Shown piece by piece: positions 1 to 64,000 of a stretch of 64,000 nucleotides of DNA. This DNA comes from Haliotis cracherodii. Lineage: Eukaryota. The notes under the pieces were generated by a model. That model searched no databases, had not been told where the DNA came from, and was given only the letters and a program-made list of their open reading frames with translations. Location of the stretch: assembly GCF_022045235.1 (NCBI RefSeq), contig NW_027266341.1, forward strand, positions 6,138,001 to 6,202,000, written 5' to 3'. Positions within the stretch are counted from its first letter, which is position 1, and every line of letters starts with the position of its first letter. A program made the translations under genes and the position numbers.

Positions 1-1095
1 GTGCATAGGATTGTACATAAACTTTGCATGTATACATTACACAGATAAGAGTGAAATGGTCTTCGAATATTTGAATGAATACGAATTTACATTTTGAATT
101 ATCCTACGGGGCAACAGTAGCTTTCTCTACAATAAAACATCTACAAAAGTGTGATGCTCCACATAATATTGTAAAAGTATTAAAAATTTGATATCAATCC
201 AAATCTGGCTCAGTCAAACTGATCGTCTATTTCGAAATCAAAGTTTTCAAGTGGTCGGCTTTATGCTCCAGAAGAATTGATATCCTAGGATTCCACGTGT
301 TGAAAGTGGGATTATATTACCATGAGGTTGTAAATTGAGACATTTTTTTATTCCAACATTTATCATGTATCAATATGTCTTCTTGTTGAATTCCATAATA
401 CCTATAAGCCAAATAATGCGAATGTGATTTGAAAAGTAAATTGTAGGCTTCTCTAAGCGTTTAGGTGATAATCCTTACATGCATCCCAAGCCGATCTTTC
501 CTGTCACTCATGCATGTCAACTATTTGTGTACTGATCAGTGTTGCAGCTCCCTCCTTCCAGGGGAAAAACTCCGGCTGTATCGACCTCTTAGGAACTCGT
601 GAGTTTCGTGATCCACATTAACAGATATTTTGATTATCTTTCCCGGTGATTATCTGTCAAGATTAGTTAATCATAAATGGAGCTGATAATGATCGACGTG
701 TATACAACTATAACTTATTACTAATGCGAGAATAGATCACCCTTTTATTGACAAAACACCCATATTAGGCATTGTGTAATAACATCACGTTCGGACGGGA
801 CTATTTGAGGACATCATCTGGTCATTCAAGTGGGGACAATGTGGCACTGTGCAGCTGTCCAACACGAATCATCTACTCCGAGACAACATTCTAATATTTA
901 CAACATTCCAAGGTACATTGACACAATGTACATACATCCAAACACTCGATGAATTATTTACATATTATTATTTTACTTGAATGTCTCCTGTCTGTGGGTT
1001 GTTGCAGTAGTCTTTGTTCTTTCGCAGGAATCGTGAACAAATGCGTATTGACCATACGGACTCTCACTTTTGTTTTGTAGTATTTCAAGCCTCGT
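1..1095 (+). repeat. Arm A of an inverted segmental duplication (partner 12961-14035); truncated by window start
   Basis: Bases 1-30 GTGCATAGGATTGTACAT.. are the reverse complement of ..ATGTACAATCCTATGCAC (ends 14035); collinear diverged similarity continues to CTCTCACTTTTGT..AAGCCTCGT (1061-1095) vs ACGAGCCTTGG..ACAAAAGTGAGAG (12961-12995). Confidence 0.9.
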
Positions 1096-1422
1096 TGCTT
1101 GAGTTGCAATCAGCTCCTTTCAGTGGAAAACTAGGATGTGTCTACCTCTTAGGAACCCATTAAATCAGTTGGTTATGTAAGAGTTTCGTAATCCATATTG
1201 ACAAATACTTTAATTATCTGTCCCGGTGATGACGGTAAGTTGAACGTGCGTGTATATGGAGCTGTTTATGATCAACTTGCATACAACCATAACTTACTAT
1301 TCGTCCAGAAAGAGATCACATGAGGACGAGACTATTTAAGGTGATCAGCTGACCATTTGAATTGGGTTGCCATTAGCACTGTGTGGCTTTCCAACACGGG
1401 CACATTCCAATGGGTCGTATGG

Positions 1423-1582
1423 GTGAGTGAGTATTGTTTTACGCCGCTTTTAGCAATAGTCCAGCAATATCACGGCGGGGACACCAGAAATGGGCTTCAC
1501 ACATTGTACCCATGTCGGGAATCGAACCCGGGTCTTCGCCGTGACGAGCGAACGTTTTAACCACTAGGCTACCCGACCGCCA
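1423..1582 (-). mobile_element. tRNA-derived SINE, family A
   Basis: Reverse strand has GGCGGTCGGGTAGCCTAGTGG (A box), GGTTCGATTCC (B box), tail GCGGCGTAAAAC + (ACTC)n; same family recurs many times in window. Confidence 0.9.
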
Positions 1583-1618
1583 CTCGTGAGTCGTATGAAT
1601 TCACCTAGTTGTCAAGTG

Positions 1619-1775
1619 ATGGTTGGGTTACCTTGTCGTTATAGCGTTCCCCTGTCCCAACGAATGCCCGGGTTCGACTGCTGATATGGGTACAATATTG
1701 GAAGACCATTTCTAGTGTACTCCGGCGTAATATTGCTGGATTATTGCTAAAGGCGGCACAACTCACATTCACGTA
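1619..1775 (+). mobile_element. SINE family A, degenerate copy
   Basis: CCCGGGTTCGA..ATGGGTACAAT..CCATTTCT..ATATTGCTGGATTATTGCTAAAGGCGGC aligns to family A. Confidence 0.7.
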
Positions 1776-2628
1776 GTCAACATGGCAGGATTCGATGACT
1801 CGATCGCATCTTGGGCGTCTTTAAATGTAGATGTTTCTAATTTGGTGATATGTGTGCTGCTATTATAAACAGCAAGAGAATGAAGTACCACTCACCCATT
1901 CACTCACTCACTTACTGCTCTGCACTGTTTGAATATCACTGTATTTGTAATAATGTAACTGTATGAAGGCAACAGGACGATGTGATACGAATTTGTAAAT
2001 ATACATGTGTGATATTAACGATTATGAGTGAATGAGTGAGTAAGAGTGAGTGTCAGCAGTATTCTAGCTATACCGTGTCTTGCACAGGCGATCACCACGA
2101 GCCATGATTGATTCCATCGGGGCAGGATGCGACAGTCTACAAGTCAAGCATAGTAACCACCCAATCCTCATTGATTGGATCTCGCGACAAGGATAGAGAA
2201 CTTGGGATCTACTACGTGTTTAATATAGTGTTTGACGTAGTCTATACAAACTCCCTATTGTGGATGCGACGCACAGATTAAATGACTCATGAATATATAA
2301 GTGTGTATCTGTTTTTGAAACCTGTTTTCTATGGTGATACTTCAGCTCAGCATTACAATACAGGTGTCTTTATTTGTTTGTATATTGTTTAACGCCGCAA
2401 TCCATCGATTTATATTATGAACAATCGGCCCACGCAGTCAACGAAGCCACAGAGATTAATCACCCTATCTATTAATTCGCATCTTGAAAGGATGATCTCA
2501 AGGAAAAGCGATCGTATTCGTTTTTTACGCTCAGCCAACAACACAACAAAAGCTATTAAGAAGACTGCGGACGTGCTGGCATTTATCTGGAAACAAATCG
2601 GACAAAGTTTGTTGCTTTAGGGACATCA

Positions 2629-3350
2629 ATCTGGAAGCACACCTGTGACCATCGAGACAAAAGGCGGATATACTAGTACATAATGAGGTGGGGTACTGTG
2701 GAGAATCTGTTCACTGTCAAGATCACTGCATTCACACTCCAGAAAGAGATCATCATTAACTGACCAGGACACTATTATAGGCAATTCTGTTAAAAAGGTA
2801 AGAAGTGAACACGTAATCGACATTGAGACTCTTCAAGCAAAGTGAGAAAGTTATGAAACGGAGCAACTACAAAAATCATTCGATTAGCGTATTGTTGGCA
2901 TTAAACACTCGTTTACATATAAACTTATTGAAAAGATCGAGCTAATTCGAAATGAGGCTAACTGTGTAAAATTGGATGTTTTGAAAGAAGGTGAAACGCT
3001 GAGTGGTCGGGTCACGCCCCAGAGAGGAGGGGTGTACCTGAGCAACTTAACATTGCTATAAGAAATGTATACGGGTTCGAGAACAAAAACTAATGATTTT
3101 ACCTGTGTATCTCATAAGGGGGTCCTCTGTGCTGCCTTACGAATAATTCGATTCATTTAGTAATTTTAGATTTATCCAATCTGGTGCTTTGCAACAGAAG
3201 GCGAGTTGTGTGGGTGCTATCGATTGGAAGCAGCTGTTGACTCTGGACAGTCTCTCCTTCAGTGGGGTGTCTGTCAGCAGAAGGCTATCCAGGAGAACAT
3301 TTAATATGATAGTAAACCACTGTATCGTACTTTATAGGATTACAAGTCTA
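2629..3350 (+). repeat. Copy 1 of ~720-bp direct duplication of a decayed LINE segment (copy 2 at 5638-6354)
   Basis: Near-identical from ATCTGGAAGCA to GGATTACAAGTCTA in both copies; ORFs 3189 and 6193 share the same N-terminal translation. Confidence 0.95.
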
Positions 3351-5637
3351 GTCTGCAACAATTCTGTTTTATTGCTAAAATCTTTATATATAATTCTGCA
3401 GAACCTGAGGTCCAGCTTGAGATACCCGGATGAGTACTCCAGGTTGAGTCTGGAAGGACCCCTCCAGATTTCAGAAGTGATTAGCAGACAGCGATGAGGA
3501 GAGTCATGTTATTTCAATGGGGGCCTACCGAGAAGTTGTATGCCAAGTGACACTGGGACACGCTCACAAAGACTGGTCTGGCTAATGTGAGAAGACCAAC
3601 CAATGCCAAGTCGGAGTGGGACCCTTCAAGGACGTTGAAGAAATTGTTGTCTTTGGCCATGTGGTAATCACTTGAAAGGAATGATGTTTTGGACTACTTG
3701 TCTATAAATGTGGACCCAAACACCAAATAGAATGTTCATAATTCTACTAACACAATGCAACAGGGATAGAGCCCATCTGGCCTCCCCTCATCCTGGTATC
3801 TGTTTTTCCATGGCAATATAGAGGGAAAAAGGAGGTTTGAAGGCAAGTAACTCTGAACTGGTGAGCATGGTCTGCTGATGCTTTCAAGCGAACAGTTATA
3901 CCCGCTCTGTTATGAGTATTGAAGAATAGGAGGAAATTGCATACTGCATCAGGAACCATCATGTGAACACTGTTCAATGTGTGATATAGGCATATAAATA
4001 AAAGAAATTGATAATTTGTTTGTTGTTTATGTTTCATTAGCCAGCTGTGGAAATGGGGATTTTCCAAGATTTTGCCTCAGTTTAATAGCCACAGTTATCG
4101 TATGAAACGATGCATTGCTTGGACATCTTTGGAATAACACATTGATCTGTTATGTCAAAGGTCAATGTCAGCCAGACAAAAAGTTTGTTAATGGCCAAGC
4201 TCTTCCTTAGGGCAGGGATAGAAGTTGGCAAAAGGTCATACACTTACTTTTTCTCTAAAGTGCCTTTTCCTGCACAAGTCTAAATAAGTCTTACACATAT
4301 AGTTGTATATCATTGTCATATGTTTGTCAATATTACATTGAATTCCACCAAAGGACATCATATTTGGTTTAAGTGCTGGACAGCTCTTTGACATATTTTT
4401 GAAATATTTGTCACTGATATTGAAGGTCAAATTCACTGTCAATGTCAAAAGTGATAACTCATGAAGGGTTGCAGTGTAAGATCAGGGCAATATTGAAGGT
4501 CATTCATAAAGTCTTTTTCTCCATTATCACTAAAATGCCTATTTCTGGAGATATTTGTGAAGTATTATGCATGCAGTATTATATGTTATATTATTTGAAT
4601 ACTCATGTATGAGCAGTGGTAACAAATCACAGTCACCTAATTTCAATGAGTAGTATAAGCCATATTTTCATTGTTGCATATAATTTTGCCTAGGGCCTCC
4701 ATAAGTGATATAAATGATATGAAGCACTTTACAATTGTTTTTTAAATAGTCGCAACTGATATTGAAGGTCAAATTAATTTTCACTGTCTTTCAGTAAAAA
4801 TGTTCACAGTAATTGAGGAAGAGCTCTCTGTAGTGTGATGGAATCTGGTACATGTCACCCTCAGTGTGAGGCATATTGTGTTTCAAACTTAAATGAAGCT
4901 GGTATGTCTAGATATAACAAGTACTTGTACCGTTACAAATAATCTTATTATCATCTCACTAGGACCAAAGGCCCAAGTGAACACACAGTCGATGAGTTTA
5001 TACTTTCACTCAGAACAATCTGGAAGTCTGAACATGAAATTTAAGGATATCATCATACATGGATTAGAACTGATGTTTGTTTATCAAACAGCTTAACATC
5101 TAAACAGAATTATGGATGAAATTGAAAAATTGTCATCTCCAAAAGTACATGCCCATAGATTTCAACTTTAAGGGGATATTTACAACTAAAATGACACAAT
5201 ATTACTACAACTATCTGATATGCCAGGCTAACATTATTTACCAGAAATAAGACATCTCGAAAATTGTATCTGGATACCTTCCAGATACCTTCAGCAATGT
5301 TCAATGTTCTTGGTTAGTTAGTTTCCAATATATTTTTAGGTGTTTCACACTTATTTAAACAAAATTAACCCCTCAAATTGTGACATTTTGTTTGGAAACT
5401 CAGAATGAGGTATCAGGTGCCGGATCCTTTGACACCCAGATTGAGGTTTCCGATGCCATATACCCGGATACCCGGATTCCAGGTGGCATACTTTCCGGTG
5501 AGGTGTCCATGCCAGATACCACGGGTCTGGTATCTGGCAAGGTATCTGCCACCGTACACCCGGACGCGTTTTGGGTAAGTGTCCGGAGGTATCCGGAAGG
5601 TATCCGGATACCGGAAACTGCATTTTTTTTTGCTGTG
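3351..5637. mobile_element. Truncated CACTA/EnSpm-like DNA transposon remnant (one terminus plus subterminal repeats)
   Basis: Ends ..GCATTTTTTTTTGCTGTG at 5637 (= CACAGCAAAAAAAAA on minus, terminus typical of animal EnSpm/CACTA); dense direct and inverted CC(A/G)GATAC subterminal repeats at 5210-5615; other terminus not found, so left boundary is only defined by the duplication breakpoint. Confidence 0.6.
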
Positions 5638-7383
5638 ATCTGGAAGCATTCCTGTGACCATCGAGACAAAAGGCGGATATACTAGTATATAATGACGTGG
5701 GGTACTGTGGAGAATCTGGTCACCGTCAAGATCACTGCATTCACACTCCAGAAATCATCATTAACGGACCAGGACAATATTATTGGCAATTCTGTTAAAA
5801 AGGTAAGAAGTGAACACGTAATCGACATTGAGACTCTTCAAGCAAAGTGAGAAAGTTATGACACGGAGCAACTACAAAAATCATTCGATTAGCGTATTGT
5901 TGGCATTGAGCACTCGTTTACATATAAACTTATTGAAAAGATCGAGCTAATTCGAAATGAGGCTAACTGTGTAAAATTGGATGTTTTGAAAGAAGGTGAA
6001 ACGCTGAGTGGTCGGGTCACGCCCCAGAGAGGAGGGGTGTACCTGAGCAACTTAACATTGCTATAAGAAATGTATACGGGTCCGAGAACAAAAACTAATG
6101 ATTTTACCTGTGTATCTCATAAAGGGTCCTCTGTGCTGCCTTACGAATAATTCGATTCATTTAGTAATTTTAAATTTATCCAATCTGGTGCTTTGCAACA
6201 GAAGGCGAGTTGTGTGGGTGCTATCGATTGGAAGCAGCTGTTGACTCTGGACAGTCTCTCCTTCAGTGGGGTGTCTGTCAGCAGAAGGCCATCCAGGAGA
6301 ACATTTAATATGATAGTAAACCACTGTATCGTACTGTATAGGATTACAAGTCTACTCCACAAGACTCCCTCATGTCAGATGATTTATCTGTCAGCTTCGG
6401 GGAGTGATATATAGGTGTGAGGAGGTCTCCGTGCATCAAGCACAGGTTTAAGATTCATATGACAGCCCTGTGAATATCTTTAAAATTGAAAGGAAGAACA
6501 AACTGTCGAGTGAACTTATCCCCCTTGAGGGTAGGTCTAATAATTAAGACATAGGATTAGTAAACAAAGAAGGGCAGATGAACTGACGCTGTTATGGACT
6601 GACAAGAGTACAGCTGAACAGAAATGGTGTCGAAATTAAGGGAAGTATAAAAGTGATTCAGTTTTAAAACAAGACTTTGTAATGAAGTGGAAATTGTTTG
6701 ACAAAGGGGACAATGTCAGGGAGGAACAGAAAACATTATATGACATTTGAGAGTCGGATAGAACTGCGTTTTTGAGAAAGGTTGGGAAGTTTGGTATTGA
6801 AAAAGATGGGAGAAAAAACATTCCAATGGAAATTCCATTGGAGGAAATTTCTGCATCAAGGGACCCTGAGGTTGTTTTAAACACTCGGAAATCTACATTT
6901 TGTGACCTTTTAAACTGTTCTACCAAAGCAGCTGAAGATTCGATATACAAGGAGAGCATCTTCAAAAGATTGTTTAACCAAAGCGAACTCAATGAAGCTC
7001 TTATCCTTGCCAAAGACGGAAAGAAACCAGGAGGGGATGGTATCCCCGTAGAGCGATTCTGAAGAGACCACATCCGTAGTTTTTCATTGACCTCATTAAT
7101 AAATGCTTTAGGACTTGTGTTATACTCAGAGATTAGGGCCAATGAATTATAAACCACATATTCAAATCAGCCATGTCAGAGGGACCCGCTATCCTCCAGA
7201 ATATATTCAAGCATATATAAGCTATATCGTTGCTTGCTAAAAGACTGTATGAGTGTCTGAAGCTGTCTGAAGCTTCTAACTGTATCAATGGCGAACAGAA
7301 TTAATGCAGGAAAATGTTAAGAGAAACAAGGAAAACACAAGAAGAAAACATTTGAAGCTTTCATTGACTTCAAGAAGGCATAT
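5638..7383 (+). mobile_element. Decayed non-LTR retrotransposon (LINE) endonuclease-RT region, interrupted at RT motif
   Basis: ELNEALILAKDGKKPGGDGIPVE (KAPG-DG motif preceding RT) in ORF 6772-7062; TTTGAAGCTTTCATTGACTTCAAGAAGGCATAT = FEAFIDFKKAY at 7351-7383, then abrupt break. Confidence 0.8.
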
Positions 7384-7719
7384 GTGACCTGTTCCATAAA
7401 AAGGGACCAAAAGTCGTCGACTATAAAAACAAGTTACGCATATTTTGCATATTTTCAATTCAAAATAGTATCAAAGACAACTTTAAAATTTAAACTATTT
7501 CAAAAGATCAAGAGAATTTTAAGTTCATATTTAGGCCTGTGGTTCAACAAGTGATTCTTTTGTACCATATCATCGTTAATCCTTTGCTTTTACACACATC
7601 TAGATGAATGCTTGAGGTTTATATTCATGCATTTTACTTTTTATGTCAACAATTATCTAAGATATTTTGTTTGCCGTAGACATGTGACCCATTTTCCTGC
7701 ACGAGAAGTAAAAGGAAAC

Positions 7720-8338
7720 ACGAAGTTGGATGGGTTTGTTTATTCATAAAGAACACAAGATGTCTTGAAACAAGATTATAAACACCAACTAATTTTTATT
7801 TCCTGGTGAGGAACACAATGTTAGGTTAATACCAGTCCGAATTAAAGTTTCTTAATCATACATTCCATGTAAATCTTTCAAAACTTCAGGACAACACAAT
7901 GTTGTTGGATAATGTTACATTTGACAAACCAATACAACAAACAAATAACCTGAAATTATTTTTTGTGACAAACAGTCTTGTCAAAGTAAATGTAACCTAT
8001 AAAAAGACGAAGTTTGATGTTTCGTTTTATTAATAAAAAGACAACAAGATATCTTGAAACAAGATTATGTAAACCCTAAATCCTTTGTTCCTTGGTGAAG
8101 AACACAATGACAGACCGAAATTGTTGTCCAATTTAACACACAAAAATCTTTGACGTGAAATTTGGTCATATCATGACATCATCTAAACCAAGTTTCTTAA
8201 GAATACATTCTGTGTAATTCTTTCCAAATTTTAAGAACACTCATTTTGTAGGATAATGTTACTTTTGACATACTGATACAACAAGCATATAACCTAAAAT
8301 TAAATTTTGTGACAAATAGTCATGTCAAAGTAAACATA
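7720..8338 (+). repeat. Diverged ~290-330 bp tandem duplication in the Sola subterminal region
   Basis: ACAAGAT(G/A)TCTTGAAACAAGATTAT at ~7755 and ~8044; TGGTGA(G/A)GAACACAATG at ~7803 and ~8092; TGTGACAAA(C/T)AGTC..GTCAAAGTAAA at ~7964 and ~8308. Confidence 0.85.
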
Positions 8339-8439
8339 GCCTCTACGCTATCAGCGAAAGGCACTTAAACACTTGCTGTGATGGATTCTGGATTCAGTAG
8401 GTACGACCATTGTCGTCACTTTCAACTTCAGTGTCAGTG

Positions 8440-10534
8440 TCAACCTTTCTCTTAGGACAGTGAATGTGACCTTGTATGACCATGTTCCTGTGTCCAGACT
8501 CGTCACGTAGGTCGTTTACGTGTTAGTTTTCGGAGCTCTAGGTCATCATGACCAAGTTCAGACTCATGACTAGAACTTGGCTCGTCTGCATCAGGCGGAA
8601 CTACTGCTGGATTGGGCACAGTACATCTCTTGATTCCGGCTTGCAAAAGTGTCTGATCTTATTGTATAGGTACAATACTTCAAAACTTGAAATCTAGATC
8701 CAGGATCACTCAGATTCAACTTACAAGTGACATCGCATGGTCTGTCTGTCTCAACTTCAAAATAATGGAAGGTTCTGAGATTTGGCATCTTCCTGAAACC
8801 AATATCACTGAACAGCTTTTGCCAGTCAAAAGTTGGAACAACTGTGGATTCATCTTGTCTCATCACAGTCTGGGGGACATTCACTCTGGATTTAAGACCT
8901 GAGTTGTACATACACGTTTCAACATCGGCTATTGTGTGAACTTCAGACCTTCTGAATCTGGACTTGAATATTCCAAAAGCCCAGTCTGGGCTAAATTTAG
9001 TGTGACCCACAGACAAACAACAGAGTTGTACCCTTTTATGCAGATTATTTGCAACTCTCCATAAGAAGTAGCCTATAAGTTATTTTTGTTTTGTCCTGTG
9101 CAATTGTCCATGTGGAAAATGGCACTGGTTTCTCCAAGCCCATAGTTAGCCAAGTATAAGTGTAACATGCTTATGACTGCGTTTGAACCCTTTCCTGCCA
9201 CAGCACTCTCTGGAATGATGAAATTCACTTGCTTGCTGGTAGCTTCACACATAACGCCAAAAATCCCAACTTAATCGGGGGTCAGAAAATAGATTGGCTC
9301 TGGCTGCTGCAAATTGTGAGGGATGTGTACTTACTGGGGAAAAGTCAAAGCTGTAATGCATTTCTCCTTCAAAGGAATTAGGCTGGTGAGGCTCTAATCT
9401 AGGTGCAAGGTGTGACAGCAAGTTTTCTTTGCTGGTCTGTATTTTCTCTTTAGAGAACTGCCTCTCGGTATGCACGTGTTGCAGATGTCTTAGGGATTCC
9501 TGCAGAAGATCAGTCTTTAGTTTCTCAGACATTGCTGCCATTTTACTGAGGTTCACAATATTGCTTTGGCAAACATAGCAAAGATCCGATCTTGGGCGCT
9601 ATATAACCAGATATGAAAAAACATCCTTCCAAATCCGTCTGAAAGTACTGAGAGATACTGTAGGTGTGTCATCGGGGCTGCTTTCCAGATAAAGTCTATG
9701 GAGTTCTGACTTACTGAGACATGATGGCAGAAGCTTAACATCAGGCGATTTAAAACCCGGAACTCGTCCAGGAAGTACAAGGGTGTGTTGTTCAGCGTAA
9801 TTTTGCAACCAGACTGTCACAAGCTTGATAGACTCTGGATTCACCCTTTTAAACTTGGGCGCTTTCCCAACATTGCCATGTTGTCTGATACATAAGCTGC
9901 CATCCCGTACACTTTTCTTGAGACGACTGTAGCGCTTCCGTCCAATAGCATGAGCAAAACAAAATGTTTTCAGACATATTGGCCTTCCTTGGAAAAGAAA
10001 AGCAGCTCTTGTGTTCTGTCTGTCTTTGTTTTTCTTCTTTGAGCGACATGTCTTTGGGGAATGTTGTGTAAACCCATGAATCAGAGTTACCAAAGTTTCA
10101 TTGAGGACATTGACATGATCCTCATTATAATAATCTTTCTCAAAACTGGCCAACCTATTGTTAATTAGACTCTCTTCAGAAAACTGCTAAGAGCACTGAG
10201 TTGCACTGTCACCATGGTTGCATCCACAACCCTTGGTAAGAAAAGGCTTAACTGCCACCAAGTCATCATCACATAGAAGCTCCTGGTTGTTTTCCGATGC
10301 CTTCCATTGAGTGCCTACATTGATAATCTCCTTTTTAGTATTATCCACAGTATTATAATCTGTATCCCCATCTTCTTCAGAACTGTCAGATGTATCGTCC
10401 TGACCTCCATCCCCACAATCCAGGATGTCGTCATCCACATTAAAGTAGTCCTCAAGAGCAAAGGCAATATCACAGTTACTTACAGAAATATCCCTGAAAC
10501 TGTTCAGTTTGTCAGCAATGTTGGAAGCACTCAT
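8440..10534 (-). pseudogene. Sola-type DDD transposase pseudogene (~650-690 aa reconstructed)
   Basis: ORFs 10187-10534, 9599-10153, 9245-9556 are in one frame separated by single TAG stops. Motifs: RSDLCYVC, HYSFDF, (after frameshift) VHIPHNLQQPEPIYFLTP, GKGSNAVISMLH, HMDNCTGQNK, VGHTKFSPDWAFG, C-terminal YLYNKIRHFCKPESRDVLCP; matches my recollection of Sola/DUF7869-like RNase H-fold transposases. Confidence 0.8.
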
Positions 10535-10543
10535 AATTCTCTA

Positions 10544-12317
10544 CTACAGGTAGTGATTGTAGAGCCGACCAGGGAACTCAGCTGAATGCACAACAAATGA
10601 CACCTTGTGTGAAAACAGCACCCTTAGATGCATGTATTGTTCAATGTATTCATCATCTGCCAAGGAAAAACGAAAACGCACCATGAACCTGTCTTTTGCA
10701 AGAATAGTGGCAATCTGGTAGAGTTCTGAAAATGTAAACTTACATCCTGACACATCAACATCTGAAAGAACACACTTCCTGGCAATTTCACACAAAACAT
10801 CACACGTCATGTGAGTAAATGCAGCATGAAGTGTCTCCAGTTTAGGCAATAATGACAGCCATAGTAATTCATCTGACGCCACACCCATACAAATGTCTAG
10901 CAGCACCAGTTGCAAGTTTTGTAGCGGTTGAAGGAAGGCTAATTTGCTAATACCTTATCCATTAATGCTCTAGTGTTCGTAAGGCATGATTAGGGCTGCA
11001 ACGATACAGGAATTTCACGATACGATAGGCATCTCGATATCCTGGTAACGATACGATACGTATCTCGATACGCAATGATATAAAAAAACAAGACTGAAAG
11101 CATGTCAAAATTGAACCTTTCATGATTTTGGAACAGTCAAAATTATTTTATAATAACAAGACTACTGAAGTTAAGCTTCAAAGTGGAACTTTACCTAACT
11201 TTCCTTCAAATGGTCGAAGGATTTATATCTGAAATTATTGTTTTATCAGGAGTAATATATTCCAATATCTTGTTACTTTAGCTGCAACTTTTACTATATA
11301 TATATATTTAAAGTTATAAGAACCACAAACGTAGCATTTTGGTACTGGTGATTGCATGATATTTTTACGTATGGAACAATTTGACCGTAGGGACTTCCCG
11401 CGCAACATGTATGTATGCGAAAACGCTATATTGACATATATTAGCCAAATTGCCAGAAATATGACTTGTAACGAGTCAAAGTGTGGCATTTTTAATATAT
11501 GTATCCATTCTCTAGTAACTAAAGTTTGCTTCAATGCGTCAAAAGCGGTAATCTGCCCGCGGTTGCTCTATCTCTTCACACACGATTTCACCTAACTTAA
11601 TGAAAACAATATTAAATGAAATTTTGAATAAAATTGATAAAATATATTACAAACACAAATCCAGATATACAACGAACACTTTTTAATAACAAGATGGTAT
11701 AATAATGGTATTGAATTGCGAACTTCAATTCGGATTTGCTAACTGGTATTTCCAGTGTTATGTGCTTGCTGATCAGCTGATAATGTTTTTTATGAGATGG
11801 GGAAAAACATCTGTCGGTGTAAAACCTGAGCTTATTAAAAATGTAAATACGGTTTTGGGAGCCATGCGTTACCGCGCGCTACAACCAAGTTAGCGGTTTA
11901 TTGAAAGGCACAAATGCGAGGAAACGCTGAGATTTGCGTTCCGTATCGTGGAGTATCAATAAATGTTCCCACGTCTATCGTATAAAGTATCATGGGTCAA
12001 GTATCACGATGCATCGGAATATCAGTGTATCGTTTCACCCTCAAGCATGATTGGAACAGATTATCAGTGTCATCAGTTGTGTATCTTTGAGCACCTTCAC
12101 TGAACATTAATGTTCTAAATGCTACTGAGTGGCTCAAAATTCTTTAAAGTGTTGATGTATCTACTTTGAGTTCACCAGGCCAATTGCAGTATCTCCATAA
12201 AATGTGATTGGTATTCTATTTCTTGCTGACATAGGACACTGTTGTGACCAGCGTTTGAATGTCCAAACATTTGAGTATGCGTATAAGTACTGCTTCTGGC
12301 AAATCCAATAGATTCAT
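10544..12317 (-). pseudogene. F-box / leucine-rich-repeat protein pseudogene (cargo of the transposon), split by MITE 10991-12043
   Basis: From ATG 12317: MNLLDLPEAVLIRILKCLDIQTLVTTVSYVSKK*NTNHILWR = F-box consensus (L..LP..L..I...L.....V.K.W....LW; TGG>TAG). After removing the MITE and one frameshift: GISKLAFLQPLQNLQLVLLDIC..LSLLPKLETLHAAFT..VLCEIARKCVLSDVDVSGC = Cys-containing LRR-like repeats; stop 10544. Confidence 0.8.
10991..12043. mobile_element. Non-autonomous hAT-type element (MITE)
   Basis: TIRs TAGGGCTGCAACGATAC ... GTATCGTTTCACCCT(C)A; 8-bp TSD GGCATGAT / AGCATGAT; CGATA/TATCG subterminal repeats at both ends; no ORF. Confidence 0.85.
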
Positions 12318-12697
12318 CTGTAAAATAATTAAAGAACAATCGTATCTGGCTGGAACTTGGAACTAATGCCTCTTATAAGGCACGAACACAAAAGTTAAAG
12401 TTATTTCCCTTGCCGACATGTGATCCATTTAGCTTGAGCTTAATGTAATTACAATATAAACGAAAATGAAGCAGTTATATAATATTTCTCATGGGAGTGA
12501 AAATATTATTTGCAATTACATCTTAGTATCAATAATCATCACTCTAACATTCGTGAAATAACAGTGTAAAGTCGTTTATGTGTAATGGACATCTGGCTCC
12601 TTTTATTATGTGTAACATACTCTAAAACCGACTTGTGGTCCGTTTTTATGTTTAGCGTAGAATGACAGTTTTACCGACTTGTGGTACCTCTTTGTTT

Positions 12698-12888
12698 GTA
12701 TGCTTGTCGTAAAAGGCGACTAACGGAATCGGGTGGTCAGGTTCTCTGACTTGGTGGATCGATGCTCATGATATTAATCACTGGATTGTCTGGTCCAGAT
12801 TCGATTCGATTTACAGACCGCCGTCATGTAGCTGGAATATTGCTGAGTGCGGCGTAAAACAACAAACCTACCAACCAACAACCAACAT
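12698..12888 (+). mobile_element. SINE-like family C, 5'-truncated
   Basis: ATGCTTGTCGTAAAAGGCGACTAACGG..CTGGATTGTCTGGTCCAGA..GCTGGAATATTGCTGAGTGCGGCGTAAAAC + (AAAC/AACC)n. Confidence 0.85.
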
Positions 12889-12960
12889 ACGAAGTTCAAG
12901 GTCGAAAAAAACCTGACATAATGTTTTGTTTGTTTGTGACGCTCTAAAACTTAAAATCCC

Positions 12961-14035
12961 ACGAGCCTTGGTTAACTGCAATACAAAAGTGAGAGGCTGT
13001 ATACTCTATGTATTCCATATTTGTATTTGTTCATGATTCCTGCAATAAAATAAATGCTACTGCAACAACCCACGGACAGGTACATTGATGTACATTGTGT
13101 CGACGCACCTTGGTATTTCGTAAACATTAGAATAGCCGCTCGGAGTAGATAATTCGTGTTGGACAGCTGCACAGTGCCACATTGTCCCCATTTGAATGAC
13201 CAGATGATGACCACAAATAGTCCCGTACGAACGTGATGTTATTACACTATGTCTAATATAAGTGTTTTGTCAATAAAAGAGTGGTGATCTATTCTCGTAT
13301 GAGTAATAAGTTAAAGTTGTATACACGTCGATCATTATCAGCTCTATATATGATGAACTAATATTACCGGGCCAGATAATCAAAGTATTTGTTAATGTGG
13401 ACTCCGACATAACAAACTGATTTTAAGAGTTCCTAAGAGGTCGATACAGCCGGAGTTTTCCCCTGTAAGGATGGAGTTGCAAACACTGCTCAGCATACAA
13501 ATAGTTTACATGCACGAGTAACAGGAATGATCTGCTTGGGATGCATGCAACGATTATCAACTAAACGCATTGAAATGCCTACCATCACCTGTTCAAATCT
13601 ATTTCATATTATTTTACTTGAAGGTATTATGGAATCCAACAAGAAGACACATTAATACATGATAAATGTTGGAATCAATAACTGTGTCAGAGACTTCAAA
13701 CAACAACCTCATGGAAATATAATCCTACTTTCTACACTGTAGAATCCTACGATCTCAACACTCCTGAAGTATAAATCCGACCACTAGAAGATATTGATTT
13801 CAAAATAGACGATTAGTTTGAATAAGCCTGGATTGGACTGTCTCAAGTTTTGTTAATCCTTTCACAATATTGCCTCGGGCATCACATATTTGTAGGTGTT
13901 TTTGTTGGAGAGAAAATTACTGGTGAGTCGTAATATAATTCACATTTAAATCCGTATTCATTAAAAAATACGAAGACAACTTTACTCTTATCCGTGTAAT
14001 GTATATATGCATAGTTAATGTACAATCCTATGCAC
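12961..14035 (-). repeat. Arm B of inverted segmental duplication (partner 1-1095)
   Basis: Reverse complement collinear with 1-1095, e.g. GTGTTGGACAGCTGCACAGTGCCACATTGTCCCCA (13156-13190) vs 830-865. Confidence 0.9.
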
Positions 14036-14059
14036 TTTCTTATACAAACTGCATTCCTC

Positions 14060-14860
14060 CTGATCGGAACTTTCGAAACTAACTTCAACACCAGCCCTTC
14101 AAAGAAAGTAAAACCCACCTCTCTCACTCACTCGCGAATTTTCACACGAGAATGCCCAACCTAATTAGCCAGTGATATATGTCAGACCATGTACCCAATG
14201 ATCCTGTGTACCATATCTAGCCTGTCACCACACGTTAGTTTAACAAGTGTGAATGAACGAACGCCGTGTGGCATCTTTATAATGATTTGCTATGTCCCAA
14301 TAATCATTCACTTCATTCTCGAGAACAAGTAAAGATTTATCCCGAAATCGTCTTTGAAAATTTGCTTCGAGGCTGAGATCAAACGAATTGTCTATATTGA
14401 TGTTTTTACGTGAAACGGAAAGATGCAGAGATCGATGCATCACCCTTTTATTGCAATATCCTGTGTTGACGGTTTTGTAATGTAACCAGTTGGTATCGAG
14501 TGGCGTCTCTCCTAAAGTGGCTATAATAACAGCATTGGATGAAAGTTCTTTCTCCAGAAGAGTTTGTTAAATCGACCGAAATGAAGCATGTATTGCATTC
14601 TGTGAGGTTAAATGGCCCTTCGTGAAGGTTTCAATCCGATACATTTCACGTGCAATGTTCCAGTGTGATATAATGAGACATGTGCGAGGAAATTGATTTG
14701 ATGTTTTGAAAGAGAACAAATAAATGGCTTCATCGACGTTATTGCACAAATCGAAGGTTCATAATTAGCCTTTGTAAACAATTTTGTAATATAACATCTC
14801 ATTTTTCTGTTTTTCTGATACTGCGGGGGTTAGGTTATCTTTCAAAGATTAAATCATGAG
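14060..14860 (-). repeat. Arm of second inverted duplication (partner 16160-17050)
   Basis: ORF translations 14240-14802(-) and 16176-16680(+) are nearly identical (TKLFTKANYEPSICAITSMKP; SHWNIAREMYR; MHRSLHLSVSRK); CCTAATTAGCCAGTGATATATGTCA (14160-14184) inverted at ~16706-16730. Confidence 0.9.
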
Positions 14861-16159
14861 CGAATGAATACATCCACTATTTCTGTAGCATTCAAACATT
14901 TGCCATTACTGCAGAAATATGTTTTACAGATTTTGAACGTGTAATAATTCGCTCCACCAGTCGTTTTCATGCAAATACTAATAGCAATGAAATACTAAGA
15001 AATACAGATTCTAAGTAAACATATATTCGAACAAGTAAACACCTTTACACTGATGTTTGGAGCTAGACTGGTTCTGTCTTCCAATGCCATCCCTTATGAG
15101 AGGGTGTGTCATGATCAGTTGATGATAGGTTCGAATCCTAGAGTTGCCGTTAGGATACGCCTAGGTTTACGAGGACCATACCCGTTCTAGTTGCATGTCC
15201 ATATGATGGAAGTATAAAACATTAATAGATGGATGGACGGAACGGATGGATGGATGAAATCTATTAATGGAATGGATAAGCGGTTGATTTATGAATGATA
15301 ACAGGCTTTCTGGAAACAGTGGATGAACGAACAGAATCGATTGTTTGATCCATGATTGAATGGGTGGATGGGTGGATGGAATTAATGAATGAATATATGA
15401 TATGAATTGATAGACAATAAAATGCGTCAGCCGTTGTTGGATTGTCGAAGGTATTTATTGTGACGTCTGCCATTGCTGTTGAATCACAAAGTGAAATAAA
15501 TTTCAATCTAAATCCTGATGATAGATGGACGGAAGATGGCTTCCGATCAAAATAATCATCTTTCTCCATGTAGGGAAAACCTGTCACTTTGACGTACTGG
15601 GAGGGTTGTGTGCGACAGTACGGAGATTCACTTGTTCAAATCATCAGACCACTTGCACGGCGTACGGCGTCTCACACTAGATCTGAAGCATCACCATCAT
15701 GAGTTAGTAGTTTCGTAGATAATATCTTTGATTACAGCTAACTTTGTATGTGAGTAATTTAAGAGCGTTTGGTTGTTTATCACAGTGTGTCATCCTAACT
15801 TAGTAGGTTAGCCAAAAGGGGTAGAATTCCTCTACCCAGGAGGGATAACGGGTGTGGTGATATGATACCTTGGGGCAAGTCATCAATTGGCACGCTTGTC
15901 ATGAGGAACGCAATTGTGGCGCTTGGGACGATTGGATCATTTATGCCACAAACAAAGGTATAAATCCATGTAGCCGTAAATGGAATTACCGTTGAATTTG
16001 GCTAATATTGTACATTATTGCTCACATTGGTATTTATGAATATATTGAACGTGTACATTTGAACAACTTGAGAAGCAAATATTAATACTAAAAAAATGAA
16101 GGCATGTTTTTCCTTGAGCAAAATTGGCGGAAAATATTAATTTAAGCCATTGCAAATTT

Positions 16160-17050
16160 ACTCATGATTTAATCTTTGAAACACAACCCCCGCATTATCA
16201 AAAAGGAAAATACACAAATGAGATGTCATGTTACCAAATTGTTTACAAAGGCTAATTATGAACCTTCGATTTGTGCAATCACGTCGATGAAGCCACTTAC
16301 TTTTTCTTCTTCCAAACATCAAATCAATTTCCTCGCACGTGTCGCACTGGAACATTGCACGTGAAATGTATCGGTTTGAAACCTTCACGAAGGGCCATTT
16401 AACCTCACAGAATGCAATACATGCTTCGTTTCGGTCGATTCCACAAACTCTCCTGGAGAAAGAACTTTCATCCAATGCTGTTATTATAGTCACTTTAGGA
16501 GAGACGCCACTCGATACCAACTGGTTACATTACAAAACCGTCAACACAGGATATTGCAATAAAAGGGTGATGCATCGATCTCTGCATCTTTCCGTTTCAC
16601 GTAAACACATCAATATAGACAATTCGATTGTTCTCAGGCTCGAAGCAAATTTTCAAAGGCGATTGCAGCATAAGTTTTAAATGCTTTCTGCAGCAAGAGT
16701 TGAAATGACATATATCACTGGCTAATTAGGTTTGGTATTCCCGTGTGAAAGTAATGTGTGAGTAAGAGAGACAGGTTTCAACAGAGTTTGGGTAATGATT
16801 TGGGTTTGGTGTTGAATATACATGTAGTTTATGTAATTCCGATAGGTATTGGAGAATTGGAGCTGGGGTTGAAGATATTTTTCTATAGCTCTGATCAGGT
16901 GTTGGAGGGGTGGGGTTTAAAGTTAGTGTCTGTATAATTCTGATCATGTGTTGGAGGGGTGGGGTTTAAAGTTAGTACCTGTGGAATTCTGATCAAGTTT
17001 GGTAGGGCTTGGGTTGAGGTGTGAAGTTAATTCCTATTGAAGTCCGATCA
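16160..17050 (+). repeat. Arm of second inverted duplication; distal part expanded into ~49-56 bp tandem units (16835-17090)
   Basis: CTCATGATTTAATCTTTGAAA (16161) = revcomp of 14840-14860; CTGATCA.GTGTTGGAGGGGTGGGGTTTAAAGTTAG repeated at 16891 and 16940. Confidence 0.85.
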
Positions 17051-17100
17051 GTTTGTTGGAAGATTTCGGCTTGGGTTTGGTGTTGCTACAATGGAGCTCC

Positions 17101-18370
17101 TACACGACGGCTGGTCAAAAAGTTCTAAGTCTAACAAACAAAACCAACAATTGTGAAAGTGGTTTTAATTTTATTTTTCAATATAATCTCCCTGCTTATC
17201 AAGACACTTCTCATATCGATACTGAAGCTTTTCAATTCCAATCAGGAAGAAGTTTCTGAAGCTACCCGAAAAACCCATTCACGGTAGCTTTGAGATCATC
17301 GTTGTCGTCATTGCGTTTTTCCACGAAGGTGTCTGGCGAGTATGGATGGTGAGGAAGCTCTTCGAACCAACATTTTCGCACAGCAGCCTTTGCAAATCGA
17401 GAGGTGTGAGAAGAGGCATTGTCCTGAAGTAGTAGAACTCCAGAAGTCAGCATTCCTCGCCGCTTTCCTTTGATAGACTCTCTCAGTCGATGAAGCAAAT
17501 CAGCATAGTAGGCACCGGTAATAGTCTTTTGACTTTCTGAGTAATGAACAAGGATCACACCCTTTGCATTCTAGAATACAGTGGCCATAACTTTCTTCAC
17601 TGATCTTAAAGACTTGAATTTCTTTGGTGCCGGATAAGTGGAATGGTGCCATTTCTATGGATTGACATTTTGACTCGGGATCATAGTGGTAGACCCACGT
17701 TTCATCACCCGTTACTAATCACGTTTTGAATTTGACGAAATCCTCCTCAATTAGCTCAAGATTTTCTCTGGCAATGTCAGTCCTTTTTTCCTTGAGATCA
17801 GAATTTATAAACTTTGGCACCCAAGGAACATATATCTTATTCATCTTTTAATGTTCATGAATAATAGTTTCAGTGGATCAGTGGGTCCATAGCTTAGACC
17901 TCCTCAAGTTCAGCAATGGTAATACGTCTATCTGATAGTATAAGTTTTTCTATCTCCTTGATTGAATCTTCATTGATGGAAGTTGAGGGACGTCCAGATC
18001 TAGGGTCATCATCAAGGCTTGTTCTCACAGTCTTAAACATAGCTGACTAACGTTTAACAGTGGACGAGCTGGGGCACTTATACCCATACACTTGTGATAT
18101 GCGGTCATGAGTTTCTTGGGGAGTTCTTTACTCTAAAGCCAAAAAAATACATTTCGATTAAGATCCCCGGTTTGTCTACACCGTGGCTGTTCTCGTGGGT
18201 TTCACCAAAGTGGAAAACACCCACAAACTCTTCTATTTTTGGCTTTTTTTCACACGTCAGAACATGCAATAAATATTTATGTCAATTTAACGTTATCTAC
18301 ATTGTAATTAGAGAGTTTTTGGTTTTACGTGAGTTGGCGTCTAATGACAACTATTTTATGGTTCCTACAC
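17101..18370 (-). mobile_element. mariner-family transposon relic with degenerate transposase
   Basis: Minus-strand motifs DDDPRSGRPSTS (HTH), WVP, VTGDETWVYHYDPE, GVLLLQDNASSHTS, LPHHPYSPD; TA + CACGACGGCTGGTCAAAAAGTT TIR-like end at 17101; other TIR not confidently located. Confidence 0.9.
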
Positions 18371-18924
18371 GTCACAAATATAAAGTGTTTTACATTTCGT
18401 ATGTAGTGTCAAGGCTCCGTTTCATAAACTGATAGTACCACGAAAGCGCTAGTTAAACATACTCTTTTCGTCTAAGCACTAAGGGCGCTTTGTGGAAACG
18501 GACAATACGTGCCTCGCATGTGATTAACACTTTTGAAATTATAAATCTCATCACAAACCCTCGTTATTATAGCGTCGTCAATTGAAATGGTGTCTAATAT
18601 ACTCACAACCAAATTAAACGCGAACCGTAGAAACATATAGAGAAGTATGTTAGATAAGATGTTTCCAATGTGTACCAATAATTGGCAAAACCAACAATCA
18701 GTCAAGTGTTAGCACAGAGTGTCTTTATTTTTTTCCGATACGCTGCTGGTGATTTCCAAATTTTACACGCTAATCCTGAACAAGACAAATGGTGCATCTC
18801 GAGTCATGGATCTATGGCGTCACATGTACCCCGTTCATGAGCGTCGGTTCACACAACATACAAATATGTTCGTCTGTGCAACGACCCAATCACTTCAATA
18901 TGAGTAATGCTTAATAGATTAACC

Positions 18925-19088
18925 GGGGCGGTCGGGTAGCCTAGTGGTTAAAGCGTTCGCTCGTCACGCTGAAGACCCGGGTTCGATTTTCGACATAGGT
19001 ACAATGTGTGAAGCCCATTTCTGGTGTCCCCGTGATATTGCTGGAATATTGCTAAAAGCGGCGTGAAACGTTACTCACTCACTCACTC
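18925..19088 (+). mobile_element. SINE family A
   Basis: GGGGCGGTCGGGTAGCCTAGTGG..GGTTCGATT..GCGGCGTGAAAC..(ACTC)n. Confidence 0.9.
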
Positions 19089-21351
19089 ATATTTTAACCA
19101 ACATGTATGTTTTTCGGGTTTATTTGATTGTGAGTATATTGAGAAAGAAGGCGAAATGCGTGCCAGTTGTATTTGTGAAAGATCATACCAGCGAAAGACA
19201 TATTTGTAGTGGGGGCCGAGAGTTATATTTATCCCGATGTCCCTTGACATTTTCGCTGTGTAATTAGGCTAATGTGTTCGTTATAAGTACTACCTGTACC
19301 GGAGATGCCCAGGCCTGGGTGATGATCTAGCATGACCTAATAATTTTGAGAGTGGTGAGTGTGTTGTGGCACGCCTACGTGTTGAGTTCCTGAAAATGTT
19401 GAAGGTAATGTTCAGACCAAATCTGAATATGTAAGCAGTGACACCAGCTCGAGACTGTAACTGTTCTCGCGAGAGAGTTGCGCTGTCACCTAAACAGTAT
19501 GTGTACATGGTGAATGTGTATTACCCACGTGCTCAACGTGCAAAGGCGAACGCTTTGTGAAACATTTGGGATCGTCCGAATAAAGTCTGGTGCCCTTTTC
19601 ATAAATAGTTCGGCCTCTGTAATCTGGGTCGACAAGTAGTCGGTTTACGGGTGCGATCCAAAGAACGAAAACTTAACGATCACTGTCTGCTAAATAGGTC
19701 TATTAATGAAATGTCTAAGCTGATTTCTGTAAGCAATACAACATTGTGACATTAAAGCTTCTTTTTTGTTCATTTTTTCACCCTACATTTCACACTGCCC
19801 CAGATTTCTCCCACTTGGTACAATATGAAGAACGAACCCGGGGTTACTGATATGTCTATAAGCGGCGCAAAAGCATGCCCACTTGAGAAACTAATTTCTT
19901 ACACACCTGTGGGTGAGAAACCCATTTGAGATAACTGGTATCAAACATATGTGTGAGATCAAATTCCAGGCCCGTGATTGGCTACTCCATGGTGATGACC
20001 TGGGGTCAGATGATGACGGACTACTTTCCTGAGTGTAAGTCATTCATAAGTAGCTCGTGCTTCAGTCGAATGTTCACCTACGTCTGTATTGAACAGCAAG
20101 ACCGTGTAATAAAAATAAACAAACTCGTCTTCGTCTGCGAGTTTGTTTGTTATTATTATCAGTTACATTGTCTGTTGTTATGGCAACATTATCGTTTTTT
20201 CAGAGTGTAAACCCCCTGGATGCCACAGCGACACATATGTCCCTTCTCTTCAACCCTCACTTCGAAATCGAATAAATTTCACAATACATCACGCAGAATC
20301 TTCACAGTTTTGAATTCCCCCTTCAGTTTATTATTTACTGTCATTTTAGGCAATTCAAAATTACTGAAAGTGACTGAAAGTTAGGTACATTGTAATTACA
20401 ATCTCGCCAAATCACAATTCACGGCGTTATATAAATATTTACTGTGTGTTTAGAAATCTAAATATCGGATATTAACTCGAATAATTAAAGTAGAAAAATA
20501 GCATATTAGTGATCACGGGTATCACATCACTAATGACAATTCTAAAACGTCGCTGATAAGCCTAGAATCGTTTAGAATGTTTTAGAAAATACGCATATCC
20601 GAACGCCGAAGTGTACGTTCCGCTATATTGGATTGTTTACAAAATGCCGGTTATGAGACGCCTATTCGATCAGGTATATTTCAAACTCAGCTGCTATACA
20701 TGCATCCCTGAATTCCTCATACATTTTCGAAACAACAGATAAATGGTCTTTGTCACCAATGCAAATTATCTAGATGAAATCACGCTCGTTAGATACGTTT
20801 TGAAACAACTCGTTGTAAGATCAATGGTATCTGACAGACACTCGTGTAGTAATCTCTATTTATTTACATTTTCTTTAAACACTAAAGAAACGCAGTGTCC
20901 ATTCTACACGATGTTAAAGAAATAACATACTTATTATACTAAGTATAATAATATACTTTCTTCTGTGGTTTGTCATGGCATATGTTTACCTTGCTGTATC
21001 CAGGAACATATATCAAGTATTGTTGGTAGTGGTAAGGTGTCCCATAGGACACGATTATAAAATATATACTATAGCAAGCGTAAATATTTGAAAAAAATAT
21101 ATCATTATTTTCAGTTTATCCTTCAGAAACACTTCAAGGTATATATGATTATAAAATTAAGGTAGCAGGTCATCCATTTGTCCGCCTGAATAGTATCCCG
21201 TTCTGAAAAAGAATACTAATCACCTGTGTAATACAAAATCGACGCAGTACTCAATCAGAAGGAAAGTCGAAAAAGGGAACTCTTTCTGTAGCTTTTTTTT
21301 ACATGTATCTTATCAGTGATACAGAGAGTAGGAGAAGTCTCTGACATTAAC

Positions 21352-21630
21352 GGGGGCACGGGTGGCCCAGTCGTCTAAGGCGCCGCGATTCGCTGTGCAG
21401 AGTTGCGTGCCTTGGCCACGCCAGAAACCTATAACTGTGGGTTCGAATCCCGGTTCGCCCCAATTATGTTTATAGGTTTGTCAGCACCAAACCCGTGCTC
21501 GTAGGTTTCAACGAAGTGGTAAACGTCTGAGACCTGCATCACTTGGGGCTTTCCTCCAACATTAAGCTGACACGCCGTGATATAACTGGAATACTGTTAA
21601 AAGCGGCGTTAAACCCAACTCACTCACTCA
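21352..21630 (+). mobile_element. tRNA-derived SINE, family B, full length
   Basis: GGGGGCACGGGTGGCCCAGTCGTCTAAGG head, GGTTCGAATCC B box, tail GCGGCGTTAAACCC(ACTC)n; TSD CTCTGACATT at 21339 and 21631. Confidence 0.9.
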
Positions 21631-21689
21631 CTCTGACATTTACAACTTTGCTGAAGTCAGAGAACATGACATACATTTATTTTATGGTC

Positions 21690-21840
21690 TCTGGTGAAAC
21701 CCACGAGCACGGGTATGGTGATGACAAACCTAGAAACATAATCGGGACGGACCGAGATTCGAATCCACGATCATGCATTTCTGGCGTGCCCACGGGATGC
21801 TCAGCTAATTAAGGCGCCTCAGACAACTGGCCATGGGTCA
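21690..21840 (-). mobile_element. SINE family B, older partial copy
   Basis: GGTGAAACCCACGAGCACGGGTATGGTG..GATTCGAATCC..GGCGCCTCAGACAACTGGCC. Confidence 0.75.
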
Positions 21841-21853
21841 CTATTACTCTGAG

Positions 21854-22135
21854 TGAGTGAGTGAGTGAGTTGGGTTTAACGCCGCTTTTAACATTATCAC
21901 AGTTATATCGTGGCGTGCCAGCTTAATGTGGGGGGAAAGCCATAAGTGATGCAGGTCTTAGACGTTTACCACATCGGTGAAACCCACGAGCACGGGTATG
22001 GTGCTGACAAACCTAGAAACATAATCGGGGTGAACCGGGATTCGAACCCACAATCATAGGTTTCTGGCGTGTCCAGGGGACGCAACTCTGCACAGCGAAT
22101 CGCGGCGCCTTAGACGACTGGGCCACCCGTGCCCC
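21854..22135 (-). mobile_element. SINE family B, full length
   Basis: Reverse complement of 21352-21630; TSD CTATTACTCTGAG at 21841 and 22136. Confidence 0.9.
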
Positions 22136-22611
22136 CTATTACTCTGAGACTATAGTGTGGTTTTATAGGCATATGAACCTATTTTTTAAATATGGTATAT
22201 GAAAAATATATTATCCGTTGCATTCTCAACAAAGGCAAGTTATTGTTTTATTTTCTTCGAACAAATCACCCCAGATTAATTTTCTGCATTGAATAGGAGG
22301 TGAAATTGTGTGTCTGATCTAACGTGGATTTCAGACTTACTAACGGGGCGTTCATACGTATTGAACGAGCGCTTCTATCAATTCTACCCTTACATATTTA
22401 TATCTTTAACGTGATCAGAACTCCTTGCAGCTGGTGTCGAATGGGCGTGAGACGCTTGTGCCCGACTTGCCGATGATTGAATATCGTTTACACGAAGTCT
22501 TAATGTAAAAATAACACGACTGAGTTATACATTCTGCAGCCAACTTTTACTCGTTAATGAAATAGTGTATATGTTTGTGAATGACCATGGAGTGATGAAT
22601 GCATTTTGACG

Positions 22612-22648
22612 AATGTCTGATGAGTCATGACGAAACATTGTAAACACA
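22612..22648 (+). ncRNA. Degenerate minimal type I hammerhead ribozyme motif
   Basis: TGT-CTGATGA-GTCATGAC-GAAAC-ATT-GTA-AACA: both conserved core strands, palindromic stem II, AC/GT stem III, GUA triplet; stem I short and out of register by 1 nt. Confidence 0.45.
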
Positions 22649-22654
22649 GTGATA

Positions 22655-22935
22655 TGTTTGAGAGATTGTGGAAAGTTTCAGTAGTTCTGACGACACGCAT
22701 GAGAAATTGTGTCGACGTGTTTGAAAAGTTGCGTCGGCGTGATTGAGAAAGCGTGTCGACGTATTTGAAAGTTTGCGTCGGTGGGTTTGAGAAATTGTGT
22801 CTGAGTGTTTAAAAAGATGTGTCGACGTGTTTAAGAAATTGTGTCAATGTGTCGATGAGGAATAATGTCGGCTTGTTTGAGAAGTTGTGTTTGAGAAGTC
22901 CTGACGACACGTTCAAGAAATTATGGCGCCGTGTT
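22655..22935 (+). repeat. Degenerate ~22-bp tandem repeat
   Basis: Unit ~GAGAAATTGTGTCGACGTGTTT repeated with substitutions. Confidence 0.75.
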
Positions 22936-23759
22936 TCATAAAAGCGAGTAAAATATTAAGTCATGAGAAGTGAGCTAGTGCACGGAATCGGCTCAGTAGG
23001 ATTATAAACTCAACCAAATCACCGCAGACAGACTGAATCGCAATTTACATCAGACAGAAGCGTCGAATAAATGTTTCAATGATAGTATGTCGAGTTTGAA
23101 GTCAGGGGGTAAAATATGCAATATTACATAAAGTGTGTCTCCGTGCAATGGGGTTTCGGACGCTTAAGAAACATGAACAACTGTAAAACATCTCATTCAC
23201 TTTTTAAAGACGAGTTTCTCTTAACAACACACAACCATCAGTATTTACAATATTTGTGTGATGCTATACCCCCGTTATAGAGCGAGTAATTGCGATAAAC
23301 ATGTCCGTTTGAATCCTATGAACCGACGGTATATAAATATATTACTCTATAAGTCGAAAGTGATCAATTTGTAAATCAAGGTGTAACATACCCAGTGTTA
23401 CATAACACTTATATAAATATATTACTGCACCTAAAAGATGCTGAGACAATTTGAATATCACCAAACAGAGACGTACGTAAAATCCCTCCATTCCACCGCA
23501 CATTAAGCATCTTCCACAGCTTTATTTTCATCACAATGACCCAGGTTGTCAGCCTGAAGCTTTGCGCCGATGAGGTTGGTTTGGACATCTCAACACCATG
23601 ACTGACCACCAAATGTATATCCTGGATATCTCTTGGTGCACATACAGTATTAGGTCTTTTCTAGACTCTCAACGTCTCTCAACATAAACGTATATTGTAC
23701 AATTAAGATGGCGCTGAAACGAGACAGAAGACATCATGGAGACATAGCAGCGATAGGGC

Positions 23760-26700
23760 AGCCTTAACACATGGTGGATACAGGAGTACATCCTGAACAC
23801 ATGGCGGATACAGGAGGACACCCTTATCACATGGTGGATACATGAGGACATCTTTAACTCATGGTGCACACAGGAGACATCCTCAACACACGGTGGATAC
23901 ATGAGGACATCCTTAACTCATGGTGCACACAGGAGACATCCTCAACACACGGTGGATACAGGAGGACACCCTTAACACATGGTGGATACAGGAGTACATC
24001 CTGAACACATGGCGGATACAGGAGGACACCCTTAACACATGGTGGATACAGGAGGACACCCATAAAACATGGTGGATACAGGAGGACATCCTTATCACAT
24101 GGTGGATCCAGGTGGACATCCTTATCACATGGTGGATCCAGGTGGACATCCTTATCACATGGTGGATACAGGAGGACATCCTTATCACATGGTGGATACA
24201 AGAGGACACCCTAAACACATGGTGGATACAGGAGGACACCCTAAACACATGGTGGATACAAGAGGACACCCTAAACACATGGTGGATACAGGAGGACACC
24301 CTAAACACATGGTGGATACAGGAGGACATCCTTATCACATGGTGGATACAGGAGGACATCCTTATCACATGGTGGATACAGGAGGACACCCTAAACACAT
24401 GGTGGATACAGGAGGACACCCTAAACACATGGTGGATACAGGAGGACACCCTAAACACATGGTGGATACAGGAGGACATCCTAAACACATGGTGGATACA
24501 AGAGGACACCCTAAACACATGGTGGATACAGGAGGACATCCTTATCACATGGTGGATACAAGAGGACACCCTTAACACATGGTGGATACAGGAGGACACC
24601 CTAAACACATGGTGGATACAGGAGGACATCCTTATCACATGGTGGATACAAGAGGACATCCTAAACACATGGTGGATACAGGAGGACATCCTAAACACAT
24701 GGTGGATACAAGAGGACACCCTAAACACATGGTGGATACAGGAGGACATCCTAAACACATGGTGGATACAAGAGGACACCCTTAACACATGGTGGATACA
24801 GGAGGACACCCTTAACACATGGTGGATACAGGAGGACACCCTAAACACATGGTGGATACAGGAGGACATCCTAAACACATGGTGGATACAAGAGGACATC
24901 CTAAACACATGGTGGATACAAGAGGACATCCTAAACACATGGTGGATACAGGTGGACATCCTAAACACATGGTGGATACAGGAGGACATCCTAAACACAT
25001 GGTGGATACAGGTGGACACCCTAAACACATGGTGGATACAAGAGGACACCCTAAACACATGGTGGATACAGGAGGACATCCTTATCACATGGTGGATACA
25101 GGAGGACACCCTAAACACATGGTGGATACAAGAGGACATCCTAAACACATGGTGGATACAGGAGGACACCCTTAACACATGGTGGATACAGGTGGACATC
25201 CTTATCACATGGTGGATCCAGGTGGACATCCTTATCACATGGTGGATCCAGGTGGACATCCTTATCACATGGTGGATACAGGAAGACATCCTTATCACAT
25301 GGTGCATACAGGAGGACATTCTAAGCACATGGTGGATACAGGGGGACATCCTTCACACATGGTGGATACAGGAGGACATCCTTATCACATGGTGGATACA
25401 GGAGGACACCCTTATCACGCGGTGGATACAGGAGGACATTCTCAACACATGGCGGATACAGGAGGACATTCTTAACACATGGCGGATACAGGATGACATC
25501 CTTAACACATGGCGGATACAGGAGGACATCCTCAACACATGGCGGATACAGGACATCCTTATCACACGGCGGATACAGAGGGACGCCCTTAACACACGGC
25601 GGACACAGGAGGACATCCTTATCACACGATGGGTACAGGAGGGCATCTTTAACACATGGCGGATACAGGATGACATCCTTATCACACGGTGGGTACAGAG
25701 GAACACACTTAACACACGGTGGATACAGAGGGACGCCCTTAACACACGGCGGATACAGGATGACATCCTTATCACACAATGGGTACAGAGGGACGCCCTT
25801 AACACACGGTGGATACAGAGGGACGCCCTTAACACACGGCGGATACAGGATGACATCCTTATCACACGGTGCGTACAGAGGGATGCCCTTAACACACGGT
25901 GGATACAGAGGGACGCCCTTAACACACGGCGGATACAGAGGGACGCCCTTAACACACGGCGGGTACAGGAGGACGCCCTTAACACATGGCGGATACAGAG
26001 GGACGCCCTTAACACACGGTGGACACAGGAGAAAAATCCTTATCACACGGTGGGTACAGAGGGACGCCCTTAACACACGGTGGATACAGAGGGACGACCT
26101 TAACACACGGCGGATAGAGAGGGACGCCCTTAACACACGGCGGATACAGAGGGACGCCCTTAACACACGGTGGATACAGGAGGACATCCTTATCACACGG
26201 TGGGTACAGAGGGACACCCTTAACACACGGTGGATACAGAGGGACGCCCTTAACAAAAGGCGGATACAGGAGGACATCCTTATCACACGGTGGGTACAGG
26301 AGGGCATCTTTAACACATGGCGCATACAAGAAGAGACCCTTAATACACGGCGGATACAGGGGGACACCCTTAACATACGGCGGATACAGGATGACATCCT
26401 AAACACATGGCGGATACAGGATGACATCCTAAACACATGGCGGATACAGGTTGACATCCTAAACACATGGCGGATACAGGAGGACATCCTTAACTCATGG
26501 TGCAAACAGGAGACATCCTCAACACATGGTGGATACAGGAGGACACCCTTAACACATGGTGGATACAGGAGGACACCCTAAACACATGGTGGATACAGGA
26601 GGACATCCTAAACACATGGTGGATACAGGTGGACATCCTAAACACATGGTGGATACAGGAGGACACCCTAAACACATGGTGGATACAGGAGGACATCCTA

Positions 26701-27210
26701 AACACATGGTGGATACAGGTGGACATCCTAAACACATGGTGGATACAGGAGGACATCCTAAACACATGGTGGATACAAGAGGATATCCTTATCACATGGT
26801 GGATACAGGAGGACATTCTAAACACATGGTGGATACAGGATGACATCCTTCACACATGGCGGATACAGAGGGACGCCCTTAACACATGGTGGATACAGGA
26901 TGACATCCTTATCACACGGTGGATACAGAGGGACGCCCTTAACACACGGCGGATACAGGATGACATCCTTATCACACGGTGGGTACAGAGGGACGCCCTT
27001 AACACACGGCGGCTACAGAGGGACGCCCTTAACACACGGCGGCTACAGAGGGACGCCCTTAACACACGGCGGACACAGGAGGACATCCTTATCACACGAT
27101 GGGTACAGAGGGACGCCCTTAACACACGGTGGATACAGAGGGACGCCCTTAACACACGGCAGATACAAAGGGACGCCCTTAACACACGGTGGATACAGGA
27201 GGACATCCCT
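23760..27210 (+). repeat. 30-bp minisatellite, ~115 units, with variant blocks
   Basis: Unit CT(T/A)A(A/T)CACATGGTGGATACAGGAGGACA(T/C)C; second variant AACACACGG(C/T)GGATACAGAGGGACGCCCTT; explains the long repetitive ORFs in several frames. Confidence 0.97.
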
Positions 27211-28552
27211 ATGATTGCAGCATAAATGAAACAATATGTCATTTGCAATCTGTTGTACTGGAGGGAGCTAATCTGTCAGTTACTGATGAAGAATGTTGCT
27301 TATTTCTGAATATCTTTGGACTTTCTCAACTTAGAAGAAAACAATTTCTGCCTGGAAGTAATAGGTAGCTGAGGTTCTATTTACACTGAAGCGTGCGCAA
27401 GTCCTTTTCGCAAGTTCATTTCAGCTTTGAACATTGCATAATTGACAGGCTTGTATCCTCAACATGTACTTACATGTTCAACATACAAGTGCAGGGGACT
27501 CGAAGCTTACTTCTCAAAAGCTGCAACGCAGTGTTCAATGTTCAGACGAAGGCCCAATGTAGGCAATATATATTCTGTGAACCGCCTACTTGTCTCTAAC
27601 GCGTTTTGTGAATTGGTTCAACTGATCCTGGATTACCAGTAGGTGGACGAATGTAGTGAACTAACTGGAATGTAAGGGGGACAACTCACTGAATCATATC
27701 GATCCCAACGACCGTGATAGAATTGGACAGAAATTGCATTTTTACGAACGCTTCACTCAGTTCAGAGTAAACACATTACCGCGTCAGTTTTATACAGAAA
27801 CACGGCTTTAAACAGAAACATGGCCTTCTTCAACCCTGATCATCAACTCAAGTGTTCGAGTAACCTTGTGTCCTGTTTATGTCTTCCTTTCACACGCGGT
27901 TGACACCCCGTGATGTGTCTGAAACACCGTTGAAGTGACGCTGACGCCAACCGCAATCACTCACTGTTGTCGGTCCAGAACGTTTGTCTTCATTACAATA
28001 GTCCTGGGGACAGAAAGTTTGAAGAGGTCATCGTTAACTCGGTTATTCGAGTTATTTAAGCATTATCTAACGAAAGCCGTGGACATTTACCACTTCGATG
28101 AAAACCATCAGGAATACAAGCTTCAGAGTCGGACATGAATCATGATAATAGATTATTTTAGTTTTCGATGTTTCAGTCGCTGTGGTTTTAGCAAATGTTT
28201 GTTACAAAATGTTCGGTTCATTGAATAATACATTGTGCGGACACAAGAGGGCTTTGACACTGGCATATGTAACAAGGGGAAGACAAGCAATACAGAATTT
28301 AGAAGTAATTTGATGTTGGATTCGGAATTTGTGATTACTCTTTGCCCTTGAAACTGTGTTGTTAGTCATATACACATGTGACCTACGCTGATAACAATTT
28401 ATCAGACTGTAACACATTATATGTAGATTAATGGATTCGTTAAACGGCTGAGCCGAGTGACACTTGAGATGCAAAATCATGACTAGTCGGAGCCTTCAAC
28501 ACTACCCATTGATGTTCGTGGTTGAAATCTACTCCTTGGTTAGATTTGAATG

Positions 28553-28690
28553 CGAGAGGATTTTACGCCGCTCTGGGCAATATTTTAGTTACTAGTTTTA
28601 CACGGCGGAGAAAGTGATTTTACCCATTGTAATATTGTCGGGAATGGAACCCGAATATGACAAGCAAACGTTATAACTAGGCTAACCAAC
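28553..28690 (-). mobile_element. SINE family A, degenerate
   Basis: TTTTACGCCGCT..CACGGCGG..CATTGTA..GTCGGGAATGGAACCCG..ACTAGGCTA. Confidence 0.6.
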
Positions 28691-28856
28691 ATGCAGATCA
28701 CTAGCAAACCGTAATTCTTAGAATCTGGCCGAGGAAAACACTTTCTATCGGGGAACGCTGACACAATAGGTCACCATTTGCTATCACCCGTTATAATCGG
28801 CACTTACGACAAGGATGGAGTAATGGGGTCCTTGTTGTCGCAGGAGAGGTATAATA

Positions 28857-28987
28857 TGTGTGCGCGCGCGTTCGCGTGTGTGTGTGCGCGCATCCGTGTG
28901 TTTGTGTTTGAGTGCGTGCGTGCGTGCGTGAGTGTGTGTGCTTGCGTGCGTGCGTGCGTGTGTCTGTGCGTGTGCGTGTGTGTGAGT
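28857..28987. repeat. Compound (GT)n/(GCGT)n microsatellite
   Basis: Direct reading. Confidence 0.95.
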
Positions 28988-29679
28988 GCTTATACTGCTC
29001 CGGACTTATGCTGGTTTTATTATGTCAGCCCGCTTAAATACCATGGAGCAGTTTAACATTGATACCATACCAGACAAAGTATACTGACTCGGCAGATCAG
29101 TCCTTGGTTTACTCCCCGAAGGCCATGCGCCAGACAAGCGAGTGAATGAGTTGACACAGATAACACACATTAAAGTCTACATGACAGATTACATGATTCG
29201 ACAGCAAGGTTGAGATGAGTTAATGTCGTGACAAGTCGTCCGTCGCCAACGTGGTTGTCCCTGAACCTTTCAGATGTGCTATTAATTCTTCAATGGATTT
29301 AACCATGCATTATTGCTAAAACGGCATCTGTCGTGTGTACTCGCGTCTCAAATCGTCATTGACTGTCCTAATCTCTACCACAAGGCCTTGAAAACTGAAT
29401 CTACATTCCGAGTTGTTCATCCGTTAATCAATGTACATGCATTCTAGGTTCATTTAGCTTATTAACAATGTACAACGTTGTTTATACATGTCAATGGTAA
29501 ATATATATTTTGTGTTTAAACTGTCACTTCAAACTATCGTTAAATATTATTAGTATATATGTGAATTATATTATAAATACAGGTATGTTAGAGTCGGAAT
29601 TCTACAATAGACTCTGCCTTTATATTTTTTTTATATTTAGCAGACATTTCTTATGATCATGGGTTTGGTTTCTATCGCT

Positions 29680-30242
29680 TTAATTTGCATAATAATGATC
29701 CCTAGGTGCATGATCTTTCCGGTGCTCCATTCCAAGTAGCAATCTGATCACTAACACTATCATAAGTCCGTGTAAAAGAATGGGAGTTACGGTCGACTTA
29801 GTGCTGAATCCGTTTTGTTGAACGAGGCCCTGGTCCCTTAAAGGAACACTTTGCTCCATCATCTGCCGTAAATGTCCAGTTTTAAGCCATACGTTGTTAT
29901 AAGTGTCTTGAGTAAAATTGAGTCAACAGTACCGAACAGTACTTTATTTCTCTCAGTTGAGTACATCGGCACATGCATTACAAACAGTAATTTACATGAG
30001 GGCTGACCGAGGTTTGTGCCGACACTCTTCTTTATCACGTTAACAAAATCAAATTTACATAGTTCCTTTGTGTAGATATCTTTTGGCAGTTTAATAATTG
30101 TTGGAAATGCAACATTTGTGGTTGTTTTGACTATTAATTCGAAATGTATATTTCCCTTTTTCATTGGAATATTTATATTTGAAGACATTGTGGAATTAAT
30201 CGCCAAAACCATAACTACCACGCAATTTGCATAAACGTTCAT
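29680..30242 (-). pseudogene. Possible frameshifted small membrane/secreted protein
   Basis: 127-aa ATG ORF with hydrophobic N-terminus (MNVYANCVVVMVLAINSTMS) overlapping via ATGA a 60-aa ORF with hydrophobic stretch ILLHGLMIVLVIRLLL; no recognised family. Confidence 0.25.
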
Positions 30243-30504
30243 TCAACGGAGTTTTATGCCATCCTCAAGTTTCTGTTAAAAACGGAGACAAGATGTCCTA
30301 GAGAATAGTAGTTAAAGGGATGGGGATGGTAAGTGTATCATATATGTGTCCATGCATGTGTTTCGATTTTTAACATACATACCCTTCAAATGACTTGAAG
30401 GAAATTGGCCGGGGCTGCAAATTGATGATCCCTTTGAGATAATTGACATTTTGACTTCAAATACATTATTGGACAATACTATGCACAGTCTCCATTTAAG
30501 TGTA

Positions 30505-30742
30505 TTAGTGAGTCAGTTGGTTGTGTTAAACACCGATTTTAACAGTATCCCAGTTTTATTATCATTCCAGTAAATTTGATGTGGATGGGAAGGCCGAAGT
30601 TATGCAGGTCTAAGACGTTTAACACTTTGGTGAAACCCACGAGCACAGGTATCGTCCTGACAACCTAGAAACACAATTGGGGCGTAACGGGATTCGAACC
30701 CACAATCAAAGGTTTCTGGCGTGTCCAAGGGAGGTAACTCTG
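30505..30742 (-). mobile_element. SINE family B, 5'-truncated
   Basis: GGTGAAACCCACGAGCAC..GGGATTCGAACCCACAATC..GGTTTCTGGCGTGTCCAAGGGA. Confidence 0.8.
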
Positions 30743-31922
30743 GACATGTACATTATTTGACAATACTGTTGCACAGAATAACGGACCGATGGACCCCTTC
30801 ACATGGAATGGTTCCAGTGTTGACATACAGCAGCACAATCACGTTTGTTATTAACATCAGCATTTTTGTCTTAATGGAGCGAGTATCAAACGACGTATTT
30901 TCTCAGAAGATGACCATTAGCCTCCGGCAAAATTGGGCCTTGAGAAGGAAGAAGCCCTGGTAATGACCCGGATGTAATCGCCGACTCAGAAACCCCTTCC
31001 CGTAATATCCAGCAGTTGAACGGCGTTATTAAACAATTGTGCTGAGAAATCATATCCGAGCCGTCTGCTTTTCATATAACTTCGTAATTATAACATAACA
31101 TCATTTCTGTTTGAATGTGCGCTGCAAAGTCGTCTTAAGCCGTATCTGTGTATAGGACATTATCAATAACTGAAGCTACATAAGAGCACAGCTGGATCTC
31201 TGAAGGGTTGGGTGTGAACTATTATTGCTTGCGTCTGAGTGCTTTGACGCTGTAATTGTTCATGGCACAAAATTATTACACTACACATGGGGGTAGATCA
31301 AACTATCTCTTTTTCGAAGATGGTGATTTGAAGACTAACCTTATCTTGAAGTCTTCAAACAAGGTCAACTGCACCCTTACGTTAAGGGACAAAATACGTT
31401 TTAAACATACAAAACACCTCTAGAAGGGCTACGAAGGGTTTAACTAAGTCACATCTCAATACCCGTATAGAGTGTGTGTGTGATTACCCACAATCCCACG
31501 TATCAATAACAAAGTGTATGTATTTTTTTTTAAATTTGGTTCGATTTAATCAAATTACTCGAATACCGCAAATGCATTGTTGGGCGGAGCTAAGAAATGT
31601 GAAAATAGCCGAAATTCTGTGTCGATACCAAAACCGGGATTTGCGACCGACATCATGTCAACGGCTTGGGGCGTAAAATGGCGTCGACGAGGGACGAACC
31701 TGTCGGAGGAAGACCAACAGCGGTCGTTTTTGTTTGACTGCAGTATGTTGCTAAATGCCCTACGCTGAGCAACAGACTGTGTCGACTGTGTGACTTTTCG
31801 AGAGATTGTTCATTCCTGAGGTCAGTGGATGACACAGTTTATAGAGCATCAACGCCCGCCTCGGACAACTTTGTGGCTGCTTTGGCACGAAAACCGTGGT
31901 TTGTACATGTGTGTGATAATCC

Positions 31923-31924
<2 letters not shown>

Positions 31925-32003
<79 letters not shown>
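31925..32003. repeat. (TG)n microsatellite, ~39 units
   Basis: Direct reading. Confidence 0.98.
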
Positions 32004-32006
<3 letters not shown>

Positions 32007-32189
32007 CGTACTTAGGGATGGAGGTAAGCTACAAACTCCAGAGTGCCCATATCAAAGAAAACTTCGGGCAGAGAACAAAAGTAGACTTTTGACAAAAGTA
32101 AACAAAAGTCGAAAATCTGGAGTCCTAAGCTGAACGCTCGCATTTAAGTCGCATATGTATATTCGTAATACGGAGAGGACATAAGCCTA

Positions 32190-33860
32190 TAGTACATGCT
32201 ATATAGTAATGGGTGTATTTATATGTTCTCTCAGGATCCCCATATTTCTTCCCGTCTCGGTAAAGATTCCTTGTGAACCACATCTGAATCTTGCAAGTGC
32301 AATTCGAAATGTTTTAGTGTCACATCTAATAAGTATTGCTCTCCACATAAGCTGTTTATAAAAGGTAATAACTTGATGGTTTCTTTCATATTGATAAGGA
32401 CAAATGCCAATTTTGAATGTACAAATCTTCCAGGGTCTGCGTGAAAGCATTTATGAAATGATCTGGTACACACGTATCCTGTTCTGTCCATATATTACCA
32501 TAACCACATGAATAAAGTTAATGCTTAACAGAAGATGCCCAGTCAGTGTGTCCTTGTTGATCAAAGAGTAATAACATGTTATAACATTTCTTTGGATGTC
32601 TAGTTGCAGGCATTTTAACTAATTTAATCCAGTATTTTATCGTCTTTAACTTTGGAAATATAATTATGAGTTTCATCCACATTCTCCATACACCATTAGA
32701 TTAGACGTACTAGGTTTCACACCGAGGAATCTTTTGCATGCATATAAATGTACTTTTTTCTATAACATCAATCATTTCTAGTCCCCAAACCTCTGCAACA
32801 TATAACAAACTTGGGCTTATTTTGGTGTCGAAAATCTTTAAGAATGTATTATAGGATATATGTCCAAGAATTCCAATTAGGACCTTTGACAGCTGCCTGG
32901 TTAACGTGCATCTTCCATGACAATCTATTTGTAAAATATACACTCAAATACTTATAGAACGATACAACATCTAATGAATGTCTTTGGTAAAACCATTCCT
33001 CCCTTCTTGCCAGTGTATCATCATTTTTTAAAAACAATAACTTTTGTCTTATTCTTGTTGACAAATATATTCCATTCTTTGCAGTAACATTCCAGCTGAT
33101 TAATTTGCTTTTGTAGTCCATGTATTGTGCTTGAAAGCATTACTATATCGGCAAACAAAAGAAGAAATAACTTTATAGTTTCCGGATGAAGTTGGATGCC
33201 ATCAGAACATTTCTACTAAGTTTGTGCACCCTTGCTTAACGCCAATTTTGCTATCAAATGTGTCAGACACAGTACCGTTATTTCGCACACAAACCTTTAT
33301 ATTCTGATACATACAGCACATTAACTTTCCAATTTTACTGCTAAGACTATGTGCTTTGAAACGTGACAATTATTTATTTCTGCTAACAGAATCAAAAGCT
33401 TTAGATAAATCTACATGAAATGCGTATAATTTACCCCCTTCTTTGCTAGGTACTTTTCCATTATTGTTTGCAACATAAATATATTATCAATTGTTGAGTA
33501 TCCTTGCCTGAAACCAGATTGAGACTCACTAATCTTTTCATAAGCATCAGCCCAGAATTCTAATCTTTTGTTAATGATATATATGAACACTTTGCTAGAA
33601 ATGCATGATAACACTATACCTCGACAGTTATTTGTATCATTCACTGAACCCTGTTTATGGAGAGGGACGATTATACCAAGTGCCAAGTCTTCAGGAAATA
33701 TTATGTTTCCAGTATAATATTAAAACTCAACTCCAGATATGTTACAAGGATATGTCTGTAGAATGTTTATAAAACACTGATGTAAGTTTGTCATATCCAG
33801 CTGATATAGCATTGTTAAGATGAGAAATGCTTTCTCTTATTTCATCACTCGTAATCGAGG
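32190..33860 (-). mobile_element. Decayed APE-type LINE reverse transcriptase region (CR1/L2/RTE-X-like)
   Basis: GIIVPLHKQG..CRGIVLSCISSKVF..ESQSGFRQGYSTIDNIFML; DLSKAFDSVSR (~33380-33410); LFLLLFAD (~33150); IFDTKISPSLLYVAEVWG; ALARFRCGSQGIFTETGR; many stops/frameshifts. Confidence 0.9.
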
Positions 33861-33899
33861 TCTCGAGGATGTCTCGTGATAATTCGATATCATCATATG

Positions 33900-34500
33900 T
33901 TATATTGTCATCTTCAAATCTTCAATAAAGTAAAAGCCACAAACACTTATGCTGAACCCTTCCTTTCGTATTCCTTTGGTGTTGTTGATTTGACAAAGGA
34001 AGACATTCAGGGTATTGAAACCCTAACACGAAGAATCATGTTAGACAATAGATCCCGCCACCCTCGCTCTTCCCTCAAACGCATATATTTACCAATTATG
34101 ATGGGAGGGCGTGGCATGATTAACGTGGAGGCTCAATGACATTGTTGATTTTATTGATAGTTCTGTACTGCTGGACGGAACAGAAATGTATGCCAACCAA
34201 GCGAAGTGCCATATCAAATCGCCTCTGACTCAGTTTTTCTAGGGAGAAACGTTCGGAACGACCACTGCATCGAGTTAATGTGCAGTGTTTTGAGTCCTTC
34301 GCTTGGATAGAGACAGCTGGCCTGAAAAGTGAAACAGAAGGCTTTCTTTTTGCTGCTCGGGACCAGTCACCTCCCACTAGGAACAGTCAATGTGTGATTT
34401 TGCATCAAAATAAAAGTGTAGATTATGCAGTGGATTTAATGAGACTACCTGGCAGTCTGCTGATGCCCAGTTTTGGCACAAACAAAGTATCTTAAGCGAT
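33900..34500 (+). mobile_element. R4/Dong-clade (RLE-type) non-LTR retrotransposon fragment
   Basis: NKVKATNTYAEPFLSYSFGVV, HPRSSLKRIYLPIMMGGRGM, WIETAGLKSETEGFLFAARDQS..TRN: motifs typical of the RT-thumb/C-terminal region of R4/Dong elements. Confidence 0.8.
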
Positions 34501-36323
34501 TTATTACCCTCTTCGCAATGCTTGTGGTTTTGACACAGAGGTCCATCCATTGTACGACCCAAAATATGTAGAGGGCGTCAAAGAGTATGAAAAATAGACA
34601 TTTCTTTGGAATAGGCTCGTTGCAAGGGCCCTCACTGAGCATGCCTGACTTTGCCAGGATCACCCAAACCTTCTTTGAAGCATTTATTTATTTTAAGCTG
34701 TAAATAAAAATAATGATATAGTTAATTCATTGAAGCATATTCAAAGCGTTTACACCATTATTAGCCCGGTAACTGGATCAGTGTGCACTCGATCTCGTTT
34801 GGACTCGCATATATAGAGGCCACCGTCATAAAGCTGCAATAGCGACGTTAAGCCACAAACAACAAACGTATATTTTTAAAAAAGACAGGAATATTGATCT
34901 GCAGTAATTCTACGCTGACAAAAAGCAGAATATCGGAGACACTGGTGCCACAGAATTAGTATTTTCCACTTTTGAACTGTCTCAACTGCAATGAATACAT
35001 CGCAACTTTATAATATGTTGCCTGCCTTCTGGACCAATATATCTACCTCCAAATTTCAAAGAACTGACAAAGTGATTTGCCTATTTCTGAAAATGTGAGA
35101 AAAAAACCCATCTGCCTAGACATTGGAACCAGCGATCTCTTGATTGTTACACAACCTTCGGCGATGTCTGGCTTGCCACACATAAATTTGAACCGGATAA
35201 TCAATTCCTTGCGTTTATAGAGTTATATATCTTGCAAATTCATTTCTCGACGTCAAAGGACCAAGAGGTTCTTATGCATACAGACGCAGCCTACGATAAC
35301 TTAATGTTCTCCTGGACCCATAGCGCCTTGCCCAAGTGCCGATAATGTCGGGCCTTTGACGTACTGACAGTGGACTGTCAAAAGTAAGACGACTTTAGCC
35401 TCTGTTCGACCTAAGATTTCGCCATCTCACGCTATGGGAAATAAAACTCCGTGTAGTAGAAAACCGATAAGTAAATATTAACTCAATTATTTAGCAGGTA
35501 GGATTTATCTTTGGCAGAATACGTGATTATATTTTGAAGATTGTCAAGAGGTCTTTGCGACAGAGATTTAATGTCCCTCGATGATGCCACACAGATACAA
35601 TAAGCAACCTATTTTCTCAGCTTTACGGCGTCAGTGTACATTATAAACGCCAGTTATGAAAGCTGACCCAGTACGGGACTTTGGGGAATAATGTGTGCAT
35701 GAAACAATGCAGTTGTTTGTCGTGAATAATCTTCTTTTGTGTCTTCTTTCATCACTTCATTGCCCTCCAAGCTCTCGTTTCACCAATGAAATAGCAGTAA
35801 TTCCACGTTAAGGATGCCATTATCACTTGCAAAGACAGTCCTGGGGATTAAACTCTTACAAAACAAGGATCCTTCTGGCCAATCTGTTATTTCAGTTTTG
35901 ATCGTATAAACGCAAGGCTTTATGTCACCAAAGCAAACAAGTACCTAATCACACACTTCTAAACTGTGACTTTCCATTGTCCGAATTTAGGTTAAATGTC
36001 AGCCCTGATGCAGGGTGTTAGAGACATCAAATTGAGAAAAAGCTTTTATCGTTCGAAGGATTTCCATTGGCGTAAAATAGGTGTTGCTTCTTTCATACAT
36101 TGATAGAAAATCCCTTGTTACTCAATGAACTTAAAAGACCATATTAAACTAAAATTGATTTAGTTTGTCTGTGTGCTTTATTGCCATTGCGACCTTTGAT
36201 TTTCTTTTTTGTGTCGCTACTAAGTGCTGTTAGTCAGCCTGTAATATAACAGACAGAGACAGCTTTATTGACAGTGCAATATAAGTAATCCCAAGTATGT
36301 CATGCTTGTCTTGACTTAAAACT

Positions 36324-39298
36324 TTATCATTGAGCTTGCCTAATTATATGTTGTCACACTGCATCGTCTTGTGTTTCATTTCATTTGGTCTCGTGGTGTG
36401 CACATCCATTCAGGTGATAATAGGTCGCACATCCAGCTATTGACATTCCAACTCGTTTCCATACCCAGGAGTGGACGGTCACAGTAAGAAACCCTGCTGA
36501 TAGTGCGTCCGGATGGTTACAATATGAGACCTTGGCTATAATATTGAGGATTGGATGGTTACAATAGCAGACCTTAACTATGATATATCAAATTGGGAAT
36601 TAGACAGTTACAGTATGAGGACTTGGGTACAGTATATCAAATTGGGAATTGGATGGTTACAATATGACTACAATATATCAAAATGAGTGAGTGAGTGAGT
36701 ATGGTTTTACGCCGCTTTTAACAATATTCCAGCAATATCACGGCGGGGGTCACCAGAAATGGGCTTCACACATTGTACCCATATCAAAATGAGGACTTGG
36801 TGGTTGCAATATGAGACACTGACTACAATATGTCAAAGTGAGGACTAGATGGTTTCAATATGAGACACTGACTGCAATATATCAAACTGAGGACTGGGCG
36901 GTTGCAAAATGAGGCACTGACTACAATATATCAAAGTGAGGACTGGGTGGTTGCAATATGAGGCACTGACTACAATATATCAAACTGAGGACTGGGTGGT
37001 TGCAATATGAGACACTGACGACAATATATCAAACTGAGGACTGGGTAGTTGCAATATGAGGCACTGACTACAATATATCAAAGTGAGGACTGGGTGGTTG
37101 CAATATGAGACACTTACTACAATATATCAAAGTGAGGACTGGGTGGTTGCAATATGAGACACTGACGACAATATATCAAACTTAGGACCGCATGGTTGCA
37201 ATATAAGGCACTGACTACAATGCATCAAAGTGAGGACTGGGTGGTTGCAATATGAGGCACTGACTACAATATATCAAACTGAGGACTGGGTGGTTGCAAT
37301 ATGAGACACTGACTACAATATATCAAACTGAGGACCGCATGGTTGCAATATAAGGCACTGACTACAATGCATCAAAGTGAGGACTGGGTGGTTGCAATAT
37401 GAGGCACTGACTACAATATATCAAACTGAGGACTGGGTGGTTGCAATATGAGACACTGACTACAATATATCAAACTGAGGACCGCATGGTTGCAATATGA
37501 GACACTGACTACAATGCATCAAAGTGAGGACTGGGTGGTTGCAATATGAGACACTGACTGAAATATATTATCATTGAGCTTGACTAATCATATGTTGTCA
37601 CACTGCATCGTCTTGTGTTTCATTTCATTTGGTCTCGTGGTGTGCACATCCATTCAGGTGATAATAGGTCGCACATCCAGCTATTGACATTCCAACTCGT
37701 TTCCATTCCCAGGAGTGGACGGTCACAGTAAGAAACCCTGCTGATAGTGCGTCCGGATGGTTACAATATGAGACCTTGACTATAATATTGAGGATTGGAT
37801 GGTTACAATAGCAGACCTTAACTATGATATATCAAATTGGGAATTAGATGGTTACAGTATGAGGACTTGGGTACAATATATCAAATTGGGAATTGGATGG
37901 TTACAATATGACTACAATATATCAAAATGAGGACTTGGTGGTTGCAATATGAGACACTGACTACAATATGTCAAAGTGAGGACTAGGTGGTTGCAATATG
38001 AGACACTGACGACAATATATCAAAGTGAGGACTGGGCGGTTGCAATATGAGGCACTGACTACAATATATCAAAGTGAGGACTGGGTGGTTGCAATATGAG
38101 GCACTGACTACAATATATCAAAGTGAGGACTGGGTGGTTGCAAAATGAGACACTGACTACAATACATCAAACTGAGGACTGGGCGGTTGCAATATGAGAC
38201 CTTGACTATAAGATTGAGGATTGGATGGTTACAATATCAGACCGTGACTATGATATATCAAATTGGGAATTGGAATGTTCCAGTATGAGGACTTGGGTAC
38301 AATATATCAAACTGAGGACTGGGTGGTTGCAATATGAGGCACTGGCTACAACATATCAAACTGAGGACCAGATGGTTGCAATATGAGGCACTGACTACAA
38401 TATATCAAACTCAGGACTGGGTGGTTGCAATATTAGACACTGACGACAATATATCAAACTGAGGACTGGGTGGTTGCAATATGAGACACTGACTACAATA
38501 TATCAAAGTGAGGACTGGGTGGTTGCAATATGAGACACTGACGACAATATATCAAAGTGAGGACTGGGTGGTTGCAATATGAGACACTGACTACAATATA
38601 TCAAACTGAGGACCGCATGGTTGCAATATAAGGCACTGACTACAATGCATCAAAGTGAGGACTGGGTGGTTGCAATATGAGGCACTGACTACAATATATC
38701 AAACTGAGGACTGGGTGGTTGCAATATGAGACACTGACTACAATGCATCAAAGTGAGGACTGGGTGGTTGCAATATGAGACACTGACTGAAATATATCGA
38801 TCTGAGGACTGGGTGGTTGCAATATGAGACACTGACTACAATACATCAAACTGAGGACTGGATGGTTGCAATATGAGACACTGACTACAATTTATCAAAC
38901 TGAGGACTGGGTGGTTGCAATATGAGGCACTTACTACAATATATCAAACTGTGGACTGGGTGGTTGCAATGTGAGACACTGACTACAATACATCAAACTG
39001 AGGACTGGGTGGTTGCAATATGAGGCACTTACTACGATATATCAAACTGACGACTGGGTGGTTGCAATATGAGACACTGACTACAATATATCAAACTGAG
39101 GACTGGGTGGGTGCAAAATGAGACACTGACTACAATATATCAAACTGAGGACTGGGTGGTTGCAATATAAGGCACTGACTACAATGCATCAAAGTGAGGA
39201 CTGGGTGGTTGCAATATGAGACACTGACTACAATATATCAAACTGAGGACTGGGTGGTTGCAAAATGAGACACTGACTACAATATATCAAACTGAGGA
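36324..39298 (+). repeat. 49-bp minisatellite inside a ~1.25-kb tandem segmental duplication (36324-37567 / 37568-~38800)
   Basis: Unit GAGGACTGGGTGGTTGCAATATGAG(A/G)CACTGACTACAATATATCAAA(C/G)T; unique leader TTATCATTGAGCTTG..CGGTCACAGTAAGAAACCC occurs at 36324 and 37568. Confidence 0.95.
36687..36780 (-). mobile_element. SINE family A, 5'-truncated, inserted in the satellite
   Basis: (GTGA)n tail + TTTTACGCCGCTTTTA..CACATTGTACCC; flanked by ATATCAAAATGAG duplication; absent from duplicate copy at ~37920. Confidence 0.9.
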
Positions 39299-39790
39299 AA
39301 AGATGTTTTCAGTAACAAACCTTGCTGATGTGACGTTTTGGGAATGGAAGTTATGATAAAAGGTACACGTTTGTTCTCCTTAAAAGTAAGTTCTTCTCTT
39401 TCTCTATTTATTTCTGTCACGGACATTGTAACTGACAAGAAGTAAAGATTCAGATCTATTCACAGCAGATACCGACTTGACCTTGTTGACAGTGATAAAT
39501 CCGACACTCGACATAACCTTCTGGAATGATCGAGTATAGCAGAAGAACGTAAATCTTTAACACAGAGCTAAACTGGACTGCCTTTGTGAGTGAAGCAAGT
39601 GCACTTCACAACAGCAATTTGCCTTTTCGTAAACCAGGAATAGCTTCATAGAAGTTCTTGTGCTCGACAAATGGATGGCAAATGGATCAAGGGTGAATGG
39701 ACAGATGGATGGAGGGAGGAAAAGAATTCCATGACGGATGTATTAAGGGGAATAGAAGAGATATCTGTACAACATAATATCTCAACATTA

Positions 39791-40090
39791 GACCGCCTCT
39801 GTGGTCTAGTAGACATAGTTTGCCTGGAGAGCAGAAGAAAGGTGGGTGGTGCGATCTCCTGGTCTTGTCAGGCCAGTTAAAAAATTACCCAGCCTGGCGC
39901 GCGGCATTTTAGGACAAAACAAGGACGGCTCAGAGTCAGTAAAATGTGACTGCTTGGGGTATTTATGTTTAACTAAGGTATGGTATCTCAATCGACTAGA
40001 CATGAAACCAACATAAGTCGGGACAGTAAAAGCAGCAGTTCGAGTGCAATAATCGTGAACGCGACGCTAAACCCCATTTCACCTAACCGC
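39791..40090 (+). mobile_element. SINE family D, degenerate
   Basis: GACCGCCTCTGTGGTCTAGTAG head; CTGGCGCGCGGCATT..AAAACAAGGAC..GGCTC..GGTATCTCA aligns with 57222-57565. Confidence 0.7.
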
Positions 40091-40285
40091 ACTTTTTATG
40101 TAAGCTGTGAGAATAAACAACTGATGATGATAATACTACTGATGATGATGATTGGGAAATTGGGTTATATGAAAAGTGAAAATCGAGTACTAGGTGTTGG
40201 ACTACGTAGTTCAGTTATGCTACGACGTGTTAGTTTGGTGAATACCCTAAATGACGCAAGTCACGGTCCATGTGAAAACAACGAG

Positions 40286-40532
40286 CTGACTGACTGACTG
40301 ACTGACTGACTGACTGACTGACTCGCTGACTGACTAACTGACTGACTGACTGACTCACTGACTCACTGACTCACTGACTGACTGACTCACTGACTCACTG
40401 ACTGACTGGCTGGCTGACTGACTCACTGACTGACTGACTCGCTGACTGAACTGACTGACTGACTCACTGACTCATTGACTGACTGACTGACTGACTGACT
40501 CACTGACTCACTGACTCACTCTCTCACTCACT
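40286..40532. repeat. (GACT)n/(CACT)n tetranucleotide microsatellite
   Basis: Direct reading. Confidence 0.97.
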
Positions 40533-41217
40533 CTTTTAGCTTAAATAATAGGCAGTAACCCTGATTTCAAGGAAACATTACGTCTGAACAATTAAAGCAA
40601 CTTTTGTTATTCTGATACAAACATGGCGCTGTGGAAATCAGGCAACACTCGACACACAGGCAAGGCACGAATTGCGCTTCCAATTTGAACAAAATCAGAT
40701 TTGTTGAAAATATTCAGTGTTTTTTTTCTCAATGCAATCGCTATTCTCTGGAGAGTCGGTTTGTATTTGTCACACGGCCATTGTTTCAATAAGGCTGCCT
40801 CGCTCCCTGATTGATGTGATATTTGAAACCAGGAATAACGTTGAAAAGGAAGTTACAATTCGATTAAATCTCAGATGCTTTGCAGACTGCTCCAATTCAA
40901 TGTCGGCCAGAAGCAATTCCATTTTAATCAAGATTATTACTGCAGGAATGAAAAAGACGAAACATTTATACGTAAACAATTGCCATTACAACTTACCTTT
41001 TAAATCTGGATAAAGAATGTGATGTGTTGAGTAAGATAAATGAAGCTTTGCGTAATATATTGTTGTACATTTACAGTAATGTTTTGGTCTTCTAACATAC
41101 AGTTTGAAATTAAACTGTATGAAACAAGGTTTCCATTGTTTTTCAACTGTTGATATTTTTAGGAATTAAAAAAATTCTTTTTAAGTGAGAAACTAAAAAC
41201 TACTTTGGACACGTTCT

Positions 41218-41925
41218 GTTTTTGCATCAGAGACAGAGTAGTCAGTGCTTCAAGACATTTAACATTTTTAGCGTCGGAGACAGAATAGTCAGTGCTTCAA
41301 GACATTTCACTTTTTTAGCGTCGGAGACAGAATAGTCACTGCTTCAAGACATTTCACTTTTTTAGCGTCGGCGACAGAATAATCACTGCTTCAAGACATT
41401 TCACTTTTTTAGCGTCGGAGACAGAGTAGTCAGTGCTTCAAGACATTTCACTTTTTTAGCGTCGGAGACAGAATAATAACTGCTTCAAGACATTTCACTT
41501 TTTTAGCGTCGGCGACAGAATAGTCACTGCTTCAAGACATTTCACTTTTTTAGCATCAGAGACAGAATGACAGTGCTTTAAGACATTTCACTTTTTTAGC
41601 GTCGGAGACAGAATAGTCAGTGCTTCAAGACATTTCACTTTTTTTAGCGTCGGAGACAGAATAGTCAGTGCTTCAAGACATTTCACTTTTTTAGCGTCGG
41701 CGACAGTATAATCACTGCTTCAAGAAATTTCACTTTTTTACTTTTGTAGCGTCGGCGACAGAATAATCACTGCTTCAAGACATTTCACTTTTTTCAGCGT
41801 CGGAGACAGAATAGTCACCGCTTCAAGAATTTTCACTTTTGTAGCGTCGGCGACAGAATAGTCACTGCTTCAAGACATTTCACTTTCTTAGCGTCGAAAA
41901 CAGAATAGTCGGTGCTTCAAGACAT
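41218..41925 (+). repeat. ~51-bp minisatellite, ~14 units
   Basis: Unit TTTTTTAGCGTCGG(A/C)GACAGAATAGTCA(G/C)TGCTTCAAGACATTTCAC. Confidence 0.95.
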
Positions 41926-42264
41926 TCCATTTCGGAGTTTTCGATATCGAGGGGGTATTACAAATATACCACACGTTTGCCTGCGGGACATTTGAATGCA
42001 ACAAATATTGATTATATGATACGCGGGGGAGTAGAATGTTTTAACATTCAAGGTCTCAGTGAAGCTTTCAAAACGTTTACGGTCGTCATATGGAGGACAT
42101 TTCCGCATGGTGTCCAGTGCAATTCCCGATTTTGACCTGTGGTATATGTTCCAGTGTTTTCTAGGTGAACGTGTTTGTGACGGGTGCCAACGGTGAGGCA
42201 GGATACGCTCACCATTTCGCGAATAACTGATCATCACAAGTGACGCAGAAGTCCAACGTCCATT

Positions 42265-43315
42265 ACCACTCCCATCTCCAGCCCCAGCCCATGATCTCGC
42301 CCCAGCCCAATATCTAGTCCCAGCCCCAAATCTAGTCCCAGCTCAAGCCCCGGCCCCGGCCCCGGCCCAGGCCCCGGCCCAGCCCCGGCCCAGCCCCGGC
42401 CCAGCCCCGGCCCTAGCTCCAGTTCAGCCATAGCCCCAGCCCAAGCCAAAGCCCAATCTCCAGTTTCACCTCCAGTCCCAGCCCAAGCTCCAGCCCCAGC
42501 TCCAGCCCCAGCGTCAGCCCAAGCCCCAGCTCCAGCTCCAGCCGCAGCCCCAGTCCCAGTTGTACCCCAAATCCAAGCTCCCGGCCTAGCACCAGCCCCA
42601 GCACCAGCTCGGATCACAACCCCAGCCCAAGTCGCAGCCCCAGCCCTAGCTCCAGCCCCAACCCCATCCCAAGCTCGGGTACAAGCCCAGCCTCAGTCCC
42701 AGTCCCTGCTCCAGTCCCAGCCTCAGTCCCAGTCCCTGTCCAAGCTCCAGTCCTAGCCTCAGTCCCTCTCCCATCCCCTCTCCAAGCCCTAGTCCCAGCT
42801 CCAGTCCTAGCCTCAGTCCCCGCCCCATTTCCAGCTCCAGTCCGAGCAAAAGTCCCAGCTCAAGTCCCATCTCCAGCCCCAGCCTAAGTCCCACTCCCAT
42901 CCACTCTCCAAGCCCCAGTCCCAGCCTCAGTACCAGCCTCACTCCAGCTCCAGCCCTAGCCTCAGTCCCAGTCCAAGTTCCAGCTCAGGTCCCAGACTCA
43001 GTCCCTGTACCCAAGCTCCAGTCCCAGGATTAGTCCCAGCCCAGCCTCAGTCCCAGTCCCGGTCCGAGCTCCAGTCCTAGCCCCAGTCCTAGCCCCAGTC
43101 CCAGTCCCACTCCCATACCCTCTCCAAGTCCGAGATCCAGCCTCAGTCCCCACCCCAGCTCCAGCTCCAGTCCCAGCCCAGCCCCACAGCAAGCCCCAGC
43201 TCAAGCCACCGCCCAGCTCCAGCTCAAGCCCCAGCCCAAGCCCCAGCTCCAGCCCCAGGTCCTGCCACCGCCCCAGCACCAGCTCCAGCACCAGCCCAAG
43301 TAGCAGCTTCAGCCT
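42265..43315. repeat. Degenerate hexamer array (CCCAGC/TCCAGC/CCCAGT)n, strongly strand-skewed
   Basis: Direct reading; generates low-complexity GL/GA ORFs on minus strand. Confidence 0.95.
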
Positions 43316-43369
43316 TTTATATTATCATTGGCACCCCAACACGTGACACTACTTGAAATACAAGACTAA

Positions 43370-45260
43370 GTATGCATCCAATGAAGATACCCTAACATTG
43401 CGTAATGGTAGCCACTGCTTTGATCAAGAGTGTTGAGATGCACAGAGTTCAGCCATGGCCCACCTTTTCGCGAACACCAGGTATCATCGCTATTTGATAG
43501 ATGATCATGATATAGTCGGAACCATACAATCGAGATTTCTTATGAAACTGTAGAGGGTTTGTCGCTTTTATTTCCATACATCACACGGAACAGGAGATCG
43601 GTAAAATTATTTTGAGGCGTGATCTTACTTCAAAAACTGCTGTAAAATAAAACGTTCTTTATCATTTAGGGCCGTGTCTGACAAGTTTAATGAAACGTTG
43701 TTCCCGAAGAAAATCTGGGTAATGATAAAACGCACATCAGCAATTATGACAAACCGTAGTGCTGCTTGTGACTGGAATGTTCACTTTGAACAACTTTTCA
43801 AGGTCATGCACTCATGTCCTGAGGTAATCACATTTTATCATTAAGATAGAGATGTTTCATGTGAGGGTGTTAGTGCTGCTATCTCCCATATGCATAATGG
43901 GAAGGCGCCTGGATTAATTAAGCGGTTTCCAAATCGAGTTATTACGCTTCTATAAGTTTCAAGTAAAATATTTTCAAACGTTATATAAGACAGGTTGAAC
44001 TCGTGGGCAGAACGTAATAGTTTTTAGTCCCCGAGCAGGCTGGGTTTCATAGGGGTACAGATACAGTTATTACTAAATATATCTAAATATCTCAGGGGCA
44101 CGGGAGGCCCAGTCGTCTAAGGCGTAGTGATTCGCTGTGAAAGTTGTGTCCCTTGAACACGCCAGAAACCTATAATTATGGGTTCGAATTCCGGTTCACC
44201 CCAGGTTTCTAGGTTTGTCAACACCATACCCGTTCTCTTGGGTTTTACCGAAGTGGTCAACCTCTGAGGCCTGCATCACTTTGGGCTTTCCTCCCACATT
44301 AAGCTGACACGCCGTGATATAACTGGAATACTGATCAAAGCGGCGTTCCAACTCACTCTCTCACACTAAATATTAATAATATCTGAACAAGCACTAAAGG
44401 TTACTTATGTTGTAAAATCTAATCTATATACACATTTCTTACGTCAAAATATTACCTGATTTTATGCATGGAACAGAAATTTGGGGCTTTCACCCATCAC
44501 CGACATGGCCGTGTCCATGACAATTCTTGTAAAGTGCTCCTTCATCTTGATAGGAGTGCACCAGATAATGTGGCTTGTGGCTCGTTGTGAGTTGCGCCGT
44601 TATACACTCAGAATAAACCAGATCAACCAATAGCTTATTGGTTATTAAATCAGGACGATAATGTTCTGACAAAGGTGTAAAATATCAATATATATGTGCT
44701 ATGGCTGAAGTTGTCCGTGACTGTTGAGCACTCAAAATTAAATCTACATTATTTAGGTATGGATTTGGAGCAAATCAAGATATTGGATGTAGTAAAATCA
44801 TCGTTTCTACTTCTGTTCAGAAATTTTTTTTTGCCAATGGCAACCAAACGTGCATTGAAATTCTTGCCCTGTTTTCAAAATTGGATTTGTACAGAAATAT
44901 CAAAGTAAGGAACAATTTAGAAGAATATTTGAAAAGTATTAATAGATCAGTATATAGATTTGCACTGTGTACATTTCACTGCTCGAATGACAATCTCATG
45001 ATGGAAGAAGGAAGAAAATCAAACATTGCTCGAAATCAAAGATTATGTCCAGTATAATTCCCTATGTGGAATCGTAATTTCTTTTTTGCCTGATGTGTCC
45101 ATTTTGTTGTCTCCCAGAATAGTTCATCCTACGTTCAATACACTTAAACAACTCCTTGCTTCATCGATTCATTTACAGTAAATAGGTCAGCAAATGTTTT
45201 CCTTGGGGTGAAAAAACGCACCAAGTACTTCCGCTTGTAACATTATTGCATTGCACTCAT
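43370..45260 (+). mobile_element. Highly decayed LINE RT fragments interrupted by a SINE B
   Basis: ISHMHNGKAPG (~43880-43912), EQAGFHRG (~44033-44056), RFALCTFHCSNDNLMMEEGRKSNIARNQRLCP (~44957-45052). Confidence 0.65.
44095..44365 (+). mobile_element. SINE family B
   Basis: GGGGCACGGGAGGCCCAGTCGTCTAAGG..GGTTCGAATTCC..GCGGCGTTCCAACTCAC. Confidence 0.9.
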
Positions 45261-46314
45261 TATATTGTATTAATGTATGACCATTGCATACGGACCAGTG
45301 GCCCCTTTACTGGAAATAATCAAACTCTCATGGCTGTGTCGAGTTTATGCTATGGACTGGTCACCATACACATTGGAGATGCGATGCAACAGCTTTATCA
45401 TTTCAACACAAACAGAGTAATGAAAATGTAATACTGACTACATTTGCACATCTGCAACGATATCAATAGTCACAAAAGAAAGGAAGCGGTCATAAAATGT
45501 AACGTTTTATTATACCATGGAAGGTATCACCAATTTTGAGCCTTTTTTAAATGTTTCAGACGCCAGTCATGAACATTGGCTAAGACCAAGTTTCGACAAA
45601 TTATGACACTGACTTAGCTTACTCAACATAGCATGGAAATGTCAGGGCATGCAACAATCCCACAAGACAGTGATATAATTCACGAGACTCCTCGAGTTTG
45701 GATCTTTGCGCCGCTTCAAATGTCCAAAGATGCCTTTCATATATTATGAATATTATGTCACGACCACCACACATGTCACTGACATTCTCTGACATAGTCA
45801 CGTTTGTTTAAATTCAAATTTAAATTCAACTACTTTTTGTTTCTAAAGTTGTTTTCCTGTACAATGAAATGAAAACTAATCAAAGGTTGTTGTTTTTTCA
45901 AATATGTCGAAATTTGTGTAAATGTCAAATAATGTATAGTACTTTATTCTAAAGACTAAAAACCGCGGAGTCTTTGAAAATGAAATAACCGTATGTTCAA
46001 CACGTGCATGAAACATACGAGAAGTGGGGAATATACTTCTTGATCTTTGGTAGGAGACGTACCTGTATACCTGACAAATATACTTCTGTATTCAACGACA
46101 GTCGTGGATTTCCAGATCCCAGGATGGCCTTGGTATTCCAGATATATATACCCTTGTCCGTTGGATTAACCATCGTGGTAGTCCCCCTTCCTGGCGTAAA
46201 AGATGATACAGCGGTTCAAAGAAGAGGCGAAGTATCAATTGTGCATTTCAGCGACAACGCTATCTCTACACTTGTGTAAGAGCGTTCCATGAACACACTC
46301 TGAATAGAGCTTCA

Positions 46315-46580
46315 AACGGTGCGAGGTGTTACTCGGGTCGTTTTTCGGCAAAGAAGTGTCTGTATCCGGTTCTTCATGACTTCTTGGAAACAGTGGCTAC
46401 AGACGCTATAGAGTATGGGGTTTAAAGCACTGTTCAGGAAGTTAGAAAAAACATGACATGTACAAAACATGTATGACAGCGTCAAAATGTGGTGCAGTGT
46501 TACCTTCGTGTACGTAGTCGGTTATTGCCATCGATAGTGAGCTGACTATGACAAACGTTTGAAACATTAGCATTATTTGA
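46315..46580 (-). pseudogene. Rhodopsin-class (class A) GPCR fragment, TM6-TM7-helix 8, frameshifted
   Basis: Minus strand: IMLMFQTFVIVSSLSMAI..AVIHVLYMSCFF then, after a 1-nt frameshift, NFLNSALNPILYSVCSHCFQEVMKNRIQTLLCRK = NSxxNPxxY TM7 motif plus helix-8 Phe and Cys. Confidence 0.75.
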
Positions 46581-46669
46581 CCGCCAAATTTGCACATGCT
46601 AACGCGGGTCTTGAAATTTAATAATGTTAAAGGCACTATGACTATGCAACTATGATCATTGTTTTTATC

Positions 46670-46795
46670 TTCAACAACCCATGCTTGTCGTAAGAGACGA
46701 CATCGGGTGGTCAGACTCGGTAACTTGCTTGATGCATGATATCGTATGGCATCTGCGTTGATCGACGCTCACGATTTCAATCACTGGATTGTCTA
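46670..46795 (+). mobile_element. SINE-like family C fragment
   Basis: CAACCCATGCTTGTCGTAAGAGACGAC..GGGTGGTCAGACTCG..CACTGGATTGTCT. Confidence 0.75.
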
Positions 46796-49128
46796 AATGT
46801 TCGTTCATAGGTAAATGGAGGATTGTCACATTGACCCACCATTTATTACAATGGTTCGGTAGTATAACTAGTTTATATTCCCGGCGAGGGGTGTTTTGTG
46901 TCTAGGGGACACGTCAGTAATTAGTAACATATGGCGAGGACCATCACAACAGACCATTCAAGCTTACAGAGTACACAACGTGTCTCTTAACTCTGACTTT
47001 AACGATGCATTGCATTTACTTGCAAACAGCTTTTAACTTAAGAATGGCTTAGAGGAAGTCAAATGAAAAGGTTGTGAATATGATGTGAAACTTGAAGAAT
47101 GCAAAACGTACGGGGGACACTCCTGTTCGTGGTGGCGATGTTGATCCATTGTACGTATCAACTGACTATACAGTTGTGTAATGAACAAATAGAACCGTTA
47201 AACATATTTCATTTGTTTCATTCGTTTAAGCATACTTCCAGAAGGGACATTTTTGTTTAATTCCGACGGGGTTCGGAATCTTTCTGAAACAAATAATTTA
47301 TTCCAATAAAAGTGCTGGAAAAAGATTATTAGTCCTCGGCTTTCACAAAATAAATTGTTCATTGAACATACTTGAAATGTCGACTGAAGATGCTGAGAGA
47401 CAAGCATATTTTTTAGAAGTAAAAGGAACCTACTAAGGACAATCTGAAACTATGACGTGACTCACCTGTCACAAATGATTACTTGCACAGTGCAGCCACT
47501 GAAGCTAGGGTCAGAGGCAGTGCATCCTTAATGTTTAGAAGACAAGGTGGCCTTTAGATGAATCATTTGCGATACATCACTAGCATGCGGACAAGTCGCA
47601 ATACTGCTTGTGCTTTCAGTGAGCGTCGCACAAATCACGCTATAGTTGTGGAATGTCACAAGTATCTCGTAACTTTTAGATCATTTGAACAAATTTTGCG
47701 ACGTTCATTTCATTCGGATTAAAGCACACCTGCAATGCAGTTTAAGAAAGGGTAAAACCAAATTAATTTAACTATTAAAATTACGGTGAATTCATAAACG
47801 ACAAAGTTGTGTTGGCAAGTTATACCAAATTGCAACGCGTGAAATACCTAACACTAGCCTTAGGCATCTTTTATAATCACAGCATTGCGATACCGAATTC
47901 CAATAATGACCACGCCAGATTATGGTTCAACACTTCCCCAGCCATTCCTGTCGGAAATGCTATTTTCAATGACGCTCAGTCTGATCCGCTTTGTCCAGGG
48001 GATTGCAAAGAGACAGGCAAGTCGGCGGGTTGAATATGGACACCACTGTTGGACATGTGGCTGAGGTACTCTCGGGCCTTGAGTGGGGAGGCCACATAGC
48101 ACCATATGTCACACAAGGAGTAGAAGGGACAGATTGAGAGTCTAAAGGGTTACAGATCATCCCTATTGATGATACAATGTGTTTGGGTCCATGCGGCCAT
48201 CTCTTTCAGAATCCCGCCACGATCACGTCACTTCGTTGTGAACAGCATATCAATTCACAGGTCTTGCGTAGATCCTTTGAGACAATGATTCTTACAGAAT
48301 GTCTGCTTCCAAAAGGTCGAAAACTAATCGTACCATACGTTTGGTATTCGCTTCTGAAGATTGACCTTCAACATTTACTGCTGAAGGTGAACCGCTCGTT
48401 TGCCCTACGAATGGCAACGCGTCCTCGCATATGCGGTTAAAATATACCTTCCAAATCAGTTTATATTCGAGAGATCAGTGAATGTCCTCTGATATTTTCC
48501 AAGCCCCTGGGAAGTAATTTTATATAGGAGACGTGAAATGGGTGTAATCCAAGGCTATATGGACACCGGTTGCCAGAAGGATAATCTCGGTATTCATAAA
48601 ATTACCCTGCAAGAGTCCGCCGTGCAGAGATATTTAATTCGTGTTGAACGCAACTATAACGTCCAATGTTTTCAGGACACAACCTGTGGTTTCAGGACAT
48701 CGAGTCATTGGCTACCTACAAACATGGATCTACTTACAATATGTGAAGTCACTATCACTGTTGAATGATATGCTTTTACAACTTGTGGTTTGACAATGTG
48801 TCGACTTCAGTGCCAATAACGGAAAGCGATGGCATAACTAAATTGCCTAAAAATAGGAAGAAAAAACCCAAATATATTTAGAAGCACAAATTTGACAATT
48901 AGGAATGTACTTACATATTTGTCGAGCAATATTCCAGCAGCTCCATTTTTCCTGTCTACATTTCAGAGGTACTGTTAATAGAGCATGCATAATTTGTACC
49001 AAATGGTCACGTGGTTCTTTTTCAGGTGAACAGTTGACTTCCCTGTTTGTCATTGAGGAACCACCGGTGGGGCACCTTTTCGCAAGCAACTGGTATCATT
49101 ACTGCAAGATGCTCATAATATAGTCAGA

Positions 49129-49290
49129 GTGAGTGAGTATGGTTTTAGGCCGCTTATAGCAATATTTCAGCAATATCACGGCGGGGGACACCAGAAATGG
49201 GCTTCACACATTGTACCCATGTCGGGAATCGAACCCGGGTCTTCGGCGTGACGAGCGAACGCTTTAACCACTAGGCTACCCGACCGCCTC
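49129..49290 (-). mobile_element. SINE family A, full length
   Basis: Near-consensus copy; TSD TATAGTCAGA at 49119 and 49296. Confidence 0.92.
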
Positions 49291-51084
49291 CTTACTATAG
49301 TCAGAATGGTACAATGGACTGATTTCACGGGACAGATTTCTATCAATTATGGAAAGGATTTTCTCCCTCATATTTACATCAGACAAGAGAACTATGATAA
49401 CTGATATTTCATGTGCTTAGCGAACATATTATTTTTTAAATATTATTTTTATTCTGAAAAGTTCTTAATCTGAATCTGTTCATAGATATATTTTGATATT
49501 AGGAAAACGAATTAGTGCGTGAGTTGGTTTAAGCGTCGCCTTGCACAGTATTTCAGTCACTCCAGCTTGACATCAGTGTAAGAATCTACATCGCAACGTC
49601 GTTGTATGCAATAAACCAGACGTTGTTATCCATAACGTTGTTCGTTTTCTTATTTCACTTTCGGGTCACCTTAATGTTGGTCATCTGCCTTTCTGTGGGA
49701 ACACCACCATTCTTCCAGCCCATCCTGGTGCAGCTAAGGTACCAAACTCCGCATGAAAATCCCGAATTCACTAACCATGTCTCAAGACAGACTAAATAGT
49801 AAGCGATCCAATTATGCTGACTTACTTTGATTTTATTTCATTTTTTACAACTACAACTTGTCACCCACCAATCCTATAGACAACATTGCTCTTTATGCAC
49901 TTACGACGACCCTTAAACGAGAGACGTAGTATCGTCTCGTATAATTGCATTACTGATATTCTCTGTGCGACCATCAAAATACCAACCTTCAGTCTGAAAT
50001 ATCATTGTTCCTCTAAACTGCCTCCAAGCAGTAATTCAGTTAGATGTGTACGTTTATGTCGCCAGCGTCACCCCAGACTGATAGAGAAGGGGACATTACT
50101 TCCCAAGTCACAGTATTTTCAGTGGGAATCCCTGATGGCTGGTGATCTGTTACTCACCTGCCTGTCTGTGTAAGAAACGCATTTCAGCAGTTCGTCTAAG
50201 ACCATGGACTGGACTATATGTACCCAACTTACTTCTGTCTACACATTACTAATTACATATACCCCGAGGAATAAAAGTGAATTTAAAAAGTTTACTCGCA
50301 GATTAAGGCCTGGTCCTAAATCATCTTCTGGCATGAACAAAACAAAATGAATAGGCTCAAAAACACTTAGGGCTAACTCTTAAACATAATTGCTGCCGGA
50401 GTGAATGCATAAATGCCAGAAGTGCACATCATATTGGGCGGAAAGCGAAAAGATTTAGGAACTCTGTCCAAATCATTCATTCTGCAAATATTTGAATATG
50501 TGAGACAATTGTGAATGGTCATAAAAATAAGTTATTCAGAACATGTGGAGTTGCCCAAAGGACTTTTCGGTGGAACATGATTCATGAAACATAAATAGCT
50601 CTGGGTGAAGTTAGGCACATGTTCTGGAACAAATTGACAACTTTGATATAAAATGATCAATAAAGTATCACCAGAGCATGTTTGTTATCCTGTTCCAAAG
50701 AAAGCAGGCAATAATAATCTTACAAATATTCCAAAACTTCAAACGATGAACTGCATAGCTGTGAATAATGCAGTCATGTATTCCAGACACAGTCACATTA
50801 CCATATGAAGCTGCCACGTCTCATCATACTGCTACCAACCTTCTGTCATATAATCACAGGTGATTTTTGTTGTTGTAGACAATAACAACCTTCGTAGTTG
50901 TCAAATATGGAACAGAGTATCGAGAGGTATCAGCTGTCATTTGGGATCACCATCACTTTGAAAGTTGTCCATGCATATGCCGAAAGAATGGGTCGAAACT
51001 GAAGATCAGATGAACGTGATAAATGTCTTTCAGAGAGGGTGAGTGCGTGATGTTGTCAATTATAGAATGCACAAACTGAAAGAG

Positions 51085-51237
51085 TTAGTGAGTGAGTATG
51101 GTTTTACGCCGCTTTTAGCAATATTCCAGCAATGTCACCAGAAATGGGCTTCACACATTGTACCAAAGCCTGGAATCGAACCCGGGTCTTTGGCGTGACG
51201 AGCGAACGCTTAAACCACTAGGCTACCCGACCGCCCC
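51085..51237 (-). mobile_element. SINE family A with small internal deletion
   Basis: TSD ACAAACTGAAAGAG at 51071 and 51238. Confidence 0.92.
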
Positions 51238-51249
51238 ACAAACTGAAAG

Positions 51250-52015
51250 AGAAAACAGAATTGGAATAAATCCAACCAACCAGCTTTTGCCACTGACAAG
51301 GCCTTAAGTAACATCAGCATCTGTATATAATTGTTACATAATCTACATTAGAATTTGGTAAAAATGACATATGAAAATAATCCTAGTATGTTAACTAATG
51401 AAGAAATCTGCATCAGTACTATAAAGGTTTGATTTGATTCTCAAACCTGAAGACATGTCCATTCCTCTTTTGTACTTGATTCGATAGCTTAATCATCGAC
51501 CCAAGAGAGAGATATTGCTGGTCCACCAGCTAATGTACAACAACATCCGTGTCTCAAGTTTAATCGTAATCCTGAATACAGTCAAGGAAGAAATGTTTGA
51601 GACAACTGGAAGGAATACCGTGTGGATTCTCAGAAACTACAATTAGTGGATTCTACGAAACCCAAAGATCTTTTTAAAAAAAAACTATCCCACGCCCGAC
51701 AAAACTTCATTCCTTGATTCGTGGGACAATTGCCACTAAACGTGGTTACCATATATCTCAATCTCCAAAGAATCGGGACAATTTGTCAGAAATATAAACA
51801 AATATCATCTGAGGTTTACTGAGGAAACAATACGCTGGACCTCTATATTGATAGCCTCTATGTGAGATTAGGGAATAAACATATTGGCAAGAAGTAGGCA
51901 TGCCCGTGGGTACCACTTGTGCTCCTTCCTCGTCTTGTTGATCTGTTTCTTTACGCATAAGAACCGGAAATTCTTCTTAGATTGGCAACCTTAAAACAAG
52001 TGAATTTGGTTCAAG
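51250..52015 (+). mobile_element. Penelope-like element RT fragment
   Basis: TDKALSN, NTVWILRN, WQEVGMPVGTTCAP then DLFL; homologous to the minus-strand fragment 58450-59780. Confidence 0.65.
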
Positions 52016-52557
52016 CTTCAGGTCAAGAAGCTCGAAAAGCCCTAAGATCATTGTAACGTTATTGTAAGGAAATCGTAAACTGTCGTAGCCTATTTTCGCA
52101 ACTATTGTAGCTCTAAGATATCATAAGAATGTTGTAAACACAGTTTCATATCTGTCGTAAGTTTATTTTAAATTCGTGCGCGTGGGTTTCTGAGAAGTGG
52201 TAAACGTCTGAGACCTGCATCACTTTGGGCTCTCCTCCTGACAGTGACTTTTCGTAATAAACGAGAGACAACAGAAATGGCTTCATACATGGTTGGGAAT
52301 GGAAACCGGATCTGCGGCGTTACAAGCTCACGGTTCGGCAACTTGGCTACCAAACCACCTCTGTGTGATTTGAGTCTATATTTCAAGTCACAGAAATAGA
52401 TAATATTAAAAGTTATATCTGATACGTATGCAAAGTGGGTAGAAGACCTGAAGAACCTGTTCATGGAGTGTATGATGAGGTCTTTCATTGAATCCTTCCG
52501 ATGAATATAAAATGATAAAGAGGAAAAGACTGGATAAAGAACCCATACGAGTAGTAT

Positions 52558-52820
52558 TGGTTGGTTTGTTGTTTAGCGCCGCACACAACACTATTCCAGC
52601 TATATGAAGGCGTTCTGTAAATAATCGAGTCTGGACCAGACAATCCAGTGAATCATATCACGAGCATCGATCCACGCAATTGGGATCGATGACATGCATC
52701 AAGCAAGTCAGCGAGCCTGACCTCCCGATCCAGTTAGTCGCCTCTTATGGCAAGCATAGTCTCCTTTTACGACAAGCATGGGATGCTGAAGGCCTAATCT
52801 ACCCCTGATCTTCACGGGTC
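52558..52820 (-). mobile_element. SINE-like family C, full length (duplicated-hairpin variant)
   Basis: (TTGG/TTTG)n tail to ..GATCTTCACGGGTC head. Confidence 0.9.
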
Positions 52821-53094
52821 GTACGAGCAGTGTGCGTAGGTCACGGAGAGGCACGGAGCCAGTGGTGAAGTTCTTGTAACTGACGCTAGAATAATAGTTT
52901 CCCATGGCCAATTAAGGAAAAGACTGAGAAGTGAATAAGTTTAATATTATGCCGATATAATAGTATACCAGCTATATCGGAGTGAATCAGCTTAAGGCTT
53001 AAGTTCAAATCTAACGTAACGTCATGCTTTGGAACGACCGAAGAGAGGCATCTCTTTTGAGCTGTCCGCGAGAACAGATGCTGGCAAGCACTTT

Positions 53095-53335
53095 TTGTTT
53101 GTTTGTTTATAACGCCGCAGTCAGCACAATTCAAGCAATATGACAGCGGTCTGTAAATAATCGGGTCTGGATCAGCTGATACAGGGATTAATATCATCAG
53201 CATTGATCAATGCACTTAGGATAGAATACATGCTTCAACGAAGTCAGCGAGCCTGACCACACGATCATGTTAGTCGTCTCTTACGACAAGCATTGGTTCC
53301 TGTAGACCTATTCTAACCCGGATCTTTACGGGTCT
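53095..53335 (-). mobile_element. SINE-like family C, full length
   Basis: (TTTG)n tail to CCCGGATCTTTACGGGTC head. Confidence 0.85.
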
Positions 53336-53830
53336 GGCAAACTATGGCAATCATTGGCTATATGGCCAGACTGATTCTTTTGAATAACGTCAAATGTTCC
53401 TGTAAATCATGTTTTAAGAACAATTGTTCGGTGCTTTCTTTCACAGTATTCAAATTAAGTATTTTGACGCAGTGGCCCCCATCCCAAATATTAACCGGAA
53501 GAACCTTTAACCCAAAACAACGGATCAAAGTGCGGCCAAAAGTCGTAATAGCTGTACACAGTAGATTATTTTATATCTCGGGGATATCAGTGCCCACAGC
53601 GCTATCTGCAGGGACGCTTCTCTTGCAAAATTCATCACAAAAGAGCCACGAATGAGGTTTTAATTAATCCTGTGATCTTTAAACAAATGCAAAAGAAATA
53701 TTCCGGTGTTTGTCATTGACAACAGTATTTTAAATTGGGCGAATAATATGGTTTACATCGTTTGATGTCTGATGTATTGACAGGCACATTTTTTCTGCGG
53801 GATGTGGTTTTCCCCTTTTTACAAATTGTA

Positions 53831-54022
53831 TTGTTTGTTTGCCGCACTCTGAAAATATTCCCGCTATATGACGACGGTCTGTAAATAATCGAGCCTGGAC
53901 CAGACAATCCACTGGTTGACATCATGAGCATCGCTCCACTCAATTGGGATACGATGACATGCATCAACCACGTCATCGAGCCTGACCACCCGATCCCGTT
54001 AGTCGTCTCTTACGATAAGCAT
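53831..54022 (-). mobile_element. SINE-like family C, 5'-truncated
   Basis: GCCGCACTC..CTGGACCAGACAATCC..GTTAGTCGTCTCTTACGATAAGCAT. Confidence 0.85.
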
Positions 54023-55030
54023 ATTTTGATAGTGCTATAGGAACCGTTAAGATGAATATGTGTTTCTTATCAGGGAATCGTTATATGTTAGTTTAAGTGT
54101 GATTCTTCTCTGATCCGAAGCCAAACAAGCCATACCTAGACCGCATTTAAGAATATAATTACATCCATTGCCAAGTAAATATCCTCTTAAAATGCTTTCA
54201 CACCATCAACACGATAACTGAAGTGTCATTTAGCAGATATGTAAGCCGCGTCCATTATTTTCTCATTATTAATAATTACTGAAGTGTTTAAGGAAAAACA
54301 AAAAACATGTAAACAACCTCCCATATAGGAATTAACCAAACTCATTTGTATAAATATTTATGTTTTGATCACACAGTTACGTCAATATCTGGTTTCAAAG
54401 CACAATATCCCGAACCATCATTAATTTTCCATATAACTCTATTGTCAATAATAATACCAATCCCAGTGGTGCTGAGTTGCTCACACGTTCCGCATTCAAA
54501 AGACCAGCTCGTATTTTTGGCTTTGTTGAGAAGTGCATTAGGCAAGAGCACCACAGTTCCCGAGAGGTTTGGTTTCACTCAATTGTTTGTCACGAACGCC
54601 TCGGCGTTGCACGAGCCTATCAGCCAACCACAGACGTACAAGGGTCATCGAAACAGTGTCTCCTCTTCCCATTGTCTCTAACACAGTTTCAGTGAATCTA
54701 TTTGAAGTATCCATTCCTCTAACCCAGTCCTTCCCAGTGTTCGCTTCAGAACCATGTATTGATATTTTGCATATGTTTGCTCTTTTCGAGATTCCTATTA
54801 CTTGAACAGACGTAAACAGAAGAGGATTCAACACTGAGTATATTCAGACCAATCTCGAAACTAGATTGAAGTGATTATTTGAATAAAGGATACTTGAATA
54901 TTTGTGCTGATTCTTTTCAATTGGTGTTTTTTTCGAGGAATGTATATCGTATTTCTTAATGTCCAATAGAACTGTCAACTCTGTTCCCATCTGGGATCCG
55001 CTTTGTAAAACGGATTACTCTTTTTGCATA

Positions 55031-55212
55031 AGGGGTGGTGTGATAGCCTTGTGGTTAAAGCGCTCGCTCGCCACGCCGAAAACTCGGATTCGATTCCCCA
55101 CATGTGTAAAATATGGGACGCCCATTTCTGGTGTCCCCGCCGTGATATTGCTGTCATATTGCCATAAGCGGCGTAAAACTATACTCACTCACTCACTCAC
55201 TCACTCACTCAC
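55031..55212 (+). mobile_element. SINE family A
   Basis: TAGCCTTGTGGTTAAAGCG..GATTCGATTCCC..GCGGCGTAAAAC..(ACTC)n. Confidence 0.85.
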
Positions 55213-55703
55213 TATTTGCATTATATTTTTCGACCATTTAAGTCACCGAATCAATGCATAACAAAATGTATTTTCTGAAAACGTTTATGAATCAATGCTT
55301 TGTGATTATCTATACACATTTAAAATAAACTTCACTTCTATATGTCTGTATTAAAATATTTTACACTTCTATTAATGTTAATTTCAAAATTACCAATATT
55401 TAAATAAAATAATTGCATTTTATTCATTACTATTATTAGGGTAAATTGAAAGTAGATTTAGTGAAAAGGAAAATTACCTATAATATTTATCATGGCCTGA
55501 CATGACGCCGAGAATCCAATACGTTTTGTTATAGTGTCCAGATGTCACCAACATACGTAAAGAGTCATGTTAACCTGTTATCATCGAAACTAATGATGTG
55601 GCCAATTTCTTACTTTGCTGCTGCTCATGTGTTGTACCCGGACGGACGTCACGGCTGCTCCTACTTTCAATCACAGGTTTGTCTGATCAAGACACGATTA
55701 TTT

Positions 55704-55852
55704 AGAGTGAGTATGGTTTGACGCCTCTTTTAGCAATTGTCTTGGGTACACCAGAAAGGGGCTTCACTTATTGTACCCATTTATGGAATCGAACCCGGGC
55801 CTCCGGCGTGACCAGCGAACGCTTTAACCAATGGGCTACCCTGCCGTCCCCG
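55704..55852 (-). mobile_element. SINE family A
   Basis: GAGTGAGTATGGTTTGACGCC..GGAATCGAACCCGGG..GGCTACCC. Confidence 0.8.
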
Positions 55853-56589
55853 AATATTTAGAAGCCGTTGCTGGAATATCCCAGACACTCACTTAAATAG
55901 TTACACACTTATCATGATTTTGAAGCCTTGTCAGTTTGATACCTTCACAGGTTGGGATCATATCATCAGCGTACAAAGTAAGTAGTGTACAATTATAGTT
56001 GTTTGTGTCCTGTAATATTTTGTGGGGCACTCATGCTGTTGTAAATATATATATATCGTTCATCCTTGTTTTGTATGTGGGTTAAAAGGTATTTATAGTC
56101 GCCCGTATCTGTGTCTTTCTTGACATTGTAAATAGCTAATCGGTTTTAGAACACAGTCTCTGTGTGTCCATTACGTAGAGGTGACTAAAAGGTTACACCA
56201 ATTACTCCGTGTGTTTACAGTGTACACGTTGATGTTTACCCAATCCTTGCCTCCAGGCAGACTCCGATGTATGCGTGTGTACGTGTTGGCCATACTGTGC
56301 ATCTTGAGGAGTGGGATAATTGTCTTGTGTATAAAATGTGCCATTCATTGTCTCTCTACATTGCGTGTTCATGGTATGACCTTCTGGGTTGTTGTGTTAC
56401 GGCATGCTGTCAGGTTCTTCGATATGTTACAATGGATTTGTGCTTCGCCGAACTGAGGTGGCTTCCTCCAACGTCACGAAACGTCTGTTTTGGTTTTTTT
56501 TTAACATGTATCATTGCCTTCCTTTCATTTAGTGTCTTCAGGGCTATGTTCCCTTGCAAACGTGTGTCTGTGTGTCATTATATCTGTGT

Positions 56590-56811
56590 GTTTGTTTGTC
56601 GTTTAACGCCGCACTCCAGCTTATTCCAGCTATATGACGGAGGTCTGTAAATAATCGCGTCTGGACCAGACAATCCGGTGATTAATATCACGAGCATCGA
56701 TCTGCGCAATTGGGATCGATGACATGCATCAACCAAGTCAGCGAGCCTGACCACCCGATCCCGTTAGTCGCCTTTTACGACAACATGGGTTGCTGAAGAC
56801 CTACACGGGTC
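56590..56811 (-). mobile_element. SINE-like family C
   Basis: TTTAACGCCGCACTC..GTTAGTCGCCTTTTACGACA..CACGGGTC. Confidence 0.88.
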
Positions 56812-57221
56812 ATCTCTCTGAGTGTATGAATGTCGATCCCTTCAATGGTTTAGGATTTTATGTTTACTTATGTCCGTACATGTCTGCCTATGTTTCTATT
56901 CAAACAGCCAACGCCATAGAATTACCGATTCCTTAACGAGTAAAAGACAACTATATGAATGGTTCACTGTACATCAGTGACGACACCAGGTGTTCCCGAA
57001 AAGGGTAGGGTTGTCCTGCTCTACCAGTAGCACCCGCTACCCACACAATTTTCAGAAACAGATTTGTTTATTGCCGAGCATTACTTCTGCCATACGACGG
57101 TGACCTGCAACTATCGATTCTGGACCAGACAATCCAATGATCAGTCTCATGAGCAATGATCCACGTCATCGGTCTACAAGGCCATTGAGGAAGGAGCCCT
57201 GTAATGGCCACAGAATGGAAA

Positions 57222-57565
57222 CCGCCTCCGTGGTCTAGTGGTAGAGCGTCTGCCCGGAGAGCGGAAGGTCCGGGGTTCGATCCCCGACCGCGTCGTACCA
57301 AAAAGACGCTAAAAGATGGTACTTGTTACCCTGTCTGGCGCTCGGCATTAAGAGGCTAAAACAAGGACTGGTCGGCTCGGAGTAAGTATACTGTGTCTGA
57401 GTGGGGTATTCATGTTAAACTGCGGCATGGTATCTCAGTGAGCTAGCACTATATATCGGCATCAGTCCGGACTAGTACAGGCAGCCACACACGCACACAC
57501 GTGCATGCACGTCGCTATATAAGTGCAATAATCTTGGACGCGACGGTAAAACCAATTTCACCTCA
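57222..57565 (+). mobile_element. tRNA-derived SINE, family D (Meta-domain-like central region), full length
   Basis: A box GTGGTCTAGTGG, B box GGTTCGATCCC, central AAAAGATGGTACTTGTTACCCTGTCTGGCGCTCGGCATTAAG resembling the MetaSINE domain (from recollection); 14-bp TSD CCACAGAATGGAAA at 57208 and 57566. Confidence 0.85.
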
Positions 57566-57956
57566 CCACAGAATGGAAAAGCATCACGCATCATGTTGAC
57601 AATAAAAGCGCAAGCTTTGTCCATAATCATGATAAATTGCTACCAAAAGCAGAGTGCAATGTACGAATCCGGCTATATCATAAGCATGTATTTATGAATC
57701 ACTAACAGGGAGTGATGATACCAGGTGTTCACGAAAAGGTGAGTGTATTCTGCGCCGCCGGTTGCACCCGCCACAAACACATGTAAATAATGCATTGTTC
57801 GATTCCGCCTTTATCATGAGCACGTGTTCATGATTACAACGCGTCATGCATGTAATGAATTCCCATGAATATCGACCATACAATTTTCGGAATTATATAA
57901 GCAGGCCTTTGATTGTGTAACCATCACAGAAAAACTTCGTCGTCACAAACACACGA

Positions 57957-58225
57957 GACCCTCGAAGATCCGGGGTAGAATAGGTCTATGGCAACCCATG
58001 CTTGCCGTAAAAGGGGTCTATGCTTGTCGTAAAAGGCGACTAACGGGATCGAGTGGTCAGGCTCGCTGACTTGGTTGATTTATGTCATCGATCCCAATTG
58101 CGTGGATCGATGCGCATGATATTAATCACTAGATTGTCTGGTCCAGACTCGATTATTTAGAGACCGTCATATAGCTGGAATATTGCTGAGTGCGGCGTAA
58201 AACAACAAACAAACCAACCAACCAC
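57957..58225 (+). mobile_element. SINE-like family C, full length (duplicated-hairpin variant)
   Basis: GACCCTCGAAGATCCGGGG head to GCGGCGTAAAAC(AAAC)n tail. Confidence 0.9.
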
Positions 58226-58278
58226 AAACACATGCAAAGGCAAGGCAAATGTTAACCTGAGAACACACGGGAACATAT

Positions 58279-58388
58279 GGTTGGTTTGTTTGTTTGTTGT
58301 TTTACGCCCCACTCAGACAAGCATAGTCGCCTTTTACGCCAAGCATGGGTTGCTGAAAACCGATTCTACCCCGGATTCTTCACGGGTC
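58279..58388 (-). mobile_element. SINE-like family C, internally deleted
   Basis: Tail TTTTACGCCCCACTCAG joined directly to head ACAAGCATAGTCGCCTTTTACG..CACGGGTC. Confidence 0.8.
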
Positions 58389-58449
58389 GGGGAGCACATG
58401 GTCAAAACAGGGAAATGCATCGGACAGCATTTCACTGATGTGCCACATT

Positions 58450-59780
58450 TGGACATGTCCTCCACATGTCTACCATAAAAACGCTCTTATTTAGGCCTTG
58501 AAGTTGTAACCTCGATCCAAAGACTTCCGAGCAAGAGATGCATGACGCTCGTTGAAATCTTGGTAGACAGGGCATCTTCGGTTGCACCTAAAGGGCTAGA
58601 GCTGCAGGTATATTGGTCGACATAAAGGGAAAGTTGGCTATTGAACAATTGAAGTAATCCCTTTTGTCATATAGTCTTGTGGGGAGTGTTCTGTAACTGA
58701 ATCTAAATGCATAGATCTATGAAACAGATTAGGCGGTCTCACTGGTCTCTTTAATTTCTAGTTCGGGTGGGTCGTTGGAAGGAAATTGGCTATTTGATGA
58801 TTATTGGACGATATCAGATCATCGATACACCCGAAGCTTAAGTTAAACTTCTTGGACAAATTACCATGTTTTGACGTTGCCAATCCAAGCAAAACATCTT
58901 ATACAAATGCATACAGAAACAGATCAGCAAGAAGGGAGCACAAGTGGTGCCCACGGAGATGCCTACTTCTCGTCTAAATGTCTTACCCCCAAATTTCATA
59001 TTTTGACAATTTGACAAATTGACCTGAACCTGAAAAGATAGATATGTAATTGTATATATGGTCACGATGTTTTGTGACAAAAGATCCATTGATAAAGTTT
59101 TCTTTAGTTTGTCAAGTAGAGTAGTGGTAAACAAATCAAATGTTTTGCAGGAATTGAACCTGGTTCTGTTCTTCGATGGTAAAATCTCAAGCAAATACTT
59201 CTAGTTCCTTTGAGAATCCACATGGTATTAATTCCACTTAATTATAAAGAAAGTCCTTCCTTGAGCTTTTAAGGATTATCGTTAATCTTTGAGACAGGGG
59301 TTTGGTGGTACATGAGCTGGACCCAGCAAAATATTTCTCTTTTGTGCGTTTTCTTTGGATCTTTGGTATCCAGTACATATGAGGAATAAACACGTCTTAC
59401 AGTCAAGTCAAACGTTGATAGGTCTGATGTCTGGTTTTGACAGATTTCTTCCTTTGGTAACATACTGGCCGCATATGTGACATTATTTGTTGTGTCACTT
59501 AAACCAATTTCTTTGATTATTGCAGTGGTGCATAAATTGTATGGTTATGCTATTTGAGGCCTTGTCAGTGGGTACAACTACAAAAGGTTTCATGTAGGGA
59601 ATCCATACTTTACAACAAAGGTTTTATGTAAGGAAGCCATACTTTGGATGGCCACAGAATGGGTTTGTTCCAATTCTGTTTCCTCTTTTTCTGTTTGTGC
59701 ATTCTATCAATGACAACTTCACTCACTGCCTTAATATAACCCACTCTAAAAAACATTCCACAGGTTCTTCTTCTCGTTTG
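58450..59780 (-). mobile_element. Penelope-like element RT fragment (Neptune/Naiad-type motifs)
   Basis: VVVPTDKASNS, SGINTMWILK, FGGKTFRREVGISVGTTCAPFL(ADLF), CIDDLI, ELEIKET, LYDKRDYFNCSIANFPFMSTNIP; many frameshifts. Confidence 0.8.
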
Positions 59781-60207
59781 ACCCGTTCATTAGCATATGC
59801 TTCGACAGCATCCATAATGGTATTATAGTTGTGATCCTAATAGGTAGGAGGCTGCTCGTGATATTTTTGGTCCTTATATGTGTTACAGCTTCTATAGTCG
59901 CACACATACTCACAATTAAAACAATATTTACACATATACCTAACATAGACATCATTTCACAAGTAACATGACGTACATTTAGACAAATATGTGGTAACCC
60001 TCATAGGAAATATTAGATAAACATAACCAAATTTCAATATAATTGGCAGTAGCTTAAAACCTCATACGTTAGAATACTGCCACTAACCTTCCTACTTTAA
60101 AAACCTTTTTATGACTTATTTATTCTTTTTATTCTTATTTTACCTTTAAATCATATAATATAAAACATCATGTCAGATCCTATAATGGTAAAACAAACAT
60201 GTACAAA

Positions 60208-60464
60208 GAGTGAGTGAGTGAGTTGGGTTTAATGCCGCTTTTAACACTATTCCAGTCATATCACGGCGTGTCAGCTTAAGGTCTCAGCCGTTTTACCACT
60301 TCGGTGAAACCCACGAGCACGGGTATGGTGCTAACAAACCTAGAAACATAAGCGGGGCGAACCGGGATTCGAACCCACAATCATAGGTTTCTGACGTGCC
60401 CAAGGGACGCAACTCTGCACAGCGAATCCAGGCGCCTTAGACGACTGGCCCACCCGTGCCCCCT
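60208..60464 (-). mobile_element. SINE family B
   Basis: TSD CATGTACAAA at 60198 and 60465; internal ~30-bp deletion. Confidence 0.92.
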
Positions 60465-61107
60465 CATGTACAAAAAAACAAAATTAAGACATTAAAATCC
60501 CATGAAAATGTCACTGCTTCATTTGAATAACTGGTTGTTACTGTCAACAACATAGTAGTCACCCCTGGTTTTATGATCTACAGGTTGGTAGCAGTATGTT
60601 GAGTCGTGGCCACCACAAGTAGTGGAATTTACATCATAAGCTGTAAAGTCCACGTTCTGCAACATTTTCCATTAATTTATCAACCTCGATGAAATGTTGT
60701 TCTTATAGGAAAATGAAATTGTTGGAGGTTCCTAAAATTTGAAATATTGTGACACTTTTTGGAAAACTGATGTTTGTCTGAGAATGCTACTTAAATTTAA
60801 GGCACCAATTCCCTTGTTTGCAAGTTTCAAATTCAGATGTGGCCTTTGTCTGATTTAGCGGAGTCTGTGTCTGGTTTGTGTCTGTAAAAAATCGAGTCTG
60901 GGCCAGACATTCCAGTAATGTATATCATGCGTTCTCGTTGTTGGAAAATTACGACGTTAACCTATTTTTAAAACTGGAACCAAACAACATCCCTGATAAA
61001 ACATGACCATTGATTCTTGAATGAAGTACCATACATGTCCAAACCCATGTGCTAAAATCGAATCTCATGTTTGAGGCAAAATTATTTCTGACGATCGTGT
61101 CCAAATA

Positions 61108-62088
61108 TACTGAACAACAAAAGTTTACATATTGAATAAGATTTAATGCAAAGTTATGTTTTTTTACCAAATCTGAAACAATTTCGGTTTGCAACAGATA
61201 AAAGACTCCTGTAAGTGTTCAAATGGTTTAATTTGCCATTCTGACTTCACAAAATGCGTGATTTCATAAAAAAAAAAGAACCACATGAACATGCCAAAAT
61301 GTCAATTTACAAATCAATAGCGTGTTTTGTCCACCTCTGGTTGCGATGCAAGCAACACATCTTCGTCTCATGGAATGGACCAGGCGTCGCAACAAAGTCC
61401 TGTGGGATATCTCTCCATATCTGCTGGAACATGTTTCGAAGTTCCTGGAGTGTCTGTGGAACACGTGGTTGACGTCGAAGGCGCCGATCCACCTCATCCA
61501 ACATGTGCTCGATTGGTGAGAGATCAGGGGAGCGAGCCGGCCAGGGGATGACATTCACGTTGTTTTGTTGAAGAGAATCCTGAACAAGTAGAGCAATATG
61601 AGGCCGGGCGTTATCATGTTGAAAGGTAATGCCTGGGCCATTACGATAGAATAACAGGGCCAATGATCTCGTCGCAGTAGCGCAGTCCATTGAGATTTCC
61701 CTCTACAACTATCAAACGGGTCCTCTGTCTTCCTATAATCCAACCCCATACAATAACGCTGTCTCGTTGTCTCGATCCTGCTTCAAGCATTGAATTATAA
61801 TAATTTTCCAATGGCTCGCAGACGCTCATTTTCGGACAGGCGTGGTATTTCGTAATGTTGAATAATTGCGTAATTTTGTTGTATTTCTGAGTGGTTGTTG
61901 TCAGCACGATGCTAAACAATGCATATGGAATTCCGTTAACGCACATGTTTTTATACCCATTCTTGGGTGGTGAAATGCATAATAGTCAACTTTTGCATAG
62001 AATGCATGCTTTTCTGTAGCAGTTTAACTTTACTTGTTTGATAAATACACTAAGATATTGGTGTCACAGGAACGTTTGTTGTTGAGTA
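61108..62088 (-). mobile_element. Tc1-family (DD34E) transposon, internally deleted
   Basis: TA-flanked TIRs TACTGAACAACAAA / TTTGTTGTTGAGTA; FQHDNARPH..WPARSPDLSPIEH with D-34-E spacing; N-terminus PRLSENERLRAIG..MLEAG joined directly to SVIVWG, i.e. most of the DNA-binding region and first Asp deleted. Confidence 0.9.
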
Positions 62089-62899
62089 TATATACCATCA
62101 TCTTAATATCCTCTGTTTGTGAATTTTAAGGATTTTGAACACGTATCGTCAACATAAAGTGTTCGAGTTCATAAATAGAGGAAATCGTCAACATTCCTCA
62201 TAATACAATTTGTGTCTCTGAGTCATAAGACAATTTGAATTTGAATGTCAGTTAACTTTACACTCATTTTTTTTAAGAAAAGAAAGGCCCCGGTTCTTCA
62301 TGCCTTAAAGTGATGGCATCAAACTTTTATCAGTATTGGAGGCTATATTTATTATAGTTAACACAAATGACATGATATTTGTTCTTATTTCATAAATTAT
62401 TCGTTTCCTTAATGACCATTCCATTTATTTTCCTCTGTACAAATTCCTAATGATGACGGTATTGCAGGAAAGGTTAATCCATTCAACGGAGACTTCGTGC
62501 TTTATCAAAATACAATTTTAAGCAACCTTATCATCCATCGTTCTCCCGTTTCGCAAAGAATGCTTTCAGCGACTTTATGTTATTTCAACAGAGATTGATA
62601 AATTTGTTTTACTGTAATTGTATGTACTATATCACAGCGTTTTCAAACAAATAACATATTTACATAACATGATCGGATAATAAACGAGCGCCTCTAAATC
62701 AATATACTGCCTACAAATTACATTTAGAGGAGCAATTTACAGATAATGTATCTTTTTTTTCCATACATCTTGTTAATGGCTTAGGGATGAGATACAGATA
62801 TTGTAAAAAATAGCCTGTCATTAGTGTTAAGCCTCATAATTGATAGATTTTAGTCCCTTATGACAATAAAGTGGGGATTTAAGCTATTTTCGTTAAATA

Positions 62900-63200
62900 T
62901 GATCTCATTAAAAATATATCCAACCTGTTAGTTTTAATTTACTTTATAGATTTTTATAAAATGGCAAAAGTGAAGATATATGAAGTCGGCTGGGTAGTAT
63001 TCCCTGCCTCTGCCATTAACATTCCTATTATAGAAACATACGACATCATTCTTACTCAAATGTTCATAAAAGCCATTTCCAGTTGTCAAGCAGCAGTTTA
63101 TCTATCGTCAACATTAAAATTGCATGACGTTCAACTTTGCAACTTTATTTCCAATACAGGTCCCATCAATCAAGAAGATGTCCAAATAGAGCAGTTTTAT
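62900..63200 (-). mobile_element. Possible decayed LINE endonuclease N-terminus
   Basis: KLNVMQF..(NV)..FYEHLSKNDVVCF resembles the APE start (L.I..WNV.GL..F..L..YDIIC.ETW); weak. Confidence 0.3.
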
Positions 63201-63784
63201 TTGACGAAAGTTTGTCACCAGATCCCGCCCACATTGCTGATTGATGCATGTAACCTCGAACCCATGTGCGACTGTCCCGATATAGCATATGATATATGAC
63301 TCTTCGGAGACTAAGCATGACAAGGTATCAACTGTTAAGAGTGTTTATTAATATTTAATTCAAATGGTGGAGAATATCGTATTTGCTTGATAAAGCGATG
63401 AGATGAGTGATAATAGAAACTACCCACTGTTGAGAGGAGATAGACGAAAGTATATACTGATAGTTCAAGCTTTGTGTTTGGTTCCTTGGAACGGGAATGC
63501 CGTTTCCTTTAAAATTGATTTTGGCATTTTCCTGATCTGCTTGCTATTTCGACTGTGTAGTCATCTGACGATAGTTCAACACAGCTATATCCGTTTTTAT
63601 TTATTTTTATATTTAATTACAATATAACATCTTATAAATACTTAAATTGAATATAAATGGCAATTAGTCATTATGAGTAACAAAATTCACCTTATTATCT
63701 TATAATTCATTTTGCGTTTACTCTTCACAAAACATTTTGGCTGTTTTAATACATGAGCTACGTCTCAGTTTCTAACTAGGCTTC

Positions 63785-64000
63785 GAACTTTAGTTGTAGA
63801 TAAAGACCGCTTTAATTGCCCCTGTCATGAAGTTGTAGAAGTCAGCATTTCTCGCCGCTTTTCTTTGATAGAATCTCTCAGACGATGAAGCAAATCAGCA
63901 TAGAAGGCACCGGTAATCGTCTTTTGACTTTCTAAATAATTATAACACGTATCACACCCTTTGCATCAGAATATAGTGGCCATAACTTTCTTCGATGACC
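63785..64000 (-). mobile_element. mariner fragment, same family as 17101-18370; runs off window end
   Basis: GTCAGCATTTCTCGCCGCTTT..GATGAAGCAAATCAGCATAG.AGGCACCGGTAAT..GTGGCCATAACTTTCTTC matches 17446-17600. Confidence 0.9.

What the first reader, a model, noticed from the sequence alone, without database searches (positions are those of the whole stretch)
7384..12695. Sola-type DNA transposon carrying an F-box/LRR (SCF ubiquitin-ligase adaptor) cargo gene
Seen: between inverted terminal motifs lie two co-oriented, intronless coding regions, an F-box plus LRR-like protein (12317-10544, missed by the ORF track because of stops and a MITE) followed by a DDD transposase (10534-~8440). Established: F-box/LRR proteins are substrate adaptors of SCF (Skp1-Cul1) E3 ligases; Sola elements are normally described as single-ORF. 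Inference: this family may encode its own ubiquitin-ligase adaptor, e.g. to degrade a host silencing/restriction factor or to tune transposase levels, analogous to viral F-box suppressors and plant VANDAL anti-silencing cargo. I know of no description of this pairing but cannot search the literature. This copy is dead.
Basis: partly seen in the sequence, partly recalled or inferred. Interest (0 to 1): 0.85.

Follow-up and report, generated by a model that had tools for sequence, protein, structure and literature searches.

The report
Abalone transposons carrying an F-box gene
The window holds a dead copy of a cut-and-paste transposon whose family, like at least two other distantly related families in this abalone genome, carries its own F-box/leucine-rich-repeat gene directly in front of the transposase, so these jumping genes probably bring their own adaptor for the host's ubiquitin-tagging machinery.

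Summary
On the minus strand an F-box/LRR reading frame (12317-10544) is broken by stops and a 1,053-bp hAT-like MITE. It is followed 9 nt later by a decayed DDD transposase (10534-~8397, Pfam DUF7869), and the element ends at a true terminal inverted repeat (TIR) at 7384. The right-hand "terminal motif" is only a subterminal repeat, because this copy has lost about 565 bp of its 5' end.

The pairing is not a one-off. Every copy of this family that reaches upstream of the transposase keeps the F-box/LRR frame. A second family (contig C6, with a 97% copy on C1) and a third (C7) have both frames open. Three further pairs are decayed or only partly open.

The second family has 37-bp TIRs and an AATT target-site duplication (TSD) backed by empty sites. 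Its transposase exon has no ATG of its own.

The two families' transposases sit in deeply separate clades (23% identity), yet their F-box/LRR proteins are 31% identical. That points to module exchange or repeated capture.

No transposase relative outside this genome showed an F-box. SCF function is inferred. I found no description of a Sola/F-box-LRR pairing.

The parts
7380..7383 (.). ATAT flank at the 3' end of the element. It is the putative 4-bp target-site duplication; the other half is lost with the 5' end.
   Evidence: Every end of this family is flanked by ATAT in L031, L033, L034, L046 and the window.
7384..7416 (-). 3' terminal inverted repeat, about 33 bp, beginning GTGACCTGTTCC.
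   Evidence: It is the only match to the TIR pattern in the 64-kb window. It matches both ends of the complete copy L031.
7417..8396 (-). 3' non-coding part of the element, with internally repeated segments.
   Evidence: It aligns to the 3' parts of the C45, C7 and C34 copies, with extra internal matches.
8397..10534 (-). Decayed DDD transposase (Pfam DUF7869 type). It survives as open pieces at 10534-10187, 10153-9599, 9556-9245, 9252-9073 and 9016-8591.
   Evidence: ORF list; weak DUF7869 hits on the window's pieces; 48.9 bits on the 372-aa open frame of copy L031; tblastn map.
10535..10546 (-). Junction TAG TAG AGA ATT between the F-box/LRR stop and the transposase ATG. The two frames are in the same frame here.
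   Evidence: Sequence; junction conserved across copies with an AG nearby.
10544..10991 (-). C-terminal (LRR) part of the F-box/LRR frame.
   Evidence: 92% identical to the 143-aa open frame of copy C8, with one TAA; alignment A1.
10992..12044 (.). Nested 1,053-bp hAT-like MITE, with 8-bp duplications GCATGATT at 10984-10991 and 12045-12052.
   Evidence: At least 40 copies at 83-89% identity; ends and duplication read directly, with the uninterrupted site in L031; absent from the C8 and C45 copies.
12045..12317 (-). N-terminal part of the F-box/LRR frame. The ATG is at 12317-12315, the F-box domain at about 12311-12222, and there are two in-frame stops.
   Evidence: PF00646 21.5 bits on the 32 residues before the first stop. 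The intact 161-aa version in L031 scores 32.8 bits on PF12937 and 27 bits on PF00646.
12318..12337 (-). Pyrimidine-rich stretch ending in CAG directly before the F-box ATG. It is a candidate 3' splice acceptor.
   Evidence: Conserved in six copies, including the diverged L035, while the sequence further upstream differs.
12338..12697 (-). Remaining 5' internal region, with subterminal repeats of the TIR core at about 12628-12650 and 12674-12697. Homology to other copies ends at about 12697, which is the 5' truncation point.
   Evidence: Inverted-repeat pair I3; motif scan finds 3 of the window's 4 occurrences in this element; copy alignments start at query 204, which is window 12697.

Best explanation
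The window holds a dead, 5'-truncated, MITE-interrupted copy of a Sola-like cut-and-paste transposon. It has a DDD transposase of Pfam type DUF7869 and 4-bp AT-rich target duplications. Its family carries, inside its TIRs and directly upstream of the transposase, a roughly 240-residue gene for an N-terminal F-box followed by about five cysteine-type leucine-rich repeats, a minimal FBXL/Skp2-like layout.

The same two-gene layout occurs in at least two further, very distant transposon families of this abalone genome with both frames open, and in three more decayed or partly open pairs. The gene is therefore a maintained accessory gene and not a chance passenger.

In the intact family on contig C6 the sequence suggests a single transcription unit:
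- a short ATG-bearing acidic first exon;
- one GTAAGT donor;
- two alternative acceptors, the proximal one giving the F-box/LRR protein and the distal one giving the transposase.

Inferred mechanism: the F-box binds host Skp1, so that a host Skp1-Cul1 ligase ubiquitinates whatever the LRR part binds. That target is most likely a host protein that limits transposition, rather than the element's own transposase, because the module is shared by transposase lineages that are only 23% identical.

Shown: anatomy, boundaries, domain identity, recurrence and open frames. Inferred: splicing, Skp1 binding and the target.
For: Domains:
- F-box is above Pfam cut-offs in both families: 32.8 and 27 bits, 38.8 and 23.7 bits.
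- A profile of the proteins hits SKP2 across the F-box and LRR region at E 9e-5.
- The nearest ESM-Atlas clusters are F-box/FBXL15/FBXL18 at 0.95-0.96.
- The transposase is DUF7869 with invariant D317, D393 and D435.

Inside the element:
- L031 has both TIRs around both genes.
- L041 has 37-bp TIRs and AATT on both sides. At least 7 paralogous empty sites overlap by 4-5 nt.

Recurrence:
- The window's family keeps the pair in the window, C8, C45, C31, C7:3.12M, C10 and C7:14.65M copies.
- Other families: C6 and C1 (open frames of 234/229 aa and 626 aa), C7:3.52M (235 and 681 aa open), C32, C29 and C34.

Constraint:
- dN/dS is 0.68 (0.56-0.80) for F-box/LRR against 0.53 for the transposase among decayed copies.

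Splicing model:
- Exon 1 ATG plus GTAAGT donor, and an acceptor exactly at the start of F-box homology.
- A second acceptor 7 nt after the F-box stop, opening a transposase frame with no ATG before its conserved cysteine motif.
- Exon 1 carries the DPNYE motif seen at the N-terminus of related single-frame transposases.
- Acceptor and donor are conserved in the window's family.

Module sharing:
- Transposases are 23% identical (E 5e-5) while F-box/LRR proteins are 31% identical (E 3e-25).
- The two transposases fall in two clades separated by branches of about 3 changes per site, support 100.
Against:
- The structure model is unusable at pLDDT 44.
- The LRR Pfam hit is just under its cut-off: 26.0 against 27 bits.
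- Constraint on the F-box/LRR frame is weak. Its in-frame dN/dS of 0.68 is barely below one shifted-frame control at 0.78.
- Between the two young C6 and C1 copies the F-box/LRR frame is 94% identical in protein and 95% in DNA, against 98% and 98% for the transposase.
- The window, C34 and C78b copies share the MITE inside the F-box frame yet sit at different sites. Elements with a broken F-box gene were therefore still mobilised.
- No relative outside this genome shows the gene: 296 transposase homologues and 80 metagenomic loci carry no F-box.
- Two protein searches with the F-box/LRR proteins found nothing.
Confidence: 0.6

Rival explanations
1. Autoregulation. The F-box/LRR protein targets the element's own transposase or the post-transposition complex for ubiquitination. 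This would either limit transposase dosage or help dismantle the stable strand-transfer complex. Making both proteins from one pre-mRNA would set their ratio.
For: The two frames are tightly coupled and abut in three families. In the C6 family both proteins would share the 44-residue first exon.
Against: The same module type serves transposases that are only 23% identical and lie in separate deep clades. A transposase-recognising LRR would have to re-adapt each time. Most relatives of these transposases do without the gene.
Confidence: 0.15
2. Functionless passenger. A host F-box/LRR gene, or a retrocopy of one, was picked up and is merely carried along. Open frames are seen only because some copies are young.
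For: Constraint is weak and change between the young copies is faster than in the transposase. Copies with a MITE-broken frame still moved. No homologues were found outside this genome.
Against: Complete frames are kept at about 30% identity across at least three families with open frames. The frame always sits directly before the transposase exon with matching splice-like signals. In-frame dN/dS is below 1, with a bootstrap upper bound of 0.80. The 15-nt difference between the C6 and C1 copies preserves the frame. No host gene with higher similarity appeared in the genome search.
Confidence: 0.17
3. Fusion protein. The F-box/LRR part is really the N-terminal domain of the transposase, joined by splicing or stop read-through. 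This would resemble the F-box-bearing transposase isoform reported for Zisupton.
For: There is a Zisupton precedent (PMC12062965).
Against: A tandem stop makes read-through unlikely. In the C6 family the frames differ by one base and only 7 nt separate the stop from the acceptor, with no room for an intron. In the window's family the transposase has its own ATG.
Confidence: 0.06

Closest known systems
Sola superfamily DNA transposons, especially Sola2 elements that carry a second gene (Fanzor1) in amoebozoa (PMC3627910; general description in PMC10741241)
   Same: DDD transposase, TIRs, 4-bp AT-rich palindromic target duplications (AWWT, ATAT), and precedent for an extra captured gene inside the element. 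By eye the motif order matches the Sola2 protein printed in that paper's supplement: D-x-C-x2-C, then D, then DN..K.N, then H...D..F.
   Different: The extra gene here is an F-box/LRR protein rather than a TnpB-like nuclease. It sits upstream of and abuts the transposase exon, and it is shared by distant transposase clades within one animal genome.
Zisupton transposon of platyfish, one isoform of which includes an F-box domain (Bohne et al. 2012, as cited in PMC12062965)
   Same: A DNA transposon whose products include an F-box, apparently through alternative transcript forms.
   Different: It belongs to a different superfamily (KDZ, 8-bp duplications). There the F-box is part of a transposase isoform; here it is a separate small F-box/LRR protein.
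Viral F-box proteins that hijack host SCF ligases, such as polerovirus P0 against AGO1, nanovirus Clink and poxvirus ankyrin/PRANC proteins (from my own knowledge, not checked here)
   Same: A selfish genetic element brings its own substrate receptor for the host Skp1-Cul1 ligase. The substrate-binding part evolves fast.
   Different: Those are viruses with shown targets. Here the carrier is a cut-and-paste transposon and no target is known.
SKP2 / FBXL-type host F-box proteins
   Same: An N-terminal F-box followed by cysteine-type LRRs. SKP2 is the best solved-structure match at E 9e-5.
   Different: The protein is much shorter (about 235-240 residues, about five repeats), sits on a single exon, is encoded inside a transposon, and has no detectable orthologue in the protein databases.
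Accessory genes and alternative splicing in plant transposons: VANDAL VANC anti-silencing factors and En/Spm TnpA/TnpD made from one pre-mRNA (own knowledge). Also ubiquitin-pathway domains such as OTU, UCH, Ulp1 and FBA_3 captured by Helitron-like elements (PMC11417382)
   Same: Transposons that keep a non-transposase gene, in some cases expressed by alternative splicing. Ubiquitin-system parts are picked up repeatedly.
   Different: The superfamily, host phylum and protein type all differ. F-box plus LRR in a Sola-like element was not found in the searched literature.

Membership tests
Sola superfamily | DDD catalytic triad in an RNase H-like transposase | tested here: met
   Three invariant aspartates (D317, D393, D435 of the C6 transposase) in a 13-sequence alignment. 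The same motifs are visible in the window's family. Which residue is the third catalytic one is inferred.
Sola superfamily | 4-bp target-site duplication | tested here: met
   In the C6 family, AATT lies on both sides and at least 7 empty-site paralogues overlap by 4-5 nt. In the window's family, ATAT lies at every end, but no empty site was available.
Sola superfamily | Terminal inverted repeats | tested here: met
   A 33-bp TIR in L031, L033 and L034 and at window 7384. A roughly 37-bp TIR in L041.
Sola superfamily | Significant sequence similarity to reference Sola1/2/3 transposases | not testable with these tools
   No transposon protein library was at hand. I only compared motifs by eye with the Sola2 protein in the supplement of PMC3627910. 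The subgroup (Sola1, 2 or 3) is therefore left open.
Pfam DUF7869 (PF25273) | Score above the curated cut-off of 26 bits | tested here: met
   48.9 bits for the window's family copy L031 and 28.2 bits for the C6 family. The window's own broken pieces reach only 13-17 bits.
F-box proteins (SCF substrate receptors) | F-box domain above Pfam cut-offs | tested here: met
   PF12937 scores 32.8 and 38.8 bits against a 24.3 cut-off. PF00646 scores 27, 23.7 and, in the window itself, 21.5 bits against a 20.5 cut-off.
F-box proteins (SCF substrate receptors) | C-terminal LRR substrate-binding domain (FBXL class) | tested here: inconclusive
   LRR_4 scores 26.0 bits against a 27 cut-off. The profile aligns to the SKP2 LRRs and the nearest atlas clusters are FBXL15/18. 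The AlphaFold model is too poor to judge, at pLDDT 44.
F-box proteins (SCF substrate receptors) | Binding to Skp1 and ubiquitination of a substrate | not testable with these tools
No complex prediction was run.
Captured host-gene fragment (Pack-type passenger) | Fragmentary, copy- or subfamily-specific, no maintained frame | tested here: not met
   A complete frame is present in all upstream-reaching copies. It is open in the C6, C1, C7:3.52M, C32 and C15 copies at about 30-34% identity.

The most novel reading that the evidence does not exclude
Abalone Sola-like transposons have passed among themselves a transposon-specific F-box/LRR gene that hijacks the host SCF ligase to destroy a host factor restricting transposition. 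It would be an animal transposon 'counter-defence' gene, produced together with the transposase by a choice between two 3' splice sites on one pre-mRNA.
Probability: 0.3. Interest if true: 0.85.

Novelty: new variant of a known kind. Interest (0 to 1): 0.7.

Why it matters
Accessory genes that let cut-and-paste transposons manipulate their host are well known in plants (VANDAL) and viruses, but are hardly documented in animals. A small, intact, transposon-borne F-box/LRR gene gives a direct handle. Its binding partner would name a host protein that matters for transposon control in a mollusc.

The apparent sharing of one module by transposase lineages that split long ago would show that transposons trade host-interaction genes much as viruses do.

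The two-acceptor gene layout is a compact, testable example of how a eukaryotic transposon could make two proteins from one promoter.

A 2025 survey of F-box/transposon domain co-occurrence states that it found no evidence for capture of F-box domains by transposons (PMC12062965). These elements would be such evidence.

Tried and rejected
No reason such as human likeness was stated.
The C1, C7:3.52M, C32, C29 and C34 elements and an abalone Skp1 could not be fetched. Those elements are known only from coordinates, identities and open-frame lengths, and complex prediction was not run.

**Searches that found nothing or failed**
- Word-based protein searches with both F-box/LRR proteins found nothing.
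- The AlphaFold2 model of the C6 F-box/LRR protein came out at pLDDT 44 and was not used for fold search.
- Two key papers (Bao et al. 2009; Yuan and Wessler 2011) are not held.

**Readings considered and rejected**
- Stop read-through between the two frames is not conserved in the C6 family.
- The lead that these transposases are fused to OTU domains did not hold: OTU hits are abundant but none lies next to the DUF7869 loci listed.

The spliced gene model of the C6 element was never joined. Its exons were searched one by one by reference, and the joined protein was not built or searched.


Full report
**1. What is in the window**

All features lie on the minus strand.

- **Start of the F-box frame.** An ATG at 12317 opens MNLLDLPEAVLIRILKCLD..., a textbook F-box. 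The 32 residues before the first stop already pass the PF00646 cut-off (21.5 against 20.5 bits).
- **Extent of the frame.** It can be followed, through two stops, to 12045. It resumes at 10991 and ends at a TAG at 10546-10544.
- **The gap in the frame.** This is a 1,053-bp element at 10992-12044.
  - It has inverted ends and an 8-bp duplication GCATGATT, so it is hAT-like.
  - It has at least 40 other copies in the genome.
  - It is missing from the C8 and C45 copies of the transposon.
- **Transposase.** Nine bases after the F-box stop (TAG TAG AGA ATT) a transposase frame starts at 10534 and runs to about 8397.
  - It is broken by nonsense mutations and frameshifts.
  - Its core carries the DNC.GQNKN and GHTKFSPD motifs of Pfam DUF7869.
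- **Left end.** The element ends at 7384 with GTGACCTGTTCC..., preceded by ATAT.

**2. Boundaries**

Other copies in the same genome give the true ends. The earlier notes identify the genome as black abalone, which I did not verify.

- The complete copy on C45 (L031) and two internally deleted copies (L033, L034) carry the same 33-bp repeat inverted at both ends, each flanked by ATAT.
- Their 5' repeat lies about 565 bp upstream of the point where the window copy stops matching, at about window 12697.
- That stretch is nowhere in the window.
Three of the window's four occurrences lie in this element.
- The copy is therefore truncated at its 5' end, interrupted by a MITE and riddled with stops.

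**3. Is the F-box gene part of the transposon?**

*Within the window's family.* Every copy that reaches upstream of the transposase has the F-box/LRR frame directly in front of it.

- This holds for the young copies (window, C8, C45).
- It also holds for four old, much more diverged ones: C31, C7:3.12M, C10 and C7:14.65M, at about 50-60% protein identity.
- The only transposase copy without the frame (C7:18.58M) is cut off at the transposase start.

*Beyond the family.* A search with the LRR part turned up a 29-31% identical frame on C6. That locus (L041) proved to be an apparently intact element of a different family.

- It has a 234-codon F-box/LRR exon, followed 7 nt after its stop by a 605-codon transposase exon.
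- PF12937 scores 38.8 bits on the F-box.
- The element has roughly 37-bp TIRs and AATT on both sides.
- It sits inside another repeat whose other copies are uninterrupted. The two flanks overlap by 4-5 nt in at least seven of them, which gives a 4-bp TSD.
- A second copy on C1 is 97% identical, with both frames open.

*Searching the genome with the C6 proteins* found further pairs in the same order and orientation.

| Locus | F-box/LRR frame | Transposase frame |
|---|---|---|
| C7:3.52M | open, 235 aa | open, 681 aa |
| C32:1.107M | open, 218 aa | has stops |
| C29:2.30M | open over a 142-aa partial match | decayed (11 stops) |
| C34:49.24M | has a stop | has stops |

Many other DUF7869 loci in the genome have no F-box nearby.

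**4. What the proteins are**

- **F-box/LRR protein.**
  - A profile of the F-box/LRR proteins (A1) finds SKP2 as the best solved structure at E 9e-5, aligned over both the F-box and the LRR region.
  - Language-model look-alikes are F-box/FBXL15/FBXL18 clusters at 0.95-0.96.
  - LRR_4 scores 26.0 bits, just under its 27-bit cut-off.
  - The structure model was too poor to use, at pLDDT 44.
- **Transposase.**
  - It belongs to a large animal family, with 3,936 hits in the library of cluster representatives.
  - It has three invariant aspartates.
  - Together with TIRs and 4-bp AWWT-type duplications, this fits the published definition of Sola (PMC10741241) and the target preference reported for Sola2 (PMC3627910).
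  - I could not compare it with reference Sola profiles, so the subgroup is left open.

**5. Gene structure (inferred)**

In the C6 element:

- The transposase exon has no ATG before its conserved cysteine motif.
- About 1.1 kb upstream lies a 44-codon acidic exon that starts with ATG and ends in phase 0 at a GTAAGT donor.
- A pyrimidine-rich AG acceptor lies exactly where F-box homology starts.
- A second acceptor lies exactly where the transposase frame becomes conserved, in phase with exon 1.
- Exon 1 carries the DPNYE motif that sits at the N-terminus of related single-frame transposases.

The simplest reading is one pre-mRNA with two alternative acceptors.

In the window's family:

- The acceptor-like ttttacag before the F-box ATG is conserved even in the diverged C31 copy.
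- A GTAAGT donor is conserved in the 5' region that the window copy has lost.
- An AG persists at the F-box/transposase junction.

**6. Selection**

- Among decayed copies of the window's family, in-frame dN/dS is 0.68 (bootstrap 0.56-0.80) for F-box/LRR. Shifted-frame controls give 0.78 and 1.15.
- For the transposase the in-frame value is 0.53, with controls of 0.92 and 0.87.
- Between the C6 and C1 copies, F-box/LRR is 94% identical in protein and 95% in DNA. The DNA figure includes a 15-nt frame-preserving gap. The transposase is 98% identical in both.
- The accessory gene is therefore under weaker constraint than the transposase. The best evidence for constraint is that complete frames stay open at about 30% identity across families.
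- The window, C34 and C78b copies share the MITE at the same site but lie at different loci with their own flanks. Elements with a broken F-box gene were thus still mobilised, so the gene is not needed in cis.

**7. History**

- The transposases of the window's family and the C6 family are 23% identical over 135 residues (E 5e-5).
- They fall into two clades separated by branches of about 3 changes per site (support 100). Each has closer relatives, at 45-47% identity, in moths and a sponge (window's family) or in other insects (C6 family).
- Their F-box/LRR proteins are 31% identical over 155 residues (E 3e-25), although this gene evolves faster within families.
- None of 296 homologous proteins carries an F-box.
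- None of 80 metagenomic loci encoding relatives contains an F-box/LRR frame, and about a dozen of those have more than 1.1 kb upstream.
- The module is therefore younger than the split of the transposases. It was either exchanged between co-resident families or captured more than once from related sources.
- That a single module type serves such different transposases argues that its target is a host protein and not the transposase.

**8. Comparison with the literature**

- Sola2 elements with a second gene (Fanzor1) are described (PMC3627910).
- A Zisupton isoform with an F-box, and F-box genes that captured transposon domains, are described. The same paper says it found no evidence for capture of F-box domains by transposons (PMC12062965).
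- Helitron-like elements pick up OTU, UCH, Ulp1 and F-box-associated domains (PMC11417382).
- Four literature searches found no Sola-type element with an F-box/LRR gene.
- Earlier notes of this scan flagged the same-frame junction on this window and other ubiquitin-related transposon fusions in this genome. The first I confirmed. The OTU lead I could not link to these loci.

**9. Verdict**

- The interpretation that the family encodes its own F-box adaptor is supported at the level of genome anatomy, and extends to several families, some apparently intact.
- The biochemical role is inference.
- This is a new variant of a known kind, namely transposons with host-manipulating accessory genes.
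- There is a clear experimental path through the intact C6 and C1 copies.

Noticed in passing
window 10992-12044: A hAT-like MITE of 1,053 bp with an 8-bp duplication GCATGATT. It has at least 40 copies at 83-89% identity, and many copies lack an internal stretch of about 40 bp. Sequence like window 12699-12867 lies next to several other copies of it.
   Followed up: partly
window 6636-7160: Open frames just left of the element include a PGGDGIP-type motif typical of LINE reverse transcriptases. This is probably a retrotransposon fragment flanking the insertion.
   Followed up: no
G000:C47:23000-147500 and G000:C45:17399000-17426500: Long tandem arrays with a period of about 2.64 kb. Every unit contains the same decayed DUF7869 transposase fragment, 32% identical to the C6 transposase and with identical stops, so this is a satellite built from a transposon piece.
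   Followed up: no
L044 7600-9950 (G000:C7:18623600-18625950): About 28 tandem units of roughly 83 bp derived from the C-terminal cysteine/histidine-rich tail of the window family's transposase.
   Followed up: no
L035 3600-4800 and 5310-6420 (G000:C31): The diverged C31 copy has two minisatellite expansions, one inside the F-box frame and one between the LRR part and the transposase.
   Followed up: no
G000:C4:16427032-16428738, C34:62600021-62601727, C2:44533832-44535472, C13:4367877-4369583: Other DUF7869 transposases, 28-29% identical to the C6 one, lie inside very long open frames of 884-1,662 aa with no F-box nearby. Their extra domains were not examined.
   Followed up: no
many loci, e.g. 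G000:C1:48098510, C11:6760102: OTU deubiquitinase domains sit in multicopy open frames of about 912 aa and about 2,600-2,800 aa. These are probably other transposon families, possibly Helitron-like. None is next to the DUF7869 loci studied here.
   Followed up: partly
protein P0188, residues ~35-85: This related transposase prediction has a hydrophobic stretch between its DPNYE motif and its basic motif. It looks like a translated intron at the position where the abalone C6 element carries its F-box exon.
   Followed up: no
G000:C3:25853105-25854423 and C2:35425703-35427014: The best DUF7869 matches in the genome are split into three collinear pieces with open frames. This suggests an intron-containing, possibly domesticated, gene present in two copies.
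   Followed up: no
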